From Promethearchaeota archaeon Loki_b32 (GTDB taxonomy: Archaea; Asgardarchaeota; Lokiarchaeia; Sigyniarchaeales; SOKP01), in contig NJBH01000003.1 in assembly GCA_005223125.1 (NCBI GenBank), positions 164,303-228,302 on the forward strand: a stretch of 64,000 nt of DNA, in the 5' to 3' direction. Positions 1-64,000 of this stretch are shown in pieces. Position numbers and translations under genes: made by a program. The notes under the pieces are model-generated. The model saw only the letters and a program-made list of their open reading frames with translations. It was not told the origin of the DNA and made no database searches. Each line of letters starts with the position of its first letter. The stretch's first letter is position 1.

Positions 1-30
1 TTTTTCAACTTTTTCTTCTAATGACTCCAT
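1..30 (-). CDS. 5' end of an ORF running off the window edge (MESLEEKVEK...)
   Basis: ATG at 28-30 on the minus strand; homologous remnant MKSFEEKIEQ starts at 1795. Confidence 0.4.
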   Translation of the reverse strand, partial: MESLEEKVEK

Positions 31-120
31 TTTGTAATATTTCTGATTTTATTAATAAAATATTTTATTGTCTTATGATTTTATTGTATTAATGCTTACA
101 GAAGAATTTAAACAAATTAA
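1..120. repeat. Diverged direct duplicate of ~1766-1916 (divergent promoter plus first ~10 codons of the enoyl-CoA hydratase)
   Basis: Shared blocks taatatttctgatttt and taaaatattttattgt..tatgatttta.tgtattaatgctt..agaagaatttaaacaaat.aaa. Confidence 0.8.
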
Positions 121-434
121 ATCGATGCGAATTCATACGGATCTACTTTTTCCCATAAGCTTGTTCTTGGAGTTCGAAAATTTTTATACACAATAGAAAA
201 TATTTATGAATTCTTTTAACTGTTTTCTAATATATGAGTCTATCTTTTATCTCTTTACCCTTTTTATTCAAAAGTTTCAAAAATAAGTGGTGCTTCCTCC
301 TTAAACTATTAATGAAATCTACCAAATCATCATTTTTGATTTTCATCAACTGCTTGTAAACTCTACTACATAATAGGTTTTTAAAAACTCCATAACCGAT
401 ATTATTTAAATATACAGTTAATTATATTAAAAAT

Positions 435-1700
435 GTGAAGGAATTTAAAATAAATGATTACTTGACACTAAGACTTCAAGACTATAGAACATTTATTTAT
501 ATAGCTGGAAAAAAGTTTAGACAATGTAAGTTCTTACTTCTTAATATTCCCGCAGACGAGATAAAGTTATTGGATGAGGTTCAATCTATTGACGAGGCTA
601 CTGAAAGGTTAAATAATTCTTTAGAGAGAGATGATCAGACTAAAATTACTATTGACTCAAAAACGGAGTTTTGGGCACATTGTTCTAACTTACAAGTATG
701 GTATGAACATAATTATGACACACGGTTGCTCCATAGCAATTTAGCATTCCCCTTACTGCACGCTCTTACTAAAGCTGGTGATCCGATTGCGAAAAAAGTC
801 TTTAAAGAAGAAATTGCAAAGCGTATTAGCTCAGGTAATGAAAAAATAATAGAGTTCTTGGTGAATGAGCGCTATATCGACTTTCTGGAAAGGGAACAAT
901 ATTTGATGTCATTATTAAATCCAGCCGAAGCAGAAATTTTAATTAAACTTGAAAAATTTACGGACCAACAATTTACACAAATTGGAAGGCGAAAATATTT
1001 CGATAGTGGAGTGGAAGAATACATCTATCCTCAATTTATGGCAAGAAATAAATCTGTATCAGCATTACTGATTTATTGGTATAATAAACCTCCTAAACCT
1101 CTCCCAGAATGGATATGCAATCTAAAAAACCTTGAAATCTTTCACTATTTCGGAGATAATATACCTTCACTACCAAAACATTTTAGTAAACTAAAAAATT
1201 TAAAAGAATTGGCAGTAGATAGTGAGATTTTAGAGAAAATATCCAGCTCAATTACACAACTTCCTCACCTAGAAGAACTATATATAAAAAGCGGGCTTTT
1301 AAAGACAATTCCAGAAAATATTGGAGATTTAAAAAAATTGAAAATCTTTTCTGTTGGAAATATGCTAACTACTCTTCCCGAATCTATAACAAAATTGAAA
1401 GAACTTGAATATCTTTATATAAATCATAATCGGTTATGTCAGTTACCAGAATCTCTTTATTCTCTTAAAAGCCTAAAAGAATTAAACATAAAGAATAATT
1501 CTATTGAAGAAATATCAGAATCGATCAGTGAACTAAAAAACCTTGAAGTATTTATTATAAAAAAAAATAAAATAAGAACCCTACCAGAGTCGTTGTTACA
1601 ACTTAAAAAACTAAGAATTTTATTTATTGATAACGAAATAATAGAAAAAAATAAAGATATTATAAAAAAATTAGAAACTAATGGTGTAATGATATCTTAA
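435..1700 (+). CDS. Leucine-rich repeat protein with Lokiarchaeal N-terminal domain
   Basis: N-terminal EFKINDYLTLRL...FWAHCSNLQVW motif; C-terminal LxxLxxLxLxxNxLxxLP repeats. Confidence 0.85.
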   Translation: MKEFKINDYLTLRLQDYRTFIYIAGKKFRQCKFLLLNIPADEIKLLDEVQSIDEATERLNNSLERDDQTKITIDSKTEFWAHCSNLQVWYEHNYDTRLLHSNLAFPLLHALTKAGDPIAKKVFKEEIAKRISSGNEKIIEFLVNERYIDFLEREQYLMSLLNPAEAEILIKLEKFTDQQFTQIGRRKYFDSGVEEYIYPQFMARNKSVSALLIYWYNKPPKPLPEWICNLKNLEIFHYFGDNIPSLPKHFSKLKNLKELAVDSEILEKISSSITQLPHLEELYIKSGLLKTIPENIGDLKKLKIFSVGNMLTTLPESITKLKELEYLYINHNRLCQLPESLYSLKSLKELNIKNNSIEEISESISELKNLEVFIIKKNKIRTLPESLLQLKKLRILFIDNEIIEKNKDIIKKLETNGVMIS

Positions 1701-1886
1701 TTCTTTATAGGAATTATTGTCTTTTTCCTCCTAATAGCAGATCTAAGATGTCTCTCATAAGCTAATTGTTCAATTTTCTCTTCAAATGATTTCATATGTT
1801 AATATTTCTGATTTTATAAGTTAAAAAAGTATTACGATTATATTACCTTATAAAATATTTTATTGTTTTATGATTTTAATGTATTA

Positions 1887-2708
1887 ATGCTTGTAGAAGA
1901 ATTTAAACAAATAAAATATGAAAAAGAAGAAAACGGAATTTTAACGGTTACCCTAAATTGGCCCGAAAAAAAAAATGCTCTTTCACCATTAGGTCTTTTA
2001 GAGCTCTGGTATGCAGTTGAGCATGCCGATAAGGATAAACAAGTTAAAGTTATGATATTAACAGGGTGTGAGGAAGCAGGAGCTTTTTCTTCAGGAGGGT
2101 ATTTTTCAGATGAAATATTGAAAGATATACCTGAAAAGTACAGGACAGAAGTTAATTTAAGAGACATGGCATCAAAAAAGTTGTGCCTTAAGTTTTGGGA
2201 TTTTTCAAAACCTTTAATATCTGTGATTAACGGTTTTGCTGTGGGTGGTGGATTTACACTTCCTGTGATTTGCTCAGATTTGGTCTATATGGCTGAAGAC
2301 GCATGGTGGGCATTATATTTTGTAAAAAGAGCGGTTATGCCTGATTTTGCTACTACAGTTCTTTTACCTTTAATGATAGGTTTGAACAGAGCTAAAGAAC
2401 TGTTCTATTTTGGCGACCGGATGACTGCCCAAGAAGCAGAAAGATTAGGTCTCATTAATAAAGTATTGCCCAAAGAGAAATTAATGCCTTATGCGAGAAA
2501 TCAAGCCTTAAGACTTATTCCCCCCAAGGGTCCATCACTTTCAATTAAATTAATGAAAAAAACCATGCATACATATTTCAGGGATATAATAGAAAAACAA
2601 CTAGATTTAGAAAATAAAATGTGGACCAAGGCAATTCGAAGTAAAGATTTTGGAGAATCTTTAAAAGCTTTAAAGGAAAAAAGGGATCCAACTTTTCTGG
2701 GAAGGTAA
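1887..2708 (+). CDS. Enoyl-CoA hydratase/isomerase (crotonase) family
   Basis: FSSGG and KPLISVINGFAVGGG motifs, C-terminal EKRDPTFLGR; ATG at 1887 preferred over TTG at 1863. Confidence 0.9.
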   Translation: MLVEEFKQIKYEKEENGILTVTLNWPEKKNALSPLGLLELWYAVEHADKDKQVKVMILTGCEEAGAFSSGGYFSDEILKDIPEKYRTEVNLRDMASKKLCLKFWDFSKPLISVINGFAVGGGFTLPVICSDLVYMAEDAWWALYFVKRAVMPDFATTVLLPLMIGLNRAKELFYFGDRMTAQEAERLGLINKVLPKEKLMPYARNQALRLIPPKGPSLSIKLMKKTMHTYFRDIIEKQLDLENKMWTKAIRSKDFGESLKALKEKRDPTFLGR

Positions 2709-3003
2709 ATTCATATTTTTGAAAAAAATCAAAGGAATATTCGATAATTATTTTTTATTTAGGATTAAATTAGGTAGACTTTCGACTTTTTAATCTAAAC
2801 TATTCATATGTATAATGACCTTAAAAAGTGAATTTAAAAAAAAAATTAATAACGATTATTTTTATTTATTGAATATAATATATTATTATTAATATTACTC
2901 AAACATGCAAAATTCACTGTTTTAAAAATATTAATTTATTTAAAATGATGGATAGAAACATGATTAAAATTAAGATAATTAACTAGAACGGTGAAATGGT
3001 AAA

Positions 3004-3552
3004 ATTTCTGCGACCAAATCGTTTATCTATAAGGTTGTAGTTGTAGGTGACGGTGGTGTAGGGAAAACATCTATGGTTCTCCGCTACTGTGAGAATACCT
3101 TTAAAGAAAATTATATCATGACTATTGGCTCTAATTTTTCGACGAAACAGATTGAGCTGGAAGAGTATCCAAATTATTTGGTTAAGCTCCAGCTCTGGGA
3201 TTTAGCGGGACAGAAACATTTTAGCTTTGTACGGCCACCATTTTACCGAGGAGCTACAGCAATCGTATACGTATTCGATCTCACACGAAGAAGTTCATTT
3301 CAAAACATTTTAGACTGGAAAATTGAGGTAGAAAAAGTGATTGGCGATGGAAAGCCAACTGTGCTCGTCGGGAACAAAATTGACTTAGCAGAACAAGGTA
3401 ACAGGGAAGTCGGGGAAGGTGATGGGGAGGCCCTAAAGGATGAGATAAACTCGATAGCTTATTATGAAACAAGTGCTAAGCAAGATATTAAAGTCGAGCC
3501 TGTCTTTAAGAATATTACAATGGCTATTTTAGAAAAGACTAAAAAGATTTAG
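3004..3552 (+). CDS. Rab-like small GTPase (probable ATT start)
   Basis: In-frame upstream extension gives YKVVVVGDGGVGKTS (G1); also WDLAGQ (G3), NKID (G4), ETSAK (G5); in-frame TGA at 2992; no C-terminal Cys. Confidence 0.92.
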   Translation: MSATKSFIYKVVVVGDGGVGKTSMVLRYCENTFKENYIMTIGSNFSTKQIELEEYPNYLVKLQLWDLAGQKHFSFVRPPFYRGATAIVYVFDLTRRSSFQNILDWKIEVEKVIGDGKPTVLVGNKIDLAEQGNREVGEGDGEALKDEINSIAYYETSAKQDIKVEPVFKNITMAILEKTKKI

Positions 3553-3656
3553 CTTTTTATTTGTTATAAACAATAAATTAAAATTTTGGAAAATATTTGC
3601 AATAATTATCACATAAAATCATTAAAGTAATTAATTAAGATAATAAGGTAATATGT

Positions 3657-4376
3657 ATGTTTGGTGGAGCTCAGCGCGCATATGATCGTGCACTTACTGT
3701 TTTTAGCCCAGAAGGAAGGTTGTATCAGGTAGAGTATGCATTAGAGGCAGTTAGAAGAGGAACTCTTGCTGTAGCAGTAAAATCTAAAGATGATGTCTGT
3801 ATAGCAGCCCAAATTAAAATACCATCAATATTAATAGATGCTGATGCAATAGATAAAATTTTTCAAGTAGATGAACATATCGGAGTAGCAATTTCTGGTT
3901 TACATGCTGATTCTCGAGCACTGATTAATTACTCCCGAGTCCAAGCTCAATCATTTAGATTGACATATGATGAACCAGTAAGGCTTAACATGTTGGCCAA
4001 AAGCATTGCTGATTTAACTCAGCAGTATTCTCAGTTTGGAGGTATTAGACCTTTCGGATGTGCGCTTTTTTTCATTGCGATTGATGCGGGGGGCCCACAA
4101 ATTTATACTGTTTCACCAAGTGGAATATATCGTTCATTCAAATCATATGCGATTGGAACAGGAGAGGCAAGTGCGAGAGAATATCTTATTGAGAATTATA
4201 AAGAAGAAATGACTTTTGATGAGCTTATAAATTTTACTTTAAAAACACTTAAAGAATCGATTAATGAAGATGCCACTAAAGAGAATATTCGATTGGCATA
4301 TATTAAAGGTGAAGACAAAAAGTTTCATATGTGTAATAAAGAAGAAGTAGAAGAATTTTTGAATAAATTATCATAA
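3657..4376 (+). CDS. psmA: Proteasome alpha subunit
   Basis: YDRALTVFSPEGRLYQVEYA signature; RPFG motif. Confidence 0.97.
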   Translation: MFGGAQRAYDRALTVFSPEGRLYQVEYALEAVRRGTLAVAVKSKDDVCIAAQIKIPSILIDADAIDKIFQVDEHIGVAISGLHADSRALINYSRVQAQSFRLTYDEPVRLNMLAKSIADLTQQYSQFGGIRPFGCALFFIAIDAGGPQIYTVSPSGIYRSFKSYAIGTGEASAREYLIENYKEEMTFDELINFTLKTLKESINEDATKENIRLAYIKGEDKKFHMCNKEEVEEFLNKLS

Positions 4377-4485
4377 TCTTTCTTTTTGAAATCATCATAA
4401 AAGAATTTATTTTTGGAATCTATATTATAGATATTAATATAATATCTAGAATTTTTCTTATATAACGAAAAAATAGGCAACCGTC

Positions 4486-4878
4486 ATGGCTAAGAAGAAG
4501 ATTAGAGAAGAGTTCGATAAACTTTTTAAGAAAGGCAATGAAAAAGCAATTAAAAAGATGTTAGATAAGAATCCATGGCTACTTAACGAAGTTTCGCATA
4601 CTATGGGCGCGGGAATGGTAGAACAATCTCAAATTATTGCGGCTTTAGGCGTAATGGAAGATGAACTTGGAGGTCCCGTACCAATTGATGAGATTATATT
4701 TAGTTTAAGAGTTGATTTTAATATTCGAAAAAGTGAGGATGAAGTACATACGATTTTAACTAGTGCTGAAAATCTGCATCTTGTAAAAAGAGATGCTAAT
4801 GGGTGGAGTTTGACAAATGAAGGAGGTAGAATTTGCGACGATTATCTAAATAAAAATCTAGGTAAATTTGATTTATAA
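4486..4878 (+). CDS. Hypothetical protein, possible winged-helix C-terminus
   Basis: Clean ORF; LVKRDANGWSLTNEG resembles a wHTH wing. Confidence 0.6.
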   Translation: MAKKKIREEFDKLFKKGNEKAIKKMLDKNPWLLNEVSHTMGAGMVEQSQIIAALGVMEDELGGPVPIDEIIFSLRVDFNIRKSEDEVHTILTSAENLHLVKRDANGWSLTNEGGRICDDYLNKNLGKFDL

Positions 4879-4992
4879 TTGCTTAAATATTTATTTTCGT
4901 TAAATGATTTTTAAATTATAACTAAATTATTATATAAATTTGTATTGAGATTTTTGTTTAATAAGTTCATTCTTAATTCTTCTTAAAAATAG

Positions 4993-7900
4993 GTGAAATT
5001 TATGGAAGAGAAAAGAGAAGAAGATTTAGATCAAGAATTCGATGATGAGGAGTTAGATTTAACGAAGGATGCTTTTTTTGCCGATATGATAGAGATGGAG
5101 GAAGAGATTGCTACAGAAGCCTATGAGTTAGTGGAACATGCGCTTAATTTAATAACGTCGCATTATTATGATGATGGCATTGAAATTCTTCGTCAGGCTA
5201 TAGGACTATATACCCAGATAAATAGAGAAGATGAAATTAAAGCTATAAATGAAAAAATATCAGAGGTTTACATACTAAAAGAACAAGCATTCAGGGAAGT
5301 TGAAATTGAAGCAGATAAAGTAGTTGAAAAGTTTGAGGAAATTGAAGAAGTTGAGGTTACTGAAGAAGTTGGAAAGATTGAAGAAGTTGGACGGGCTGAA
5401 GATTTGGAAGTAGAGGTAGATTTGATTAAGAAAGCAGACCAATTAGTAGTTGAAGCCCATCAATTAACAAAAAATAACAGATTTGAGGAATCTCTTGATA
5501 AATATGATGAAGCGGAAAAAATTCTTGAAGAGTTAGGTAAAACAGATGAAGTCGAAAGATTATATTCATTAATTGAAGATTGTTATAATAAAAAGGCTGA
5601 CTTCTTACGGAGCGTTAAGAAAGAAGAACTAGAAGAGGAACTAGTGGTTAGTGAAGAATTAGAAGCGCCACGAAGTGAGGAGCAGTTAAAAGCTAAAAGA
5701 TTAAAAAAGTTTCTTGAAACAAAAAAGCATGAGGAAGAGATCTCCTCTAGGGCGTATGAAGTATTAGACAAAGCGGTAGAGTTAGCTAAATTACATGAAT
5801 ATGATCAAGCTTTGAGTTTATATGAAGAAGGAGCAAATTTGTTTAAAGAATTGAACTGGACTTATGAAACCAAGAAAATTAGGGATACAATAGAGCAATT
5901 AGAAAAAGAAAAATTTAGGCATTTTCAAGCTCTTGAAAAAGAAAAAGTACAAATTGAGCAAAAAATTGAAACTGAACTTCAAAAAGAAAAACTAATTGAT
6001 CAGCAGGTAAAAGAAATAGAGGAGAAGAAAAAACTTACTCAGATGGAAAGGATAAGAGGAATAGAATTTCAAAAAATGGAAACCGAATTCTTCAAAGTAC
6101 AAATTGATAATATGGTAACTGAAGCTGCTAGAATGGCACGCGAATATGAATTGGCAATGCAGAAAGCTATAAAAAAAGGAAGATTAGTAGAAGAATGTAT
6201 TTATCCTAAAGTTATTGAAATTTATAAAAAAGTAAAGGAATTACTTATTGATAAAGGTTGGAATAATGAAGCAGCTATTTATGATGATACAATAAAAGTT
6301 TATATTCAGAAATTTGAAAAGGATCAAAAGGTAAGACAAATCGAAGCTGAAAAGACTATAAAACAGAAAGAAGCGGAAGAATTGATTAAGTTTAAAAAAG
6401 AAGATGTAGAAGCGGAATTGAGCGAAGAGCAATTAAGAGCTAGAGAAAAACACCGTCAAGGGGAAATAGAAATACAAAATATTCGAAATAGCATAGAAGA
6501 AATGACAAAAAGAGCCGAACGAGTAGGAAGAGAGTATGAAGTAGCGTTAAGGAAAGGGAAATTTGAATTAAAATGTCCATACCCTGAAATTATCAATATC
6601 TATGAAAAAGCCAAAGAAATGGCACAAGAAAGAGGATGGGATACAGATGTAGCAATTTTCTTAAGTCAGATTAACAAATTTAAAGAAAAATTAGAGAAAG
6701 ACAAAAGATTACGACAAATAGAAGCTGAAAAGGCAAAAAAGCAAGAAGAAGTAGAAGAAATGCATAAAGTTAAAAAAGAAGAACTTGGAGTAGGTTTAAA
6801 TGCTGAGAAGCTCAAATTATTAGAGGAACAAAGAAGATTAGAAGAAGAAAAAGAAGATTTTGATGAAATTTTAAATACAATGATAAATCGAGCCGAAAAA
6901 ATGGCTCGGGAATATGATGTTGCTATGAAAAAAGCCATAAGAAAGGGGGAATTGGCAGAAAACCCTCCATTTTTAAAGATTATTAGTATTTATGAAAGAG
7001 TAATACGAATGTTACTTGATAAAGGAAGAAATGAAGAAGCTGCCACATATGGAAATCAAATAACTTTTTACAATCAAAAATTAGAAAAAGATAATAAATT
7101 AAGAGAAGTTGAGGCGCAAAAAGCCCAAAGAGAAAAAGCACTTGAAGATATGCACAAAGTAGGAAAAAAAGTCGAAATTGATCAAAAAAAATTAAGCACT
7201 GTTGAGAAAAAAAGAGAAGAAAAAGAATTTCAGAAATACATTATCAATATGGCCAATAAAGCAGAAAAATTAGAGAGAGAATTTGATTCATCAATGAAAA
7301 AAGCTGTAAAAAAAGGGGGTGTAATAGAACAAACACCATATTCCGAAATAATAGAAATATATAAGCAAATTAAAGACAATTTATATGAGAGAGGCTGGAT
7401 AGAACAATCACAAATTTATTCAAACCAAATAAAGATTTATCAAGAGAAATCAGAGAAACATGAAAAATTACTAAAAATTGAAGCTCAAAAAATTCAAAGA
7501 GAAAAGGAGTTTGGAGAATTACAAAAAGTAGGTAAAAAAGAAATTAAACCTGCTAAACCTGAAAAAATAAAAGAACTTGAAACTGAAGACAAAGAAGAAG
7601 ATATATTTTTAGATAAAGCAATGAACCTGATTGATGAAGCTGAAAAAGATGTTAGAAGCTATGAACTAAGTATCAAAAAAGATATTTTGGTATATGAGAG
7701 TCCTTATATTAAAGCAATTTCTAATTATGAAGAAGCTAGAGAATTATTCAAAAAAATAGGATGGAATGATGAAGCTAACAGATTAATTAAAACTATTAAA
7801 TTTTATAAGGATAAAAAAGAAAAAGATGATAAATTAAGAATAATTGAACAAAAGAAATTAGAGAAACCAGAAATTAAATTGGAAGCGGTTAAGACTGAAA

Positions 7901-9564
7901 CTGAAAAAGAATTTTTAAAAAGGCAGGAGAGGTTGGCAGAATTTGAAGAAAAACAGAAGGAAGCTGATGAGATTGCTGTAAAGATCTTCAGTATGATTCA
8001 AAATGCTGAGAGAATGGCTCAAGAATACGAATTAAAACTAAAATCTGGAGTTTTTGACTATGAAGCCCCTTATGAAAAAATTATTGATATATATCGCGAA
8101 GCACGAAAGCGTTTTGAAGAAGTCAATTGGAAAGAAGAATCCGTAAAATTAATAGATACTGTTAACTTTTATAAAGAGAAACTGGCGCAAGATAAAAAAA
8201 TTCGCGCTTTAGAATCAGAGAAGGCTAAAAAAAGAGAAGAAGAATTGATGCTTCAACAGGACCTATTAGAGCAAGCGAGATTGGAACAAGAAAAATTGAT
8301 ACAACAGAGAAAAGAATCTTTACATTTAAAAAAAGAACGTATAGCTCAGTTTGAAACTTATAAAGATAAAGCCTTTCGGTTAATGGATCAAGCTAAACGT
8401 GAATTAAGACAAAGTAATTTTGTGAAAGCTATAGAATTTTATAAAGAGAGTGAAAAAATATTCATTGATATAAAATGGGAAGAAGGAATTAAAATGGTTC
8501 GAGATTCAGTCGTAATGATAAGTGGCAAGAAAAAGGCTTATGAACTCGAACAAAAGTCGATTGAAGAAAGAAAAGTTGAAAAATTACTAATAGAAGAAAA
8601 GATAGAAGCAAAATTAGCGGAGGCTCAAGATATAAGAAGAAAACAACAAGAAAAGAAGAGAAGAGAATTTTTAAAAATTCAGAGGGGAAAAGAACAGGAA
8701 AGGGAGATTTCTACAGAGGCGTATGGACTTTTGGAAGAAGGAACCGCTTTAATGGCACGCAAAAATTTCACAGAAGCTTTCGATAGATATATGGAAGCTC
8801 GAGAATTATTTAAAAAAATTTCTTGGCAACGAGAGGTTTCGAGAATAAATAATGAACTATTATTCAAACTTAAAAGGGAGAGGAAGAACGCTGAGATTCT
8901 AGAAGAGATCAAAGTAAAGAAAGTTGAAGAAGAGAAAGAAATAACACTATTAAAAGAAGAAGCAAAGAAAGACCGTAGAGAATTTGAGAGAAGAAAGAAA
9001 GAAGAAAAACGTAAACGCGCCAAAGAAGAACTTGGTAGAAAGATTTCCATTAAATTAGATAAAGCAAGCAAGTTAATCGATGGTTTTAGATATAATGAGG
9101 GAATATTAATGATGCAAGAAGAGCTCCAAAGATTAACAAAATTAGAAAAACATGATGAAATAAAGAGAATTCAGGAACAAATTGATAATTTAAAAGATGG
9201 AGCGGAAATTCCATTAATAACATTAGACGTTAATTCTAAAGATGTTCAAAATAAAAATTTTAAATCTGCATATAAAGCGTTAGATGAAGCTTATGTATCA
9301 ATTGCTAATAATCTCTTCAAGAAAGCGATTTCTGAATTAAGTGAAGCCAAATTTAAACTCAAGGAACTACACATTGGAAAAAAATTCATGAAAGAAATTG
9401 ATAAAAAAATCAATGAATTCAAAAGTAAAGTTAGTAAAAAACCAATCAAAGAAAAAGAAGAGCCTGTTGAAGACGAAATGGAAATTCTCAGAAGACGTGT
9501 TGCTGCAAGACGGGAAGAGAGAAGGAAAAAGGTATTAAATTTATTGGGAAAGCATGAAGAATAA
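4993..9564 (+). CDS. Giant helical-repeat / coiled-coil protein (~13 MIT/TPR-like units)
   Basis: Recurrent AE.MAREYE...PY..II.IY.......GW..E...I..Y..K.EKD units separated by E/K/R-rich helices. Confidence 0.8.
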   Translation: MKFMEEKREEDLDQEFDDEELDLTKDAFFADMIEMEEEIATEAYELVEHALNLITSHYYDDGIEILRQAIGLYTQINREDEIKAINEKISEVYILKEQAFREVEIEADKVVEKFEEIEEVEVTEEVGKIEEVGRAEDLEVEVDLIKKADQLVVEAHQLTKNNRFEESLDKYDEAEKILEELGKTDEVERLYSLIEDCYNKKADFLRSVKKEELEEELVVSEELEAPRSEEQLKAKRLKKFLETKKHEEEISSRAYEVLDKAVELAKLHEYDQALSLYEEGANLFKELNWTYETKKIRDTIEQLEKEKFRHFQALEKEKVQIEQKIETELQKEKLIDQQVKEIEEKKKLTQMERIRGIEFQKMETEFFKVQIDNMVTEAARMAREYELAMQKAIKKGRLVEECIYPKVIEIYKKVKELLIDKGWNNEAAIYDDTIKVYIQKFEKDQKVRQIEAEKTIKQKEAEELIKFKKEDVEAELSEEQLRAREKHRQGEIEIQNIRNSIEEMTKRAERVGREYEVALRKGKFELKCPYPEIINIYEKAKEMAQERGWDTDVAIFLSQINKFKEKLEKDKRLRQIEAEKAKKQEEVEEMHKVKKEELGVGLNAEKLKLLEEQRRLEEEKEDFDEILNTMINRAEKMAREYDVAMKKAIRKGELAENPPFLKIISIYERVIRMLLDKGRNEEAATYGNQITFYNQKLEKDNKLREVEAQKAQREKALEDMHKVGKKVEIDQKKLSTVEKKREEKEFQKYIINMANKAEKLEREFDSSMKKAVKKGGVIEQTPYSEIIEIYKQIKDNLYERGWIEQSQIYSNQIKIYQEKSEKHEKLLKIEAQKIQREKEFGELQKVGKKEIKPAKPEKIKELETEDKEEDIFLDKAMNLIDEAEKDVRSYELSIKKDILVYESPYIKAISNYEEARELFKKIGWNDEANRLIKTIKFYKDKKEKDDKLRIIEQKKLEKPEIKLEAVKTETEKEFLKRQERLAEFEEKQKEADEIAVKIFSMIQNAERMAQEYELKLKSGVFDYEAPYEKIIDIYREARKRFEEVNWKEESVKLIDTVNFYKEKLAQDKKIRALESEKAKKREEELMLQQDLLEQARLEQEKLIQQRKESLHLKKERIAQFETYKDKAFRLMDQAKRELRQSNFVKAIEFYKESEKIFIDIKWEEGIKMVRDSVVMISGKKKAYELEQKSIEERKVEKLLIEEKIEAKLAEAQDIRRKQQEKKRREFLKIQRGKEQEREISTEAYGLLEEGTALMARKNFTEAFDRYMEARELFKKISWQREVSRINNELLFKLKRERKNAEILEEIKVKKVEEEKEITLLKEEAKKDRREFERRKKEEKRKRAKEELGRKISIKLDKASKLIDGFRYNEGILMMQEELQRLTKLEKHDEIKRIQEQIDNLKDGAEIPLITLDVNSKDVQNKNFKSAYKALDEAYVSIANNLFKKAISELSEAKFKLKELHIGKKFMKEIDKKINEFKSKVSKKPIKEKEEPVEDEMEILRRRVAARREERRKKVLNLLGKHEE

Positions 9565-9607
9565 ACATCTTTTTCTCCAATATCAAAAAAGAATAAAAAA
9601 AATTATT

Positions 9608-9829
9608 TTAATTTACTAAATTTTCTTGAAGTTCGTTTTCCAACTCAGATTCTATCAAACTAGGAGAAAGACTCCTATTTATAGATTCTTCTATCAAATA
9701 TTCTGTTCTAATTAAGTCTCGAATCGCCACTCGAATCGCTTCACTCCTATTCGGGAATTTTCCGTCAACGACAAGGATCTCTAATACTTTTAGATAAGAT
9801 TCAGGTAAGTTTACTGAAATTAGTTTCAT
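9608..9829 (-). CDS. Ribbon-helix-helix (CopG family, CdrS-like) regulator
   Basis: MKLISVNLP...GKFPNRSEAIRVAIRDL. Confidence 0.9.
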   Translation of the reverse strand: MKLISVNLPESYLKVLEILVVDGKFPNRSEAIRVAIRDLIRTEYLIEESINRSLSPSLIESELENELQENLVN

Positions 9830-10101
9830 ATTTATACATACCTCAGTGATATATTTAAAGGTTTAGTGGAAATCGACCCCAAGAAATCCGACAGAATGCA
9901 TGAATGCCTTTAAATATGCATCTAGAATAATTTCCTATCAGTCATTTAACAATTGGTCATCTTATAAAACATTTAGTAAATTGTGATATTTCAATTCATT
10001 CCCAAAATTTTTATATATGTACTATATGTAACATGTAACACTAGATAATTAAAAAAATATTAGGAAAAAAAAATTTTACGGAAAATATTACATAAAAAGG
10101 G

Positions 10102-10425
10102 ATGAAAATGTCAAATATTGAAAACCAATTAGAAGATCATTTAAAAGGTGGAGCAGACTGGGAAAAAATGGAAACTCCTATTCCAGGTGTTTTTGTAGTC
10201 AAGGTTCCTGCAACAAAAACCAAACCAGCATTATTGTTCTTAGAGGTTAATCCTTTAAAGGATGATGGAAAGCCCCTAAAAAAGAGAGGGTTATTTATAG
10301 GCTCTAAAGAAATGCTTTTAAAATTTAGTGAAGCGTTGAATGACGATAAAACCTTTCAATTGATTGGAGAATTAGAGAAAATAAATCCTGAAGTTAAAAC
10401 AAAAGCCAAAAAATTAAAGATGTAA
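10102..10425 (+). CDS. Conserved hypothetical protein
   Basis: Clean ORF with normal codon usage. Confidence 0.7.
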   Translation: MKMSNIENQLEDHLKGGADWEKMETPIPGVFVVKVPATKTKPALLFLEVNPLKDDGKPLKKRGLFIGSKEMLLKFSEALNDDKTFQLIGELEKINPEVKTKAKKLKM

Positions 10426-10619
10426 TGATGAAATTGTTTCTTATAATTCATCAATGCCAATTTAGTTTTAACTTTTAAGAAAATATTTTATTTATTAAAT
10501 TTATTATTAATTTAATATTACTATAGAGGAAAAGTATAAATTTCAATTACTTTAAACCTATAATATAAAAAAATTGTCAAATTAAAGAAATCATTAAAAA
10601 TTAGAGTTGAAATAGAAAA

Positions 10620-10933
10620 ATGTCAGAAGCAGACGGAATTCACTGTCAAGTTTGTGGAAAAGATCAATTTTCTCTTGCTCACGATGAGTTAAATTCCTAA
10701 ATCAGGTTTTACGTCATTGGATGAGAAGGGCATTTCCCTTTGTCGAGCAAGGTCAATTAAAAATGTGTGCTGGATGTGGAGCAAAATATCTGGTTTGTGA
10801 GAGTTGTGGAGGTTTATATTGTCGAATTCATCCAGCTTTAGAGAGTTGGGAACTTCCTGATAAATGTTCTAAGTGTGGACATGTAAATAAAGATGTAACT
10901 GCCTGGGATGGTACATCTGCTCGTCACTTCTAA
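10620..10933 (+). CDS. 94-aa multi-CxxC zinc-finger protein split by a 29-nt intron (exons 10620-10688 and 10718-10933)
   Basis: Exon 1 MSEADGIHCQVCGKDQFSLAHDE joins WMRRAFPF...; product has CQVC, CAGC, CESC, CRIH and CSKC. Confidence 0.8.
10689..10717 (+). other. Candidate bulge-helix-bulge (BHB) mRNA intron
   Basis: Central helix GAUG/CGUC, 3-nt bulges AGU and AUU, inner stems UAAA/UUUA and CCU/AGG; cutting after the 2nd bulge nucleotide restores the frame and removes an in-frame TAA. Confidence 0.8.
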
Positions 10934-11115
10934 TATCCTTATATTACTTCGTTTATTTAATTTTAATTTTTTTAAAATGCTATTATTTTAATTAAAAGCT
11001 GTATTCTTTAATATCTCATCTGTTATTTTATTAAATTTAAGTCAAGAAAATTTAAATTTTAAAATTGCAATAATAATGTTAATAAGAAAGTTTATGACAT
11101 ACACGATGATTTAAC

Positions 11116-11598
11116 ATGAGTTCAAATATTAAAGTACAAGTCGCGAATCCTGAAGACATTGATGATTTAAGAGATTTAACAAAGCAATTAATTGAAGGAT
11201 TGGGGCAGAAATTTGATCCAAAACGCTTTGATTGGGGAATTCGACGTCGTCTTTATGATCCTCTTCAACGCCATGGAATACTATTAGCTTTAGATGAAGA
11301 TAATGATGATTTTGTGGGAATGATTATCGCAGAACTTAGAATTGATCCATTTGGATCATCAGAAGGAGCTATCAAGCAATTTTTTCTGAAAGAACCTTAT
11401 CGTAAGAAAGGAGTGGGGAGTCTTCTATTAGAAAAAGCATTAGAACATTTGAAAAAAATAAAAGTGGAGAAAATTAGGGTAAATATTAAGGAAAAAGCCG
11501 TAGGAGCAGCTAAGTTATATGAAAAAATGAACTTTAAAAAAGTTTATGAAGTCTTAGAATTAGACTTAATGAAAGAGAGCAAGTGGAATAAAGAATAA
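11116..11598 (+). CDS. GNAT family N-acetyltransferase
   Basis: YRKKGVGSLL acetyl-CoA-binding motif; AKLYEKMNF. Confidence 0.9.
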   Translation: MSSNIKVQVANPEDIDDLRDLTKQLIEGLGQKFDPKRFDWGIRRRLYDPLQRHGILLALDEDNDDFVGMIIAELRIDPFGSSEGAIKQFFLKEPYRKKGVGSLLLEKALEHLKKIKVEKIRVNIKEKAVGAAKLYEKMNFKKVYEVLELDLMKESKWNKE

Positions 11599-11607
11599 TT
11601 TGAAAAG

Positions 11608-12579
11608 ATGAGTTTAGAAATACCATGGGTCGAGAAATATCGCCCAAAGACATTTAATGATATTGTGAGTCAAAGTATTGCAATTAATAATCTTAAAAAA
11701 TTCGTACAGAATACTAATATACCACACCTTATTTTTACTGGCCCTGCGGGAACGGGAAAAACTAGTACTGCTTTAATAATAGCAAGACATTTTCTTAAAA
11801 AAGAAGAGTTAGATACCAATCTTTTAGAATTAAATGCTTCTGATACAGTTAGAATTGATTTTGTAAGAAATGTGTTAAAGAATTTTGTTAATCAAAGTCT
11901 TTTTAAAGATGGGTCTTTAAAATTTATTGTTTTAGATGAAGCAGATAATATTCCAGGACAAGTCCAACAAGCACTTAGAAGAATCATTGAAAAAACGTCT
12001 AATAACATAAAATTCATTCTTTTATGTAATTACATAAATAAGATAATAGATCCAATTATATCACGATGCGCTGTATTCAGATTTGTATCTTTACCAAAGG
12101 AGAAAATAATAGAAAGATTAAAATATATTAGTGAAGAAGAGAAATTAAAAATACCTTCTGAGAAGAGAGAAGAATTTTTTAAGCATTTGTTTTTTATTTC
12201 AGGAGGGGATTTAAGAAAAGCGATAAATACCCTTCAAATGTCGGTCGCTCTTGAACTTCTGGAAAATTTAGACTTAAATGAGATTTTAAAAATTTCAGGA
12301 TTTTTAGATGTGGGAACTTTGGAAAATCTAATTACAGCAATTAAAAATAAAGATTTTATTAAATCTAAAGAGATTATTCGGTTAATTGAAACCCTTGATA
12401 GCCGTAATTTCATAAGACAAATATCAGAAGTTTTACCATCACTAAATATTGCCCCTGTAAATATTATTAATTTAAAAACATATATTGGAGATATAGATTA
12501 TCGAATAAGCCAAGGAGCAGATGAATTTATACAGATTTCGGCACTTCTAGCAATGATAATTGAAAATGTTCAATCTTAA
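11608..12579 (+). CDS. rfcS: Replication factor C small subunit
   Basis: PWVEKYRP, GPAGTGKT, LELNASD, LDEAD, SRC. Confidence 0.95.
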   Translation: MSLEIPWVEKYRPKTFNDIVSQSIAINNLKKFVQNTNIPHLIFTGPAGTGKTSTALIIARHFLKKEELDTNLLELNASDTVRIDFVRNVLKNFVNQSLFKDGSLKFIVLDEADNIPGQVQQALRRIIEKTSNNIKFILLCNYINKIIDPIISRCAVFRFVSLPKEKIIERLKYISEEEKLKIPSEKREEFFKHLFFISGGDLRKAINTLQMSVALELLENLDLNEILKISGFLDVGTLENLITAIKNKDFIKSKEIIRLIETLDSRNFIRQISEVLPSLNIAPVNIINLKTYIGDIDYRISQGADEFIQISALLAMIIENVQS

Positions 12580-12621
12580 TTAATCATGAATACGAAATTT
12601 TAGAATCGAAGGTAATCAAAC

Positions 12622-13668
12622 TTGAATGAAGAAATCCCTATTTGGAGAATTAAGTACCATCCTAAGAATTTAGACCAAATTTGTGGAAGAAAAGAGGTTA
12701 AGGAAACCCTAAAGCACATCATTCAACAAAAAAATTTTCCACATATGTTATTTGTCGGATCGAAAGGTATTGGAAAAACATTAATTGCTCAATTATTTTC
12801 AAAAGAGTTTCTTGATAAAGATTATAATGCAAATTTTAAATTGATTTATGCTAATGTGCCACTAAATGAAGAAGAAAGGAAACAAGCGAGAGCTGATGCG
12901 TATGTTTCTACAAGTAAGATAGGAAGTAGTGCTGGAAGAAGAATAACGACTCCGGCTTTCATTCAAGCACGAGTAAAGCCTTTTGTTCAAGTGAAAGTTT
13001 TAGGAAGTGCCCCTTTTAAAATTTTAATAGTGAAAAATTTTGAAGCATTGGGTCAAAATCAACAAGGCTTTAGGAGATTAATGGAAATATATGGTAGAAA
13101 TTGCAGGATGATTTTAATTACTACTAAAATTTCAAGTATAATTAGCCCCATTGTTAGTAGATGTCAAATTGTATTAATTTCTGCTGTAAAGTTGAATCAT
13201 TTTAAAAATTTGATAAACAAAATTGCCGTCCAAGAATCTTTAGAGGTCTCTGATGAGGTTGTTGAAGTTTTATATAAAATTTCTGAAGGAAGAATATCTC
13301 GTGCTATAGATCTATTACAATTGAGCAGCATTTCGGGAAAGAGTATTGATATGGAAAAATTATATGAAAATTCTCAACAATTTAGCAATGATAATATAAG
13401 GAGCCTATTAATGGTAGCTTTTAAAGGAGACTTTCCAAAAGTTCGAGAATTATCGCGCAAAATCATTTCTAGCTATAAGTATGATATTCATGAATTTTTT
13501 AAGTTCATTATTGACGAAATTAATAAATTACCTTTAAGCAAATTTGTCCGGAGTAATTTAATAAATTTCATTGCAGATTCTGATTTCAGAGCACTTGAAG
13601 GGAGAGATATAGATATTCAAATATCTGCTCTGTTATCAAAGATTTGCCTGTTTTCAGAATTTATGTAA
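12622..13668 (+). CDS. Divergent second RFC small subunit (degenerate Walker B)
   Basis: WRIKYHP, GSKGIGKT, SRC arginine finger; Walker B position reads KNFEAL. Confidence 0.85.
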   Translation: MNEEIPIWRIKYHPKNLDQICGRKEVKETLKHIIQQKNFPHMLFVGSKGIGKTLIAQLFSKEFLDKDYNANFKLIYANVPLNEEERKQARADAYVSTSKIGSSAGRRITTPAFIQARVKPFVQVKVLGSAPFKILIVKNFEALGQNQQGFRRLMEIYGRNCRMILITTKISSIISPIVSRCQIVLISAVKLNHFKNLINKIAVQESLEVSDEVVEVLYKISEGRISRAIDLLQLSSISGKSIDMEKLYENSQQFSNDNIRSLLMVAFKGDFPKVRELSRKIISSYKYDIHEFFKFIIDEINKLPLSKFVRSNLINFIADSDFRALEGRDIDIQISALLSKICLFSEFM

Positions 13669-13680
13669 GGAGGTTAAAAT

Positions 13681-15036
13681 TTGTCAAAAGTGAAGACTGA
13701 AATTCCTTGGGTCGAGAAATACCGTCCAAATAGTGTCAAGGAAATGGCTTTACCCACAGCAAGGCTGGGGGGTCAAAGGGTGAGATTAGCTGAAGAATTA
13801 ATGAATTTTATTAAGTTATTTTTTGAAGAACGGAAACGAGTTAATGCAGAAAACAAACAGATTCGAGAGTTTAATAGAACTGTTATTGAAAAAGACCAAA
13901 AAGAAGAAATTAAAATTCCCTCTGAAAAAGCTGCGATTTTGTTAGAGGGTCCTCCGGGGATTGGAAAAACATCAATTGTTTACGCTCTTGCTAATGACTT
14001 CAATATGGACGTAATAGAAACAAATGCGTCTGATACACGAACAAGAGCTACGATAGAAAGAAGATTAAAGGAGACCACTAAGTCTCGTGGAATTATGGAT
14101 TTTATTACAGAATCTAAAGAGAAGTTAATTCTTATTGATGAAATTGATGGAATATATGGAGTTCAAGATAGAGGGGCAATACCTACTGTAATTGATCTAG
14201 CTCAGAATACACAATTTCCCATTATAATGTGTTCTAATGAATATAAAACAAATTTGCAGCAACTTTATAAAAAAGTTAGAAGATATGAAGTTCACCCATT
14301 ACCCAAACAAGAAGTAATAAAGATTGCTAAAAACATTCTTAAGAAGGAAAAAATCATAAATCTTAAAGAAGAGGATTTAGAATTAATTATTGATAAAAAT
14401 AATGGTGACTTAAGAGGAGTAATTAACGATCTTCAAGGAATTGGCCAAGGTAAGGTCAATGGAGATGTAAAGGAATTAATTCTTAGTTTACGCCGAGATA
14501 ATATAGAAGAAATATTTTCTCTAATAAGAAATTTATTTCAAGTAACCTCTTTAAGAGAAGCCCGCAACCTTATGGATAAATCTGATGTAGATTATAATTT
14601 CTTATATAAATGGATAAATGAGAATCTTTTAACATTCATAAAATCTAAAAGAGAACTTTCTGTTGCTTTTGAAAATCTTTCAATAGCAGATGAAATCTTC
14701 GGAAGAATTCGTACTAATCAATATTGGGGATTATTACCTTACTTTTTTGACCTTTTTGCGGGAGGTGTTGCTCTATCCAGAAAAGAAACTCCTGCTCCCA
14801 AAGGTTTTCGAAGAGTAGTATTCCCTAGATATACTACTGGTACTTACTTCTCTTTAACGAATGTAGAAAAAGAATTTATTGAGAAAATTAATAGAAAGTA
14901 TGAAATTTCACAAGTTGATTTCATTAAAGATTTTCTTCCATTCTTAAAAATCTTATGTGGAACATCAAGAAAACAACTCAAAAGCATAAGTGATTGGTTA
15001 GAATTAGATGCAAAAGAAAAAAAGTTATTGAAATAA
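13681..15036 (+). CDS. rfcL: Replication factor C large subunit
   Basis: PWVEKYRP, GPPGIGKT, IETNASD, IDEIDG, WINEN. Confidence 0.93.
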   Translation: MSKVKTEIPWVEKYRPNSVKEMALPTARLGGQRVRLAEELMNFIKLFFEERKRVNAENKQIREFNRTVIEKDQKEEIKIPSEKAAILLEGPPGIGKTSIVYALANDFNMDVIETNASDTRTRATIERRLKETTKSRGIMDFITESKEKLILIDEIDGIYGVQDRGAIPTVIDLAQNTQFPIIMCSNEYKTNLQQLYKKVRRYEVHPLPKQEVIKIAKNILKKEKIINLKEEDLELIIDKNNGDLRGVINDLQGIGQGKVNGDVKELILSLRRDNIEEIFSLIRNLFQVTSLREARNLMDKSDVDYNFLYKWINENLLTFIKSKRELSVAFENLSIADEIFGRIRTNQYWGLLPYFFDLFAGGVALSRKETPAPKGFRRVVFPRYTTGTYFSLTNVEKEFIEKINRKYEISQVDFIKDFLPFLKILCGTSRKQLKSISDWLELDAKEKKLLK

Positions 15037-15423
15037 CCTATAATTATCAAAAAATTATAAAAAAAAATTTAGTTTGCTCGATATTTGGCAAGTTGTTCTG
15101 CATAAATTTTCCAAGCTTCATCATAAAATTATATGCAAATCAGATAGATTTAATAAAAAATTAAACATCTCTCCAAAAATGAGTAGATCAATTAGTTCAT
15201 AAAGTATGATCTAAAAGAATAACAATTATCATATTTAAATGTTTAAAGGTAAAAGCCCTATTAGGTTTATCAGTTTTATAATATAGTCCACATTTTTTAT
15301 TCTTAACATTAACCCACGTTTATTATTCCAAATAGCCTTTTCACTAGAATATTTAAATATTCAAATACACTCTCTAATCCAAGAATTTAAAATAATAAGT
15401 AAATTTTTATTTAAAGGGTAAAA

Positions 15424-16041
15424 ATGACTGATATTGAAGCTGTTAAAGAAGTTGAAACTTTTTTATCTAGAAGTACCCGATTGACCATACAAATAGTGGG
15501 GGCTGCAATTTTTGGTGCATTATCTTTGGTTTTTTCGCTTTATGTAGTACCATATTTACCAAGAACCCCAGAAGGTTTTGCGTTTTTTGATCCTGTATCA
15601 ATTATATGGGTAACATGTTTTCTAATATTTGGTCCTTTAGCAGGAATTTTATGTTCTTTAATTGGAATGGTTGCTCTTTTTCCATTTGATCCATTTACTC
15701 CAATTGGCCCTCTAATGAAGTTTTCAGCAACATTTTCATTAATTATTGTTCCAATAATATTGTTATACTTGTTTAAAAGACAAAAAGGAGAGAGGTTGAG
15801 TCAAAGATTAAAAGAACCTAAAACGTATATTATATATGGAGCTTTAGGTGTTGCACTTAGAATAATTGTAATGGTAATTTTAAATATTATAGTTTATTTA
15901 CATTTCTACGGCTCTGAAGGATTAGAATACTGGATAGTACTAGTAATTTTACTTAATGCTCTAACTAGTGTATGGGATTTATTATTTTCCTACTTACTTG
16001 TATTCACATCTAAACTTGATGAAAAATTCGAAATTTGGTAA
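15424..16041 (+). CDS. Membrane protein, ECF transporter S-component-like
   Basis: AAIFGALS, FDPVSI, FGPLAG and ~5-6 TM segments. Confidence 0.7.
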   Translation: MTDIEAVKEVETFLSRSTRLTIQIVGAAIFGALSLVFSLYVVPYLPRTPEGFAFFDPVSIIWVTCFLIFGPLAGILCSLIGMVALFPFDPFTPIGPLMKFSATFSLIIVPIILLYLFKRQKGERLSQRLKEPKTYIIYGALGVALRIIVMVILNIIVYLHFYGSEGLEYWIVLVILLNALTSVWDLLFSYLLVFTSKLDEKFEIW

Positions 16042-16055
16042 TTTCTTTATTATTA

Positions 16056-16230
16056 ATCAATTTTTTTCTTCTTTAAACTCATTCCAAAAAGAAATCAAAA
16101 AATCGTGCACAATGAAAATGAAAACTAAAAAAAAGGCAATTATTCGGAGCCAATCGATATCATAACGTCTTTCATACTTAACTGTACTTTCAATTAAATT
16201 TCCATTATTTTTTGATTTCAATAAGTTCAC
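16056..16230 (-). pseudogene. Frameshifted N-terminal remnant of an acyltransferase-3 (OpgC/MdoC-like) gene
   Basis: Minus strand reads ERRYDIDWLRIIAFFLVFI, then shifts frame into HCARF and terminates. Confidence 0.7.
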
Positions 16231-16362
16231 TTCTCATAGATCCTTAAACTAGGACTATTATGACAAAATCATTTATATACTTTTAATTAATACATCATTG
16301 GATTATATTATATTTTTCAAACCAATTTTAAAATTAAAAAAGAATAGGAGGGGAATTTTACT

Positions 16363-17160
16363 ATTTTAGAAAAGGAATTTAAATATATTTTGTATAAAAA
16401 TGAAAATGGAATAGGAAATATTATACTTAATCGCCCAGCAAAACTAAATGCCTTGCAATATCCATTATTAATGGAAATTGTGAACGTTTTGGAATCTTTT
16501 AAAAAAGATAAAACAGTTCGGGTAATTGTAATCGAAGGAAATGGTAAAGATTTCTGTTCCGGTGACGATTTGGAAAGCATGGGACCAGAGGGCGTTAAAT
16601 CTGCTCCATTAGAAGATGGTTCAAAGATGCCTCATCATAGGGTTGTAAAACTAATAAGAGAAATAGAAAAGCCAGTTATAGCTTTATTGCATGGATATTG
16701 CCTAGGAGCAGGATTTGATATTGCCCTTGCTTGTGATTTTAGATTAGCAGCAGATAATTTGAAAATTGGGGACCATCGTACTACAAGAGCTCATTGTGTC
16801 TTAAGCGGGGCAAGTTGGTTTCTTCCAAGAATTGTTGGTTTTGGAAGAGCAACAGAAATAATCTTAAGTGGCAGACATCTTGATGCAAAGGAAGCTCTAG
16901 ATATTGGTTTGGTAAATCAAGTATACCCCTTTGAAAAATACAAGCAAAAATCATTGGAATTTATAGAAAAAATAGTTAATATGCCAACAAAATGCCTCGG
17001 TTATAATAAAGCTATGCTAAACTTCTCACAATATAATGAATTATTTCCATCATTACAAAATGAGTTTAGATTATATTGTAAAAATATAAGAACTAAAGAT
17101 TTCGGAGAAGGAATGAAATCATTTATGAAAAAGAGAGATCCTAAATTCATTGGAAGGTAA
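16363..17160 (+). CDS. Enoyl-CoA hydratase/isomerase (probable ATT start)
   Basis: FCSGDDL, KPVIALLHGYCLGAG; ILEKEFKYILY aligns with MLVEEFKQIKY of the paralog at 1887; GGAGGGG 9 nt upstream. Confidence 0.9.
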   Translation: MLEKEFKYILYKNENGIGNIILNRPAKLNALQYPLLMEIVNVLESFKKDKTVRVIVIEGNGKDFCSGDDLESMGPEGVKSAPLEDGSKMPHHRVVKLIREIEKPVIALLHGYCLGAGFDIALACDFRLAADNLKIGDHRTTRAHCVLSGASWFLPRIVGFGRATEIILSGRHLDAKEALDIGLVNQVYPFEKYKQKSLEFIEKIVNMPTKCLGYNKAMLNFSQYNELFPSLQNEFRLYCKNIRTKDFGEGMKSFMKKRDPKFIGR

Positions 17161-17245
17161 ATATTCAGTAATTTATATTGTTAAACCATAGTATTTTTCT
17201 AAAAATACTATTCAAATTTAAAATTTAAGATTAATTTTCAAGGAT

Positions 17246-18508
17246 ATGGAACTTACAAAAGAGATTCAAAAATTTCTTCTTAATGATGCATTAGAGCGTT
17301 TTTTACGGTATGTGAAAATTTGGACTACCTCCGATGAGAGTGCAGAATCGGTTCCATCTACAAAAGTCCAATTAGATCTAGGAAAAGTGTTAGTCGAGGA
17401 ATTGAAAGAATTGAACCTTGATAATATTGTTCTAGATGAATATGGATTTGTTTATGCATATCTCCCTCCAAGTAAGGGTTTTGAAAACGTACAATCTTTT
17501 GGTTTATTAGCTCATATAGATACATCCCCCGCAGTAAGTGGAAAGGATGTAAAACCTGTTATCCATCGAAATTATGATGGAAAAAATATAAAATTTGCTC
17601 AAGATAAAGATTTAATTTTGACTTTTGAAGATTCTCCTAATTTAGAAGAATATATAGGGCTAGATATTATTACATCTGAGGGAGATACTTTATTGGGAGC
17701 AGATGATAAAGCAGGTATTGCAGAAATTATGGCTGCTTGTAATGCCTGGAGAAAATTCGATAAGTTAAAACACGGTCCAATATATATTTGTTTTACTCCT
17801 GATGAAGAAATTGGACTAGGAATTGATAAAGTTGATAAAAATAAAATCCCTGAAATATGTTATACAGTAGATGGCGGTGAAATGGGTGAAATGGAATTCG
17901 AATGTTTTGATGCATGGTTAGCTCAATTTAAATTTAAAGGTTTAAGTGTTCATCCTGGCCACGCAAAAAATAAGATGATTAATGCAATTCAAATTGCGAG
18001 TCGGTATTTTAGTGAACTACCAGAATCTGAAGCACCAGAAAGCACAGAGGAAAGGGAAGGATATTTTCATTTAGCTAAAATGCAGGGTGGTGCAGAGGAA
18101 GCGACAGCAAGAATGATAATACGAGACTTTATTTTAAAAAATAACCAAAGACGTATGGATTACATAAAAAGTTTAAAACAAACATATGAGATTCGTTATC
18201 CTGGGTTAAAAATTGAAATAGATTTCAAGTATCAGTATCAAAATATGGTTAAATATATTGAGAAAAAACCAATTGTTGTTGACTTAGTTAAACAAGCAAT
18301 GGAAAAGGTTGGATTAGAAGTTAAAACTCACCCAATAAGAGGAGGTACAGATGGAGCCCGATTAAGTGTTGCAGGAATTCCAACACCAAATATTTTTACA
18401 GGAGGTCAATTATTTCATTCTAGAAAAGAATATATACCCACTTTAGCATTACAAAAATCAGCTGAAGTTCTATTATATTTAGCCCATTTATGGACACAGC
18501 AAAAATAG
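17246..18508 (+). CDS. pepT: Peptidase T (M20B tripeptidase)
   Basis: AHIDTS, LLGADDKAG, FTPDEEIG, IRGGTDG, FHS. Confidence 0.95.
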   Translation: MELTKEIQKFLLNDALERFLRYVKIWTTSDESAESVPSTKVQLDLGKVLVEELKELNLDNIVLDEYGFVYAYLPPSKGFENVQSFGLLAHIDTSPAVSGKDVKPVIHRNYDGKNIKFAQDKDLILTFEDSPNLEEYIGLDIITSEGDTLLGADDKAGIAEIMAACNAWRKFDKLKHGPIYICFTPDEEIGLGIDKVDKNKIPEICYTVDGGEMGEMEFECFDAWLAQFKFKGLSVHPGHAKNKMINAIQIASRYFSELPESEAPESTEEREGYFHLAKMQGGAEEATARMIIRDFILKNNQRRMDYIKSLKQTYEIRYPGLKIEIDFKYQYQNMVKYIEKKPIVVDLVKQAMEKVGLEVKTHPIRGGTDGARLSVAGIPTPNIFTGGQLFHSRKEYIPTLALQKSAEVLLYLAHLWTQQK

Positions 18509-18522
18509 AGTTTATAAACAGG

Positions 18523-19320
18523 TTACATCTTATTTAATCTTCCTATCGTAGCTAAAGCAATATCTCCTTCAAGATTTACGCAATCTTTATAACGTTCATC
18601 TCTCCAAGATATATTCCAACCATCAAGAGGGTTATAATAACTATAAAAGATTGCACCAAATTTAGTATTAGTTTGATTACATATTGTTGCTAAAACATTA
18701 AATTCTCCATTTTCCATTGAGATACAGCCCTTCTTTTGTAATTCATCGATTTCTTGTTTATTTATCCGATAGAATGCTTCTTTACTATAATTTTTACCAA
18801 CATGGTAGTTGTTTGTTCTTTTCTCTGTTTCTGCTGTGAGAGTTTCTACAACTTCTTTATTTACTTCAATTTCTTCATTTAACTCTCTACCATAATGTAT
18901 CGTTGTTCCATCTGGTCCTAAACCATGTGTAGGTATAATATAATCAAGTAATTTTACTTTCTCTCCAATCCCCCACGAACCACAAACAAGAAGAATCACT
19001 TTTGCTCCACAAAATATTAAATCTTCTGCAATTGAAGCCATAGGTGAAGCCCCCATTTGTGGTAATATTACTGTAATTGATATATCTTTATACTTACCTC
19101 GATGGATTTTTTCACCGCCATATGGGTGAAATGGTAATAACCATTCTGATTCTTCTAAATTGGCTTTTTCCTTTAAATAAGTTAATAAACCTCCAGAAAA
19201 AATAATCATAACATTAGGATCTATCTGAAAGTCCTTCAGTTTTTTATTAGAAGCTTTCATTGCAGCTTGAATTACATCTTTAGAAGTAAGACACAAATTA
19301 TCTTTCATAGCCTTTAACAC
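18523..19320 (-). CDS. Nucleoside phosphorylase (PNP/UDP) family
   Basis: MGAS..A...EDL, CGSWG, DGT, SMENGE. Confidence 0.75.
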   Translation of the reverse strand: MLKAMKDNLCLTSKDVIQAAMKASNKKLKDFQIDPNVMIIFSGGLLTYLKEKANLEESEWLLPFHPYGGEKIHRGKYKDISITVILPQMGASPMASIAEDLIFCGAKVILLVCGSWGIGEKVKLLDYIIPTHGLGPDGTTIHYGRELNEEIEVNKEVVETLTAETEKRTNNYHVGKNYSKEAFYRINKQEIDELQKKGCISMENGEFNVLATICNQTNTKFGAIFYSYYNPLDGWNISWRDERYKDCVNLEGDIALATIGRLNKM

Positions 19321-19390
19321 CTTTTACAACCAATTTTCCAAGCTATTTAATTGTTTAGGTAATCTCTGGAATAATTTGTAATAAACAAAA

Positions 19391-20641
19391 TCAATTCTTT
19401 TTCTGGAGAATTTTAGAAAAATCAGTGAAAGCAAACACAATTATACAAATAAATAATAAAATTGAGACATAAATAAATGCCCAAGTATATGAAAAGAAAT
19501 CGTAAATTAATCCAAAAATAAGAGATTCTGCCATAGAGATAAGTCCTACAGAGAGGTAATAATAACCATAAGCCCTACCTCTTTTATTTTTTCCTGCTAA
19601 ATCGGCGATATAAGCTCTTGAAATTGGGTCAACAGAAGACATGTAGAAACCATATAATATGTAAATTATAATAATTAATATCAATGAAAATGATGATGTT
19701 TCAACAGGGAATATCAAGATAAGGCAAGAAAATAGTAACATGGATAAACCGATAATAATTACAGGCTTGCGTCCGATTTTATCTGAAACTGTTCCTGTAA
19801 TTGGTGAAAAAAACATATAAACGACATTACTAAGGAGATAAAGCAGCGGTATTAAGAAAATTAATGGCCCGATATAATCATTGGATCTAATAATAAGAAA
19901 TGATACATCTAAGCTGGCAAACTCTATTACTCCTAAAATGATAATTAATTTTATAAATTTTTTGTCGATTTCATCTATTTTTGGTATTCCATAATACTTT
20001 AGCTTTTTTTCATCCAATTTTGTTGGATCAATATCTTTCACCATTAAAATAAAAAAAATAGCACAGAACCCTGGAAATATAGAAAAAAAGATTATTTGTG
20101 AGTATGTCCATGCCCAAATTAAGAATAGAGATGCTAAGAGGGAGCCAACAACAGCCCCAAAAGTATCCATCGCACGGTGCATTCCAAAAGCTTTTCCTGT
20201 CTTAATAGCATGATAAGAAATTAATGTATCTCTAGAAGAAGTTCTTAACCCTTTACCAATGCGATCAGTAGCTTTTAATCCTAATATATACTGCCAAGAA
20301 GGACTAAAACCAATAAAAGGCTTTGAAAGATTAGAGATAGAATATCCTGCAACGACAAATGGCTTTCTTTTGTTTATTTTATCACTTAACCACCCTGAAA
20401 AACCTTTCAAAATATTTGAGAGTGCCGTAGTAACTCCAGAAATTAATCCTAAAATGAACACTGTTCCACCAATAGAAATAATAAATAAAGGTAAAATAGC
20501 TTGGATCATCTCTGAAGAAACATCAGTAAAAAATGAAACAATGCCCATAATGAAGATAGGTACTGAGACCCCTAAAATCATTTTCTTTTTTTGAGTATCT
20601 TTTTCATTTGAATCGTCATTTTTAGGCTTTGACATTTTCAA
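19391..20641 (-). CDS. MFS transporter
   Basis: SFFTDVSSEM, GWLSDKINKRKP, DRIGKGLR, SDKIGRKP. Confidence 0.92.
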   Translation of the reverse strand: MKMSKPKNDDSNEKDTQKKKMILGVSVPIFIMGIVSFFTDVSSEMIQAILPLFIISIGGTVFILGLISGVTTALSNILKGFSGWLSDKINKRKPFVVAGYSISNLSKPFIGFSPSWQYILGLKATDRIGKGLRTSSRDTLISYHAIKTGKAFGMHRAMDTFGAVVGSLLASLFLIWAWTYSQIIFFSIFPGFCAIFFILMVKDIDPTKLDEKKLKYYGIPKIDEIDKKFIKLIIILGVIEFASLDVSFLIIRSNDYIGPLIFLIPLLYLLSNVVYMFFSPITGTVSDKIGRKPVIIIGLSMLLFSCLILIFPVETSSFSLILIIIIYILYGFYMSSVDPISRAYIADLAGKNKRGRAYGYYYLSVGLISMAESLIFGLIYDFFSYTWAFIYVSILLFICIIVFAFTDFSKILQKKN

Positions 20642-20674
20642 TCAATCTTTTTTATCATTAATGAATTTGTTTAA

Positions 20675-20702
20675 TATCGATTACCGATATCGGTTTTCGA
20701 TA
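20675..20702. promoter_or_regulatory. 28-bp palindrome, candidate PadR operator
   Basis: TATCGA-tt-ACCGATATCGGT-tt-TCGATA between the divergent MFS and PadR genes. Confidence 0.7.
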
Positions 20703-20764
20703 ATATTAAATTTGAATAATAACTTATTAATATTATTGAATTTCAAATTTTTCTATAAAAAAAA

Positions 20765-21088
20765 ATGAGTCCACAAATCAAATCAATAAATCCTTTAAGA
20801 AGATTTCAAAAAAGCTCCATTTTAATACATATTTTATATCACGCTAGTAAGGAACCATTTTATGGTTCATGGTTAAAAAATGAGCTAAATATAAATGATT
20901 ATAATATTTCAGATGGAACTTTATATCCATGGTTAAATAGATTAACATCTTCTGGTTTTTTATCTTTGGAAAAACGAAATGTTGAAGGAAAAATTAGAAA
21001 ATATTATTCTATTACAGAAATGGGCAAAACTCATTTTGAGAAAATTAAAGAATATCTTAAAGAACTATATAATGAAGTTATTGAGTAG
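20765..21088 (+). CDS. PadR family transcriptional regulator
   Basis: HILYHA..EPFYG, GTLYPWL, RKYYSITEMG. Confidence 0.93.
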   Translation: MSPQIKSINPLRRFQKSSILIHILYHASKEPFYGSWLKNELNINDYNISDGTLYPWLNRLTSSGFLSLEKRNVEGKIRKYYSITEMGKTHFEKIKEYLKELYNEVIE

Positions 21089-21193
21089 TGTGAAGAAGAG
21101 AAGAAATTTTGATTCTTAATTTAGATTTTTTTTTATATAAGTTTATAATTAGACAATGAATTTTTATTCATACCGAATTAAAAAATAACAATT

Positions 21194-21886
21194 GTGATTC
21201 CAATGTCAAATGAAGATAAAACATTGAATGTTATTGACGAAACTATTCAAGCAGCTGAAGCCAGTTTCAAGGATTTTATAGAAGTTCTGGAAACTTCTAG
21301 AACAGCATTAATTAATCTTGAAACAGATAAAGTAGAGTTAAGTAATGAAAAAGAAAAACTTGAACTAGAAAAAAATCAATTAGAAGAAGCAAAAAATAAA
21401 TTGGAAAGTGAAAAGAAGTTATTAGAAACAGACAAGAAAAAATTAGAAGAGGAAACAAAGAAACTTGAATTGGAAAAAGAAGAAAGAGATCAAAAAATCG
21501 GCTCTTTAACAGAAGAACAAATGAAATTATTAGATGAGTACCAAAAAGTTAAGGTCGAATTAGAAAAGTTTATGAAGGTAGCTGAAGAAGCTGGAGAAGC
21601 TGAATATAATTTTGAGAGAGTTCGTGCTTTATTATCAATTTATAGTGTTTTAGTGTCAGAAATTTGGCAAGGACAGCCCCATTATCGAATCTTAATGACA
21701 CTTCACGGTGAGAAGGAGGAAATGACGAGAGAGCAAATAAAAACCACAACTGGAATTGGAGGTGCTTTTGTATTGCATTCAGTTCAAGAATTAGCCAAAG
21801 TCGGATTAGTAGAATATGATATGGACACTAGTACAGTGAAATTAATAAAACGCTTATTTCCAAAAAAAGCTTTAAAACAAAAATAA
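21194..21886 (+). CDS. Coiled-coil protein with C-terminal winged helix
   Basis: Heptads LE.EK.K x7; C-terminal MTREQIK...VQELAKVGLVEY. Confidence 0.7.
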   Translation: MIPMSNEDKTLNVIDETIQAAEASFKDFIEVLETSRTALINLETDKVELSNEKEKLELEKNQLEEAKNKLESEKKLLETDKKKLEEETKKLELEKEERDQKIGSLTEEQMKLLDEYQKVKVELEKFMKVAEEAGEAEYNFERVRALLSIYSVLVSEIWQGQPHYRILMTLHGEKEEMTREQIKTTTGIGGAFVLHSVQELAKVGLVEYDMDTSTVKLIKRLFPKKALKQK

Positions 21887-21916
21887 ATAAAAAGTTACTT
21901 AGTCAAACTATTTTTT

Positions 21917-22963
21917 TTATTTAGTGATAACCATTTCATGAAGGGTACTTCCCTTTTCTAGATATGATTTTCCATCATATTTTATTTTGAGGGTAAAGTC
22001 AGAATTTAATCGAAAATAGCCTGGTTTTAATTTTAAGATGTTTTTTGCTAAGAAACGAGTTATGGGCCCTAATTCATAAAGTAAGTTATCAGCGTCAATA
22101 ATCTCTTGAACTTCGAGAATAAATTCATGTTGGTTATTAATATTAAACTTTAAAACTTTTGGATACTTATTTCCGGCTTTTTCATTATATTCAAAATTCT
22201 CTTGAATTAATTCGTATTCACCAGTACTGAGAATTACATTTTCATTTTTCGCAAGCATTAGAACTTGGATTGGGTAATTATCCATTCTTTTATTGCATTT
22301 AATATAAGCAAAAATAACGGTAAAATTATCAGAGTATATCCTACCCCAATACCAATAGTCTATTATCAAGGCAAAATTAAAATCTAACCAATTATGATCA
22401 TGATATCCTATTCCCTTCACTTGCATTGTTTGGTTATCAACCTTAATAGTTCCTTCAACATCTGCTCGAGGAAGAGCTATGCACCACCCAAAATAATTTG
22501 ATTTGCCAAATTCAATATGTCCGTTTCCAGGCTTCCAACCATGAACTAAGGCATTATATTTTAAATGAAGCCCATATTCACCTTCATCTAAGAAAATCTC
22601 ATAGTTTGGTAATTCTTTGTTAGAATAATCAACTTTTATATAGTTTTTTCCAATTTGCACATCTGGAAAATCTTGAGAAGCTATAAAATCAGAATGAAGA
22701 TAATCAATTACTTTCTGTATTTTTTCTCCATTGGGTTTATAGATCGTAATTTCTACACCAGTTTTGCCAGTTCGTTCATGTTTTGCACGAAAAAATCCTA
22801 CTACTGTATATCCATTATCAAGACGTGCGTCAAAATACCACCATTCTCTAGTACCTTTCTTTTTCATATCGATGTGTAACGCATCATCTTTTGGTTGGAT
22901 TGGTTTAATTTCGCCATCTTTTCGACCTGGCCCTAACCAGGCTTCCTTAATTTTAGTACTCAT
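21917..22963 (-). CDS. AttH/CrtC-like (lipocalin-like) hydratase family
   Basis: EWWYFDA, GIGYHDHNW, WYWGR. Confidence 0.8.
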   Translation of the reverse strand: MSTKIKEAWLGPGRKDGEIKPIQPKDDALHIDMKKKGTREWWYFDARLDNGYTVVGFFRAKHERTGKTGVEITIYKPNGEKIQKVIDYLHSDFIASQDFPDVQIGKNYIKVDYSNKELPNYEIFLDEGEYGLHLKYNALVHGWKPGNGHIEFGKSNYFGWCIALPRADVEGTIKVDNQTMQVKGIGYHDHNWLDFNFALIIDYWYWGRIYSDNFTVIFAYIKCNKRMDNYPIQVLMLAKNENVILSTGEYELIQENFEYNEKAGNKYPKVLKFNINNQHEFILEVQEIIDADNLLYELGPITRFLAKNILKLKPGYFRLNSDFTLKIKYDGKSYLEKGSTLHEMVITK

Positions 22964-22990
22964 AATAATATTTCTTTCATTTCTTAATAA

Positions 22991-23407
22991 TTATTCATTA
23001 TAGATTGTTAAAAATTTGAACATTTTTAATAAGATGAGCAATTTTCTTATCCCACGCATTTTTACTTTACCAGTTAACCATTTTTTCGCAACTCCAAGTA
23101 GTGAAAGCCGATTCATAGCAATAGCGAGAAAAGTTTGGGTATCCATCTCTAAAAAAGCATTCCACCCTATCTTTCGCTTTTTTAAATTTTCTTTTGGTTT
23201 ATTAAGTATACTCTCAACTCTCACAAATCCATGATCAATAACAATTAGAGCCGCATATTTTAAGTTCGAAGCATTTAAGAGAATTCTAGAACTAACATTT
23301 TGAAATTTGTCTTGAAACCTTTTATTTTCATTTAGGGGTGTGAGGATACTATTGATAAGAACTGCAAAACCTCTTATCTCATTATTTTCTTGGTTTGACT
23401 CTACCAT
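22991..23407 (-). CDS. SCP2 sterol/lipid-binding domain protein
   Basis: LEMDTQTFLAIA....WLTGKVKMRG. Confidence 0.75.
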   Translation of the reverse strand: MVESNQENNEIRGFAVLINSILTPLNENKRFQDKFQNVSSRILLNASNLKYAALIVIDHGFVRVESILNKPKENLKKRKIGWNAFLEMDTQTFLAIAMNRLSLLGVAKKWLTGKVKMRGIRKLLILLKMFKFLTIYNE

Positions 23408-23431
23408 GATATTAGTCTTGAATTTGTTTTT

Positions 23432-25000
23432 TTATTTGTTTTGTGGTGTAATGTAAAATCCGGAATCAGATATATTATTTGGGTCAAATATTTCTTTAAT
23501 TTTTCTTAACCATATATGATAGTTAGACATATGAGGTCCAAATAGCTCATGCATGCGGGTACCTTCCACGAAGAATGGAGCACCAAGATGTTTAAGTAAA
23601 TCTAATTGATTACTTTTTTCCATGTACTCGGCCATTCCACTTACACTTTGTTCCGTTGTTTGATCAAACATAGTTGGCGATTCCATATGAAAATAATGAC
23701 CTGATTCATATGATGTCATCCATGTTCCTTCTCCAAAATCGTTCACAATTACACCTTGCTTAATAAATCCCTTCTTTAGAGGGATATTCGATTTAGTACT
23801 TCGAAGACATACATTCGCTGTGTCTGCGACTCCTTTAGTAGACTGAAAACCTCCAGTAGCTATAAATCCATGTAATCCCAAATTCGAGCGGAGAGCTTCA
23901 GCATAAAATGTGGGATTAGGAGTATATATTTTTCCGATAATATTTTTTATTTTAAATTTCTTAAGTAAAAAATCCATTACCTTCTGTTTATAATAAAATT
24001 CTCGTTGCGTACGAGCAGCAATAATTACAACTAATGGAGCTTTCATCTGCCCTATTGCTATTTTATCCATCAAACTTTCAATTGAATTTGAAAAAATAGC
24101 CATCACTGCAAAACCAGATAAATAACTACACATAAATGATATTTCTTGCTCTTCCACCCTCAACATAACAGTTTCGAGTTTCTTGAAATTTCCACAATCC
24201 ATAACATATAACTTCATAAACTCTGGGATTTCAAAATCGTAGTTAGGAGAATATCCTTTGACACTATATTCTGTACTACAAGGATATGGAAATAATTTTA
24301 CAGCTACTTTGGTAAAAACACCAAGCCCTGATTTTGTGCCAGCCCAACCTCTCATAATGCCTCGTAAACTAGGTCCTGGACCATCTCCATGAAAAAAGTC
24401 AGGATTATTTTTTAATCCATAAGCCCCTAATTTCATAATTTCTCCATCTGGTAATACCCATTCTACAGCTAAAACATTTCTTGCACTATGTCCTGTAGAA
24501 GGAGATGTAAAACCCGGACCATTCATAGATGTAGCACTCGCAAGAGGAGAAACTTGGGGACCTGCTCCTGGCATGTGACAATTAAGCCCATATTTCATTA
24601 TTTCAACTTGTAACTGTGATCCACTTACATAGGGTTCAATAACAGCATAAAGGTTTTTCTCATCAATTTTCACTATTTTATTCATTCGGCGAAGATCTAT
24701 AATAATAGAATTATCCGTTGAAGGTTGATTCCAAGGGCCAAGTCCCGTGCTTTGAGCTTTAAATACAATCCTATATTTATTACATAATTTAACTATTTGC
24801 TGGACTTCTACTGTAGAAGATGGCAAGACAACTGCTTTAGGAATAGGAGAAAATGGAATTGGTTCTTTTCCTTCCATATAATTAAAAATTTCCATACACC
24901 AATTATAAGCATAAACATTAGTAATTACCTCACCGTCATCAATATTCCCTATACCAACAATATCCTCAAATTCTTTAAAAATATCTTTTTCAAGAACCAA
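23432..25000 (-). CDS. FAD-binding oxidoreductase (GlcD/alkyl-DHAP synthase-like)
   Basis: PKAVVLPSST.EVQ, IDLRRMNKI, IKEIFDPNN. Confidence 0.85.
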   Translation of the reverse strand: MVLEKDIFKEFEDIVGIGNIDDGEVITNVYAYNWCMEIFNYMEGKEPIPFSPIPKAVVLPSSTVEVQQIVKLCNKYRIVFKAQSTGLGPWNQPSTDNSIIIDLRRMNKIVKIDEKNLYAVIEPYVSGSQLQVEIMKYGLNCHMPGAGPQVSPLASATSMNGPGFTSPSTGHSARNVLAVEWVLPDGEIMKLGAYGLKNNPDFFHGDGPGPSLRGIMRGWAGTKSGLGVFTKVAVKLFPYPCSTEYSVKGYSPNYDFEIPEFMKLYVMDCGNFKKLETVMLRVEEQEISFMCSYLSGFAVMAIFSNSIESLMDKIAIGQMKAPLVVIIAARTQREFYYKQKVMDFLLKKFKIKNIIGKIYTPNPTFYAEALRSNLGLHGFIATGGFQSTKGVADTANVCLRSTKSNIPLKKGFIKQGVIVNDFGEGTWMTSYESGHYFHMESPTMFDQTTEQSVSGMAEYMEKSNQLDLLKHLGAPFFVEGTRMHELFGPHMSNYHIWLRKIKEIFDPNNISDSGFYITPQNK

Positions 25001-25001
25001 C

Positions 25002-26306
25002 TTAAGCTACCTCCGTCGATGATTCTTTGATTGATTTATTTGGTGAACCTATTGCCATTAAAAGTAACTCACTTATATCATAGAACGTTAGATTAGAACC
25101 TTTTTCAATGATTCCATCATTTAAATTAGTGTAACAAAAAGGACATGCGGATGTGATTATTTCTGCTCCAGTATCTTCAGCTTCTTCTATCCGAGTTTTA
25201 GCAGTTTTAAGAGCAAACTCTGGAAATGCTGATTTTACACCTCCTCCAGCACCACAACAATAGGAATATTCTTTTATTCTTTCCATTTCAATAAAATTAA
25301 TCCCTGGTATTTTTTTTAAGATATCTCTTGGAGATTCATAAATGCCATATGTTCCACATCTCTTAGGTTTTTCAGGCATATTAAGAGATACAAGAGGCAT
25401 CATCTGTAATGCTTCACCATCCCATTCTTCATATGGTTCAGAATTACGCCCTAAATGACAAGGATCATGGTATGTTACTGTTTGAAGGACTTGATTATTC
25501 AATTTCAATTTAGAATTGTCGATAAATTCATTAAATAATTCTGTTGTATGAAGTGTTTTAAAGTTATATTCTCGTTCTAATGGATAATCAACCTTAAAGG
25601 TGTCATAACATCCTGCACAACTAAAAACAACAGTATCTATATTTTCTTTTTCAATAATATCAAGATTCTTATTTACTTGGTCAATAAATGATTTTTTATC
25701 TCCAGTCCTTAAAATTGGACTTCCGCAGCAATATTCATATTCACTTAGGATTTTAAATGGATAACTTGCAGCATTCATTATGCGAGCGGTGGCAAGTACT
25801 ATTTCTTTTCTTCGGTAAGAGGATGTACATCCTACAAAATATAAGACCTTTGCATCTGGATCAATTTTAATATCATTAGATAACCAGTCTAATCTGTTTT
25901 CATGAAGTTCATTATAAGGATTATTATTGCTTTTAATTGATTCAATATATTGCTGTTGTTTTGGCATTGGCCCATATCCTAAGGAAACTAATTTTTCTCT
26001 GAGTTTAACTATGATTTCAAGGGGTTCTAGCGTATTTAAAAATTTACAAGCAACAGCACATCCTCCACATTCAGTACATTTATATACAATATCCAATAAT
26101 TCTTGAGACGGTTTCAATCTTCCCATTTCTAATGCTAAAGCTATGATTATACGACCTCCTCCACTATATGCATGAAAATTAAACATATCTATTGATGGAC
26201 AAATTGTAGCATACTTTTGACTTTTTATTTGCAGTTGTGGAATCCACTTGCATATTGAGCAACGGAGACAACGTTTTATCATTTGATTATACTCTTTCTC
26301 ATTCAA
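25002..26306 (-). CDS. (Fe-S)-binding CCG-domain oxidoreductase (GlpC/HdrD-like)
   Basis: CLRCSIC, CTECGGC, CCGS, YHDPCHLGR, CCGAGGG, ACPFC. Confidence 0.92.
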   Translation of the reverse strand: MNEKEYNQMIKRCLRCSICKWIPQLQIKSQKYATICPSIDMFNFHAYSGGGRIIIALALEMGRLKPSQELLDIVYKCTECGGCAVACKFLNTLEPLEIIVKLREKLVSLGYGPMPKQQQYIESIKSNNNPYNELHENRLDWLSNDIKIDPDAKVLYFVGCTSSYRRKEIVLATARIMNAASYPFKILSEYEYCCGSPILRTGDKKSFIDQVNKNLDIIEKENIDTVVFSCAGCYDTFKVDYPLEREYNFKTLHTTELFNEFIDNSKLKLNNQVLQTVTYHDPCHLGRNSEPYEEWDGEALQMMPLVSLNMPEKPKRCGTYGIYESPRDILKKIPGINFIEMERIKEYSYCCGAGGGVKSAFPEFALKTAKTRIEEAEDTGAEIITSACPFCYTNLNDGIIEKGSNLTFYDISELLLMAIGSPNKSIKESSTEVA

Positions 26307-26476
26307 TAATGTAAAAACTCCCCATTTTATTTATGGTAACTAATTTAAAACAAATTTTAGCAATGAAATAAATTAATTTTTAATCTAATAAAACAATAAC
26401 TATTACGAATTTCAATATTGTACTTTAAATTTTAAACATTTTTTTAGAAAGAGCTAATAAAATAAGTAGGATAAAT

Positions 26477-27364
26477 TCATACAATTTGGGATAACTCTTC
26501 CCAATATTCTTTTATACTCCACTCTCTATTTGCTTTTATATTAAAAGCTATTTTTGCTAGGATTTCTCTAATCCTTTTAGAATTTAGATAATGAAAATTG
26601 GGTGTTATAGCACATACCATAAATGTTCCTTTACCACTTTCGGGAGCTATTATCGAACTATCTTCCATTTTATCTATCAAAGCATATGCGTCTATGAGAT
26701 CTTTTACAATCCTCATAATAAACTGGTTTTTCTCTAGAACTTGTTCAAATTCATAAATTTTTATCAGAGTAGAGTATAAATGAGTCGTTAGGTCTTTAAG
26801 ATTGAGGGAAGGAATTAAGTTTTTTGGGAAATAATCCAAGATTACAGGTCCTTTATCATCCTCCCAACTCATATTAAAAATATAGTAAAAATCCGCTTTA
26901 CTAAATGTTTCGAGAGATGGTTCTTCGAATTTTAATATGTCCTTAAGCTTTTTCTCAAGTATTTTGGAATTTTTTTTAATTTCTCTACTTTCTTTTATTT
27001 TGATTTTGATTTTTTCTAATAAATCTTTTGGGCTAAATGGTTTTGTTATGTAATCATCTGCTCCAAGCATTTTACCAAATCTAACATCATCTGGTTCTGT
27101 TTTACCAGATAGAAAGAAAAATGGAATTCTTGACAACTCAGTTTTTTCTGAAACCTTCATATAGAATTCATATCCATCCATTTCGGGCATTAAAATATCA
27201 CTTATTATAATATCAGGGGGATATTCAAGTTTCGAAAGAACTTCTAATCCTTGTTTACCATTTAAAGCAGTGGCTAAATCGTAGTCATTCATTTCAAAGA
27301 ATATTTTAAAATTCTTTATTAGAATTTCATCATCTTCAACTAAAAATACGAGAGGTTTCATCAT
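26477..27364 (-). CDS. Response-regulator receiver domain fused to a C-terminal longin/uDENN-like domain
   Basis: VEDD, SDILMPEMDG, DYITKPF; C-terminal SWEDDKGPVILDYFP. Confidence 0.85.
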   Translation of the reverse strand: MMKPLVFLVEDDEILIKNFKIFFEMNDYDLATALNGKQGLEVLSKLEYPPDIIISDILMPEMDGYEFYMKVSEKTELSRIPFFFLSGKTEPDDVRFGKMLGADDYITKPFSPKDLLEKIKIKIKESREIKKNSKILEKKLKDILKFEEPSLETFSKADFYYIFNMSWEDDKGPVILDYFPKNLIPSLNLKDLTTHLYSTLIKIYEFEQVLEKNQFIMRIVKDLIDAYALIDKMEDSSIIAPESGKGTFMVCAITPNFHYLNSKRIREILAKIAFNIKANREWSIKEYWEELSQIV

Positions 27365-27530
27365 TCCTAAGTCTTTTTCTTAATATTGAAATTATTGATT
27401 CTCACTTATAATAAAAAATTAAATATTTAATATTTATGAAAATAAAAATAAGTCTAAATTCGTTTCCAAATATTATAAGAAAAAAATATTCAAATTTTGC
27501 TATAAAATATATTAAGGAAATTTATTTAGG

Positions 27531-28994
27531 CTAATCATCAAAACATAAAACTCCAGGATTTAAGACATTATTTGGGTCAAAAATTCTTTTCACCTTTTTT
27601 AAGGCTCTATAAGTGGAGTCTTCATGTCTTTCATAAACCTCTTTCGCCCATAGACCATAAGGTCTATTAAAAAAAGCACCAGAATTCATTAGATCAATGC
27701 TGGTTTTCATAAATTTCTCTTTAACATATAATGCTTCTTCTTGGTTATTAGGATTATAATAAATATCAAATTCACAATGATAAGAAGTTCCCTGGTTAAT
27801 CGGTTGAATATAAATTCCCAAATTATTAGCAATTTGGTTTTCAACTAAGGCTATAAATTCTGTAATTTTTTCATAATTTGATATGAAAAATATATCTTGA
27901 CATCCTCCATTCAATCTTAATCTCCAGGGATTTGCATCAGCTTGATTCAAAAATTTTAAAATGTCATCTTTATTTATTTTAGATTTATTATTTGATAGTT
28001 TTAGTTTTTTCTCTTTCATAATATCATGTATATCGCCTTCGAGATAGTCTATTTTATCATTTGCTAATTGATCTCTTCCTGATATAACAAATATTAAATT
28101 CCACATAGCCAAACTGTTAGCTAATTGTAAAATTTCAGATGAATCCTCTTTAATTAAACAAGCTAAATTTAGATTGTTCACAATTAATAATTCATCACAT
28201 AACCGGTATTTCAATAGTTCATATTGAAAATCTAGTAATTCTTCAATATTTTCTGACTGTAAATGGAATACTTTTTGAATTGAAGGTACTAATTCCAATT
28301 TAAGTGTAGCCCATGTAACAATGCCTATGCTTCCTTGTGCACCCTGAATTAACCTAAATGGACTGAATTGTGTTGGTCCCATAGGATTTACTTGAGCTTG
28401 TCCTGATTTTTTTTGTTGTTTAATGCTTCCTGGACCTGCTGCAGTTCCAGTTTTGAACAATTCACCATTTCCAAAAAAAACTTCGGTACATAGTAGTGGA
28501 TCTGAACTGTCCCACATATAACGAGGAATTATAATAGGTTCCCGCTCAAGTGCTGCTGTAAGAACTGATTTAGAAGATCTAGGATGTAGAGGAGTTAATA
28601 TTTTTAATCCTTTTTTATAGAGGTGTGGTATTAATTCACCAAAACTGACTCCTGGTTCAATCATAACTACTCTGTTTTTCCTGTCAATATTGATAATTTT
28701 TTTCAATTTGGAGAGATTTAGGACTATAGAATTATTATTTCGTGGAATAGTATCTCCATGGTGCCTAGGACCTGAGGATGAACTAACAGGAATTATAGAG
28801 AAGTTTAAGGAATTAGCCAATTTTATAGTTTTTTGAATTTGATTTCGATTTCTTGGCCAAATTACATATTTTGGCTTTTTCTTGGGGAAAAAACTCAAAT
28901 CTTCAGAATACTCCTCAAGTACTTTAGGATCATTTGAAATATTTTTTGAGCCAACAATCTTAACTAATTCTTGGTATATCCTCGTTTCACTCAT
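27531..28994 (-). CDS. FAD-binding oxidoreductase (VAO/PCMH family)
   Basis: PKYVIWP, IEPGVSFG, KRIFDPNNVLNPG. Confidence 0.88.
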   Translation of the reverse strand: MSETRIYQELVKIVGSKNISNDPKVLEEYSEDLSFFPKKKPKYVIWPRNRNQIQKTIKLANSLNFSIIPVSSSSGPRHHGDTIPRNNNSIVLNLSKLKKIINIDRKNRVVMIEPGVSFGELIPHLYKKGLKILTPLHPRSSKSVLTAALEREPIIIPRYMWDSSDPLLCTEVFFGNGELFKTGTAAGPGSIKQQKKSGQAQVNPMGPTQFSPFRLIQGAQGSIGIVTWATLKLELVPSIQKVFHLQSENIEELLDFQYELLKYRLCDELLIVNNLNLACLIKEDSSEILQLANSLAMWNLIFVISGRDQLANDKIDYLEGDIHDIMKEKKLKLSNNKSKINKDDILKFLNQADANPWRLRLNGGCQDIFFISNYEKITEFIALVENQIANNLGIYIQPINQGTSYHCEFDIYYNPNNQEEALYVKEKFMKTSIDLMNSGAFFNRPYGLWAKEVYERHEDSTYRALKKVKRIFDPNNVLNPGVLCFDD

Positions 28995-29142
28995 AGTATA
29001 TAAAATAATAAAGAAATTTCTTTATTCTTAAAATATTTCCACCTATTAAGATATTTTTATCTAGAAAACTAAATTTATAAATATCTGATGAGCATTATAA
29101 AACAAATATTATTTCTAAAAGATTTTTATAAAGGATATTCAA

Positions 29143-30543
29143 ATGAAAGATTTTGATTTAATTATAGTCGGTGCTGGACCTGGAGGATCGATGGCAGCGA
29201 AAACTGCTGCGGAAAAAGGATTAAAAACAATTTTTTTTGAGCGTAGTCGCAAGCCGGGTGAAAAGAATTCTTCAGGGTGCGGATTAGGACCACGCATGTT
29301 TAGAGACTTTCCTGAAATGATGAAAGAATTAACTCCTGATAAGTGTCCTTCAATGAGAGCTGGAACTGCCTCGCGTAATTATTTTGTAAATAATGATGAC
29401 ATTGTATCTGGTTATATTATGGCACGACCTACAGAATCTGTTTCATATGAACCCGCAAAATCATGGATTACTATGAATGTTTATCGTAGTGAGTTTGACC
29501 CATGGATTGCTAAATTTGCGACTGATGCGGGTGCTGAATTAAAGACTTCTACTTTAATTGTAGATTTATTGAAGGAAGATGGCAAAATATGTGGTGTAAT
29601 TGATGAAAAAGGAGAAAAATATAGGGCCCCAATAGTTATTGGAGCAGATGGAGTCATATCAACTGTAGCTCAAAAATCTGGATTGAGAAATAAATGGGCT
29701 CAAAATCAAGTTACATTAACACTACAGTACGATTTTCAAGCACCTTCGGACAAAATCGATGATATTATGGGTGATGAAACATTAGCTGTATGGTGGGGTT
29801 CAAACTTTCCAGCTTCATATCAAGTCTTCTTTAATGATGGTTTTCATCAAGGATTAGGAAACTGGATGAATTGGTGGGATAAAAATCCATTATATTATTT
29901 AAATCGTGTTATTAATCTTAAATATTATCAAAGATTGTTAAAAATCCTTGATGCTAAACCACGTGAGCTTCAATCTCACCTACTCCCTTGGTTAGATTAT
30001 CCATTCAATACTCATACTGATAGTGTTATATTGATTGGCGATGCTGGAGGATTTCCATGTCCTCTTGAAGCAGAGGGGATATATCCTGCTATGGTAACAG
30101 GAAAGATAGCAGCAGAAGTAGCTTCTGAAGCAGTAACATCTGGAGATGTGTCAAAAGCAACTCTTAAAAGATTTGATGAGGAATGGCAAAATACTAGTAT
30201 TGGAAAAGAGTTTGAGGCTGGTTGTGAGTTATGGAACATATGGAAAGCTTTACCATTTAGCCCAAAAGAAACAATGTCTTGGTTTGTACCAATGATAATG
30301 GAAATTCTAGGGGGCATATTTGATTGGTCACAACCTCATGCATTAAGGGTACGTCAAATTATAAGCCATGTCAAGTCATATATGCCTAAAGCGACACCAT
30401 TTATAATGACATATGTTTTTCCTCTAATAGCTAAGGTTTTTGAAGATGATTTAGATAAATTAATGGATCCTAAGAAGATTATGAAAGTGTTACCTAAACT
30501 TTTAGATATGTTACCACAGAAAAAGAAGAAAAGAGGTGGTTAA
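29143..30543 (+). CDS. FAD-dependent oxidoreductase, FixC/geranylgeranyl reductase family
   Basis: IVGAGPGG, VIGADGV, LIGDAGG, EGIYPAM. Confidence 0.88.
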   Translation: MKDFDLIIVGAGPGGSMAAKTAAEKGLKTIFFERSRKPGEKNSSGCGLGPRMFRDFPEMMKELTPDKCPSMRAGTASRNYFVNNDDIVSGYIMARPTESVSYEPAKSWITMNVYRSEFDPWIAKFATDAGAELKTSTLIVDLLKEDGKICGVIDEKGEKYRAPIVIGADGVISTVAQKSGLRNKWAQNQVTLTLQYDFQAPSDKIDDIMGDETLAVWWGSNFPASYQVFFNDGFHQGLGNWMNWWDKNPLYYLNRVINLKYYQRLLKILDAKPRELQSHLLPWLDYPFNTHTDSVILIGDAGGFPCPLEAEGIYPAMVTGKIAAEVASEAVTSGDVSKATLKRFDEEWQNTSIGKEFEAGCELWNIWKALPFSPKETMSWFVPMIMEILGGIFDWSQPHALRVRQIISHVKSYMPKATPFIMTYVFPLIAKVFEDDLDKLMDPKKIMKVLPKLLDMLPQKKKKRGG

Positions 30544-30548
30544 CAAAA

Positions 30549-30818
30549 ATGAAAATCGAATTAGAAGGTTTAACTAATCGAGTACCAGGTACAGGAGACT
30601 TTATTACGATAGATTATGCTAAATGTAATAATTGCGAATGTTGTTTAATTATATGTGTAATGAATTTATGGCGAAAAAAAGAAGGAAAAATATACATAGT
30701 AGACGACTATCAATCGAAATGTTTAGAATGTGCTGCTTGTTATCAAATATGTGATGCAAGTGCAATAAAATTTCAATATCCTACTGGGGGTACAGGAATA
30801 GTATTTGAAAAAGGGTAA
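30549..30818 (+). CDS. Ferredoxin (FixX-like)
   Basis: CNNCECCLIIC, CLECAACYQIC, YPTGGTGI. Confidence 0.88.
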   Translation: MKIELEGLTNRVPGTGDFITIDYAKCNNCECCLIICVMNLWRKKEGKIYIVDDYQSKCLECAACYQICDASAIKFQYPTGGTGIVFEKG

Positions 30819-30827
30819 AAAAAGTTT

Positions 30828-31808
30828 TTAAATATATTTTGCTTGATCTGCTGACCCTAGTACTTCTTTATTTCTTCGTTTTATCATATCAACAAACTCT
30901 TGACGAGCTAATCCTAAATACTTTCTTGGACCAATTTGATCTGGATGTTCTGCTAAATATTTTCTTACCATGGCTGTAAAAACCATTCTACTATCTGTTG
31001 CAATATTAATTTTGCACACTCCGTATTGAGTTGCTTTTTTTAATTGAGCTTCAGGAATTCCAAATGCTTTTGTTAATGAACCTCCATATTCATTAATTAT
31101 TTTAGCATATTTTTGAGGTATAGAAGAAGATCCATGCAAAACGATTGGAAAGGTTCCTAAGCGTTTCCTGACTTCTTGAAGTATATCAAACCGTAATTCT
31201 GGAATATCTTCTTCTCTTTCTACTTTAAATTTATATGCCCCATGGGAAGTTCCTATAGCAATTGCCAAAGAATCGCATCCAGCCCTGTTTACAAAATCTT
31301 CTACTTGATTGGGATCAGTGTAAAAGTGTTCGGTTGCTTTTACATGTCCTTCAATACCCGCAATAACTCCCAATTCTGCTTCTACACTAACTTCTCTTTC
31401 ATGAGCATAAGAAACAATTTTTTTGATAATATTAATGTTTTCATCATATTCTAAATGGCTTCCATCAAACATGACACTTGAAAAACCGTTATCTATACAA
31501 GTTTTCGCTAATTCAAAAGAATTTCCATGATCCAAATGTAATGCAATTGGTATATTATAACCCAAATCCTTTGCCATCGCTACTGCACCCTCACCAAGAT
31601 ATCTAACCATAGCTTGGTTTGCATATTCTCCTGCTGTTGGACTGTTTTGAAGAATTACTGGTGAATTAGTTTCACCACAACCTATAATAATAGCCTGTAA
31701 CTGCTCTAAATTACTAAAATTATATCCAGGGATAGCAAATTTTCTTTCCAAAGCCACTTCAAACATTCTTTTTGTATTGGATAACCCTAAATCTTTAAAC
31801 GAGACCAT
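30828..31808 (-). CDS. fba: Class II fructose-1,6-bisphosphate aldolase
   Basis: LHLDHG, SVMFDGS, VEAELG, GTSHG, VLHGSS, KINIATD. Confidence 0.95.
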   Translation of the reverse strand: MVSFKDLGLSNTKRMFEVALERKFAIPGYNFSNLEQLQAIIIGCGETNSPVILQNSPTAGEYANQAMVRYLGEGAVAMAKDLGYNIPIALHLDHGNSFELAKTCIDNGFSSVMFDGSHLEYDENINIIKKIVSYAHEREVSVEAELGVIAGIEGHVKATEHFYTDPNQVEDFVNRAGCDSLAIAIGTSHGAYKFKVEREEDIPELRFDILQEVRKRLGTFPIVLHGSSSIPQKYAKIINEYGGSLTKAFGIPEAQLKKATQYGVCKINIATDSRMVFTAMVRKYLAEHPDQIGPRKYLGLARQEFVDMIKRRNKEVLGSADQAKYI

Positions 31809-31995
31809 AATAATAATGAAATAACTATACTAATATAAATGTTGATAACCAAGTATTGTATAAATTAATCATGATTGTTTTATTGGGAGGAGTAGATATC
31901 TTGTTCGTCTTTTTATTTATTGAATTTCTATTTAACTATAAGAAACTTTAAAAAAATCAGCCAAAAAGAGAAAATTAATAAAAAAAAATTTTGTT

Positions 31996-32889
31996 TTATG
32001 GGGGTACTGTAATTTTTAGTTTATTCTTTAATTCCTTATATCGAGAACGAAGAGTCACTTCTGTAACCCCTACAGAAACTACAATTTGCTGCTGAGTAAG
32101 ATCTTTATTCTTCATTCTGCTAGCAAGATATATTGCCCCAGCACATAAACCTTTTGGATCTTTTCCACTAATAGAAAATTTTGCTCTATAAGAGTTTAAT
32201 ATTTTGGTTGTTAATTGTTCTATCTCTGAATCTAATCCTAATTCATTTATGTATCGTGGAATAAGAGACACCGGATCAGTTGATGGAGATTTTAAATTAA
32301 ATTCCCGGATTAATATTGAGTAACTTCTTCTTACATCCTTGGCATTTGCAGATGCTTCATTTGTTATTTCTTGAAGCGTTCTTGGAAGTTGTTTTCTTCT
32401 ACATGCTAAGTATAAGCACGCAGCAACCATAGCATTTATAGATCTTCCTCTTAGTAATTTCTTCTTAAAAGCTTCTCGATAAAGACGCATAGCATCTTCT
32501 CTAGTGTAAATAGGTAAATTCAAATTTGTGCTAATTCGTTTTAATTCAGTGGATGCAATTAATAAGTTTCTTTTTTGCCATGTAATTCTCGTATTCCATT
32601 TAGCAGCTCTTTTTAAATCAGGATTGTTTATTTTATTTCTATCTATAACCGTACTTAATCCCATATCTGGTAATAATATTGAAATTGGAGCCCCCGTTTG
32701 CTCTCTATTATTTTTTTCTTGATTAGTATATGCTCTCCTTCCATTACGTGTAAAATCAACACTCTTTTCATTGATTACTAATCCACATTGATTACATACA
32801 ACGTCTCCAGTCTCAATCAATGGAATTATTGATCCCCCACATTCAGGACAAACATTTACCAAAACATTACTTTTTGTATTTAAACCCAT
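31996..32889 (-). CDS. tfb: Transcription initiation factor IIB
   Basis: CPECG..CNQCG zinc ribbon, LLRGRS, PRTLQEI, GKDPKGL, VTEVTLRSRY. Confidence 0.96.
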   Translation of the reverse strand: MGLNTKSNVLVNVCPECGGSIIPLIETGDVVCNQCGLVINEKSVDFTRNGRRAYTNQEKNNREQTGAPISILLPDMGLSTVIDRNKINNPDLKRAAKWNTRITWQKRNLLIASTELKRISTNLNLPIYTREDAMRLYREAFKKKLLRGRSINAMVAACLYLACRRKQLPRTLQEITNEASANAKDVRRSYSILIREFNLKSPSTDPVSLIPRYINELGLDSEIEQLTTKILNSYRAKFSISGKDPKGLCAGAIYLASRMKNKDLTQQQIVVSVGVTEVTLRSRYKELKNKLKITVPP

Positions 32890-32991
32890 TTTAATATCCT
32901 CACTATACTAATTTTAATTAAAATTATAAAACAATTGTAGACCAATTATTAATTCCCCACTAGTTCCTAATTTTAGTCTCATCTTAATTCA

Positions 32992-34002
32992 TTAAACTCC
33001 CAATACTTGTAATTTTTCTAATAGTTCTTTCTGATTCTTATTTAGCTTTTTAGGAACTTGTATTTTAATTTTAATCAATAAATTTCCTCTTTGATTAGAG
33101 TTCATTTTATAAAAACCTTGATTCTTAAGTCTTAACAATGATGAGTTATTAGTTCCAGGGGGAACTGTTACATTTAATGTGTTTTCAATTCCTGATACTT
33201 GAATTTTTCCTCCAAGTGCCGCAGTGGTAAAAGGAACTTCTTGTCCAATTAGAATATCATCATCTCTTCTCTCAAATTTAGGATGATTTTTTACATGTAT
33301 AGAAATATAGAGATCGCCATGAGCACCTCCATTTTCTCCGGGCATACCTTTTCCTTTTAATCGTAATTTTTGATCATTTTTAATTCCTCTTGGAATGTTT
33401 ACATTTAGTGACTTCATCTGACCAGTAATTGGATCTTTATACTGGACCTTTTTTTTTCCTCCCCCAAAAGCATCCATAAAATCAATTTCCATATCATATC
33501 TCAAATCTTCCCCTTCTCTTGGAACATTATTATAATTAGGAGATCTTGCTCTTGTACTCCCATTACCCCTCCTATTAAAAACATCAAAAATATCACCTAA
33601 ATCATTGAAAAAATCGAATCCACCACCTCTACTTCCAGAACTATTATGGTTTCCAAAAATTTCACTAAAATCGAAACCTCCCGGTGAATCCGATGAAGAA
33701 TAATAGTAGGTTGTACCATCTGGACTTTGACGAACTCCTGCACCTCTTGGTGCTCCTCCCCAATTTTGATATGTTGATGCATCGCCTTCTACAACTCCAA
33801 ATCTATCATACATATCTCGTTTTTTATCATCACTTAAAAATGAATAAGCTTCGTTTATCTCCTTAAATTTTTCTCCCGATTTTGGTTCATCAGGATTTAC
33901 ATCAGGATGATATTTTCGAGCCATTTTGCGAAAGGCTCTTTTAATTTCTTCTTTTGAAGCTCCTTTATTAATTCCTAATGTTTTATAATAATCTTTTGCC
34001 AT
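32992..34002 (-). CDS. dnaJ: J-domain co-chaperone lacking the zinc finger (class B DnaJ/CbpA-like)
   Basis: DYYKTLG, HPD, G/F-rich region, C-terminal domain; no CxxCxGxG. Confidence 0.9.
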
Positions 34003-34091
34003 ATTTTACAACCTCTTTCTAATAATGATGATTAATAATTTAATTAACGTTAAATTCAAAAAAAATAAAAAAATAATAAAAAAAATTAATT

Positions 34092-35990
34092 TTACTCATA
34101 CTCAGCATCAACTACATTATCATCTTGGCCTGTTGCTCTTCTAAATTGCTCTTCTTCAATTTCGTCTTGAGTTTTTCCTTGATAATCATGTGCACCTGGT
34201 GAAACATCTCCCATACCTCCAGGTGGGGCACCTTGGTAAGGTCCTTGTTGTTGTCCATAAATTCGAGATGAAACTTCGTGTAGCGAATTCTGTAAATTTT
34301 CCATGGAACTATTAATTCTATTAACATCATCAGATTCCATCGCACTTCTTAAATCAGAGATCTTATCAAGAATATTTGATTTTAGATCTCCAATAACCGC
34401 TTCATTTTCTTTCATTAGCTTTTCAGTTTGGTAAATTAACGATTCTCCATGGTTTTTGGCTTCAGTTAATTCTTTGAATTTTCTGTCTTCCTCTGCATTT
34501 CGCTCAGACTCTCGAATTTTTTGATCAATTTCATCATCAGACATCTTAGTGGATGCTGTGATTGTTATTGATTGACTTTTTCCAGTACCTTTATCTTTGG
34601 CGGAAACATTTAGAATTCCATTTTGATCGATATCAAAAGTCACTTCGATCTGTGGCACTCCCCTTGGAGCTGGTGGAATGCCATTCAAATGAAACCTTCC
34701 TAATGTTATATTATCGGCCGCTCTTGGTCTTTCACCTTGTAATACATGAATTTCTACTGCTGGTTGATTATCAGCTGCCGTTGAAAAAATCTCAGCTTTT
34801 TTAGTTGGAATTGTTGTATTTCTTTCAATTAATTTTGTAAAGACACCACCTAATGTTTCGACTCCTAATGATAAGGGTGTTACATCAAGCAATAGTAAAT
34901 CCTCTACTTCACCAGTCAATACTCCACCTTGAATTGAAGCACCCATCGCAACACACTCCATTGGATCGATACTACGCTCTGGCGTTTTTCCCAATAAATC
35001 TTCGAATTTCTTCTGTATAACTGGCATTCTTGTAGGACCTCCTACTAAAATGGTTTTATCGATTTCTCCTCTTGCCATCCCAGCATCTTGTAAAGCTTTT
35101 AAGATTGAAGTATCCAATCTCTTTAATACAGGCTCAATCAATTGTTCCAATTTAGCTCTTGTAAGTGTCATATTAAGATGTTTTGGTCCATCATTTGTAG
35201 CTGTTATATAAGGTAAATTAATATCTGTTGTAATCGCCGTGGATAATTCAATTTTAGCTTTTTCAGCTGCTTCCCGAATTCTTTGCATTGCTACGGAATC
35301 CCCTCTTAAATCTACACCCTGATCTCTCTGAAATTCTGAAGCAATATGATCAACAAGTATCTTATCCATATCTGTGCCTCCTAATTGAGTATCTCCTGCT
35401 GTAGAAATCACTTCAAACACTTGATTATCCATCTCCATTATAGTAACGTCAAAAGTACCGCCACCAAGATCCAATATCGCGATTTTAAGTCTTGCATCTT
35501 TCTTATCTAATCCATAAGCTACAGCTGCAGCAGTGGGTTCGTTAATTAAACGCTTAACATTTAATCCCGCGATCTTGCCTGCATCCTTCGTAGCTTGTCT
35601 TTGATTATCGTTAAAATATGCTGGAACCGTAATAATTGCATCAGTAACTTCTTCCCCTAAATAAGCACTGGCATCTTCTTTGATCTTCCTTAAAATCATT
35701 GCGGATATCTCTTGAGGTGAATAATCCTTACCATCTATGTTCACCTTATAAGATGTTCCCATCTTCCTCTTTATAGCTGTAATTGTACGATCTGGATTTG
35801 AGATCGCTTGTCTTCTCGCAGGCTCTCCTACTAATCTCTGATCATCTTTCGTAAACGCCACTACAGAAGGAAATGCCTTGCCACCCAAGGTTAAACCCTC
35901 TGCACTTGGAATTATTGTTGGTTTGCCGCCAATTAATACAGCTGCTGCTGAGTTTGACGTTCCTAAGTCAATTCCTATTATTTTTCCCAT
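34092..35990 (-). CDS. dnaK: Hsp70 chaperone DnaK
   Basis: [34 protein letters not shown]. Confidence 0.98.
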
Positions 35991-36036
35991 ATTTTCTCAC
36001 TCCGTTTTATTATTTATTTTAATAATTTTGATTTTT

Positions 36037-36765
36037 TTAATTTTCATTTAAATTCTTTAATTTTGATTTTTTTGAGATTTTGACCTTAGCAGGTCTTAAA
36101 ATCTTATCTTTTAAATAATAACCTTTAGTTATTTCTTCTAATATTGTATTTTCAGGGAGATCATCCCAACCTTCCTCAACTATTACTGCTTCATGTTTGT
36201 ATGGATCAAATTTCTCACCTTCCGAATTCATTGGTTTTGCTCCCTCTTCTGATAGAATTTTATCGAAATTCTTTACTATAATTTCAAAGCCTTTCTTAAT
36301 TCCATCAACGTTTTCAAGCATCTGCAGTAGATTTAATGCTCTTACTAAGTCATCATAATGATCAATCAACTTTATTAACATAGTTTCTAAAACATATGAT
36401 TTGTACCTATCATTCTCTCTTTCTGAACGCTTCTTATAATTTTCAAAATCAGCGCGTACTCGTAAAAGTGAATTTAAATATTTCTCCTTTTCCTCCAGCA
36501 ATTCTTTAAATTTCCGACCATCGTCCTTCATGTCATCAAGTTCTTTTAGTAAACGGTCATTTTGAGTCTTAATTTTTTTATGTTCCTCTACTAATGCTTC
36601 ATACTTCTCTGCTTTCGCTTTAAGAAGCTTATAATCACTTCTTAAAACCGAAATCTGATTTGGCGAACCACGCGAAAAACCACGATCGTTCCTAAACTTG
36701 TCAAAATATTCTTCAAATGCCATAGGTCTTATATCTCCCATTTCATTTCTAAATTTATATGTCAT
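36037..36765 (-). CDS. grpE: Nucleotide exchange factor GrpE
   Basis: RADFENYKKR, FDPYKHEAV, KGY..K..LRPAKV; first gene of the dnaK operon. Confidence 0.95.
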   Translation of the reverse strand: MTYKFRNEMGDIRPMAFEEYFDKFRNDRGFSRGSPNQISVLRSDYKLLKAKAEKYEALVEEHKKIKTQNDRLLKELDDMKDDGRKFKELLEEKEKYLNSLLRVRADFENYKKRSERENDRYKSYVLETMLIKLIDHYDDLVRALNLLQMLENVDGIKKGFEIIVKNFDKILSEEGAKPMNSEGEKFDPYKHEAVIVEEGWDDLPENTILEEITKGYYLKDKILRPAKVKISKKSKLKNLNEN

Positions 36766-36801
36766 TTTTCTATTTTTTGAGTTTTAAACCCCATTTTTTT
36801 A

Positions 36802-36835
36802 TGTCATATTTCAGGTTGTCAACCTTGAATTGACA
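36802..36835. promoter_or_regulatory. Palindromic operator candidate upstream of grpE-dnaK-dnaJ
   Basis: TGTCA...TTC-AGGTTG-T-CAACCT-TGAA..TGACA; TATA-like TTTAAATA on the minus strand at ~36857-36864. Confidence 0.65.
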
Positions 36836-37125
36836 ATATATATATGTAAACCAAGATATTTAAATGTTGCGTTTTTAAAAAATACATCAAAACAAAGAGA
36901 AATTGATGCGTAGTCAGTAAAATCAATGTTTCATTTTGAAAAAATAAATGATTGTTTTATTGAAAATACTTATTTTTGGAGCTATTTGTTTTCCAAATAA
37001 TGATTTGGAAATTTTTTTTTAAATGTAAAATTGAGTTCTTTACTTTTGTATTATAGACAGTCAGGATATTCTTTTTATAATTATAATAGGATTTATTAAA
37101 AAATGGAATTTGATGTTATTATTAT

Positions 37126-37734
37126 ATGGATTATGTAAAGGTGCATAATAAAAGGATAGCAATAGATAAGAATATCTTATATTTAGAAAGCTTCAATATA
37201 AAAAAAATCAGTGAAATAAAAAGACTTAAACGTTTATCAAATCTAAGGGAACTTTATTTAGAAAAGAATAAGATAGCTGAAATTGAACGTTTTGATCATC
37301 TCGTTAATTTGAAAAAACTTCATTTAGAGGCTAATAATATTATAGAGATTAAAGGATTAGATTTTCTTGTTAACATAATAGAGTTAGAATTGAGAGGGAA
37401 CCAAATTGTAACAATTAAAGGCTTATATAAACTAAATAATTTGAAGAGATTAGATTTAAGTATGAATAGAATTTCAAAAATCGAAGGATTAGAAAATTTA
37501 ACTAATCTTGAGTTTTTAGATCTGAGTCACAACCAAATAATAGAAATTGATGGCTTAGAAGGATTAGAGAACTTAAAGATTCTTGATCTGAGTAATAATC
37601 CAATTTCAGAAGTCAAAGGTCTAAAGAATCTTAATAATTTATCACAACTAACTCTTAATGAAACAAAAATACCTCAAAAACCAAATTTAGATTATCTTCC
37701 TAAGCTAGAAAATGTTTACTATAGGCCCTTGTAG
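37126..37734 (+). CDS. Leucine-rich repeat protein (22-aa SDS22-like repeats)
   Basis: LxxLxxLxLxxNxIxxIxGL repeated ~7 times. Confidence 0.92.
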   Translation: MDYVKVHNKRIAIDKNILYLESFNIKKISEIKRLKRLSNLRELYLEKNKIAEIERFDHLVNLKKLHLEANNIIEIKGLDFLVNIIELELRGNQIVTIKGLYKLNNLKRLDLSMNRISKIEGLENLTNLEFLDLSHNQIIEIDGLEGLENLKILDLSNNPISEVKGLKNLNNLSQLTLNETKIPQKPNLDYLPKLENVYYRPL

Positions 37735-37814
37735 TAATTAAATTGTAGATAACTACTGTTTTTTTAATTTATAAAATTCGTGGTTTTTTTAAACCGCAAT
37801 TTAACAGATGAGTA

Positions 37815-38846
37815 ATGGAAAAAGACAAAAAAAATATTCTTGCTTATAATTTTAAATTAGGTAAGATTTTCAATATTTTAGATGGTTTGCCCGAAGATTT
37901 TCAAAATTTTACTTGGTTATGTACAATTTGTAAAAAACCACTATTTTACAATGAAGATTTAAATTGTTTTTTACATAAGGGTAATAGGAGCTATTGCTTT
38001 GAGCCAGAAACAATAGAACATAAAACTATGAAAGCTTATTGGTATGTGATGTTCCCAAAATTCAATCAGGTATCTTTGAAAAAATTAGAATATAAAATAG
38101 GAGATCAAATTGCCGATGTGTATTTTGAGCTTCGGAATGGAAAGAAGGTTGTTATTGAATGCCAAAATTCTCAAATAAGTAAAAGAAAACTAATTATGCG
38201 AACAAAAAATTATACAAGTAAGGGAATCTATGTACTGTGGATATTCAACGGCCACGGAACTTGTGTTTCTGATAAAAAAAATCCTAAAATTGAGGAGGAG
38301 GTAGGAGTGTTAGGGATGGAAAAAAGAGTCCATTCTCTATACGGTGGTCGGGTATATTACATGAATGTGCTGGGAAAAAAAATAGTTAATCCTCCATTTG
38401 CTCTTCATCTAACTCCTTTCTTTAAGCATAAGGAATCTGAATATAATTATCTTGGGTATGATAAATATTATAAAGATAAACGGAGCACTATTCTTGGCAA
38501 AATTCCCGATTACAAGATAATCTGTATAGAAGATAAGGGATATAAGTTAGCTCGATTTACAGATAAGCATGTGAGTACTTTATGTACGGAACAAATAAAT
38601 AGACATATTAGGGGAATTTGCCAAAAATAAATACTCAAAGGAGAAACCATTAACGATATGATTAATATCTCATTAAAATCAATTATTTCTGAAGTCAAAA
38701 ATCAGTATGGATTTCATTTACCTCACTTAATCTTAAAAAAATCGAAAAAAATCAAAAAAATTAGTATTATAAAACTTTTAGATGATAAGTATAACATTCA
38801 TGATGTAATTACGGTTCGAATTTCTGATTATCTTGAATCACAGTAG
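37815..38846 (+). pseudogene. CoiA-like PD-(D/E)xK nuclease with an in-frame TAA at 38628-38630
   Basis: ET.EH, IADVY, VIECQNS, RT..Y...GIYVLWI; ORF 38658-38846 is in the same frame after a single stop. Confidence 0.7.
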
Positions 38847-38958
38847 AGTTCAATAATAAGCAAATTAAGGTATTATTATGAAATTTTTTATATGAACTGG
38901 AGAAATTGTAATGCAAACCAAAATTTAATTTAAAAAAAAATTTTATATGTGATTTTCA

Positions 38959-39609
38959 ATGGTGAAGAAAAAGATCTCGATGATTATTTTAATTGTGGGT
39001 GTGGCATTGTTTATAACTGCTCCAATATTAGGATATTTTCTGGATAAGACGGTATTGTGTAAGAGGAAGCCAGTTGTGATTGACGAAGATAGTGATGACG
39101 GATTAAAGAGTGCCTTTGCATATCCATTTTCAATAGGAAAGGATCAAAAAATAACCATAGAATTTTCAGTCTACTATGCCAACGTTACAGCTACTTTAAA
39201 GATTCTTGGAAAGGGATACTATGATCAGCAATACGCTTTAAATTCTACCCCAGGGGGTCTTACTGGACAAGATTTTGTTTATTCTCAATTTGTATGGGGT
39301 CAATCTCCTTCAGCTGATTCAGATGATGAAAGAAGCATTACTTATAATGGCTATTGGTATATTGAATTTGCGGGGGATACGAGTGGAGGTTATCTCATTT
39401 CAATACCTGGGTCATATGTAATAGTTGTATATGGTGATAATGATGGTCCTCCAGCAGATACTGATGTGTTATTTAATATAGTAATAAAAAAAGATGGACC
39501 TGGAGATTTCTTAGAAGAATTATTCTATTATTTAGGTGCGGGTGTGATAGCGGCTTTAGTTTTGTTCATATCATATAGTTATTATAAAAAATTTAAGGGT
39601 GGTAGATAG
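38959..39609 (+). CDS. Membrane-anchored protein (N- and C-terminal TM, beta-rich ectodomain)
   Basis: Hydrophobic termini; G.YVIVV beta motif. Confidence 0.7.
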   Translation: MVKKKISMIILIVGVALFITAPILGYFLDKTVLCKRKPVVIDEDSDDGLKSAFAYPFSIGKDQKITIEFSVYYANVTATLKILGKGYYDQQYALNSTPGGLTGQDFVYSQFVWGQSPSADSDDERSITYNGYWYIEFAGDTSGGYLISIPGSYVIVVYGDNDGPPADTDVLFNIVIKKDGPGDFLEELFYYLGAGVIAALVLFISYSYYKKFKGGR

Positions 39610-39611
39610 AA

Positions 39612-40076
39612 ATGGGAGAAGAAAAAAGTTTTTTTGATAGATTACCATTGTTGGATAAAAATAAAGCTACAAAATTTATCGTTTATGGGTTATTAGTTGC
39701 AATACTTTTCGGATTAATGATGATGATAAGCCGTTCAATTTCTCAAAATGCATTTTCCTGGCGTGACTTAGCAAATCAAGAAAATGAAATGGATTATTGG
39801 GATGGGGATTATGGTTATAATGATTACATCCAAAGAAGAGAAGAAATTGAACAAATATACTATTGGATGCAATGGCAAGATGTCATCTTTGTGAATATTG
39901 CTCGAGTTGGAGTAAATGTCTCAATGTTTTTCATCCTTATTGGATTTTTAAGTTTTGCGGTAAATGATAAAATCGATGAAAAAACACGTAGAATATTTTT
40001 AATATTAGCAGGGTTAATTTTATTCGTAATAATGTTTACAACGCTCTTCTCTTCAATAAGTATATCTGTATCCTAA
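39612..40076 (+). CDS. Membrane protein (3 TM)
   Basis: Hydrophobic segments; 2-nt gap to the previous gene. Confidence 0.7.
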   Translation: MGEEKSFFDRLPLLDKNKATKFIVYGLLVAILFGLMMMISRSISQNAFSWRDLANQENEMDYWDGDYGYNDYIQRREEIEQIYYWMQWQDVIFVNIARVGVNVSMFFILIGFLSFAVNDKIDEKTRRIFLILAGLILFVIMFTTLFSSISISVS

Positions 40077-40212
40077 TTTTAATTATTCTTTTTTTTTTTA
40101 TTTTGTTTTTTCTGCGATTAAGAATAATCTTATAAGATAAAAAATAATAAAATTAATAGTATAACATATTTCCATTTTTTTACCACTATTATTAACTTTC
40201 TCTCATTTTAAA

Positions 40213-40716
40213 ATGCCTATAAAAGAAAAAAAGAAGCAAACTCTCTTAACAAAACTAAAATGTGTAGTCTGTACTTCTAGAAATAATTTAGAACAATATC
40301 AATATAAACAATCAGTAAAGATGAAAACTTTAACAAAATTAGGGGATAGCTCAAATTTTAAATGTACAATGGAATTACCTATATGTCAAATCTGCAAAAA
40401 GAAGTTTTTTAAATGGAGGATATATAATATTTCATCTATATTAATTTTCGGTTTAGGACTAACAAGCTTAATAACTGGCATCCTTTCTCTGATTTTTCAT
40501 CAAATTCTTGGAGATAGTGGCGTTCCAATAATTGGATTCGGTTTTTTCTTTACTTTAACTAGTTTGATTTTCAGATATTTAATAGGGAAAATCGAATCCA
40601 ACCCAAGTAATTATTTTTTCTATGATTTTATAGGTAAAGTTTTTTATGTGAGACCAAAGGAAGAAACTGATTGGACCCCTTATAGTTTATGGATTAAAAC
40701 TATTGTAAGAGAATGA
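40213..40716 (+). CDS. Zinc-ribbon plus 2-TM membrane protein
   Basis: CVVC...PICQIC followed by two TM helices. Confidence 0.65.
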   Translation: MPIKEKKKQTLLTKLKCVVCTSRNNLEQYQYKQSVKMKTLTKLGDSSNFKCTMELPICQICKKKFFKWRIYNISSILIFGLGLTSLITGILSLIFHQILGDSGVPIIGFGFFFTLTSLIFRYLIGKIESNPSNYFFYDFIGKVFYVRPKEETDWTPYSLWIKTIVRE

Positions 40717-40846
40717 TTAAAGCTAATTGAGAAATAATTGACTTCTATTATCACATAAAATCAATTAAGTACTAATTGTATTACTTTATCAATAATATTA
40801 ATAAAAATTTGGTGTTATTTAAAAATCTGGGATATAAACTACTAAT

Positions 40847-41665
40847 ATGACAACTTTAAGCAAGAAGCGACTGTACCAATATGGCATTCTTGTAGGTGTT
40901 ATAATAGGCAGTGTGGGTGTATTCTTTCTTTACTTAGTGAATTATTCCTTGATATTAAAAGCATTAGCAGAGTATGACGGTGCCTCCCAAGTCGTTCTAA
41001 CTATTTCACTGAGGATCATCCTCTTAATTATAATTTCAGTATATTTATTTAATAAATGGTTTAAGCAAGAAGCGCAATACTTATCTGACATTCCATTCTT
41101 ATTGGGTATGTTTTTTCTTATCTTACTTTTTGGAAAGGCAATTGACATAGTTTGGGACCTTACATTTTTCACTTTTAGCAAAGATGTAATATTGTTCTTT
41201 TTAAAATTTCGGTTCATTATCATCATTTTCGAAGTGGCTCCTCTGATATATCTCGGGTTCGAAATTATTTTTTTTAGGTTAGAGGATAGATTTCCAAAAC
41301 TAAAAAACAATAGGTTCATGAATAAACTAAGAACTAGATTAATTGCGATTATAGTCAGTATTGAATCACTTATCGTAATTATTACTCCAAAATATAATAG
41401 CCTGGGTTTTCTCTTACCTTTTATTGTTATTCCGTCATTACTGGGAATCGTATATATCTTCTTTTTAGCATATAGATTAAACCGTCTTTCTGTGGTAAAA
41501 CCGGGAATTTTAACAATTGGATTTCTGTTATATTTGATTTCAAATATATTTCGTCCATTAATGATGATAATTTTAGGTGAAACGGCAGGTTATATCATAA
41601 TCGCGGAGATAGTGGATATTTTTGTCTTTCTAATCATTTTTCTTGGATTGTATAAGCAAAAATAA
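40847..41665 (+). CDS. Polytopic membrane protein
   Basis: About 7-8 hydrophobic helices. Confidence 0.7.
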   Translation: MTTLSKKRLYQYGILVGVIIGSVGVFFLYLVNYSLILKALAEYDGASQVVLTISLRIILLIIISVYLFNKWFKQEAQYLSDIPFLLGMFFLILLFGKAIDIVWDLTFFTFSKDVILFFLKFRFIIIIFEVAPLIYLGFEIIFFRLEDRFPKLKNNRFMNKLRTRLIAIIVSIESLIVIITPKYNSLGFLLPFIVIPSLLGIVYIFFLAYRLNRLSVVKPGILTIGFLLYLISNIFRPLMMIILGETAGYIIIAEIVDIFVFLIIFLGLYKQK

Positions 41666-41927
41666 GGATGATATTATACTTATATCAAGCTTTTATTATT
41701 GGAGGATAAATTCAAGTAATATCTAAAATCATTCTTTTTTTGAACGAATACTTAAAAGATGACTTGCGGTTTTCCTTTCTCGTGGTATGAGAAAAATTGT
41801 GTAAGATGTGGACCAGAACTATACAATTCTATTAAAGAAAAAGAAATGCTAAAATAGAATTCTCTTTCATAAAAAAGTTAAAAATTTTAAAATAATTTAA
41901 TTTATAAAAAATTTAATATTTAAAGAA

Positions 41928-42452
41928 GTGATTTGTATGGATTTTTACGATGTTGTGAAAAATAGAAGAAGTTATCGAGTTTATAAACCAGATATGCCTG
42001 AAGAAGAAAAGGTGGAAAGAATTATAGAAGCTGCTCGTTTAGCACCAACATGGGCTAATATGCAAGGTGTACATTATATATTAGTAAGAGATACTAAGAA
42101 TGTAAAAGCCGTGTGGGACGCAATTGGACAAGAAACCAAATTTATCGACGCTCCTATATTTATAATTGGTGTAATATCTACAGGTGGTTCTGGAGTAAAT
42201 AAGAGTGGTGAAAAATATTACGGTGTAGACTTTGGAATCTGTTTTGAACATTTAATCTTAGCTGCGACTGCTGAGGGATTAGCAACATGTTGGATTGGTT
42301 GGTTTAACGAAGAAAAGGTTAAAAAAGTATTAAATGTTCCTAAAAAATATAAAGTTATGGGTTTAACGCCTTTAGGATATCCTGTTAAACCTAAGGGAGA
42401 AGTTAAAGAGAGAAACCCTTTTGAAGAGATTGTTCATTATGAACAATTTTAA
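41928..42452 (+). CDS. Nitroreductase family protein
   Basis: RRSYRVY, AARLAPTWANMQ, AEGLATCWIG, LGYP. Confidence 0.93.
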   Translation: MICMDFYDVVKNRRSYRVYKPDMPEEEKVERIIEAARLAPTWANMQGVHYILVRDTKNVKAVWDAIGQETKFIDAPIFIIGVISTGGSGVNKSGEKYYGVDFGICFEHLILAATAEGLATCWIGWFNEEKVKKVLNVPKKYKVMGLTPLGYPVKPKGEVKERNPFEEIVHYEQF

Positions 42453-42467
42453 ATTTATTTTTTAATC

Positions 42468-42674
42468 ATGAGAATAAGAAAATGCTTCAGATGCGGAAAA
42501 GAATTGGATTATGATAGTTATATTAAAAATGGTAGCCCTAATGTCAGTGAACATTTAACGAAAATTTGGAATTGTAAATATATAGAATTTTATTGTTGTC
42601 GGTGTTATTGCTTTAAAACTAAATATCAACCATTATTTGAATCAAAAAATAATAATTGCTTTAAAATAAATTAA
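42468..42674 (+). CDS. Small zinc-binding protein
   Basis: CFRC...W....IEFYCCRC. Confidence 0.7.
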   Translation: MRIRKCFRCGKELDYDSYIKNGSPNVSEHLTKIWNCKYIEFYCCRCYCFKTKYQPLFESKNNNCFKIN

Positions 42675-42741
42675 CAGATTTACATCAAATCTCAATATTT
42701 AATTACTTTTTCTTTAAATAATTACAGCTAGAATTTATTTC

Positions 42742-43023
42742 ATGAAAAAAATTCTAGAAGTATTATGTGAAATTATCTTCACAGACCATAAAACAGGAGT
42801 TATTACAAGTCGAATAGGAAGGATTGATAAATCTCAGTTAAGTGGATTTTCATCAAACACAAATGACTTTATTATATTTAAGGAAACATATAATTCTCCT
42901 ATTTTAAAAGAAACTATAAAGGAAATTATTATTCTTCGAGAGATTAGACAAAAATCTGTCAATAAAGTAAATTCAAAATTAATCAAACATGCAAAATCTA
43001 AGAATATTGGAAAAATTAGTTAA
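42742..43023 (+). CDS. Hypothetical protein
   Basis: ORF only. Confidence 0.45.
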   Translation: MKKILEVLCEIIFTDHKTGVITSRIGRIDKSQLSGFSSNTNDFIIFKETYNSPILKETIKEIIILREIRQKSVNKVNSKLIKHAKSKNIGKIS

Positions 43024-43055
43024 AATTTTGAGATCTAAATAAACTGCACTGAAAT

Positions 43056-43460
43056 TTACTCATTTTTTAACTTCATGAGTGCTTCTTCTAATATTTTTAT
43101 TATTCTTTGTTTATATGTAGCTTGATTAGGATAATTGTAGCTAAAAGTTTTCCAATAGGGTCTTTTATGCCCTATCTTAAATTTAACCCCTTTCATAGAA
43201 GTCATGTATGAATTGCTATCAATTTTAGTAGCAATTTGATCTGCTATTATATACCAATGAAATCTTGTATTGATGCTTGCTCCAGTATTACTTGGAGCAG
43301 GATTGATTCTGGTTTTTATAGAATTAAATTTGAAACTCCATTTATCGGGTGCTTCTTTAGTTTCATGCCATTTCCCATTCTTATAATTCCAATTATGAGC
43401 TCCCCCTACTCTCATACCTGTATATAGTTTGTTATTATGAGTTTTAAGGTGATTGTACAT
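43056..43460 (-). CDS. Conserved hypothetical protein
   Basis: YTGMRVGGAHNWNY...HWYIIADQ...GVKFKIGHKRP. Confidence 0.75.
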   Translation of the reverse strand: MYNHLKTHNNKLYTGMRVGGAHNWNYKNGKWHETKEAPDKWSFKFNSIKTRINPAPSNTGASINTRFHWYIIADQIATKIDSNSYMTSMKGVKFKIGHKRPYWKTFSYNYPNQATYKQRIIKILEEALMKLKNE

Positions 43461-43577
43461 TTTATTTTATAACTTTATTTTATTTAAATAATCCAAGGAA
43501 AAAAAAAATAGCATTTTATTAATAGATTACAACTCTCAAAATTTACTGAAAAAAAAAAAGAAAGATAAGACTAATTA

Positions 43578-43997
43578 TTATTCAGTTTTCCATTCATATG
43601 GTTTTGGACCAGCAAATATTAACACTAATGCAGGGATTAAGATTGGCAATCCACCCCACCAATATCCGAATATATCTACAATTATTCCCCAAAAAAGCAT
43701 CCATGGAAATCTAATGTTTCCAAGAGGTATTACCCAATTAAATAGAAAATCCCAATTTTGATCAGCACACTTATCAGAAAATTTTGGTTTAATTATGGAA
43801 AATGAAATTAATATCACAATAATTCCACTAATTATTAACCAAATATAATTTCCTAAAATTAATAATGAAGTACCAGAAAAAGCAATAGCACCAGTAAGTC
43901 CAACAATTATATTAATAATTCCACTGATAATACTTATAACCCAAGCCCATTTCCCTAGAGTTGATACCCAAGATGCATGTTTCCATTCTTCACTCAT
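43578..43997 (-). CDS. Membrane protein
   Basis: Hydrophobic, Trp-rich ORF with GAGGT SD-like site upstream. Confidence 0.75.
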   Translation of the reverse strand: MSEEWKHASWVSTLGKWAWVISIISGIINIIVGLTGAIAFSGTSLLILGNYIWLIISGIIVILISFSIIKPKFSDKCADQNWDFLFNWVIPLGNIRFPWMLFWGIIVDIFGYWWGGLPILIPALVLIFAGPKPYEWKTE

Positions 43998-44169
43998 ATT
44001 TTTTACCTCAAACCTTAATTTTTAATAATATGTATTAATAGTTTTGGTTGTAAACAGAATTCTTTAACTTGTTAATATGAAGAATTATTTATATAATATT
44101 TAGGGAAAATTACTAATTCTAATTAAGTTAATAATTTGTGAAAATTTAAGAAAGAATGGTAGAAATCAT

Positions 44170-45630
44170 TTATTTTGATTGATTTTCGAGAATTTCACCT
44201 ACATAATATAGTCCTACTAGATTTCCTCTTCTTTCAAATTTTCTTGAAGCTAATAAAATTACTACGTGCTCATTCTCATCTAACAAATTATTGTCAACAG
44301 CATGTTTGACGGATTGTTCTATTATTTCTTCAGCATCCATGTTGAAGAAATCAACGTTTTCAATTTGAATAGCTTTCACTGCCCAAACTAAGTTTAATTC
44401 TCTCGCTGTTCTTTTAAAGGGAGTTATTGCGATAATAGGTAATGGTGGTCTGTATTTTGCGATCATTCGAGCACCATATCCTTTCCTTGTGATTACTAGA
44501 ATTTTACCTCTAAAGTTTAAATCTTGCATTTCAGAAGCCAATGAGTGAATAGCATGACCTAAAGTTTGAGTATGAGTTAATCTTTCAGAATCATATTCAT
44601 CTGGGGTTCTTTTAGGCATGTTTTCAGTTGCTGTTTTAGCTATTTGGTTCATATACTGAACAGAATTAATAGGATATTTCCCTACGGCTGTTTCTGCTGA
44701 TAACATTACAGCATCAGTGCCGTCCATAACAGCATTATAGACATCACTAGCTTCTGCTCTTGTAGGTATTGGGTTGGAAATCATTGATTCAAGCATTTGA
44801 GTCGCTACAATAATAGGCTTTCCTTCACGATTGCTCTTGTAGATCATCTCCTTTTGCCATAAGGGAACTTTATCCGGATCAATTTCAACTCCTAAATCCC
44901 CCCTAGCAACCATGATTCCGTCACTTAATTCTAAGATCTGATCAAAATTGGTTAGTGCGATTGGTCGTTCAATTTTAGAAATTAGTTTAATTTGAGAATT
45001 TCCATAATTCTCAAGAATCCTTTTAACGTGTAGAACATCATCTCCGCTAGATACAAATGAAATTGCTACATATTCAGGATCGATTTCAGCAATAAATTTT
45101 AAATCAATTACATCTTTTTCAGTCGGAACTTTTTGAGATAATTCTCCAGCAGGAATATTGACTCCTTTTCTGTTGCTAATCATTCCTCCTGCTAAAACCT
45201 CTCCTACAACATGATCAGCTTCTTTTCTGATGATCTTAATTTTGATAATTCCGTCATTTACGAAGAAAAAATCTCCAACATTCAGCGATTTAAGAAAACC
45301 CACTAATGGAATAGAGAATTGATCTTGATCACCCTCAATATCTTTTTCAAAAACTTTTACTTCTTGACCGATACCTAAATTATATACTTTATCTTCTTTA
45401 AATTTCCCTACTCTGATTTTTGGTCCTTGAATATCAGTTAATATTCCTGTATATTCACTTACTTCTCTAACCTTATTAATTAATTCTCGTTTTTCATCAT
45501 GTGAGCCATGTGAAAAATTCAATCTAAAAATATCAACACCCGCATCTATTAATTTTCTAAGCATTTCTTTAGAACTTGACGCTGGTCCAAGAGTGCTTAC
45601 AATTTTCACCGTATTTTTTCTAAATGACAT
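44170..45630 (-). CDS. pyk: Pyruvate kinase
   Basis: TLGPAS, RLNFSHG, SKIE, MVARGDLG, ATQMLESM, DAVMLS. Confidence 0.98.
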   Translation of the reverse strand: MSFRKNTVKIVSTLGPASSSKEMLRKLIDAGVDIFRLNFSHGSHDEKRELINKVREVSEYTGILTDIQGPKIRVGKFKEDKVYNLGIGQEVKVFEKDIEGDQDQFSIPLVGFLKSLNVGDFFFVNDGIIKIKIIRKEADHVVGEVLAGGMISNRKGVNIPAGELSQKVPTEKDVIDLKFIAEIDPEYVAISFVSSGDDVLHVKRILENYGNSQIKLISKIERPIALTNFDQILELSDGIMVARGDLGVEIDPDKVPLWQKEMIYKSNREGKPIIVATQMLESMISNPIPTRAEASDVYNAVMDGTDAVMLSAETAVGKYPINSVQYMNQIAKTATENMPKRTPDEYDSERLTHTQTLGHAIHSLASEMQDLNFRGKILVITRKGYGARMIAKYRPPLPIIAITPFKRTARELNLVWAVKAIQIENVDFFNMDAEEIIEQSVKHAVDNNLLDENEHVVILLASRKFERRGNLVGLYYVGEILENQSK

Positions 45631-45723
45631 TTTTTTAACCTTTATTTATTCCAAATGTAGTTCGGATTCTAAAATCTAAACTTTTAAAATGATTAATATT
45701 ATTATTGTGTGTATCCTTAAAAA

Positions 45724-46194
45724 TTATTCATTTTCTACTAAATTCTTAATTTTTTCTAATTTCCCCCGAAATTCAGTTCTAAGATTTTTCAATTTTTCCA
45801 CAAGATCCGAAAAATCTTCAATTTCTTCAATTTCTTTTATTAATAATAACTGAATTCGAAAGATCTTGCGGTAAATTGAATATTGAATCAACTTTAAATT
45901 ATTTTTAATTGCTGAATCCTTAGCTATCTGAACTAAAAAATCAGAACTATTATTTGCGAGGGAAATCGCTAAAAAATATCTTAATTTTGGCGTCTTAGAA
46001 TAATTTTTTACAATAAAGAGGAAAAAATTTTTATTACTTTCACTCAAATCATAAATTTTTTCTACTGCTAAAGTTTTAGGAACGCTATTGACAATCTCAG
46101 AAATTGGGGCATGTTTTCCTCTTACTTTTTTAACATCTTTAATAATTTCATTTTGGATAAAGGATTTCAAATCTGTTTGGTTTGAATCATGCAT
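45724..46194 (-). CDS. Hypothetical protein
   Basis: Clean ORF. Confidence 0.6.
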   Translation of the reverse strand: MHDSNQTDLKSFIQNEIIKDVKKVRGKHAPISEIVNSVPKTLAVEKIYDLSESNKNFFLFIVKNYSKTPKLRYFLAISLANNSSDFLVQIAKDSAIKNNLKLIQYSIYRKIFRIQLLLIKEIEEIEDFSDLVEKLKNLRTEFRGKLEKIKNLVENE

Positions 46195-46266
46195 TTTTTA
46201 GGTAGTTAATCAATCTTTTAGTTATATATTAAATCAATATAAATATACTTTAGAAGAAATATAGCT

Positions 46267-48237
46267 TCAATATAAATCCTTTATAACAAATTCTAAATCG
46301 AGATCTTTAAGAGTTTCTTTTAATGGATATCCATTCTTGGGATTCCAACCCATTTCATAACAATATCCTTTATAAAAATCTTCATATTCAACGGATACAC
46401 CTTTTGTTGGACCTCTTTTATCTGGAGGATGACCTGAAACTCTTCCAGGTAATTTATTATTCGCAATATCTATACCCTCCCGTAAAGTAAATGATTGGCG
46501 TAAGGTTTGGATTCTTAATCCAATTTCTATTAGTTCATCAATAGAAATATTCCAACCAGTAAAATTGTTAATGAGATCGATAAAAGGATAAGGACCAAAC
46601 AAAGTTGAAAATGAGCATAGACCAACACTACTTAAAACTTGATGGAAAGAGGTAACTAACTTTTGACATTTTTGTTTCTTTTTTTCGTTCTTTTTCCATC
46701 CTTTAGGTAACTTAAATCCTTTTTGAAATTTATTTATTGATCCCATATCGATGTAGTCTATACTAGCAGCTGTATGTCTTCCTGGAGTTGGGTCATAATT
46801 ATAAGTAAAAGCTAATGAAGGAAAAAACCTTGGATTATGCATTGGAATTTCTGAACCTAAAGAGGTTATAGCATAATTTACTGATTCATTTCCTATTTTT
46901 TCTGCTGCGATTTTACTTCCATCAGCTAAAATATCCCCAATTCCCTTTCTATTAATTATCATTTTTACTAATTCAATAATAGCTTTTGAATTACCCCATA
47001 CTAATTCTAAATCATTAGTATCTTCCTTCGTTAAAATACCATTTTCGAAACATTCAATTGCAAATGCAATAGTTGCGCCAGTAGAGATTGTATCTATAGC
47101 TGCTCGATTGCAAAGCTCATTTATTTCGAAAATTGACATTAAATCATTATTTAGTAAAAGAGCACCAAAAGAACAACAAGTTTCGTACTCTGGTTGATGT
47201 GTCTCTTCTAAATTTAATTCTGGAATTTTTAAAATCCCTCCACATTGAACTGGACAACCATAACAACCCCATTCCCTTATTTTATACTTTATAATTTTAT
47301 TTGCTGAGAGGGCTTTAGATTTTTTAAAGGGAAAATCATACATACCAATACCACTCCAATTTTTTATAGGAGAGTCATTTGTTTCTGAAGCAATGGTATT
47401 TCCAACACATGTACCATAAATTCGATATATTTTTCTTATTATATTTGGTGGACCTTTGAATCCAATTCTAAATCTTCTCAGAGTTTTTGCCAGATTTGGA
47501 ACAGATTTTAAAATTGACTTAAAAAATTTTCCAGGTTCTCCTTTTTTTCCATTTTTATTATAAATCTTCACTAAATCTAAAAATTTATCTTTATTATAAA
47601 TTGAAATCTTCTTATTTCCCTTTAAAACAAGCGTTTTTAATTTTTTTGAGCCCATTATTGCGCCTAATCCAGCCCGAGCGGCAATTCGCCCTCTATCATT
47701 AGCAATCCCTGAAATTTTTGATAATTTTTCTCCAGCTTGTCCTATTGCTGCAGTTTTAATAAATTTACCATGTTTATCTTTTAATATCGATTCGGTTTCA
47801 ATTATATCTAAACCCCAGATTTCTGAGGCATCTAATAATTCCTTTTTATCTTCTATTATCAAAACATATTTAGGTGTCTTGGCAGCACCTTTAAAAAGAA
47901 TTGCATCATATCCACATTTCTTTATCTCGGGGCCAAATGTTCCACCACTATTAGAATCTCCCCACGTTCCAGTTAAAGGTGATTTCCCTGCCAGCATATA
48001 TCTTCCTGAAAATGGTGCTGCTGTCCCCGTTAATAAACCCGGAAAAAATCCAAAAATTGATTCTGGACTTAATGGATCAATTTTTACAGGCATATTTTCA
48101 AAAATAAATTTAACAGCTAATCCATATCCTCCAAGATATTGGCGATAAATCTCTTCAGAAACTGTTTCCTCCTCAAAACTCTCCTCTGTAAGATTTATCC
48201 ATAAAACTTTTCCAAAAAAGCCAGTTCCCATATTCAA
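46267..48237 (-). CDS. aor: Aldehyde:ferredoxin oxidoreductase (W/Mo-pterin AOR family)
   Basis: YLGGYGL, KSPLTG, AARAGLGAIMGSKKLK, CYGCPVQC, EYET, DTISTG. Confidence 0.93.
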   Translation of the reverse strand: MNMGTGFFGKVLWINLTEESFEEETVSEEIYRQYLGGYGLAVKFIFENMPVKIDPLSPESIFGFFPGLLTGTAAPFSGRYMLAGKSPLTGTWGDSNSGGTFGPEIKKCGYDAILFKGAAKTPKYVLIIEDKKELLDASEIWGLDIIETESILKDKHGKFIKTAAIGQAGEKLSKISGIANDRGRIAARAGLGAIMGSKKLKTLVLKGNKKISIYNKDKFLDLVKIYNKNGKKGEPGKFFKSILKSVPNLAKTLRRFRIGFKGPPNIIRKIYRIYGTCVGNTIASETNDSPIKNWSGIGMYDFPFKKSKALSANKIIKYKIREWGCYGCPVQCGGILKIPELNLEETHQPEYETCCSFGALLLNNDLMSIFEINELCNRAAIDTISTGATIAFAIECFENGILTKEDTNDLELVWGNSKAIIELVKMIINRKGIGDILADGSKIAAEKIGNESVNYAITSLGSEIPMHNPRFFPSLAFTYNYDPTPGRHTAASIDYIDMGSINKFQKGFKLPKGWKKNEKKKQKCQKLVTSFHQVLSSVGLCSFSTLFGPYPFIDLINNFTGWNISIDELIEIGLRIQTLRQSFTLREGIDIANNKLPGRVSGHPPDKRGPTKGVSVEYEDFYKGYCYEMGWNPKNGYPLKETLKDLDLEFVIKDLY

Positions 48238-48623
48238 CTTTTAAATTTCCTTTAAAATTTAATAAAATCAAATTTAAAAAATCTATCGAAAATGATGGTT
48301 AAAATAATACTATTTTGTATTATAAATTAATATTTAAGTAATATAGTTTAATAAGCGACATTATAAAGAAATCGCATGAAATATAGAGTTTCTTTAATAA
48401 AAAGTTTAATATTTAAGTTAAAGGATTAATACTGCTTTAAATACTATTAAAGAAACATTTAAATAATCAATTTATTATAATATAAATGGTACCAATATCA
48501 GCGATCATTTAGAAATAATAATCTATTTGTTATTTCAGAACAATTCCTGCATTCTATAAGGGTTAAAATATAAAGAGCGCATTTGAAATAGACTATTAAT
48601 AAATTAATGTAAAAATTAGAAAA

Positions 48624-48845
48624 ATGGCTATGTCTTTACTCCCAACAGTAGAAAATAATCAGATTTCTATACAAAAATTCATTGATTGGGATAAATTCGA
48701 AAATGTTTTTTATAACAACCTTTATTTAGAGAATTATAAAATAGTCGTTAAAATGCCTCTTGTTCCAAGAAAAGAGCCAAAAAACGAGATTAAAATTAAA
48801 AAGTTTAATCTTGAAATGTATACATTTCTTATTTCTTACGATTAA
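48624..48845 (+). CDS. Small hypothetical protein
   Basis: ORF only. Confidence 0.45.
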   Translation: MAMSLLPTVENNQISIQKFIDWDKFENVFYNNLYLENYKIVVKMPLVPRKEPKNEIKIKKFNLEMYTFLISYD

Positions 48846-48870
48846 TATTCTATGAGTATTTATATAAAAC

Positions 48871-49008
48871 TCATTTCTCTTTAGACTTTTCACTTTTCTC
48901 TCTATTAATTACGTTCCAGCATGAGAAACACATATAATTTCCCTCCTCTAACAATACTAAGTCTTTTGTTGAGCGAATCATTCCACATTTACGGCAGGTC
49001 TCGATCAT
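48871..49008 (-). CDS. 45-aa CxxC-x18-CxxC zinc-finger microprotein (not in ORF track)
   Basis: MIETCRKCGMIRSTKDLVLLEEGNYMCFSCWNVINREKSEKSKEK. Confidence 0.7.
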   Translation of the reverse strand: MIETCRKCGMIRSTKDLVLLEEGNYMCFSCWNVINREKSEKSKEK

Positions 49009-49101
49009 AACACTGACAAATATAATTAATTATTATCTTAAGAAGAGATTCAATCATAATAAATTAAAAATTTTAAAATTAATATGTTAATTCTTTATAA
49101 T

Positions 49102-49611
49102 TTAATCATCATGATTGATTATATGTTCTGGGAATGAATTGATATTTTTAAGAGATTTACGTAAAAATAAAGGATATAATCTAAGCGATTCTAGTTCATC
49201 TATATCAACCCACTTAAAAATCAAATCTAATTCTTCTCCATAGAACTCATCATTTTCAGTACCTAACGCACGTTCTTTTCCGTGAAAAGTGTCATTTTCA
49301 AAAACTAATTTAGAATCTGGAGGAAATTCCATTAGATAGAAAATAGATAATTCATGATAATCCTTCTCCATGTAATTAAAGAAGTTTTCCACAAAATATA
49401 GAGGTCTTATAATCTTGATATCAACTCCGATTTCTTCATTCATCTCTCTTATGAGGGTATCTTTAGAGATTTCTAAAAATTCACATCGTCCCCCCGGTAA
49501 TGACCAGAAATCATCAAGAATACTTTTATGAACAAGCAGCTTATTATCACGAATAGCTACTCCAGCAACTCTATAAGAAAAAACATAATTCTCTTTATTG
49601 AAAGTTATCAT
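49102..49611 (-). CDS. NUDIX hydrolase
   Basis: WSLPGGRCEFLE....LIREMNEEIG. Confidence 0.93.
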   Translation of the reverse strand: MITFNKENYVFSYRVAGVAIRDNKLLVHKSILDDFWSLPGGRCEFLEISKDTLIREMNEEIGVDIKIIRPLYFVENFFNYMEKDYHELSIFYLMEFPPDSKLVFENDTFHGKERALGTENDEFYGEELDLIFKWVDIDELESLRLYPLFLRKSLKNINSFPEHIINHDD

Positions 49612-49714
49612 ATGAATTATTTAAGTCATAAACTATTATTAAACTTCAATATTTTATTTGAATTTTGGCTATTTTAAATCAAAAAATAAGAAAAAAAAAA
49701 AATTTAGTATAAAA

Positions 49715-50509
49715 TTAATCTCTGAAACCATAATATGCGTTTACGAGTAGTAATAACAAACCTACTACAGATAATTTGTAATAAGGCATATTAACTTCAA
49801 ATATTGTATAATCCCAATTAAAAGTATAAAATAACAAAGCAATGATGACAACAATTAGCATGATTAAAGATAATATATTTATTCCCGATCGTTTCCACCA
49901 ACTAGCTTCTTCAAGCATTAATTTTTCAATAATTTGAACATCAGAAAGAGAAGCATCCATGTTTGCTATTTTTTCTTTAAGTGTTTTCTTTTCTCGAGCC
50001 TTTAAAATAGATCTGAAAGAAGCACCTATAATAAAAAGGAGGATAATTAACAAGAGATCTGCAAGAGTATTTGTTATTTGAAATGCAACATTTGTTTGTA
50101 AGAAAATCATAATTTGAGTGATTACTAATATCACAACTAAAAGAAATCTAACACTGTATTTAGGTAAATAAAGTGGTTTCTTCTGTTTTCTTACATCTTC
50201 AATTACTATATCCGTAGTCTTTACTTCATCAACAATTTCTTTTAATTTTTCATGTCCACTTCTCCTAGCTTCAAAATAAAAGGCTACTACAACAAAGATA
50301 ATGTTGACTATTAAACCCGGAATTTCTTCTCCGCTTATTATATATCCAAAAGGAAAGGCGACAAGCAGAATGGTCATTAAAGCTCGGACTGTTCCACGTG
50401 GCATACCAAGGGGCTCATCTTCAATTTTACCCCCTTTACTAAATCGATTAATTAAGACCCAAGTGCAGAATATGGCAAATAAAATCCAACTTATCATAAT
50501 ACGATGCAC
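49715..50509 (-). CDS. Membrane protein with internal duplication
   Basis: PLGMPRGTVRAL / PLYLPKYSVRFL repeats. Confidence 0.75.
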   Translation of the reverse strand: MHRIMISWILFAIFCTWVLINRFSKGGKIEDEPLGMPRGTVRALMTILLVAFPFGYIISGEEIPGLIVNIIFVVVAFYFEARRSGHEKLKEIVDEVKTTDIVIEDVRKQKKPLYLPKYSVRFLLVVILVITQIMIFLQTNVAFQITNTLADLLLIILLFIIGASFRSILKAREKKTLKEKIANMDASLSDVQIIEKLMLEEASWWKRSGINILSLIMLIVVIIALLFYTFNWDYTIFEVNMPYYKLSVVGLLLLLVNAYYGFRD

Positions 50510-50679
50510 ATTGATTTCTAAATTGTGTTATATTTTATTTGATTTTAAGATTTTTAAGACTTTGGTAATTATTTATTAGAAGCTCTATAGAAATATATAT
50601 ATCCTAATTCAAGTAATTTGAATGTAATCTTATAAGAGTGATTTCATCTTGAGCACTTAAAGTTATCATCTGTTAAAAG

Positions 50680-51018
50680 GATTGAAAAATTAAAGTTACT
50701 GGAGTTTCGGGGTATTTTAGGACAAGGGAAGATTCTTTACTCACTATATATCACTGTGGATATGATTATGTTTCGAATTTAAGAAGATACATTGAATTAT
50801 ATGATATTTTTGCCTCATTAGCTCCTAACCCTGTAGCAATAACGATGGGAAGAAAAGATCGATTTTTCCCAATTGAAGGCGTTAATAAAGCTATACCTAT
50901 TATCGAAAAAGTATATAATGAAGATAACTACCCTGAAAATATTTTAATAGATCTTCAATCAGAAGGCCATCAATTTTATGGAGACAAGATTTATCCATTT
51001 CTAATTAACCATATTTAA
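50680..51018 (+). pseudogene. C-terminal fragment of an alpha/beta hydrolase (acetylxylan esterase/dienelactone hydrolase-like)
   Basis: VSGYF..DSL..HC..YV...DIFASLAPNP...G.KD.FFP...EGHQF; N-terminal half and start missing. Confidence 0.7.
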
Positions 51019-51243
51019 TGTTAGATAGATTTTTATATTTTAAAATTCATTATAAACATGAAATATATTTGAAAATATTAAGAAATATATTAACAAAGAA
51101 TTCAAATCTGCAACTTTTTAGAATGTATAAGGTGATAAATAATATTTTGTGAACACCATCGAAAAAGGGTAGAATATACAAAATCGGATGTTTGGTATGG
51201 AATCATATTCCTTATTCTTGTTATACTAGATATAATTTTAGTT

Positions 51244-51618
51244 TTGCTAGGTCTAGTGTACTTTCCTCCTCTTTCATGGCTACATCTTAGTGTAGTACCT
51301 GCAATTATCATATTAGGTTATTACATTTTTGTTAAAAAGTATATACCTAAAAGAAACATTGAAAAATATAATGAGAAAACTAAGGAATTATACGTAGCTA
51401 CTAAAAATAAGATAACCAATTATTTAAAAACAAATATTGGGAAAGCATACACCGCGAAAACTTTGTTAAATAAGTTAGATGATAGTATTAAAAATTCAAA
51501 TTTCAAGAAATATGTAAAGAAAAATGGAGAAAGAATCCTAACTGAAATTATTTCCGATGAATATATCCAGATAGCTTATAAAAATGGACAAACGCATTAT
51601 TTCTTTCTAAGTGATTAA
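51244..51618 (+). CDS. Hypothetical membrane-anchored protein (start uncertain)
   Basis: ORF with a TM segment; the frame probably extends upstream. Confidence 0.45.
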   Translation: MLGLVYFPPLSWLHLSVVPAIIILGYYIFVKKYIPKRNIEKYNEKTKELYVATKNKITNYLKTNIGKAYTAKTLLNKLDDSIKNSNFKKYVKKNGERILTEIISDEYIQIAYKNGQTHYFFLSD

Positions 51619-51696
51619 ACTTATAATAGATGGATTGTTTGAGCTAAAAAACTAATACATACGGAAATTATGAAACAACTATCTAAAATTAGAGTA

Positions 51697-53115
51697 TTAC
51701 TTTTTTCTAGAGTTTAAAATCTCTGCTCTTTCAGCTAAAATAGTCTTAATATTTTCTATATCCCCTGGAAACCATCTCATTGCAAGAATCCAAAGTATTA
51801 CTCCTGGAACAATACATAAACAAACAATTAAGACTGTTATTTGATAATTTGTGCTTGTATAAGCTAACAAAATTCCACAGAGTAATGGCCCAATTCCTCT
51901 TCCAAATTGTTCTAAGAACTGGTTCCAAGAAACTATTTGGCCTTGTGCTTCAGGTAAGTTGATCTGCTGAATTACTGGACTTTGATTAACAACGTAAAGA
52001 GAGAATATACTTCTCGATGTGAAGAATAATGCACCCATTACCCACATAGTAGGTATAGTCATAATCAAAGCAATATTCTTACCCTCTTCTGGGCTTAATG
52101 GAACCCAAGGAATGAAAAAGAATAGAACAAAAGTAAATAATCCCCCAATAATAGCAATAACTATAATTGGTAATCTCCTTACTGGATTCTTTAAAGCAAT
52201 TTTATCGCTAATTCTAGATAAAAAAATTTGTCCAACTAATCCACCTGTTAAGCCAAAAACAACCATAAAAACTCCTATTGAAAATGGTGCTAAATTATAA
52301 GGAGGATTCTGAACATAATTCAAAATCATAAAATTAAGACTGCTCATAAGAATACAAGTAAAAATTCCTTCAATAAGAGCAACACTATTAGTTTTACTAA
52401 GCATTGTTTTTCGCATCATCTCCCTATCTATTTGAAAATCATACTCTATAGAATCATCCTGAAGTATTTGATATAATTCTTCTTGTTGAACGCCTCTTTT
52501 TGGTTCTTCATTATGAATAGCAAAAATTAATCCTCCCAGAAGAATAAAAGCTCCAATACCCCAGAAAAAAAACCTCCAAAGCCCAATTTGAACTAAAAAT
52601 GTTGCTATTAGCCAACCTATTATATTTGTCGTATTAAGTACTATTTGATAGACCCCAAAAAACCGAGAACGATGATCTCGCGGGACAACATCATTAGATA
52701 ATGAATTTATAGCCGGCCATGAACCTCCAGCAAAAAAGCCAAAAATCGCTATAAAAATAAAAAAGTAAAACCATGTATCAAATCCACCCCCTTTAACAGC
52801 GAAACCTAAAATAAACATTGAAAGCCCTCTAAATAAAGAAATGATGATAATTATTTTTTTTCGAGAGTATTTATCAATAAATCTACCAAAAAGTAGTCCA
52901 GCAAAAGATCCACTCCATGATAGGGTAGTATATAATACTCCCATTTCCAATGCATGAATATCTGCTGGATCATTTGGCCAAATAATTAGAGCAAGTGGAA
53001 CTACAAGTATAACCATGGCTCCATATGCTATACTCTGGAAACCATTTAACAAATAGAGCGGCCAAAATACTTTATTGAATGATTTCTCTGAATTTGCCTT
53101 TATCCCCTCAGCCAT
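51697..53115 (-). CDS. MFS transporter
   Basis: GRFIDKYSRK motif A, EPKRG, ~12 TM. Confidence 0.9.
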   Translation of the reverse strand: MAEGIKANSEKSFNKVFWPLYLLNGFQSIAYGAMVILVVPLALIIWPNDPADIHALEMGVLYTTLSWSGSFAGLLFGRFIDKYSRKKIIIIISLFRGLSMFILGFAVKGGGFDTWFYFFIFIAIFGFFAGGSWPAINSLSNDVVPRDHRSRFFGVYQIVLNTTNIIGWLIATFLVQIGLWRFFFWGIGAFILLGGLIFAIHNEEPKRGVQQEELYQILQDDSIEYDFQIDREMMRKTMLSKTNSVALIEGIFTCILMSSLNFMILNYVQNPPYNLAPFSIGVFMVVFGLTGGLVGQIFLSRISDKIALKNPVRRLPIIVIAIIGGLFTFVLFFFIPWVPLSPEEGKNIALIMTIPTMWVMGALFFTSRSIFSLYVVNQSPVIQQINLPEAQGQIVSWNQFLEQFGRGIGPLLCGILLAYTSTNYQITVLIVCLCIVPGVILWILAMRWFPGDIENIKTILAERAEILNSRKK

Positions 53116-53369
53116 TTTCCTAAAATTGTAATATTATATTCCTATGATGGATTTTAAAATGAGATGTTAAATTTTAATTTATTGAGAAATAGTTATTTCT
53201 TTTGTTTTAACATATTCCTTTCAAATTCAATCCTCGATAAGTTGATTTTTAATGTTAGATGTAATAAATAATAAATTTATTTTAATCATTTTTTTACACT
53301 AATAAAAAATAGATACACTTTATTCAAAAAAAAGAATAGAAAAATAATGTTTCTTATTAGATACTGCAA

Positions 53370-53876
53370 TTAGTGTTCATGATCATGGTCATGATCATGC
53401 CCGCAACCACATGCATGTGGAGGATCAGGTTCACAGCCCTTTTCAATTATTTTGATTTTAAAATTCAATACTTTACCTGCCATTGGATGATTCGAATCAA
53501 TTATCACGATGTCATCCTCAACTTCTTTAATCGTAGCAGGAACGGGTTGGCCCTGTGGACCCATTAACAAGATCATCAAACCTGCTTTCGGTTCTTGTTC
53601 TGGTGGGAATTGATCTTTTGAAATAGACTGAGTCATTCCTTCTTTATATTCGCCGTATGCTTCAGAAGGTTCTAAACGGATATTAAACTCATCTCCAATA
53701 TGTTTACCGACCACAGAATTATCGAAGCCCGGAATAATTTGTCCAGTCCCTACCTCAAATTTTAAAGGGATATCTCCATTGGCTTCAGTACTATCGAATA
53801 TTGTACCATCATCGAAGGTGCCTACATATTCTACCTTTATTATATCGCCTTCTTTAATTGCCATAGTTTTTCTCAA
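53370..53876 (-). CDS. slyD: FKBP-type peptidyl-prolyl isomerase, SlyD-like with Cys/His tail
   Basis: VEYVG.FDDG.IFDS, AYGE, NHPMAGK.LNF, CGCGHDHDHDHEH. Confidence 0.9.
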   Translation of the reverse strand: MRKTMAIKEGDIIKVEYVGTFDDGTIFDSTEANGDIPLKFEVGTGQIIPGFDNSVVGKHIGDEFNIRLEPSEAYGEYKEGMTQSISKDQFPPEQEPKAGLMILLMGPQGQPVPATIKEVEDDIVIIDSNHPMAGKVLNFKIKIIEKGCEPDPPHACGCGHDHDHDHEH

Positions 53877-54026
53877 TTTACTAAATAATTGTTGATTATA
53901 GTGAAGGAAGATTTATTATTGGATCGATTATAATTTAATAATCTTTATAGTCTAAAATTTGATCTACAAATAATAGAATCGAAAAAAAGAATTATTAATG
54001 AAATTTATTCTTCGCCAGAAGTTGTA

Positions 54027-55649
54027 TTAGAAGTATTTCTTAATAAATCCTAAGCGAGTCATTTCTGGATTTTCACCACTTTTTAGAATATATTCTTCAT
54101 ATTTCTTATAAAGATCAACCATATCTCTATATAATTCAATATATTTCTTATTTGGTTTAACCACAATGCTTTTCTCAAAATCTATAAAGTTATTTATTAT
54201 TTCATACCAGCTCTTTATCTTATTCTCAGAATCAAAAAACGATTTAATAGCTCTAAATGCTGCACCCAATGCTGCAGTATCTGTAATTTTAAACATGCGA
54301 ACTTTTATGTTAAAAATATTTGCCAATACTTGTAAAATATCTTTGTTTGCTGAAGCTCCACCGGTAGCATAAATTTCTTTAGGTTTTTCTCCAATCCATT
54401 CTGAATGAAGCTTCATGGATAAAAATTGAGCCTCAATTATACCTCTTACATTTCCCTCTATATCATTCTCATCAAAACCAAATCGATATACACGGGGTTT
54501 TAAGACTTGTGGTACGATCTCTGGAAAAAAGTAGGGCAACATAATCTTTCCATTATTTCCCGGGGGTGATTTATTCAAAATCTCAGAAAATTGCTCCCAA
54601 TTAATATTAAATCTTTCTTTTATTCTTTCTCTCGCTAAAGAACCATTTTTATAACAAATTAAGCTCATGTAATCCCCTGTTGGTGCTACAAAAACATGCC
54701 CTTCTCCGTTAAAGTCAAGAAATAACTCTTGTAAATAGCCGAAATAAGTATCACTCGTACCTAAGCTTACTGCAACTTTCCCCCTTTCAATTAATCCTAC
54801 TCCTATGAGACTATTTGGGTTATCCCCAGACCATACTATTAGATTAGTATCTGGATTAAAACCAAATTTGTCAACAAAGAAAGGAGATAGTTTTCCAATA
54901 ATAGTGAAAGGATGGGCAAGTGAAGGTAATTTTTCTTTTAAGTTTGGTGCAGTTGCTTCTAAAGCCCGATCATCCCAGAGTTTGGTTCTTATATTCATTA
55001 AATTCATTCCAGCTCCATCTCCATGATCGATAGGTGCATTTTTTCCTAATAGTATCGAAGCCATAAAAGAGCTTACTAAATGAATAATCGAAGTATTATT
55101 ATAATCATTAATCTTCTCTTGGAAAAATTTTCTAATTTGAGGTCCAGAAAAGCGTTCAATTATGTTTGATCCTAACAATTCAATCGCAGCCTTTAATCCA
55201 CCTAAATTCTTCCGAATTTCTTCACACTGCTTAGTTGTACTCGAATCCATCCAAATTGGACTTGTTTGACGAGGAAACGTAGATTCTAATTGAGTTACAA
55301 GAGATTGTTTCAAATCTAATTCTTTAAGGGTTCTTTCAAATTTACTGTTTAAATATACTGTTCCATGTTGTTGTCCAGATCCTGAAATCGCTTTAATTTC
55401 ATTTATTGGAATGTCATCAGCATTCATTATTTCAAATAATAATTCTAAAGATTCTACCCACATTAATGGATATGAATGAATAACTTGACCATCACCTAAA
55501 ATAATTACACCATTTTGAGTCTTATAATGTGGTAAGTCTTTATCAAAACTTATACTGTGTCTATAAATTATCTTGCCTGAGTTGTAATCAGTCAATAGTG
55601 CAGTTAGGCTTTGGGTTGAGCAATCTAATCCAAGAAATAAATCCCTCAT
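54027..55649 (-). CDS. Xylulose kinase (FGGY family, XYLB/XKS1-like)
   Basis: LGLDCSTQSL, SGSGQQHG, RFSGPQIRK, GDNPNSL, SLGTSDT, YKNGSLARE. Confidence 0.88.
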   Translation of the reverse strand: MRDLFLGLDCSTQSLTALLTDYNSGKIIYRHSISFDKDLPHYKTQNGVIILGDGQVIHSYPLMWVESLELLFEIMNADDIPINEIKAISGSGQQHGTVYLNSKFERTLKELDLKQSLVTQLESTFPRQTSPIWMDSSTTKQCEEIRKNLGGLKAAIELLGSNIIERFSGPQIRKFFQEKINDYNNTSIIHLVSSFMASILLGKNAPIDHGDGAGMNLMNIRTKLWDDRALEATAPNLKEKLPSLAHPFTIIGKLSPFFVDKFGFNPDTNLIVWSGDNPNSLIGVGLIERGKVAVSLGTSDTYFGYLQELFLDFNGEGHVFVAPTGDYMSLICYKNGSLARERIKERFNINWEQFSEILNKSPPGNNGKIMLPYFFPEIVPQVLKPRVYRFGFDENDIEGNVRGIIEAQFLSMKLHSEWIGEKPKEIYATGGASANKDILQVLANIFNIKVRMFKITDTAALGAAFRAIKSFFDSENKIKSWYEIINNFIDFEKSIVVKPNKKYIELYRDMVDLYKKYEEYILKSGENPEMTRLGFIKKYF

Positions 55650-55667
55650 ACATAAATTTCCTAAAAC

Positions 55668-57164
55668 TTATTTTAATTCTACTTTTGGGAGAAACTTAGG
55701 TGGTTCACGTATTTTTGTTGCTTGTTCAAAAGCATATGCAATTTTGAGTAATTTTGGTTCCTCAAAGGCACCACTAAAAAATGATATTCCCACGGGTAGA
55801 CCATATACATAACCTGCTGGAATTGTTATATTGGGGTAGCCTGCAACTGCAGCTGCAGAAGAACTTCCAACAGTACCATGATCTCCATTGATATAATCAA
55901 TTAACCAGGCAGTTCCTCCACTTGGAGCTACAACAGCATCTAATTTATGTTCATTCAAAACTGCATCAATTCCTTCATCTCGAGCTAAACGATGACATTT
56001 TTCTAATGCTTCTTTATACTCATCACTCGTTATTGGTCCTTTTTCATTTGCCATAGTGAATAATTCTTGTCCAAAATAGGGTAAAATTTTCTCTTGATGT
56101 TCATTGTTAAAGTTGATGATATCAGCGATATTTTTTAGAGAATTTATTGGTCCATATTTAGCTATGTACTCATTCAAATCATGTTTGAAATCAAACAAAA
56201 GGACTTGAAATTCAGGATCTCCCAAATCGCTAATAGTTTTAATTTCAACAGGATCAATAATCTCTGCTCCGAGTTCTTTCATTTTTTCAACTGCACCTTC
56301 TATAATTTTATCTATAAGATCACTTTTATCAAAATAATTTCTTGCAACCCCAATTCTTGTTCCAACTAAACCTTTAGGATCTAAGAATTTCGTGTAATCT
56401 AAAGGAATATTCTTGTTATGTTTTGTAGTGCTAGAGTCATTTGGATCAATCCCTACCATCACATTTAATAATAACGCTGCATCCTGAACAGTTCTTGCCA
56501 TGGATCCTGCAGTATCCTGATTATGGGAAATTGGAATTATTCCCGTTCGACTAATTAATCCGATAGTGGGTTTAATTCCAACAATTGAATTAGTTTGAGA
56601 GGGACAGATAACTGATCCATCAGTTTCAGTTCCTATAGCTACAGTACATAAATTTGATGCTACTGCTACAGCGGAACCGGAGCTAGAGCCACATGGATTT
56701 CTATTTAATGCATAGGGGTTAAGAGTTTGTCCTCCACGACTACTCCAACCACTTGTAGAACGAGTTGATCGGAAATTTGCCCATTCACTTAAATTTGCTT
56801 TAGCGAGAATTATTGCTCCAGCATCTCGTAATTTTTTAACAATAAAGGCATCTTCTGAAGCAATATGTCCTTCAAAGGCTAAAGATCCTGCAGTAGTTTG
56901 CATTTTATCTGCGGTATTAATGTTATCTTTAATAATCACAGGAATTCCATGTAGAGGTCCACGAATTTTATTATTTTTGCGTTCTTTATCTAAATTTTCT
57001 GCAATTTTTAATGCCTCGGTATTGATTTCAATTATAGAATTTAATTTAGGACCTTGTTTATCAATTTCATGAATACGAGCCAGAAACATTTCAGTTAATT
57101 TTTTTGCAGAAAGTTCCCCATTTTCCATTAAAGCTTGAATTTCAGTAATACTATATTCCTTCAT
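55668..57164 (-). CDS. Amidase signature family enzyme
   Basis: GPLHGIPVIIKDNI, GSSSGS, GTETDGS. Confidence 0.95.
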   Translation of the reverse strand: MKEYSITEIQALMENGELSAKKLTEMFLARIHEIDKQGPKLNSIIEINTEALKIAENLDKERKNNKIRGPLHGIPVIIKDNINTADKMQTTAGSLAFEGHIASEDAFIVKKLRDAGAIILAKANLSEWANFRSTRSTSGWSSRGGQTLNPYALNRNPCGSSSGSAVAVASNLCTVAIGTETDGSVICPSQTNSIVGIKPTIGLISRTGIIPISHNQDTAGSMARTVQDAALLLNVMVGIDPNDSSTTKHNKNIPLDYTKFLDPKGLVGTRIGVARNYFDKSDLIDKIIEGAVEKMKELGAEIIDPVEIKTISDLGDPEFQVLLFDFKHDLNEYIAKYGPINSLKNIADIINFNNEHQEKILPYFGQELFTMANEKGPITSDEYKEALEKCHRLARDEGIDAVLNEHKLDAVVAPSGGTAWLIDYINGDHGTVGSSSAAAVAGYPNITIPAGYVYGLPVGISFFSGAFEEPKLLKIAYAFEQATKIREPPKFLPKVELK

Positions 57165-57272
57165 TTTTTATATACTTCTACTACAATTATTTGAATTCAA
57201 TTCTAAATAAAATTTCCAAGAACTAATTATTGTAAGTGGTGCAGATTCATGTAATTTTATTATTCATTTAGA

Positions 57273-57728
57273 CTAATAAGTTTTAAGTTTATTTCGATCA
57301 ACTACTTTAAGCTCCATAATGACATTGCCCCAACCACCACATTTCAAACCAATGTCAAAACAACTTGCTCTTTTAAAGCGCATTTCATTTGGATCCGTTC
57401 CTGCATAGATTAATTCTAATGTAGAATGAATTAATTTATCTAATACAGATAATGCATATATACACACTTTTTTTGGGCATAATTTGGTTAGTAGATTTCC
57501 AGCTCCATCAAAGTAGAGTTTGTCACCTACTTTATGTTGACTATTGCACCCGTGCGACTCAATTACTTCAATAACTATTGTTTTATTCATTAACGGCATG
57601 GATTTAGTAAGAATCTCAATATTCTTAGGATTATCAAGAAAAATTTTTAGTTCCTCATCGGAATAACCTAAACGTTCTTTGATATTATTTTTCATTTCCT
57701 TACTTAACTTCAATAAACAACACCTCAA
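57273..57728 (-). CDS. Cys-containing conserved hypothetical protein
   Basis: GCNSQHKVGD, CIYAL, CFDIGLKCGGWG. Confidence 0.7.
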   Translation of the reverse strand: MRCCLLKLSKEMKNNIKERLGYSDEELKIFLDNPKNIEILTKSMPLMNKTIVIEVIESHGCNSQHKVGDKLYFDGAGNLLTKLCPKKVCIYALSVLDKLIHSTLELIYAGTDPNEMRFKRASCFDIGLKCGGWGNVIMELKVVDRNKLKTY

Positions 57729-57748
57729 TTTTTAGTTATTTATTTTAT

Positions 57749-58411
57749 TTATTTTCTTTCAGGAATTATTACCTTTGTTGATTTTGGAGTATTTTCAATA
57801 ATATATTCTATGCTTGATTTTTCTTCTTCAATCCAATGAATTGGTATTAGAATTTTGGGTTTGATTATTTCGACAGCTTGAATTACTTCTTCAGGACTCA
57901 TCATATAAGGTTCTCTTACTGTTAGAAATGCAATATCAATATTGTTTAGAGTATTCATCTCTGGGATAACCCCTGAATCTCCCGAATGGTAAATACGAAA
58001 ACCATCAAATTCAATAACGTATCCAACCCATCCTGCGGAATCTGGATGTGCAGATGTAGAATAAGCAGGTAAAGTGTCAATTTGAACGCTATTCAATTTA
58101 ATAGTCTCACCAGATTTTACAAGATAACTATTAAAATCAAAATGATCATGCAATAAGACTTCTTCACAATCATAAGGACACATGATAATTGTTGTTGGTT
58201 TCACTAGTTTTTCGAGAGTTTTGATAGAGAAATGATCTTCGTGAGAATGACTCAATAGAATGATATCTGCCTTTTTTTTCAAATTTTCTTCCGATAAGTG
58301 AGCAGGATCAAAGTAAATAGTTTTTTGACTATTAATTCTAATACATGCACTACCATGTGGATGACTGCTTTCTAACCAGTCTATTTTTTTAATAAACTCT
58401 AATAATTCCAT
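57749..58411 (-). CDS. Metallo-beta-lactamase-fold hydrolase
   Basis: SHSHEDH, YHSGDS, IPIHW. Confidence 0.92.
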   Translation of the reverse strand: MELLEFIKKIDWLESSHPHGSACIRINSQKTIYFDPAHLSEENLKKKADIILLSHSHEDHFSIKTLEKLVKPTTIIMCPYDCEEVLLHDHFDFNSYLVKSGETIKLNSVQIDTLPAYSTSAHPDSAGWVGYVIEFDGFRIYHSGDSGVIPEMNTLNNIDIAFLTVREPYMMSPEEVIQAVEIIKPKILIPIHWIEEEKSSIEYIIENTPKSTKVIIPERK

Positions 58412-58433
58412 ATTTCAATTACTTATTGTTTTA

Positions 58434-59006
58434 TTATGATTTATTTAACTTATTGATGGCCATTTGACCTGCTTTATAAGCTTTTTCTAATATATCTTTC
58501 TTTTCACGTACTTTTCCTCGTTCTTCCAATCCCGGTGCTAATACAGTTTCAAACAATTCCATATCCAAATAATTGAAAATATCTGTAAACATACCTACAG
58601 TATGTCGTGCATAATTAGGATGACCACCTCCAAGGGGTATAACAAGAATCACTTTCATTCCTTTGAAATTTTTATGATTTGGACAGTACCATCTATCCAA
58701 AAATGCTTTAAATTGTGCTGTAGGACCCCACCAATATATGGGAGTACCAAGAACCCAGATATCACTTTGCTCCATTTTTTCCAGTAGTTCAAGCATGTCA
58801 TCATTATGTATACATTTACCGGTTTTACGGCAACTGTCACACGCTTGACAGGGATTAATATTTAAATTATTTAATATGACTTTTTTAATTAAAGCTCCAG
58901 CATTTTCTGCGCCTAATAATACTTCATCTACCAAAATCTCAGTGTTGCCACCACGACGTGGACTACCCACAATTCCTAAAACTTGACAATTGGAGTGTTT
59001 TACCAT
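58434..59006 (-). CDS. Iron-sulfur flavoprotein / flavodoxin-like
   Basis: GSPRRGGNT, CQACDSC.....C, TPIYW. Confidence 0.92.
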   Translation of the reverse strand: MVKHSNCQVLGIVGSPRRGGNTEILVDEVLLGAENAGALIKKVILNNLNINPCQACDSCRKTGKCIHNDDMLELLEKMEQSDIWVLGTPIYWWGPTAQFKAFLDRWYCPNHKNFKGMKVILVIPLGGGHPNYARHTVGMFTDIFNYLDMELFETVLAPGLEERGKVREKKDILEKAYKAGQMAINKLNKS

Positions 59007-59141
59007 ATAGATTAAAGATTTTCAATATTCGATTTGGTTATAATAAATAATTCTCTTTTATCAATTTTATTTATAAAATCATTTAGATATGAAATATTAA
59101 AAAAAGAATTTAAAATTTAAAATTTTGAAAAAATATTCAGT

Positions 59142-59564
59142 TTAATCATATCTTTTGTAAGTAAGAAGCAACCAGAAAAATCCTATAACCCCAATAATAG
59201 TAGCGATAATTATTAAATAATTGGGCCAATATGCTGCTTTAAAAGAACCTCCTACCCATGAAATCATAGTCATAATGCCCGATGCTGCCATTATACTTAA
59301 TACCACTAATCCCATTCCCAATGCATATTCCTCTTCTCTAAACAATCCAATACCCGCGATTAAACACCAGAATCCTAATAATATTGAAATGGTAGCTTGC
59401 CCCCCAAAAATTGAGAGTACTTCATCATTAATTGCCCATGGTGGTGCATAAATGTCAGCCCAAGCTAAAAATTCCATGACCGCTTTAAAGATGAAAAGAA
59501 GTCCAATAATAATCATTAAGAAGTTTAATAATTCATTTGAATCTTTTTTTTTTTTTTCGCTCAT
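59142..59564 (-). CDS. Membrane protein (4 TM)
   Basis: Hydrophobic segments. Confidence 0.7.
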   Translation of the reverse strand: MSEKKKKDSNELLNFLMIIIGLLFIFKAVMEFLAWADIYAPPWAINDEVLSIFGGQATISILLGFWCLIAGIGLFREEEYALGMGLVVLSIMAASGIMTMISWVGGSFKAAYWPNYLIIIATIIGVIGFFWLLLTYKRYD

Positions 59565-59753
59565 AATTAATTCAACTTTTCATAATTATACTATAAATTA
59601 AATGTTAAGGATGAATAGACGATGTTATTATATAAAATTAATTCAATAATTTTATGATAAACTTCTAAATATAATTCGAATGATTTTTTTAAAGATGAAC
59701 ATGAAACTCCAAGTTTTTCTGGTTAACGCCATAAGAATTAAAGATTAATCCCA

Positions 59754-60161
59754 TTATCCTTGTTTTGCTCCGCATCCATTACAATAAGTTGAGTTCTCGG
59801 GAATACCTTCACCACAGAACTTACAGAAATTTTTACTTATTAATCCTTCAGAACTTATCGGAGCAGTTTCTAGAGGACTAATTTGGGTAAAAGGTAATCT
59901 TTCAGGTAGTTTAACCATTACAACAAAATTACTACAATCTGGGCAATTTACTTTTCCTTTTTTCCCTAATTTAAAAGCTTTTGATGGTCCTAATGCCGTT
60001 ACTTGGCCCATACAAGCGCCACACCAGACTTTATTACAATTACGGCACAGAAAAAATTGATTTGTCCAATTTTCCTTCGGAAATTTTTTATCATTAGTAT
60101 ATCTTCCACAAATTACACAAAAGTTTTTAGATGGGGTCCGTTCCTTTTTACGTCTCAACAT
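59754..60161 (-). CDS. Multi-zinc-ribbon protein
   Basis: Six CxxC pairs. Confidence 0.75.
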   Translation of the reverse strand: MLRRKKERTPSKNFCVICGRYTNDKKFPKENWTNQFFLCRNCNKVWCGACMGQVTALGPSKAFKLGKKGKVNCPDCSNFVVMVKLPERLPFTQISPLETAPISSEGLISKNFCKFCGEGIPENSTYCNGCGAKQG

Positions 60162-60294
60162 TCGAGCATCATCTAGTATTATAATAAAAATTTAAGTCAT
60201 TTTTATCGTATATTTCACTGAAAATAAAATTTTACTTATTTTTAGGTAAACTCTTAATTAAATTCACTTTTAATAGTATATTAATTTTTTGTGT

Positions 60295-61104
60295 TTAAGT
60301 GAAATCTATAGACCTTGCTAAAAAATATGCGATTATAAACATAATCAAAGTGATAACTGAAAGAAACCAGAAATCGGTATACAATATATTTATAACCATT
60401 ATTCCTACTACAACTGGTATTGCTGTTAAAAGTAGAACATTTTTACGCTCGATTGGACTACGATCAGCCCATATAAGTAGAATTGTCCACCCTAACATCA
60501 AAAAAGCTCCAGTTCCTGTTTGATATTTATAAGAGATATCTGTACTTACATTTGGCTGTGAAACTGAAAATTCAAATAATATCGAAATGATCATATCAAG
60601 GAAAACCAATAGATCAAGAATTTTGTTTTCTAAATGCCCGATAACTTGCTCTACTCCACCTTGGTTTTTTATAGTAAACCCTATTGTCCGATATAGACCA
60701 ATAGCACCTAGAGCATCTAATTTATCAGCATCAGATAATATTGTTGCTTCAAGAGTTTGAGGAACTACATTATTGGAGAATGAATGTGTTCTGATGCAGT
60801 GAATTATATTATCAAAATCTTCTTGAGAAAGTTTAAAATCATTTCTACGCAAAAATTCTGCAGCAATCTCAGCAGATAATTCAGCATGGTTCTTATTATA
60901 ATCCGCTATATTCTTATACGTCCTTCCGATATCATGGAATAATGCAGCAATTTTAAGGATGAGTAGATTTGCTCCTAGTTATTTTCCTATTTGCAGACAT
61001 AAATTAAAAACACGCTCAACATGCGAAAAGCCATGAATGTCATCTTTTTCAGAGTTTTTAGATGCGTATTTTCTGACAATTATAATTATTTCTTCTTCAG
61101 ACAT
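60295..61104 (-). pseudogene. HD-domain hydrolase with in-frame TAA (60979-60981), fused to a membrane-protein fragment
   Basis: ATG at 61104; HGFSHVERV, AALFHDIGR, NHAELSA, DADKLDALGAIG all in one frame; abrupt switch to TM sequence after HLENKILD. Confidence 0.8.
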
Positions 61105-61109
61105 GAATA

Positions 61110-62108
61110 CTACCAATCATTATTTTCCCATTTTTTAAAAGAACCAAACCCATCAACATTCGAAATTACTTCTTTTGTATTCTTATTAAAAGTAATTAAG
61201 ATAAAGTACGAAGACTCATTCCGTTTAAAGGATTTGTGCTGTAAATGTTTTGAATAACTTTCAGCAAAAATTAAAAGGACATTAATTGAGTCTTCTTTTT
61301 CACGAATAAAAGGAATAATTGAACTCCATTTATGAAAGAACCTATATTCTTGGCTAATATTTTTAGCTAACTCAAAAAAGGTCATCTCTATTGAGTCATT
61401 CAAAACACTTTGATTATATAATTCCTGTTTCTTCGAGGAAAACACAAATGCTTTATTTAATTTAAACTCTATGCTATTATTTGCTGTACTCTTCTCATAT
61501 ATTAAATAGAAGAATGGAAAAAAGCCAGGAATATAATGTTGATTCTTAGGTAAGATCACTTGTATTATTATTCTTAAAAGAGCCCTTATCCCAAAATAGA
61601 ATATGTAAAAATACAGGTAAAATGAACCGAGACTCATAAATACATGATATGAAGGGTTTAAAAAAAAATATGATATTAAAACTAAAATATTAATGCCTGA
61701 AAAAGTAGCTAATAAAGGATTAACTGCTCTTTCAGCAATAAATCGAAATTCCTTTTTGGAAATTGGATAGAAAATTGGTATTCTTGAAGCAGCAAAGAAA
61801 TCCAATGAAACATGAATACTATACCCAATAAATCCTGCAAGCCAAACTTCTAGAAATAGCACATTTCTAAATATAGATATAATTAAACTAATGATTCCAG
61901 TAAAAATAAGTCCTACAATATAGGAGTGTGAACCGGCTTTATGGGAAAAAAAATACATCTTTCGTATTTTTTGGAGTGGTTCTAAGAATACATCGAAATC
62001 AGGTAAAAAGGTCATAATCCATAGAAAGATGATGGCTTCTGGGCTTAGAACAGTTAAGGTGAATAAACCAGCTAATACCCCCATAAACATATGTGTGAAA
62101 ATATCCAT
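61110..62108 (-). CDS. Membrane-bound metal-dependent hydrolase (YdjM-like)
   Basis: MDIFTH, LPDFD, H..SHS, HVSLD. Confidence 0.85.
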   Translation of the reverse strand: MDIFTHMFMGVLAGLFTLTVLSPEAIIFLWIMTFLPDFDVFLEPLQKIRKMYFFSHKAGSHSYIVGLIFTGIISLIISIFRNVLFLEVWLAGFIGYSIHVSLDFFAASRIPIFYPISKKEFRFIAERAVNPLLATFSGINILVLISYFFLNPSYHVFMSLGSFYLYFYIFYFGIRALLRIIIQVILPKNQHYIPGFFPFFYLIYEKSTANNSIEFKLNKAFVFSSKKQELYNQSVLNDSIEMTFFELAKNISQEYRFFHKWSSIIPFIREKEDSINVLLIFAESYSKHLQHKSFKRNESSYFILITFNKNTKEVISNVDGFGSFKKWENNDW

Positions 62109-62163
62109 ATCTAGTTTAAAAATAAGACAGTTTATTTATACAATTCGATTAAAATTTATTTTT

Positions 62164-62180
62164 ATAGGAAGCAATCCTAT
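62164..62180 (-). terminator. Short hairpin directly after the SECIS (copy A)
   Basis: ATAGGA-N5-TCCTAT; also present in copy B at ~62863-62879. Confidence 0.4.
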
Positions 62181-62222
62181 TGTCAACCTTCCACTAGTGT
62201 TTTTTGAAAGGTTTCATTCAAT
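62179..62222 (-). promoter_or_regulatory. Candidate eukaryote-like SECIS element (copy A)
   Basis: AUUG-AAU-GA-AACCUUUCA-AAAAACACUAG-UGGAAGGUU-GA-CAAU: K-turn core, 9-bp stem, A-rich loop, 3 nt after the stop codon. Confidence 0.85.
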
Positions 62223-62225
62223 TTA

Positions 62226-62711
62226 TTAATTAGTTCTTTTGGTTTTAAAATAATGGGCAAAAATTTCATTTTCTTTTCCGTATTTTTCTCTTATAAAATT
62301 TTTAAATTTCCCAATATCTAAACGATTTCTCACTTTTTCTCATCAACATCCAGAATCTGGTTGTAAATCTATTACACTATTAGGATATAATATAAAATTT
62401 ATATCATCTCGAAGTGGCATAAATTTTCTTAAATTACCATCTTCGTCAGCACCATAAGGCATTATTCCAACATCATCATAAATTATATTATGTTTTGGAT
62501 CCCAAAATAATTGTAAATAATTATAAATATAACCTTCAAATATTGGAAATATCGATTCACGTGGATTCTCAAATATATATTTATCTACAATTGCTAAGGC
62601 TTCAATAAAAGTAGCATCATCTTTTACTTGAACAGTATATTCTTTCCCTTTTTGTAGACCCATCGACGGTATACTAATTTTAAATGTAATTTTCTTAATT
62701 TTAATAATCAC
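62226..62711 (-). CDS. Candidate selenoprotein A: beta-grasp/ubiquitin-like domain-SGC-U-U-37 aa tail (161 aa)
   Basis: TGA at 62343-45 and 62340-42; frame stays open and conserved to TAA at 62226; SECIS follows. Confidence 0.8.
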
Positions 62712-62748
62712 CCCATTATGGTTAATACAACTATTAAAATCTAAATAA

Positions 62749-62811
62749 ATCTTTTTCAGAGTTTTCTAATGCGTATTTTCTGACATTTAGAAAAATTTCT
62801 TTTTCTATCAT
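62749..62811 (-). pseudogene. 21-codon remnant of the HD hydrolase N-terminus
   Basis: MIEKEIFLNVRKYALENSEKD vs MSEEEIIIIVRKYASKNSEKD at 61104. Confidence 0.8.
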
Positions 62812-62877
62812 AAGTTTGTACCAATTTTTAAATCCCATTTCTTAAAAGAATATATATAATATATAGGAAGCTTTCCT

Positions 62878-62921
62878 ATTGTCAGCTTTTCACTAGCGTT
62901 TTTTGAAAGGCTTCATTCAAT
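62878..62921 (-). promoter_or_regulatory. Candidate eukaryote-like SECIS element (copy B)
   Basis: AUUG-AAU-GA-AGCCUUUCA-AAAAACGCUAG-UGAAAAGCU-GA-CAAU; has G-C where copy A has A-U. Confidence 0.85.
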
Positions 62922-62924
62922 TTA

Positions 62925-63401
62925 TTAATTAGTTCTTTTGGTTTTAAAATAATGGGCAAAATTTTCATGGTCTTTTCCATAGGTTTTCATAATAACTCTT
63001 TTGAATGTGCCATAATCTAATCGATCTTTCATTACGTCAGCTCATCAATCAGCATGAACAACTATTGTTATTTCGCTGTTAGGGTATAAGTTAAAATTTA
63101 TATCTTCATGTAAAGGTATGAACTCTTTATTAGGTCCATAGGCATTTACTGCACAATCCTCATAAATAACATTTTCCTCAGCATCCCATATTAACTGAAG
63201 ATAACTATGAATTAAGCCCTTATATATAGGAAAAATGGTTCTATCAGGATTTTTGTATATATTTTTATCTAAAATGCTTAACGCGTCAATAATTGATCCA
63301 CTATCGTCTATATTTAAATTATATTCAAGCCCGTTTGATAATTTCTTCTCAGGATCTGGAGCAAAAATTGTTAGTTTAATTTTCTTAATTTTAATAATCA
63401 C
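62925..63401 (-). CDS. Candidate selenoprotein B: beta-grasp/ubiquitin-like domain-AD-U-U-38 aa tail (158 aa)
   Basis: TGA at 63045-47 and 63042-44; frame stays open to TAA at 62925; SECIS follows. Confidence 0.8.
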
Positions 63402-63434
63402 CTCTGATAAATAAAAAAATAATAATTATAAGCC

Positions 63435-63725
63435 CTAAATTAATCCTTTTGCTTTAAGAAGTTTTGGTAGTTCTTTCTTGAGATTTAATGAGGAAGAGAA
63501 TTTTTTCTCTCCATCTATTATTATACATTTGTTATGGAGATTAAGCTGCCTTGCTTCTTCTGAATTAAGATTCTTAGTGTCATACTCAATATGTTTTATA
63601 TAAGGTGTAAGCTCAATAAATACTCGGTTCATAAATTTATCCCATTCACACGCACACGCGTCTAAGGGAACATATATATCTACCTTTAATTTTTCTGAAG
63701 CTTTATCTTCACTAATCTTTATCAC
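63435..63725 (-). CDS. Small thioredoxin-like-fold protein with CxC motif
   Basis: VDIYVPLDACACEW after a beta strand; CIIIDG near the C-terminus. Confidence 0.6.
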   Translation of the reverse strand: MIKISEDKASEKLKVDIYVPLDACACEWDKFMNRVFIELTPYIKHIEYDTKNLNSEEARQLNLHNKCIIIDGEKKFSSSLNLKKELPKLLKAKGLI

Positions 63726-63739
63726 ACTTAAGAATTATT

Positions 63740-63919
63740 TTAATCTATATTATGAAGTCCTTTACATCTATCGGTACCACAATGAATACGTCTTGGTTCA
63801 TAATCTGGACTATCTTTATTACAATGTGATTCCGAGTTATTACAGCTTGAGTGAGACATATTTCCAATAGCTTCTCTTATTATCTTGGCAATTTGTTCAT
63901 CCATTTCTTCTTCATTCAT
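63740..63919 (-). CDS. 59-aa Cys/His-rich small protein (not in ORF track)
   Basis: MNEEEMDEQIAKIIREAIGNMSHSSCNNSESHCNKDSPDYEPRRIHCGTDRCKGLHNID; stop 14 nt before the next gene. Confidence 0.65.
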   Translation of the reverse strand: MNEEEMDEQIAKIIREAIGNMSHSSCNNSESHCNKDSPDYEPRRIHCGTDRCKGLHNID

Positions 63920-64000
63920 AACTATTCAGTAAAATTGTTGATAATTTTTCAAGATTTCTATTCTTTAATTAATAATCTATTTCAAATTTAAAAATATTAG

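What the first reader, a model, noticed from the sequence alone, without database searches (positions are those of the whole stretch)
10620..10933. Bulge-helix-bulge intron in a protein-coding gene
Seen: the ATG at 10620 gives MSEADGIHCQVCGKDQFSLAHDE and then hits TAA at 10698, while the rest of the zinc-finger ORF is in another frame. The junction folds as a BHB: GAUG (10683-86) pairs with CGUC (10712-15), the bulges are AGU (10687-89) and AUU (10716-18), and the intron stems are UAAA/UUUA and CCU/AGG. On the exon side C10682 pairs with G10719, then CUCA/UGAG pair after a 2-nt bulge. Known: the archaeal splicing endonuclease EndA cuts after the second nucleotide of each bulge. That rule removes exactly 10689-10717 (29 nt) and yields in-frame ...GAU GAG|UGG AUG..., a 94-aa protein with five metal-binding dyads. 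BHB mRNA introns are known mainly from crenarchaeal cbf5. Inference: this is a small frame-switching intron that could gate expression, conceptually like XBP1/HAC1 splicing by tRNA-type ligases, and it sits just upstream of the GNAT-RFC cluster.
Basis: partly seen in the sequence, partly recalled or inferred. Interest (0 to 1): 0.92.

Follow-up and report, generated by a model that had tools for sequence, protein, structure and literature searches.

The report
tRNA-type intron in Asgard zinc-finger gene
A small conserved zinc-finger gene of an Asgard archaeon is broken by a 29-base insert shaped like a tRNA intron, so its message very probably has to be cut and rejoined by the tRNA-splicing enzymes, which the papers I could search report inside an archaeal coding sequence for one gene only (cbf5); no RNA was checked here and nothing suggests a regulatory switch.

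Summary
Observation confirmed. Intronless orthologs in Promethearchaeota (Lokiarchaeia) read AHDE|WM, so homology alone puts the insert at 10689-10717 (one 1-nt slide possible), where the EndA cutting rule puts it. Only 0.13% of shuffled inserts form this BHB. About 91 of 100 distinct orthologs lack an insert. The others carry 28-32-nt inserts, at this site (six homologous alleles, central helix paired in 24 of 24 cells, compensatory changes) or at a second site 8 nt downstream. All are BHB-shaped, in all three frame classes, which rules out frameshifting, Sec read-through and assembly error. Both exons are under purifying selection, the gene is single-copy, and the genome encodes two EndA subunits and RtcB. 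The XBP1/HAC1-like gating idea is unsupported: the nearest sister locus (94% identical) is intronless and intron carriers are polyphyletic. The protein has four invariant CxxC pairs, not five. This scan has noted the same kind of intron many times on other Asgard DNA and elsewhere in this genome. New variant of a known kind (cbf5-type intron).

The parts
10620..10688 (+). Exon 1 (23 codons), carries the first invariant CxxC pair (C9, C12)
   Evidence: Matches the N-terminus of intronless orthologs; pS 0.28-0.79 against pN 0.02-0.08 over its last 18 codons
10689..10717 (+). 29-nt BHB intron, phase 0, frame-shifting
   Evidence: Boundaries from homology equal the EndA-rule cuts; homologous 29-30-nt introns in five other alleles
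10718..10933 (+). Exon 2 (71 codons plus stop), three invariant CxxC pairs
   Evidence: pS 0.21-0.47 against pN 0.02-0.05
10683..10686 (+). 5' strand of the 4-bp central helix (exonic)
   Evidence: paired in 24 of 24 cells, third pair seen as C-G, U-G and U-A
10712..10715 (+). 3' strand of the 4-bp central helix (intronic)
10687..10689 (+). 5' bulge; predicted cut between 10688 and 10689
   Evidence: cut rule as stated in PMC2738675
10716..10718 (+). 3' bulge; predicted cut between 10717 and 10718
10690..10711 (+). Intron hairpin (4-bp and 3-bp stems)
   Evidence: 92% of cells paired over 8 pairs in six alleles, three pairs with changes on both sides
10698..10700 (+). In-frame stop inside the intron, ends the unspliced reading at 26 aa
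   Evidence: a stop stands at the same codon in five of six site-1 alleles
10678..10725 (+). Exon-exon outer helix: 10682/10719, 2-nt bulge, 10678-81/10722-25
   Evidence: the synonymous Ala-His codon choice that builds it is in 6 of 6 intron alleles and 5 of 69 intronless ones
10725..10726 (+). Second intron site of this gene, empty here, occupied in relatives
   Evidence: 28-32-nt BHB inserts in L032, L034, L035, L036, L212

Best explanation
The 29 nt are a genuine tRNA-type (BHB) intron in the mRNA of a conserved, single-copy, two-zinc-site protein of Promethearchaeota. The pre-mRNA folds the BHB, the two-subunit EndA cuts after the second base of each bulge, and RtcB joins the exons, restoring the 94-aa protein; unspliced RNA yields a 26-aa fragment. 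Shown: boundaries, structure conservation, purifying selection, presence of the enzymes. Inferred: the cutting and ligation in the cell. The intron is best read as a tolerated, constitutively spliced passenger that is gained, lost or passed sideways among close species, not as a conserved switch.
For: Homology-defined boundaries equal EndA-rule cuts. Chance 0.13%. Six homologous site-1 alleles keep the central helix (24/24) with compensatory changes; 94% of cells pair against 35-44% in slid controls; RNAalifold finds the central helix, 5' bulge and both flanking helices unaided. Five more alleles at a second site are also BHB-shaped. Insert lengths of 28, 29, 30 and 32 nt cover all three frame classes, and every 30-nt allele has an in-frame stop. 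Exon 1 holds an invariant CxxC, both exons show pN far below pS, and there is no other copy in the genome. Two EndA genes, one with the Tyr-His-Lys triad, and RtcB are present. In a motif-free census of 658 genes, 3 of 4 disruptive inserts in this genome are 29-30 nt and BHB-like.
Against: In this allele a shifted register is 8-9 kcal/mol more stable than the BHB in the Turner model. The exon-side helix is relaxed (1 pair, then a 2-nt bulge). The covariation rests on six related sequences, and two of the five shuffle measures are unremarkable. A very recent loss of function in this one lineage cannot be excluded by pairwise dN/dS.
Confidence: 0.9

Rival explanations
1. The intron is a regulated gate, like XBP1/HAC1: splicing is switched by condition and controls the zinc-finger protein or the GNAT-RFC genes.
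For: Unspliced RNA gives a dead 26-aa peptide; a stop is kept at the same intron codon in five of six alleles; a competing fold exists in this allele; a negative regulatory role was proposed for the cbf5 intron (PMC2738675).
Against: About 91 of 100 distinct orthologs are intronless, including the sister locus L117 at 94% identity; two different sites are used; the competing fold is not conserved; 182 nt of A/T-rich spacer with T runs separate the gene from GNAT, so coupling to RFC is doubtful.
Confidence: 0.12
2. Ribosomal recoding (programmed frameshift or UGA read-through, including selenocysteine) of an unspliced mRNA, adding about 10 residues.
For: The downstream frame is open from 10688, so a shift could add 10 residues; four 30-nt alleles have an in-frame TGA, and gene callers read two of them through as Trp (P0004, P0039).
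Against: No intact ortholog has extra residues there; inserts need -1, +1 or read-through depending on allele, with TAA, TAG and TGA stops; no slippery heptamer; it does not explain the conserved BHB.
Confidence: 0.03
3. Pseudogene or assembly error: a random insertion that has broken the gene.
For: The allele comes from a metagenome assembly; one relative scaffold (L119) joins intronless and intron-bearing alleles across an N gap.
Against: Homologous inserts at the same base occur in independent assemblies; compensatory changes; purifying selection on both exons; single-copy gene found in 51 of 60 family genomes.
Confidence: 0.04

Closest known systems
BHB intron of the cbf5 (pseudouridine synthase) pre-mRNA in Desulfurococcales and Sulfolobales (Watanabe 2002; Yokobori 2009, PMC2738675)
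   Same: Small intron in a coding sequence (16-44 nt there, 28-32 nt here), BHB boundary, cut between the second and third bulge base, two-subunit EndA, loss in some lineages.
   Different: Different phylum (Promethearchaeota) and gene; two intron sites 8 nt apart in one gene; present in about 1 in 10 orthologs and scattered over the tree, whereas the cbf5 intron is one old gain with a few losses; splicing shown for cbf5, not here.
Non-canonical tRNA introns of Asgard archaea (PMC11291895; bioRxiv 10.64898/2026.10.13.758758)
   Same: Same motif and predicted enzyme, repeated recent gains, route of arrival unknown, two EndA paralogues.
   Different: Those papers treat tRNA genes only (the preprint has no mention of mRNA); here the host is a protein-coding gene where failure to splice truncates a protein.
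BHB intron in the 5' UTR of Haloferax HVO_1309 (PMC7714728)
   Same: EndA-cut intron in an mRNA.
   Different: That one lies outside the coding sequence and does not affect the frame.
XBP1/HAC1 non-spliceosomal splicing (own knowledge)
   Same: Short intron whose removal changes the frame; ligation by a tRNA-type ligase.
   Different: XBP1/HAC1 uses the stress-activated IRE1 nuclease on two hairpin loops at a conserved site in a transcription factor; here the substrate is a BHB for the housekeeping EndA and the intron is patchy.

Membership tests
Archaeal BHB (EndA/RtcB) intron | 4-bp central helix between exon 1 end and intron end | tested here: met
   4 of 4 pairs; 24 of 24 cells in six alleles, with covariation
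Archaeal BHB (EndA/RtcB) intron | Two 3-nt bulges on opposite strands, flanked by intron and exon helices | tested here: met
   Intron stem of 4-10 bp in most alleles, one closing exon pair plus outer helix; exon side relaxed
Archaeal BHB (EndA/RtcB) intron | Cuts after the second bulge base restore the intronless sequence | tested here: met
   Matches intronless orthologs at site 1 and site 2
Archaeal BHB (EndA/RtcB) intron | EndA and RtcB encoded in the genome | tested here: met
   Two PF01974 genes, one with the Tyr-His-Lys triad; one PF01139 gene
Archaeal BHB (EndA/RtcB) intron | BHB is adopted by the precursor RNA | tested here: inconclusive
   Consensus fold of six alleles has it, but in this allele a shifted register is predicted 8-9 kcal/mol more stable
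Archaeal BHB (EndA/RtcB) intron | Spliced mRNA or excised circle observed | not tested
Archaeal BHB (EndA/RtcB) intron | Cleavage by the cognate EndA in vitro | not testable with these tools
   Bench experiment
XBP1/HAC1-type regulated splicing | Intron conserved at one site across orthologs | tested here: not met
   About 9 of 100 distinct orthologs, two sites, polyphyletic carriers
XBP1/HAC1-type regulated splicing | Signal-activated IRE1-type nuclease | tested here: inconclusive
   No PF06479 match in the genome, but no control genome rang either
XBP1/HAC1-type regulated splicing | Spliced fraction changes with condition | not testable with these tools
   Needs RNA from several conditions
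Programmed ribosomal frameshift or read-through | Slippery site or one consistent recoding event, with extra residues tolerated in orthologs | tested here: not met
   No slippery heptamer; lengths 28, 29, 30, 32; no intact ortholog with extra residues
Group I or II self-splicing intron | Ribozyme core of well over 100 nt | tested here: not met
   29 nt; no relevant Rfam match

The most novel reading that the evidence does not exclude
These are mobile mini-introns of Asgard mRNAs: with no encoded enzyme, one intron family spreads between species at this exact site together with a few flanking exon bases (homing-like gene conversion), while unrelated introns colonise a second site 8 nt away. This would fit homologous introns on non-sister branches (AU p = 0.0011), an intronless sister at 94% identity, and the flank codons shared by 6 of 6 carriers against 5 of 69 non-carriers. 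Repeated precise loss with selection on the exon helix fits the same data.
Probability: 0.3. Interest if true: 0.85.

Novelty: new variant of a known kind. Interest (0 to 1): 0.7.

Why it matters
The papers I could search give cbf5 as the only confirmed intron inside an archaeal coding sequence. A well-supported case in the archaeal lineage closest to eukaryotes, with intron-bearing and intronless alleles in the same genus and two sites in one short gene, makes intron gain, loss and spread in mRNA directly testable, and bears on what RNA splicing the eukaryotic ancestor already had. It also matters for annotation: gene callers truncate these genes or read the stop as Trp (P0004, P0006, P0039).

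Tried and rejected
RNA check: the look-up of sequencing runs gave three RNA runs with only 7-16% of the words (no evidence of anything). No cluster member examined equals this allele's spliced product; short contigs P0003 and P0016 are intronless relatives with other synonymous bases, not spliced transcripts of this allele. De novo genome scan for frame-restoring BHBs: no enrichment over shifted or wrong-bulge controls, and it missed the positive itself, so it is uninformative (one search timed out). No source of the intron sequence elsewhere in the genome beyond chance. Protein function: no Pfam family above cut-off, no fold match (Foldseek best E 0.53, VIA best Z 3.2), Atlas hits are unnamed Promethearchaeota clusters; absence of a match does not show a new fold. 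IRE1 KEN-domain search inconclusive. Sigma-70 promoter scan not applicable. The 70-aa protein P0037 is a mis-called start of an intronless gene. L119 is a mixed scaffold and was left out of the AU test. ARAGORN finds only 15 tRNA genes, so tRNA introns were not compared properly.

Full report
Setting. The window is G000:C24:164303-228302. Named relatives are mostly Promethearchaeota (Lokiarchaeia). The gene lies between a 107-aa ORF and a GNAT acetyltransferase followed by three RFC-like genes; GNAT and RFC hits occur in 87 of 90 loci of 3 kb or more.

Observation. The sequence is as described. Removing 10689-10717 joins a 23-codon exon to a 71-codon exon and gives 94 aa. Central helix 4 of 4 pairs, two 3-nt bulges, 4-bp intron stem, one closing exon pair and an outer helix. 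The unspliced frame runs three codons into the insert and stops at 10698-10700. Of 200,000 shuffled inserts, 255 form a full BHB at these boundaries. One caution: in the Turner model a register shifted by 2 nt scores -16.9 kcal/mol against -7.7 to -9.0 for BHB forms.

Orthologs fix the boundaries. Exon 2 has a match in 69 of 101 relatives, 51 of 60 in the family. 26 of the first 29 loci are intronless and read AHDE|WM with no extra residues. Over all loci, 100 distinct sequences span the region and 9 carry an insert. The insert here has only two possible placements, and the EndA rule, cut between the second and third bulge base (PMC2738675), picks one.

Other alleles. Six distinct inserts stand at this same base: the window (29 nt), L015 (30), L018 (30), L119 (30), L140 (29) and L160 (30). 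They align as homologues. The central helix pairs in 24 of 24 cells, with its third pair seen as C-G, U-G and U-A; the intron stem has three pairs with changes on both sides; 94% of cells pair against 35-44% when partners are slid. Shuffle controls are mixed (9 and 13 of 500 for two measures, 166 and 308 for two others), and the sequences are kin, so this is support, not a probability. RNAalifold returns the central helix, 5' bulge and both flanking helices unaided. A second site 8 nt downstream holds unrelated inserts of 32, 30, 30, 29 and 28 nt (L032, L034, L035, L036, L212), each with a 4-bp Watson-Crick central helix, and the same cut rule restores the conserved WM-x-R reading. Pattern searches over 154 genomes of the order found four genomes for each site and none with the reversed control. 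The lengths cover all three frame classes and every 30-nt allele has an in-frame stop, so no single recoding event can explain them. There is no slippery heptamer.

The gene is alive. Against six close intronless relatives pN is 0.02-0.08 and pS 0.21-0.79. There is no other copy in the genome. An AlphaFold2 model of the intronless relative P0003 is confident (pLDDT 84) but has no significant fold or family match. I take it as a two-zinc-site protein of unknown partner (inference).

Machinery. Two EndA genes, one with the Tyr-His-Lys catalytic residues, fit a two-subunit enzyme, the type reported to cut relaxed motifs (PMC2738675; abstract of PMC5829648). RtcB is present.

History. In a tree of the spliced gene plus GNAT and part of RFC (61 rows), site-1 carriers fall apart: the window's sister L117 (94% identity, starred branch) is intronless, and holding the window with L014 is rejected (p-AU 0.0011; L119 left out as a mixed scaffold). 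All six carriers use the same Ala and His codons just upstream, against 5 of 69 intronless alleles, and five of six use AGG at Arg27, against 11 of 69. These bases build the exon helix, so selection for splicing and co-transfer with the intron cannot be told apart. Either the intron is old and was lost precisely many times, or it moves between species.

Genome context. A motif-free census using 800 kb from two relatives (658 genes) found four disruptive inserts in this genome. Three are 29-30 nt and BHB-like: this gene, an acyl-CoA dehydrogenase-like gene and a histone-like gene. Two of the four met the preset BHB test, against 0.13 expected. None was found in the sampled DNA of the two relatives. 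This is a small sample that misses shared introns and short exons. A de novo scan was uninformative.

Mechanism. Shown: boundaries, conserved structure, selection, enzymes. Inferred: EndA cuts, RtcB ligates, the 29-nt piece is released, the 94-aa protein is made (0.9). No RNA was examined. Regulation is possible but unsupported (0.12), because the intron is absent from most orthologs and from the nearest sister, and neither site, length nor the competing fold is conserved.

Comparison with print. PMC7714728 names cbf5 as the only earlier mRNA example and adds a 5' UTR intron in Haloferax. PMC2738675 notes that introns in other protein genes had been predicted but not confirmed. The Asgard papers found treat tRNA introns. 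Further searches found no report of Asgard mRNA introns, but the library lacks most subscription journals. This scan has many earlier notes of the same kind in other Asgard genomes and in this one, one claiming RNA support; I did not test those and do not count them as evidence.

Verdict. A real BHB mRNA intron with strong comparative support and no direct RNA proof; new variant of a known kind; interest 0.7.

Noticed in passing
G000:C60:2393-2422, minus strand (outside the window): 30-nt stop-containing insert in an acyl-CoA dehydrogenase-like gene; 3 of 4 central pairs, 9-bp intron stem, 4-bp exon stem; removal restores 100% local identity to the G006 homolog.
   Followed up: partly
G000:C27:38059-38088, minus strand (outside the window): 30-nt stop-containing insert in a histone-like gene; 4 of 4 central pairs, 3-bp intron stem, no closing exon pair.
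   Followed up: partly
G000:C32, minus strand, about 33,100 bases from the contig end: 108-nt A/T-rich disruptive insert without a BHB in a gene homologous to a G006 ORF.
   Followed up: no
L119:170-565: A metagenome scaffold joins an intronless and an intron-bearing allele across an N gap, so both kinds occur in one community.
   Followed up: partly
window 10620-10688 against L117, L123, L031: Exon 1 resembles L123 and L031 more than the GNAT-RFC sister L117, a hint of recombination inside this locus.
   Followed up: partly
window 10527-10540 and 10955-10976: BRE/TATA-like stretch upstream and T runs downstream of the stop, by eye; the gene may be its own transcript, separate from GNAT-RFC.
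   Followed up: no
L055, L063, L064, L067, L068: In more distant families the gene has a tandem, more diverged paralog just downstream.
   Followed up: no
whole genome G000: ARAGORN finds only 15 tRNA genes in a 95% complete genome, as expected if many tRNA genes are heavily interrupted.
   Followed up: no
window 4993-9564: 1523-aa charged, repetitive, probably helical-repeat ORF upstream of a ribbon-helix-helix gene at 9608-9829.
   Followed up: no
P0004, P0006, P0039: Public gene calls mis-handle intron-bearing alleles: TGA read as Trp, or an out-of-frame N-terminus.
   Followed up: yes

Follow-up and report, generated by a model that had tools for sequence, protein, structure and literature searches.

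The twin-UGA genes and their neighbors

The window, i.e., the whole stretch of 64,000 nucleotides analyzed here, comes from the genome of Promethearchaeota archaeon Loki_b32 (GCA_005223125.1, NJBH01000003.1:164303-228302). Two paralogous genes of about 160 codons are located close to its end on the minus strand, each of which contains a tandem in-frame UGA-UGA and is followed by a hairpin of the same architecture (Table 1). The ORFs as listed end at TGA (62343-62711 and 63045-63401), and the second in-frame TGA comes next; after the UGA-UGA there are 37-38 sense codons and then a TAA-TAA double stop. The first base of the hairpin comes directly after the second TAA, 3 nt after the first stop, and the UGA-UGA lies about 120 nt upstream of the element in both genes. 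The last 33 nt of the two coding sequences (62226-62258 and 62925-62957, minus strand) are 100% identical, the part extending from the stop to the end of the second hairpin is 89% identical, and the rest of the genes 61-67%. The identity of these 33 coding nucleotides could be due to gene conversion or to an extra constraint acting at the RNA level.

Table 1. Positions of the features of the twin-UGA locus, counted from the first letter of the window.
Feature	Position	Strand	Description
Second hairpin (P2), copy A	62165..62179	minus	UAGGA-UUGCU-UCCUA, abuts helix I
SECIS core, copy A	62179..62222	minus	sequence, RNAfold, model R2, covariation in 61 orthologs
Predicted selenoprotein gene A	62226..62711	minus	161 codons + stop; ...DSGC-U-U-EKV...; second TAA 62223-62225
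Tandem UGA-UGA of gene A	62340..62345	minus	about 120 nt upstream of gene A SECIS
Second hairpin (P2), copy B	62864..62878	minus	UAGGAA-AGC-UUCCUA
SECIS core, copy B	62878..62921	minus	same architecture as copy A; one C.A mismatch in helix II
Predicted selenoprotein gene B	62925..63401	minus	158 codons + stop; ...VVHAD-U-U-ADVMK...; second TAA 62922-62924
Tandem UGA-UGA of gene B	63042..63047	minus	sequence
96-aa CxC protein	63435..63725	minus	upstream partner of the twin-UGA genes; no Pfam family

No Pfam family was found for either of the predicted selenoproteins, for their 96-aa partner, or for a 59-aa Cys/His-rich protein encoded at 63740-63919 (minus strand). The 96-aa CxC protein is encoded on the same strand just upstream in 51 of the 66 homolog loci described below, and the 59-aa protein precedes the family in 14 loci. 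In the closest orthologous loci (L065:897-2373 and L023:1300-2931), the genes of an ArsR-family regulator and an SBF-family transporter are located just upstream; the SBF family contains Acr3. The upstream part of the operon cannot be read in the present genome because the contig ends at the end of the window. From the ArsR/Acr3-type neighbors, we can only infer that the Cys-Sec-Sec site might bind arsenic-like metalloids. A distant non-Sec homolog of 157 aa (L139:1274-2216) carries Val-Ser at the Sec-Sec position and has kept the flanking Cys; a NifU_N (IscU-like) gene is present 4 nt downstream, which hints that the fold has a sulfur/selenium or metal-relay function.

In the AlphaFold model of the gene A protein (pLDDT 88, pTM 0.86), obtained with 38 sequences, the chain forms a single compact domain that includes the tail: the helices following the two Sec positions (UU) have pLDDT values of 92-95 and lie on the N-terminal domain. 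Comparisons with the PDB using Foldseek gave only weak beta-grasp-like matches (TM about 0.3, best E 1.3e-3), and because of their weakness no functional assignment is drawn from the fold. Elsewhere in the window, an HD-domain gene located downstream of a YdjM-like gene (60295-61116, minus strand) has a single in-frame TAA at codon 46 (about 60979-60981), past which the frame runs on and encodes a hydrophobic C-terminal part; a pseudogene, a faulty assembly, or some other cause may account for this.

Structure, class, and conservation of the hairpins

Copy A, read from 62222 to 62179, is AUUG-AAU-GA-AACCUUUCA-(AAAAACACUAG)-UGGAAGGUU-GA-CAAU, which corresponds to a helix I (AUUG/CAAU), an AAU bulge, a tandem G.A/A.G (AUGA...GA), a 9-bp helix II, and an 11-nt loop. 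The consensus of the loop in both copies is AAAAAC(A/G)CUAG, copy B having AAAAACGCUAG. Both helices, the asymmetric loop of 5 nt between them, and the 11-nt loop capping the 9-bp helix II were recovered by RNAfold in both copies. An earlier, sequence-only reading of this DNA had described the same structure 3 nt after each true stop, with the AUUG/CAAU stem, the AAU bulge, the GA/GA pairs, the 9-bp stem, and a loop starting with AAAAA; the sequence and the RNAfold results agree with it throughout, and both pairs of coordinates proved to be exact, on the minus strand. Copy B (62921 to 62878) differs from copy A at 5 of the 44 positions: A-U is replaced by G-C, which is compensatory, U-G by U-A, and C-G by a C.A mismatch, and one loop base is changed. 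The changes at the three pairs are those on which the claim of compensatory changes had been founded, but the support given by two copies is thin, as there is one double change and one disrupting change; this line of evidence is strong only with the 61-sequence alignment presented below. The MFE z-scores obtained versus shuffled sequences were unremarkable (-1.36 in copy A and +0.29 in copy B). Since they are not significant, the stability of the hairpins was left out of the evidence, and the support for these hairpins consists of their motif, their position, and the comparative data.

Two covariance models were used, one built from the two window copies alone (R1) and a broader one (R2). With the filters off, R2 gave copy A a score of 63.8 bits (E 5.5e-13) and copy B a score of 56.4 bits (E 3.7e-11), and at E<=1 these two SECIS sites were the only ones detected in the whole 64-kb window.

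Six features define the lokiSECIS (PMC4989117; Mariotti et al., 2016): its main stem of 9 bp is preceded by AUGA and followed by GA, and its loop has 11 nt, begins with five adenines, and ends in a G that comes after an A. The same element is also known as the Asgard type I eSECIS-like element, the model of which allows a stem of 7-15 bp with at most 2 mismatches (Huang, Xiao & Zhang, 2024; PMC11227280). Both window copies show all six lokiSECIS features, the stem consisting of 9 bp in copy A and of 9 with one C.A mismatch in copy B, and both also fit the type I eSECIS-like model, which bears out the Lokiarchaeal SECIS signature recognized by the sequence-only reading. The element is located shortly past the stop of a UGA-containing gene in the case of the window copies and in 61 other loci, and it resembles the elements of known selenoprotein genes of the same genome (HdrA and VhuD with R1; three PrxL genes and a second VhuD with the descriptor scans presented below). 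The window hairpins are genuine members of the known class lokiSECIS, and this type of signal, which is already known, is ordinary for a Lokiarchaeial genome.

As in the lokiSECIS described previously, the element occurs a few nucleotides after the stop and one element is able to serve more than one UGA. The window elements differ from them in that they serve a family outside the seven listed Asgard selenoprotein families, that they would serve two adjacent UGAs, and that they are followed by a conserved second hairpin, which is absent from the text of PMC4989117 and PMC11227280. With eukaryotic SECIS they share the AUGA/GA kink-turn quartet, the unpaired adenines on top of helix II, the location in the 3'UTR, and the action on UGA at a distance, whereas their helix II is shorter and their host has no SBP2. 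The Rfam SECIS models gave nothing at the gathering threshold in the whole window and nothing at E<=10 in positions 62100-63000; the Rfam matches in these scans were only chance ones (HOTAIR and snoR160). The window element would be eukaryote-like in its working and, by this model test, is not a member of the Rfam eukaryotic SECIS family. With the euryarchaeal (Methanococcales) SECIS it shares the 3'UTR location in an archaeon using the PSTK/SepSecS pathway. In the latter elements, a short upper stem made up of G-C pairs alone is separated from a G/C-rich lower stem by an asymmetric GAA_A bulge (PMC4989117), whereas neither a GAA_A internal loop nor a G-C run was found in the window copies, which have A/U-rich stems and the AUGA/GA core.

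Homologs of the two genes were found at 66 loci in GTDB genomes, belonging to Promethearchaeota and to bins labelled Hermod-, Hod-, Thor-, and Odinarchaeota. An in-frame TGATGA is present in all 64 of these loci that cover the site. Three subtypes can be distinguished among 66 genes, including the two in the window: 34 read ...GC-UU-EKV (type A: 33 homolog loci and the window copy, all with TGATGA), 30 read ...HAD-UU-ADVM (type B: 29 homolog loci and the window copy, all with TGATGA), and 2 read ...SSS-U-G-UU. Protein searches gave about 60 relatives, most of which have been cut at about 120 aa by gene callers, while in a few the gene call took TGA as Trp, so that "WW" appears at this point; a profile search of 1.84 billion representatives gave only 60 relatives.

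The SECIS is present 0-21 nt past the stop in 61 homolog loci. In the alignment of these 61 sequences, pairing in helix II reaches 94.5%, and double-sided changes affect 8 of its 9 pairs; none of 500 shuffles reached the observed scores, slid controls were 43-58% paired, and RNAalifold found the same helix II. Helix I is weaker, 76% of the cells being paired, and its closing G-C is invariant. The AUGA is invariant in 61/61 orthologs, and on the 3' side GA is almost universal, with AA in a few of them; in the loop (alignment A6), three adenines and the loop G are invariant. At one locus (L033:2992-3970), a type-B gene comes 16 nt after a type-A gene, and a single SECIS is present, after the type-B gene only. 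Judging from this arrangement, which is similar to the shared HdrA-VhuD SECIS described in 2016, the decoding of four UGAs, in two cistrons, would have to depend on this one element.

Probable translation beyond the UGA-UGA and genome-wide distribution of the signal

We consider it very probable that the hairpins are functional 3'-UTR SECIS of the Lokiarchaeial eukaryote-like type I, one per paralogous selenoprotein gene, and that both UGAs are read as Sec. The motif, its position, its conservation and covariation, the coding selection across and after the UGAs, and the Sec machinery are all observed, and the use made of the hairpins by the sequence-only reading, as support for UGA recoding, is supported by the SECIS class match, the covariation, and the in-frame conservation of the tail. 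Several points speak against the SECIS reading: the C.A mismatch in copy B, the shortness of helix I, the fact that no Cys homolog was found, the ATG of the type B genes, folding energies no better than those of shuffled sequences, no match with the Rfam SECIS models, and no SBP2-like protein.

The variation after the two UGAs shows the same pattern by codon position as before them, the third positions being the most variable: the entropies at the three positions after UU are 0.64/0.41/1.07 bits in type A and 0.46/0.39/0.94 bits in type B. In the codons right after the UGAs, the residues are conserved and the changes are synonymous. In distant homologs that lack TGA, the reading frame is uninterrupted at the site and extends into a homologous tail (...C-I-TE... 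or ...C-VS-F..., then the shared L-D-Y-x-x-F motif), and no SECIS is present downstream. None of the homologs has Cys at the two Sec positions, the distant non-Sec homologs having Ile or Val-Ser there along with the conserved flanking Cys, and the classical evidence from a Cys/Sec pair is therefore lacking; the other classical evidence of a selenoprotein, namely a UGA with downstream coding conservation and a SECIS, is present.

These data also bear on the possibility that the UGA-UGA is a true double stop, that a separate microprotein of about 35 aa is restarted at GTG or ATG, and that the hairpins, being 3'-end or stability elements, merely resemble SECIS. The main argument left for this comes from the type B genes, where an invariant ATG is present four codons after the UGA-UGA; in type A the codon at +3 is mostly GTG, most database entries have a gene call ending at the first TGA, and no homolog has Cys at the UU positions. 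However, the start codon is not conserved in type A, as the codon at +3 is no start in 9 of the 34 genes (GTA, ATA, ATT, or GTT), and the amino acids encoded between the UGAs and the putative start are conserved, their codons varying synonymously. In addition, the frame is always that of the upstream ORF with an identical codon-position pattern, AlphaFold packs the tail onto the N-terminal domain with high confidence, the UGA-less homologs are continuous, and the same type of hairpin occurs behind known selenoprotein genes. We regard a restarted microprotein as highly unlikely.

To return to the SECIS reading, the distribution of the signal was analyzed in the whole genome (4.13 Mb, 30% GC, both strands). 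A descriptor based on the literature only (AUGA, 9 bp with at most 1 mismatch, an 11-nt loop starting with AAA, then GA or AA) gave 8 matches, versus about 2 in Markov-simulated genomes. Six of these 8 are located 2-18 nt after ORFs with an in-frame TGA: PrxL, an HdrA-like protein, VhuD, a small membrane protein, and the two window copies. The refined descriptor gave 11 matches, 10 of which lie at -7 to +18 nt from the end of such ORFs; this set includes PrxL (three), HdrA, VhuD (two), the twin-UGA family, and two small membrane proteins. The genome SECIS catalogue rests on these descriptor scans; the pre-filtered genome search with R2, in which 150 of about 12,000 first-look candidates were scored, missed two of its own training members.

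The sequence-only reading had proposed a genome scan with a covariance model built from the two copies, and had held that matches mainly behind genes without in-frame UGA, or no likeness to the elements of known selenoprotein genes, would point to a generic kink-turn. In the scan with R1, the 7 sites found at E<0.01 are all directly behind ORFs with an in-frame UGA: the two window copies, a third paralog on C32, the HdrA-like and VhuD-like genes, and the two small membrane proteins. None of the genome matches at E>1 has an in-frame UGA. Thus the proposed scan gave the expected result, including HdrA and VhuD, and neither of the contrary outcomes was seen. The two small membrane-protein ORFs each have one in-frame UGA and a type I SECIS behind them: one of about 85 aa (...GG-U-AC...; SECIS at C70:14677-14720, plus strand) and one of about 109 aa (...DDDDCF-U-H...; SECIS at C11:35658-35701, plus strand). 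On the strength of these features, they are candidate further selenoproteins outside the listed Asgard families.

Kink-turns of this kind are known to bind L7Ae/SBP2-family domains, and the genome encodes only two L7Ae-domain genes and no SBP2-like extra protein. The parts of a box C/D sRNA are a C box (RUGAUGA), a D box (CUGA), a second such pair (C'/D'), and a guide. Here the sequence is UUGAAUGA ... UUGAC, the two halves being separated by a 9-bp hairpin; there is no Rfam snoRNA match, and the site was rejected as a box C/D sRNA. That the hairpins are generic L7Ae-binding kink-turns unrelated to Sec decoding, either a box C/D-like sRNA remnant or a regulatory site, nevertheless draws on the presence of L7Ae and on a core which is that of the textbook kink-turn, i.e., a canonical stem, a 3-nt bulge, and a tandem G.A + A.G opening the non-canonical stem (PMC5061560), a correspondence seen at the sequence level (AUUG / AAU / GA ... 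GA / CAAU). The absence of a C box, a second C'/D' set, a guide region, and an Rfam snoRNA match at the site, the occurrence of the motif genome-wide almost only directly behind UGA-containing ORFs, and the conservation of the loop adenines and of the loop length as in SECIS speak against this reading, which is likewise highly unlikely. The least probable of all is that the similarity between the copies reflects only a recent duplication or a gene-conversion tract, the structure being without function: the gradient of identity between the paralogs (100% in the last 33 coding nucleotides, 89% from stop to second hairpin, 61-67% elsewhere) agrees with it and gene conversion may explain this local identity, but not the conservation of the element, with compensatory changes, in 61 loci from many genomes with diverged flanks. 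The comparative data already refute this last reading, barring assembly artefacts in the alignments of orthologs.

The decoding of UGA as Sec, which the SECIS reading involves, is matched by the machinery present: SepSecS, PSTK (PSTK/KTI12), a SelB-type factor, a tRNA-Sec, and two selD genes were identified in the genome. The two selD genes are in tandem and carry an in-frame UGA along with type II AUGA...GA elements. Elsewhere, TGA serves as a stop in the usual way, and 236 of 1628 long ORFs end at it. The tRNA-Sec gene is located outside the window (C57:28507-28655, minus strand) and adjoins SepSecS. It was detected only by BLAST with an 89-nt tRNA-Sec of the same genus, to which it showed 96.6% identity, in pieces; it is split by two insertions of about 30 nt, presumably introns, which affect the regions of the D-arm and the T-loop. 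Because of these insertions, the gene is missed by Rfam and ARAGORN, and they perhaps also explain why 5 of the 20 relatives searched fell below the tRNA-Sec cut-off. The Rfam tRNA-Sec model gave nothing over its cut-off in the genome; its best match was identified by sequence reading as an intron-bearing tRNA-Gly(UCC) and rejected, as were two 35%-GC "tRNA-SeC" calls made by ARAGORN at a relaxed threshold, which look spurious.

The second hairpin and the proposed decoding of tandem UGAs

Directly 3' of the CAAU of helix I, a short second hairpin is present in both copies. It is kept in 61/61 orthologs, with 98% of the cells paired, and was recovered independently by RNAalifold; 11 double-sided changes occur at its closing pair. 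A terminator scan detected no bacterial-type terminator at this hairpin. In constrained MFE folding, all 8 of the other type I SECIS of the genome carry, on the same side, a short hairpin capped by a YGNRA-type loop, to which they add an outer helix, giving a three-way junction; the sites with this organization include C3:11703, C3:12443, C31:2765(-), C36:18947, C36:76471(-), and C50:19313. Sequence reading of the 3' regions of the selD genes on C16 suggests that these two elements likewise appear to form three-way junctions.

The organization was checked in PrxL (loci L100-L137), using 28 sequences, i.e., 27 distinct metagenome elements and the genome's own PrxL element. Pairing amounts to 78% in the outer helix, 90% in the main helix, and 88% in the third arm; double changes occur at 16 of 20 pairs, and none of 500 shuffles reached the observed scores. 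In the twin-UGA SECIS, comparison of the duplex energies of native and mismatched 5'/3' flanks gave p = 0.36 overall, and an outer helix is clear in some lineages only. For these two reasons an outer helix is not claimed for the window copies, which differ in this respect from the PrxL, HdrA, and VhuD elements of the same genome.

The term k-junction denotes a k-turn that has an additional helix on its non-bulged strand (PMC4005666, PMC10573300). The PrxL, HdrA, VhuD, and apparently SelD elements resemble it in that a hairpin is inserted in this strand, with the G.A pairs on one side and the outer helix on the other; the resemblance is one of topology, and the window copies have no evident outer helix. 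The text of PMC4989117 and PMC11227280 contains no mention of a third arm or a three-way junction. These data suggest that the published two-helix SECIS models are incomplete without the third arm. A broader proposal, to which we would give somewhat less than an even chance, is that Asgard SECIS in general are k-junction-type three-way junctions in which the third arm is required, and that the twin-UGA variant, with the third arm abutting a helix I of 3-4 bp, drives two back-to-back Sec insertions and sometimes serves four UGAs in two adjacent cistrons.

As regards the mechanism, we infer the kink-turn geometry, the recruitment of factors, and the actual insertion of Sec. The kink-turn core would be formed by the helix I of 3-4 bp, the 3-nt bulge, and the tandem sheared G.A pairs arising from AUGA...GA; it would be topped by the 9-bp helix with its A-rich 11-nt loop and be followed immediately by the short second hairpin on the non-bulged strand. 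With a ribosome at the UGA-UGA about 120 nt upstream, the element would recruit the archaeal Sec elongation factor carrying Sec-tRNA(Sec), either directly or via a kink-turn-binding adaptor. Both UGAs would then be read as selenocysteine, and translation would continue for 37-38 codons up to the TAA-TAA.

The twin-UGA family was not found in the published Asgard selenoprotein catalogues which we located (homology-based, seven families), and a search of the literature for adjacent or tandem Sec or UGA gave nothing relevant. The selenoprotein family, the tandem Sec-Sec, and the conserved third arm of the signal therefore appear to be unlisted in the literature searched. Since the hairpins are independent evidence at the RNA level, what would be taken for "hypothetical proteins ending in a double stop" become, very probably, selenoproteins, and the family missing from the catalogues would comprise at least 64 Asgard loci with an invariant Sec-Sec dipeptide, which is preceded by Cys in one subfamily. 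The adjacent UGAs would involve two consecutive deliveries by the Sec elongation factor under the control of one 3'UTR element, and such tandem decoding would be a demanding case for models of archaeal and eukaryote-like communication between SECIS and ribosome. The third arm bears on the question as to what the SECIS reader recognizes in a lineage without SBP2.

Follow-up and report, generated by a model that had tools for sequence, protein, structure and literature searches.

The window analysed here, a stretch of 64,000 nucleotides from contig NJBH01000003.1 of Promethearchaeota archaeon Loki_b32, carries two paralogous genes on its reverse strand, copies A and B, each of which contains two adjacent in-frame UGA codons (Table 1). 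Under translation table 11, copy A stops at 122 aa and copy B at 118 aa; with TGA read as selenocysteine (U), both run on to TAA-TAA. The copies align without gaps across the UGAs, with the TGT of A opposite the first TGA of B and an Ala of B opposite the second TGA of A. Translation and alignment thus bear out an earlier note on this DNA, which had described apparent TGA-TGA stops, a frame continuing to TAA-TAA and an ungapped A/B alignment. We refer to the homologs of the two copies as the A/B family. The same genome holds a second A+B pair on contig C32 and a truncated A copy on contig C28.

Table 1. Features of the A/B locus and the tRNA-Sec gene of the same genome; positions are those of the window unless a contig is named.
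Feature	Coordinates	Strand	Details
YdjM-family membrane protein, downstream	61110..62108	-	near A/B gene in 7 of 20 loci
Short second hairpin directly 3' of SECIS A	62164..62180	-	
lokiSECIS of copy A	62183..62217	-	AUGA, 9-bp stem, 11-nt A-rich loop ending AG, then GA; z -3.2
Copy A CDS, read through two UGAs	62226..62711	-	161 aa from annotated GTG; predicted beta-grasp domain, G-C-U-U motif, 37-aa helical tail
Copy A codons TGT-TGA-TGA	62340..62348	-	Cys122-Sec123-Sec124 if read through
Short second hairpin 3' of SECIS B	62863..62879	-	
lokiSECIS of copy B	62882..62916	-	8 of 9 stem pairs
Copy B CDS, read through two UGAs	62925..63401	-	158 aa from annotated GTG; motif D-U-U-A, 38-aa tail
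Copy B codons TGA-TGA	63042..63047	-	family alignment columns 122-123; context GAT-TGA-TGA-GCT
CxC-motif protein, directly upstream	63435..63725	-	96 aa; no Pfam or NCBIfam family
Cys/His-rich ORF, upstream	63740..63919	-	59 aa
tRNA-Sec	contig C57:28503-28655	-	two apparent insertions, D arm and T loop

The annotated GTG of both copies falls inside a GGTGAT Shine-Dalgarno-like motif (window 62697-62714 and 63387-63404), and the true start is probably an ATT 7 nt downstream of it, at 62699 in A and 63389 in B. Family-wide, an ATT or ATG placed 7 nt after the Shine-Dalgarno-like motif seems the likelier start. ATT stands at this position in 49 of 70 copies of family f1, some of which have an in-frame stop just 5' of it, a pattern that suggests AUU initiation. 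The 5' ends of A and B are about 90% identical and their middles about 60% (window 62600-62730 compared with 63290-63420), and on contig C28 (1-837) an A-type gene directly follows the CxC gene, where the window has B; together, these observations suggest gene conversion, recombination or strain mixture.

Adjacent TGA codons are rare at the ends of genes in this genome. TGA-TGA ends only 5 of 2490 long ORFs, 14% of which end in TGA and 71% in TAA, and at least 31 open codons follow the stop in 12%. Within the A/B family, 52/52 homologs of one set keep both TGAs, as do all 79 of the extracted copies spanning the site, with identity falling to about 20%. Set against the rarity of the arrangement in the genome, this conservation argues that the TGA-TGA and the tail behind it are not due to chance. 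Homologs with TAA or TAG at these positions, or with the frame lost before the tail, had been named in advance as evidence against read-through; neither codon occurs at either UGA position in the 79 site-covering copies, and where homologs carry sense codons instead, the tail continues in the same frame.

A SECIS-like hairpin begins 11 nt past the last sense codon in A and in B, and its shape is the one defined for lokiSECIS elements (Mariotti 2016, PMC4989117). Among 50 copies pre-filtered for at least 7 pairs, two-sided changes occur at 9/9 stem pairs, with 54 covarying cells compared with 12 in shuffled and at most 15 in slid controls. The exact shape was found in 54 of 79 copies, most of the others having a loop-length variant, a shared SECIS or a contig edge. 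In the C32 pair, the upstream copy is without its own SECIS and ends in TAA, as expected if the pair shares one element. For the window copies, shape and covarying pairs uphold the earlier claim that each gene has its own SECIS-like 3' hairpin. A scan of the whole genome with the published pattern returned 13 matches (0-5 in shuffles), of which 10 follow ORFs with an internal in-frame UGA; named from sequence, these comprise PrxL-, HdrA- and VhuD-like proteins, the A/B family and two unknown proteins. Rfam searches of the 3' UTRs gave nothing relevant. Within a few bases 3' of the SECIS core lies a short second hairpin, present in the A/B family and shared by most of the genome's other lokiSECIS. 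This hairpin, which is not known to have been described before, may belong to the element or act as a terminator.

The genome encodes SepSecS, EFSec, PSTK (a match at E 6e-40, below the curated cut-off) and two UGA-containing SelD proteins. Its tRNA-Sec gene, which has a UCA anticodon and introns, adjoins SepSecS on contig C57; the gene was missed by Rfam and ARAGORN and was located by BLAST with that of a relative. Of its two apparent insertions, the one in the T loop matches the tRNA-Sec intron described in PMC4989117, where no other intron is given. An Rfam tRNA-Sec match on contig C29 and relaxed ARAGORN calls on C68 and C64 proved not to be tRNA-Sec.

Of 160 other genomes in the class, which we infer to be Lokiarchaeia on the strength of SECIS type and tRNA-Sec arrangement, 137 contain the A/B family, one of these matches being a contig-end fragment. 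Among the full-length matches listed, each has at least two TGAs, and two complete genomes carry an A/B gene. Apart from the sense-codon homologs, public-database entries for the proteins are truncated at the first UGA. SepSecS is present in 132 of the 137 carriers, which are related genomes rather than independent samples, and the remaining five are fragmented MAGs; the co-occurrence with Sec machinery that the earlier note had proposed to check is thus observed. The family was found neither in 90 SepSecS-positive Asgard genomes outside the class nor in Asgard lineages without SepSecS. Two weak phylum-wide matches were rejected, one in genome G309 to a canonical Gly-Gly-ended ThiS-family protein that is not an A/B member, and one in G086 that is a chance match riddled with stops.

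Three motifs occur at the UGA site: G-C-U-U, D-U-U-A/S and U-G-U-U. The first is present in all seven families (f1-f7) and is placed as ancestral on a midpoint-rooted tree of the sequences, while the other two each form one clade inside f1. The U-G-U-U subtype, with three Sec in four residues (L057-L062), often forms a tandem pair with a G-C-U-U paralog, and both genes then have a SECIS of their own. Two loci, L051 and L056, have a third in-frame TGA within the tail, where relatives encode Arg or Gly, and the frame stays conserved past it; this codon may represent a nonsense change, an error or tolerated read-through.

Sixteen homologs have sense codons at the site. Fifteen are Cys-only proteins, three of which NCBI assigns to Bathyarchaeia; the sixteenth, P0007, is nested among Loki f2 proteins, with C-V-S at the site, no SECIS and the tail in frame. 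The Cys-only form is sporadic in Bathyarchaeia (5/201), none of which has a TGA, and both hosts tested lack SepSecS. We tabulated the exchange of TGA and Cys codons at the three motif columns. Column 122 is Cys in the A type and in 15/16 sense homologs and Sec in the B type. At column 123, where the UGA-bearing copies have an invariant Sec, the sense homologs have I, V, S, G, K, N or T, and at column 124 T, S, D, H, E or G, with Cys in 0/16 at either. The classic Sec/Cys pairing that had been claimed for this motif therefore stands for column 122 and fails for columns 123 and 124. Since these two columns are never Cys in homologs, the usual Sec/Cys test fails for both, and the adjacent Sec pair appears to have been gained at non-Cys positions.

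The tail comprises about 35 residues, helical, with R130, F136, G145 and Y154 nearly invariant. Pooled over pairs that are not independent, pairwise dN/dS is 0.16-0.18 in the tail and 0.12-0.25 in the domain. No conserved RNA structure was found around the UGAs, and translational coupling through the ATG within TGATGA was rejected, its frame not being conserved (2-81 codons). A very improbable alternative is that only the first UGA, or neither, encodes Sec, and that the tail of about 35 aa is made as its own peptide from a GTG or ATG at column 127, behind a Shine-Dalgarno-like UGAU to which the UGAs give rise. In f1, this column is indeed ATG, GTG or TTG in 66 of 76 copies; it stands 8 nt after the UGAU in types A and C, with GTG making up 30 of 36 Val codons at the column in type A, compared with 14% elsewhere, and type C reading GGGTGAT, 8 nt, then ATG. 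Gene callers, moreover, list the tail by itself (P0087, P0092). However, TAA never replaces the second TGA, even though TGA-TAA would leave the UGAU intact, and the codons that separate the UGAs from the next possible start show synonymous variation. Only 3 of 19 copies from the distant families have a start-type codon at column 127, and their tail is still conserved; the tail is fused in the sense-codon homologs, and the gene contains no other in-frame UGA for the SECIS to serve. The start-type codon of f1 may reflect re-initiation upon UGA termination, at most a by-product, or merely a local sequence constraint. From the sequence comparisons, we consider it highly probable that both UGAs are decoded as Sec under the 3'-UTR lokiSECIS, in copy A as in copy B.

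An AlphaFold2 model was built from 64 sequences with U modelled as C. The model (pLDDT 89.8, pTM 0.87) arranges its elements across residues 5-118 as in a beta-grasp fold, is less certain at the motif loop and places three helices in the tail. Several structural matches are tied at middling scores: the transcobalamin beta domain comes first (Z 7.2, rmsd 3.0, 91 aligned, 10% identity), alongside CysO (Z 6.9, rmsd 3.5, 84 aligned), SAMP1 (Z 6.5, rmsd 3.2, 85 aligned), HVO_2177 (6.5) and MoaD-like proteins (5.6-6.0). Alignments to the sulfur carriers end at model residues 120-125. By hhalign, the family matches a canonical ThiS-family protein, a target picked via the genome search, at E 1.7e-6, with the terminal Gly-Gly on C122-U123. 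Foldseek returned only weak ubiquitin-like matches and none at E <= 0.001; Pfam, NCBIfam and PDB sequence searches gave no family for the A/B proteins, 0/64 members match Pfam ThiS/Urm1, and the ArsD profile had no match in the Pfam or NCBIfam scans.

Judged by the model and the profile alignment, the predicted A/B protein descends from the MoaD/SAMP fold. Model topology, Z scores of 5.6-6.9 and the hhalign match substantiate the earlier view of a beta-grasp domain resembling MoaD, SAMP and Urm1, as well as the proposal that the C-U or U-U pair sits at the Gly-Gly position. A/B proteins share with MoaD, ThiS, CysO, SAMP and Urm1 the fold, the profile similarity and the site of the motif; unlike them, they have an insert of about 14 residues and a helical extension of 31-53 aa, and neither their read-through nor their stopped forms have a terminal Gly-Gly, the stopped ones ending in GC, AD or SS/SA. 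Failing this defining feature, the A/B protein is not a MoaD/SAMP member, and the MoaD-like carrier role that the earlier note had suggested becomes unlikely.

The surroundings of the genes point towards a part in arsenic and mercury handling. On contig C28, in a stretch homologous to the window, acr3 and an ArsR-like gene precede the Cys/His-rich ORF, just upstream of which the window contig ends, and the C32 A+B pair directly follows acr3. Among 20 f1 loci selected as lying on long contigs, we found Acr3 in 16, ArsR in 16, a homolog of the CxC protein in 15, ferredoxin in 8 and a CpaM/HgcA-like fusion in 7, with ArsM, ArsC and ArsP in other A/B loci. The CxC protein may have a thioredoxin-like role. 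Hgc matches fall below curated cut-offs and are thus HgcAB-like, not HgcAB. In L082, L085-L089 and L092, a CpaM-like methyltransferase is fused to an HgcA-like corrinoid domain (cap motif NVWCAARG) within the ars cluster and is followed by a ferredoxin, which in L092 ends Cys-Cys-Cys. Linkage to ars genes is confined to f1 and f4. Members of f2, f3 and f5-f7 lie away from acr3, with varied neighbours that include aldehyde:ferredoxin oxidoreductase-like and CODH-like genes, and the Cys-only homologs are without ars context.

Two readings of the protein draw on its fold and these neighbours. In the first, which is improbable, an E1-independent MoaD descendant would carry or store selenium or sulfur, the motif bearing a per-selenide or persulfide destined for SelD or for the synthesis of W/Mo-pterin or Fe-S. 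The MoaD/SAMP-fold descent and the motif at the Gly-Gly position are in keeping with it, as are the aldehyde:ferredoxin oxidoreductase-like neighbours, named from sequence, in three distant loci and a NifU_N gene beside P0007. Yet the missing terminal Gly-Gly stands against it, no recurrent moaE, moeB or selD neighbour appears among the clusters found, and a carrier for SelD would be circular, since Sec itself depends on SelD. The second, to which we give only a very slim chance, is a cobalamin- or corrinoid-binding beta-grasp protein that aids an HgcA-like corrinoid protein, with Sec as axial or methyl-accepting ligand. It would account for the transcobalamin beta domain as top structural match and for the HgcA-like neighbours; that score, however, is tied with those of CysO and SAMP, the sequence affinity is to ThiS/MoaD, and a corrinoid gene is missing from most loci.

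We favour a role in binding metals and metalloids. As(III) and Hg(II) bind preferentially to soft chalcogen ligands that lie next to each other. The gene would encode one protein of about 155 aa, comprising a MoaD/SAMP-derived beta-grasp domain, C-U-U (A) or U-U (B) at the Gly-Gly site and a three-helix tail, in which the adjacent selenols would chelate soft trivalent metal(loid)s or organo-metal(loid)s, among them As(III), methyl-As(III), Sb(III) and Hg(II); in the A type, Cys122 might supply a third ligand. Such a protein could buffer the metal(loid) and hand it on to the Acr3 exporter or to ArsM/HgcA-like methyltransferases, much as ArsD does for ArsA, and the upstream CxC protein may hold the motif reduced. 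Its ancestor would be a single-Cys protein of the same fold, of a kind still found in Bathyarchaeia, to which Sec-Sec was added in Lokiarchaeia. ArsD itself has a vicinal Cys-Cys and a third Cys and delivers As(III) to ArsA. It resembles the A/B protein in size, in placement within ars operons and in the proposed way of working; it differs in its thioredoxin-like fold and its ArsA partner, A/B loci having Acr3 instead, and A/B proteins have no Pfam match.

The same selenoprotein might instead use the motif as a redox centre, cycling a vicinal diselenide or selenenylsulfide and passing electrons to ArsC, ArsM, the CxC protein or ferredoxin-linked enzymes, a reading that is unlikely on balance and still a serious contender. 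Mammalian thioredoxin reductase has a C-terminal Gly-Cys-Sec-Gly, and the A/B proteins share with it a G-C-U string and a vicinal redox pair, although in A/B the motif is internal, a second Sec follows and there is no flavoenzyme body. The CxC-protein and ferredoxin neighbours would suit electron transfer, a gene near-core in its class even where unlinked to ars genes would suit a general role, and most characterised selenoproteins are redox proteins (PMC13188914). Against this, the A/B protein has neither a thioredoxin fold nor a CxxU motif, and its Cys-only ancestors have one Cys, with no internal disulfide possible. The register of the motif also shifts among paralogs (CUU, DUU, UGUU), which would better fit a tolerant ligand site.

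What places the chelator above the redox shuttle is ligand chemistry, gene context and the occurrence of related motifs in organometal(loid) systems, where bacterial proteins carry CU or CC: HgcA (N-terminal CU), HgcB (terminal CC), SaoL, SaoC and MbdU (bioRxiv 10.1101/2022.07.06.499078; PMC13188914). These too have a vicinal chalcogen pair, are small and belong to As/Hg-related operons; they differ in having no detectable homology to the A/B family, in the use of CU or CC and not UU, and in their bacterial SECIS. Granted read-through, context and chemistry give the chelator role roughly an even chance or slightly less. With read-through included, the proposal that the Sec-Sec pair binds arsenic or mercury species, as a vicinal-diselenol chelator or chaperone, falls somewhat short of even. 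The fuller picture, which we put forward tentatively as a little less probable again, is of an uncatalogued, near-core Lokiarchaeial ubiquitin-fold selenoprotein in which Sec-Sec has replaced Gly-Gly and serves as an As/Hg trap or chaperone, the f1 tail perhaps being made separately when selenium is short.

The lokiSECIS selenoproteins known so far are SelD/SPS, HdrA, VhuD/FrhD, VhuU/FrhA and PrxL (Mariotti 2016, PMC4989117), to which AhpF-N-like and DsbA-like proteins have been added in Asgard archaea (Huang 2024, PMC11227280). The A/B genes resemble the lokiSECIS genes in SECIS shape, in the SECIS site just past the stop, in machinery and in that tandem genes may share one SECIS, as the C32 pair does here and hdrA-vhuD there. 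They stand apart in the beta-grasp fold, in the adjacent Sec-Sec and in having no Cys homolog at two of the three motif columns. The family is absent from the 7 Asgard families (PMC11227280), from 11 archaeal families and from the 119 prokaryotic families and subfamilies of 2026, none of which has a UU motif or is described as ubiquitin-like (PMC13188914), and a literature search, whose coverage mostly leaves out subscription papers, returned no description of it. These comparisons agree with the earlier claim of a new selenoprotein family with no beta-grasp counterpart among the known Loki ones. The non-Cys columns 123-124 may explain its omission from the surveys of PMC4989117 and PMC11227280, which were mainly based on known families or Cys homologs.

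Two further candidate selenoproteins, each with its own lokiSECIS, were noted elsewhere in the genome. The first, on contig C70 (14425-14667, plus strand; locus L124:126-368), has 81 aa, an N-terminal membrane-helix-like stretch and the motif G-G-U-A-C (UxC). Homologs ranging from weak to good are present in 13 of 24 genomes of the same genus; 11 of them contain one in-frame TGA, and the remaining two are short matches without TGA. The second, on contig C11 (35368-35676, plus strand; locus L123:169-477), has 103 aa, a membrane-helix-like stretch, an acidic linker and the motif C-F-U-H (CxU), and its in-frame TGA is kept in at least two relatives.

With the A/B family, which about 85% of Lokiarchaeia genomes contain, the archaeal list would grow beyond its present 11 selenoprotein families, and the case illustrates that searches requiring a known family or a Cys homolog overlook real selenoproteins. 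Back-to-back UGA recoding from one eukaryote-like SECIS offers a compact test of Sec insertion in Asgard archaea, in which, to our knowledge, SBP2 has not been found. If the arsenic role holds true, selenium supply would be tied to arsenic and mercury handling in sediments.
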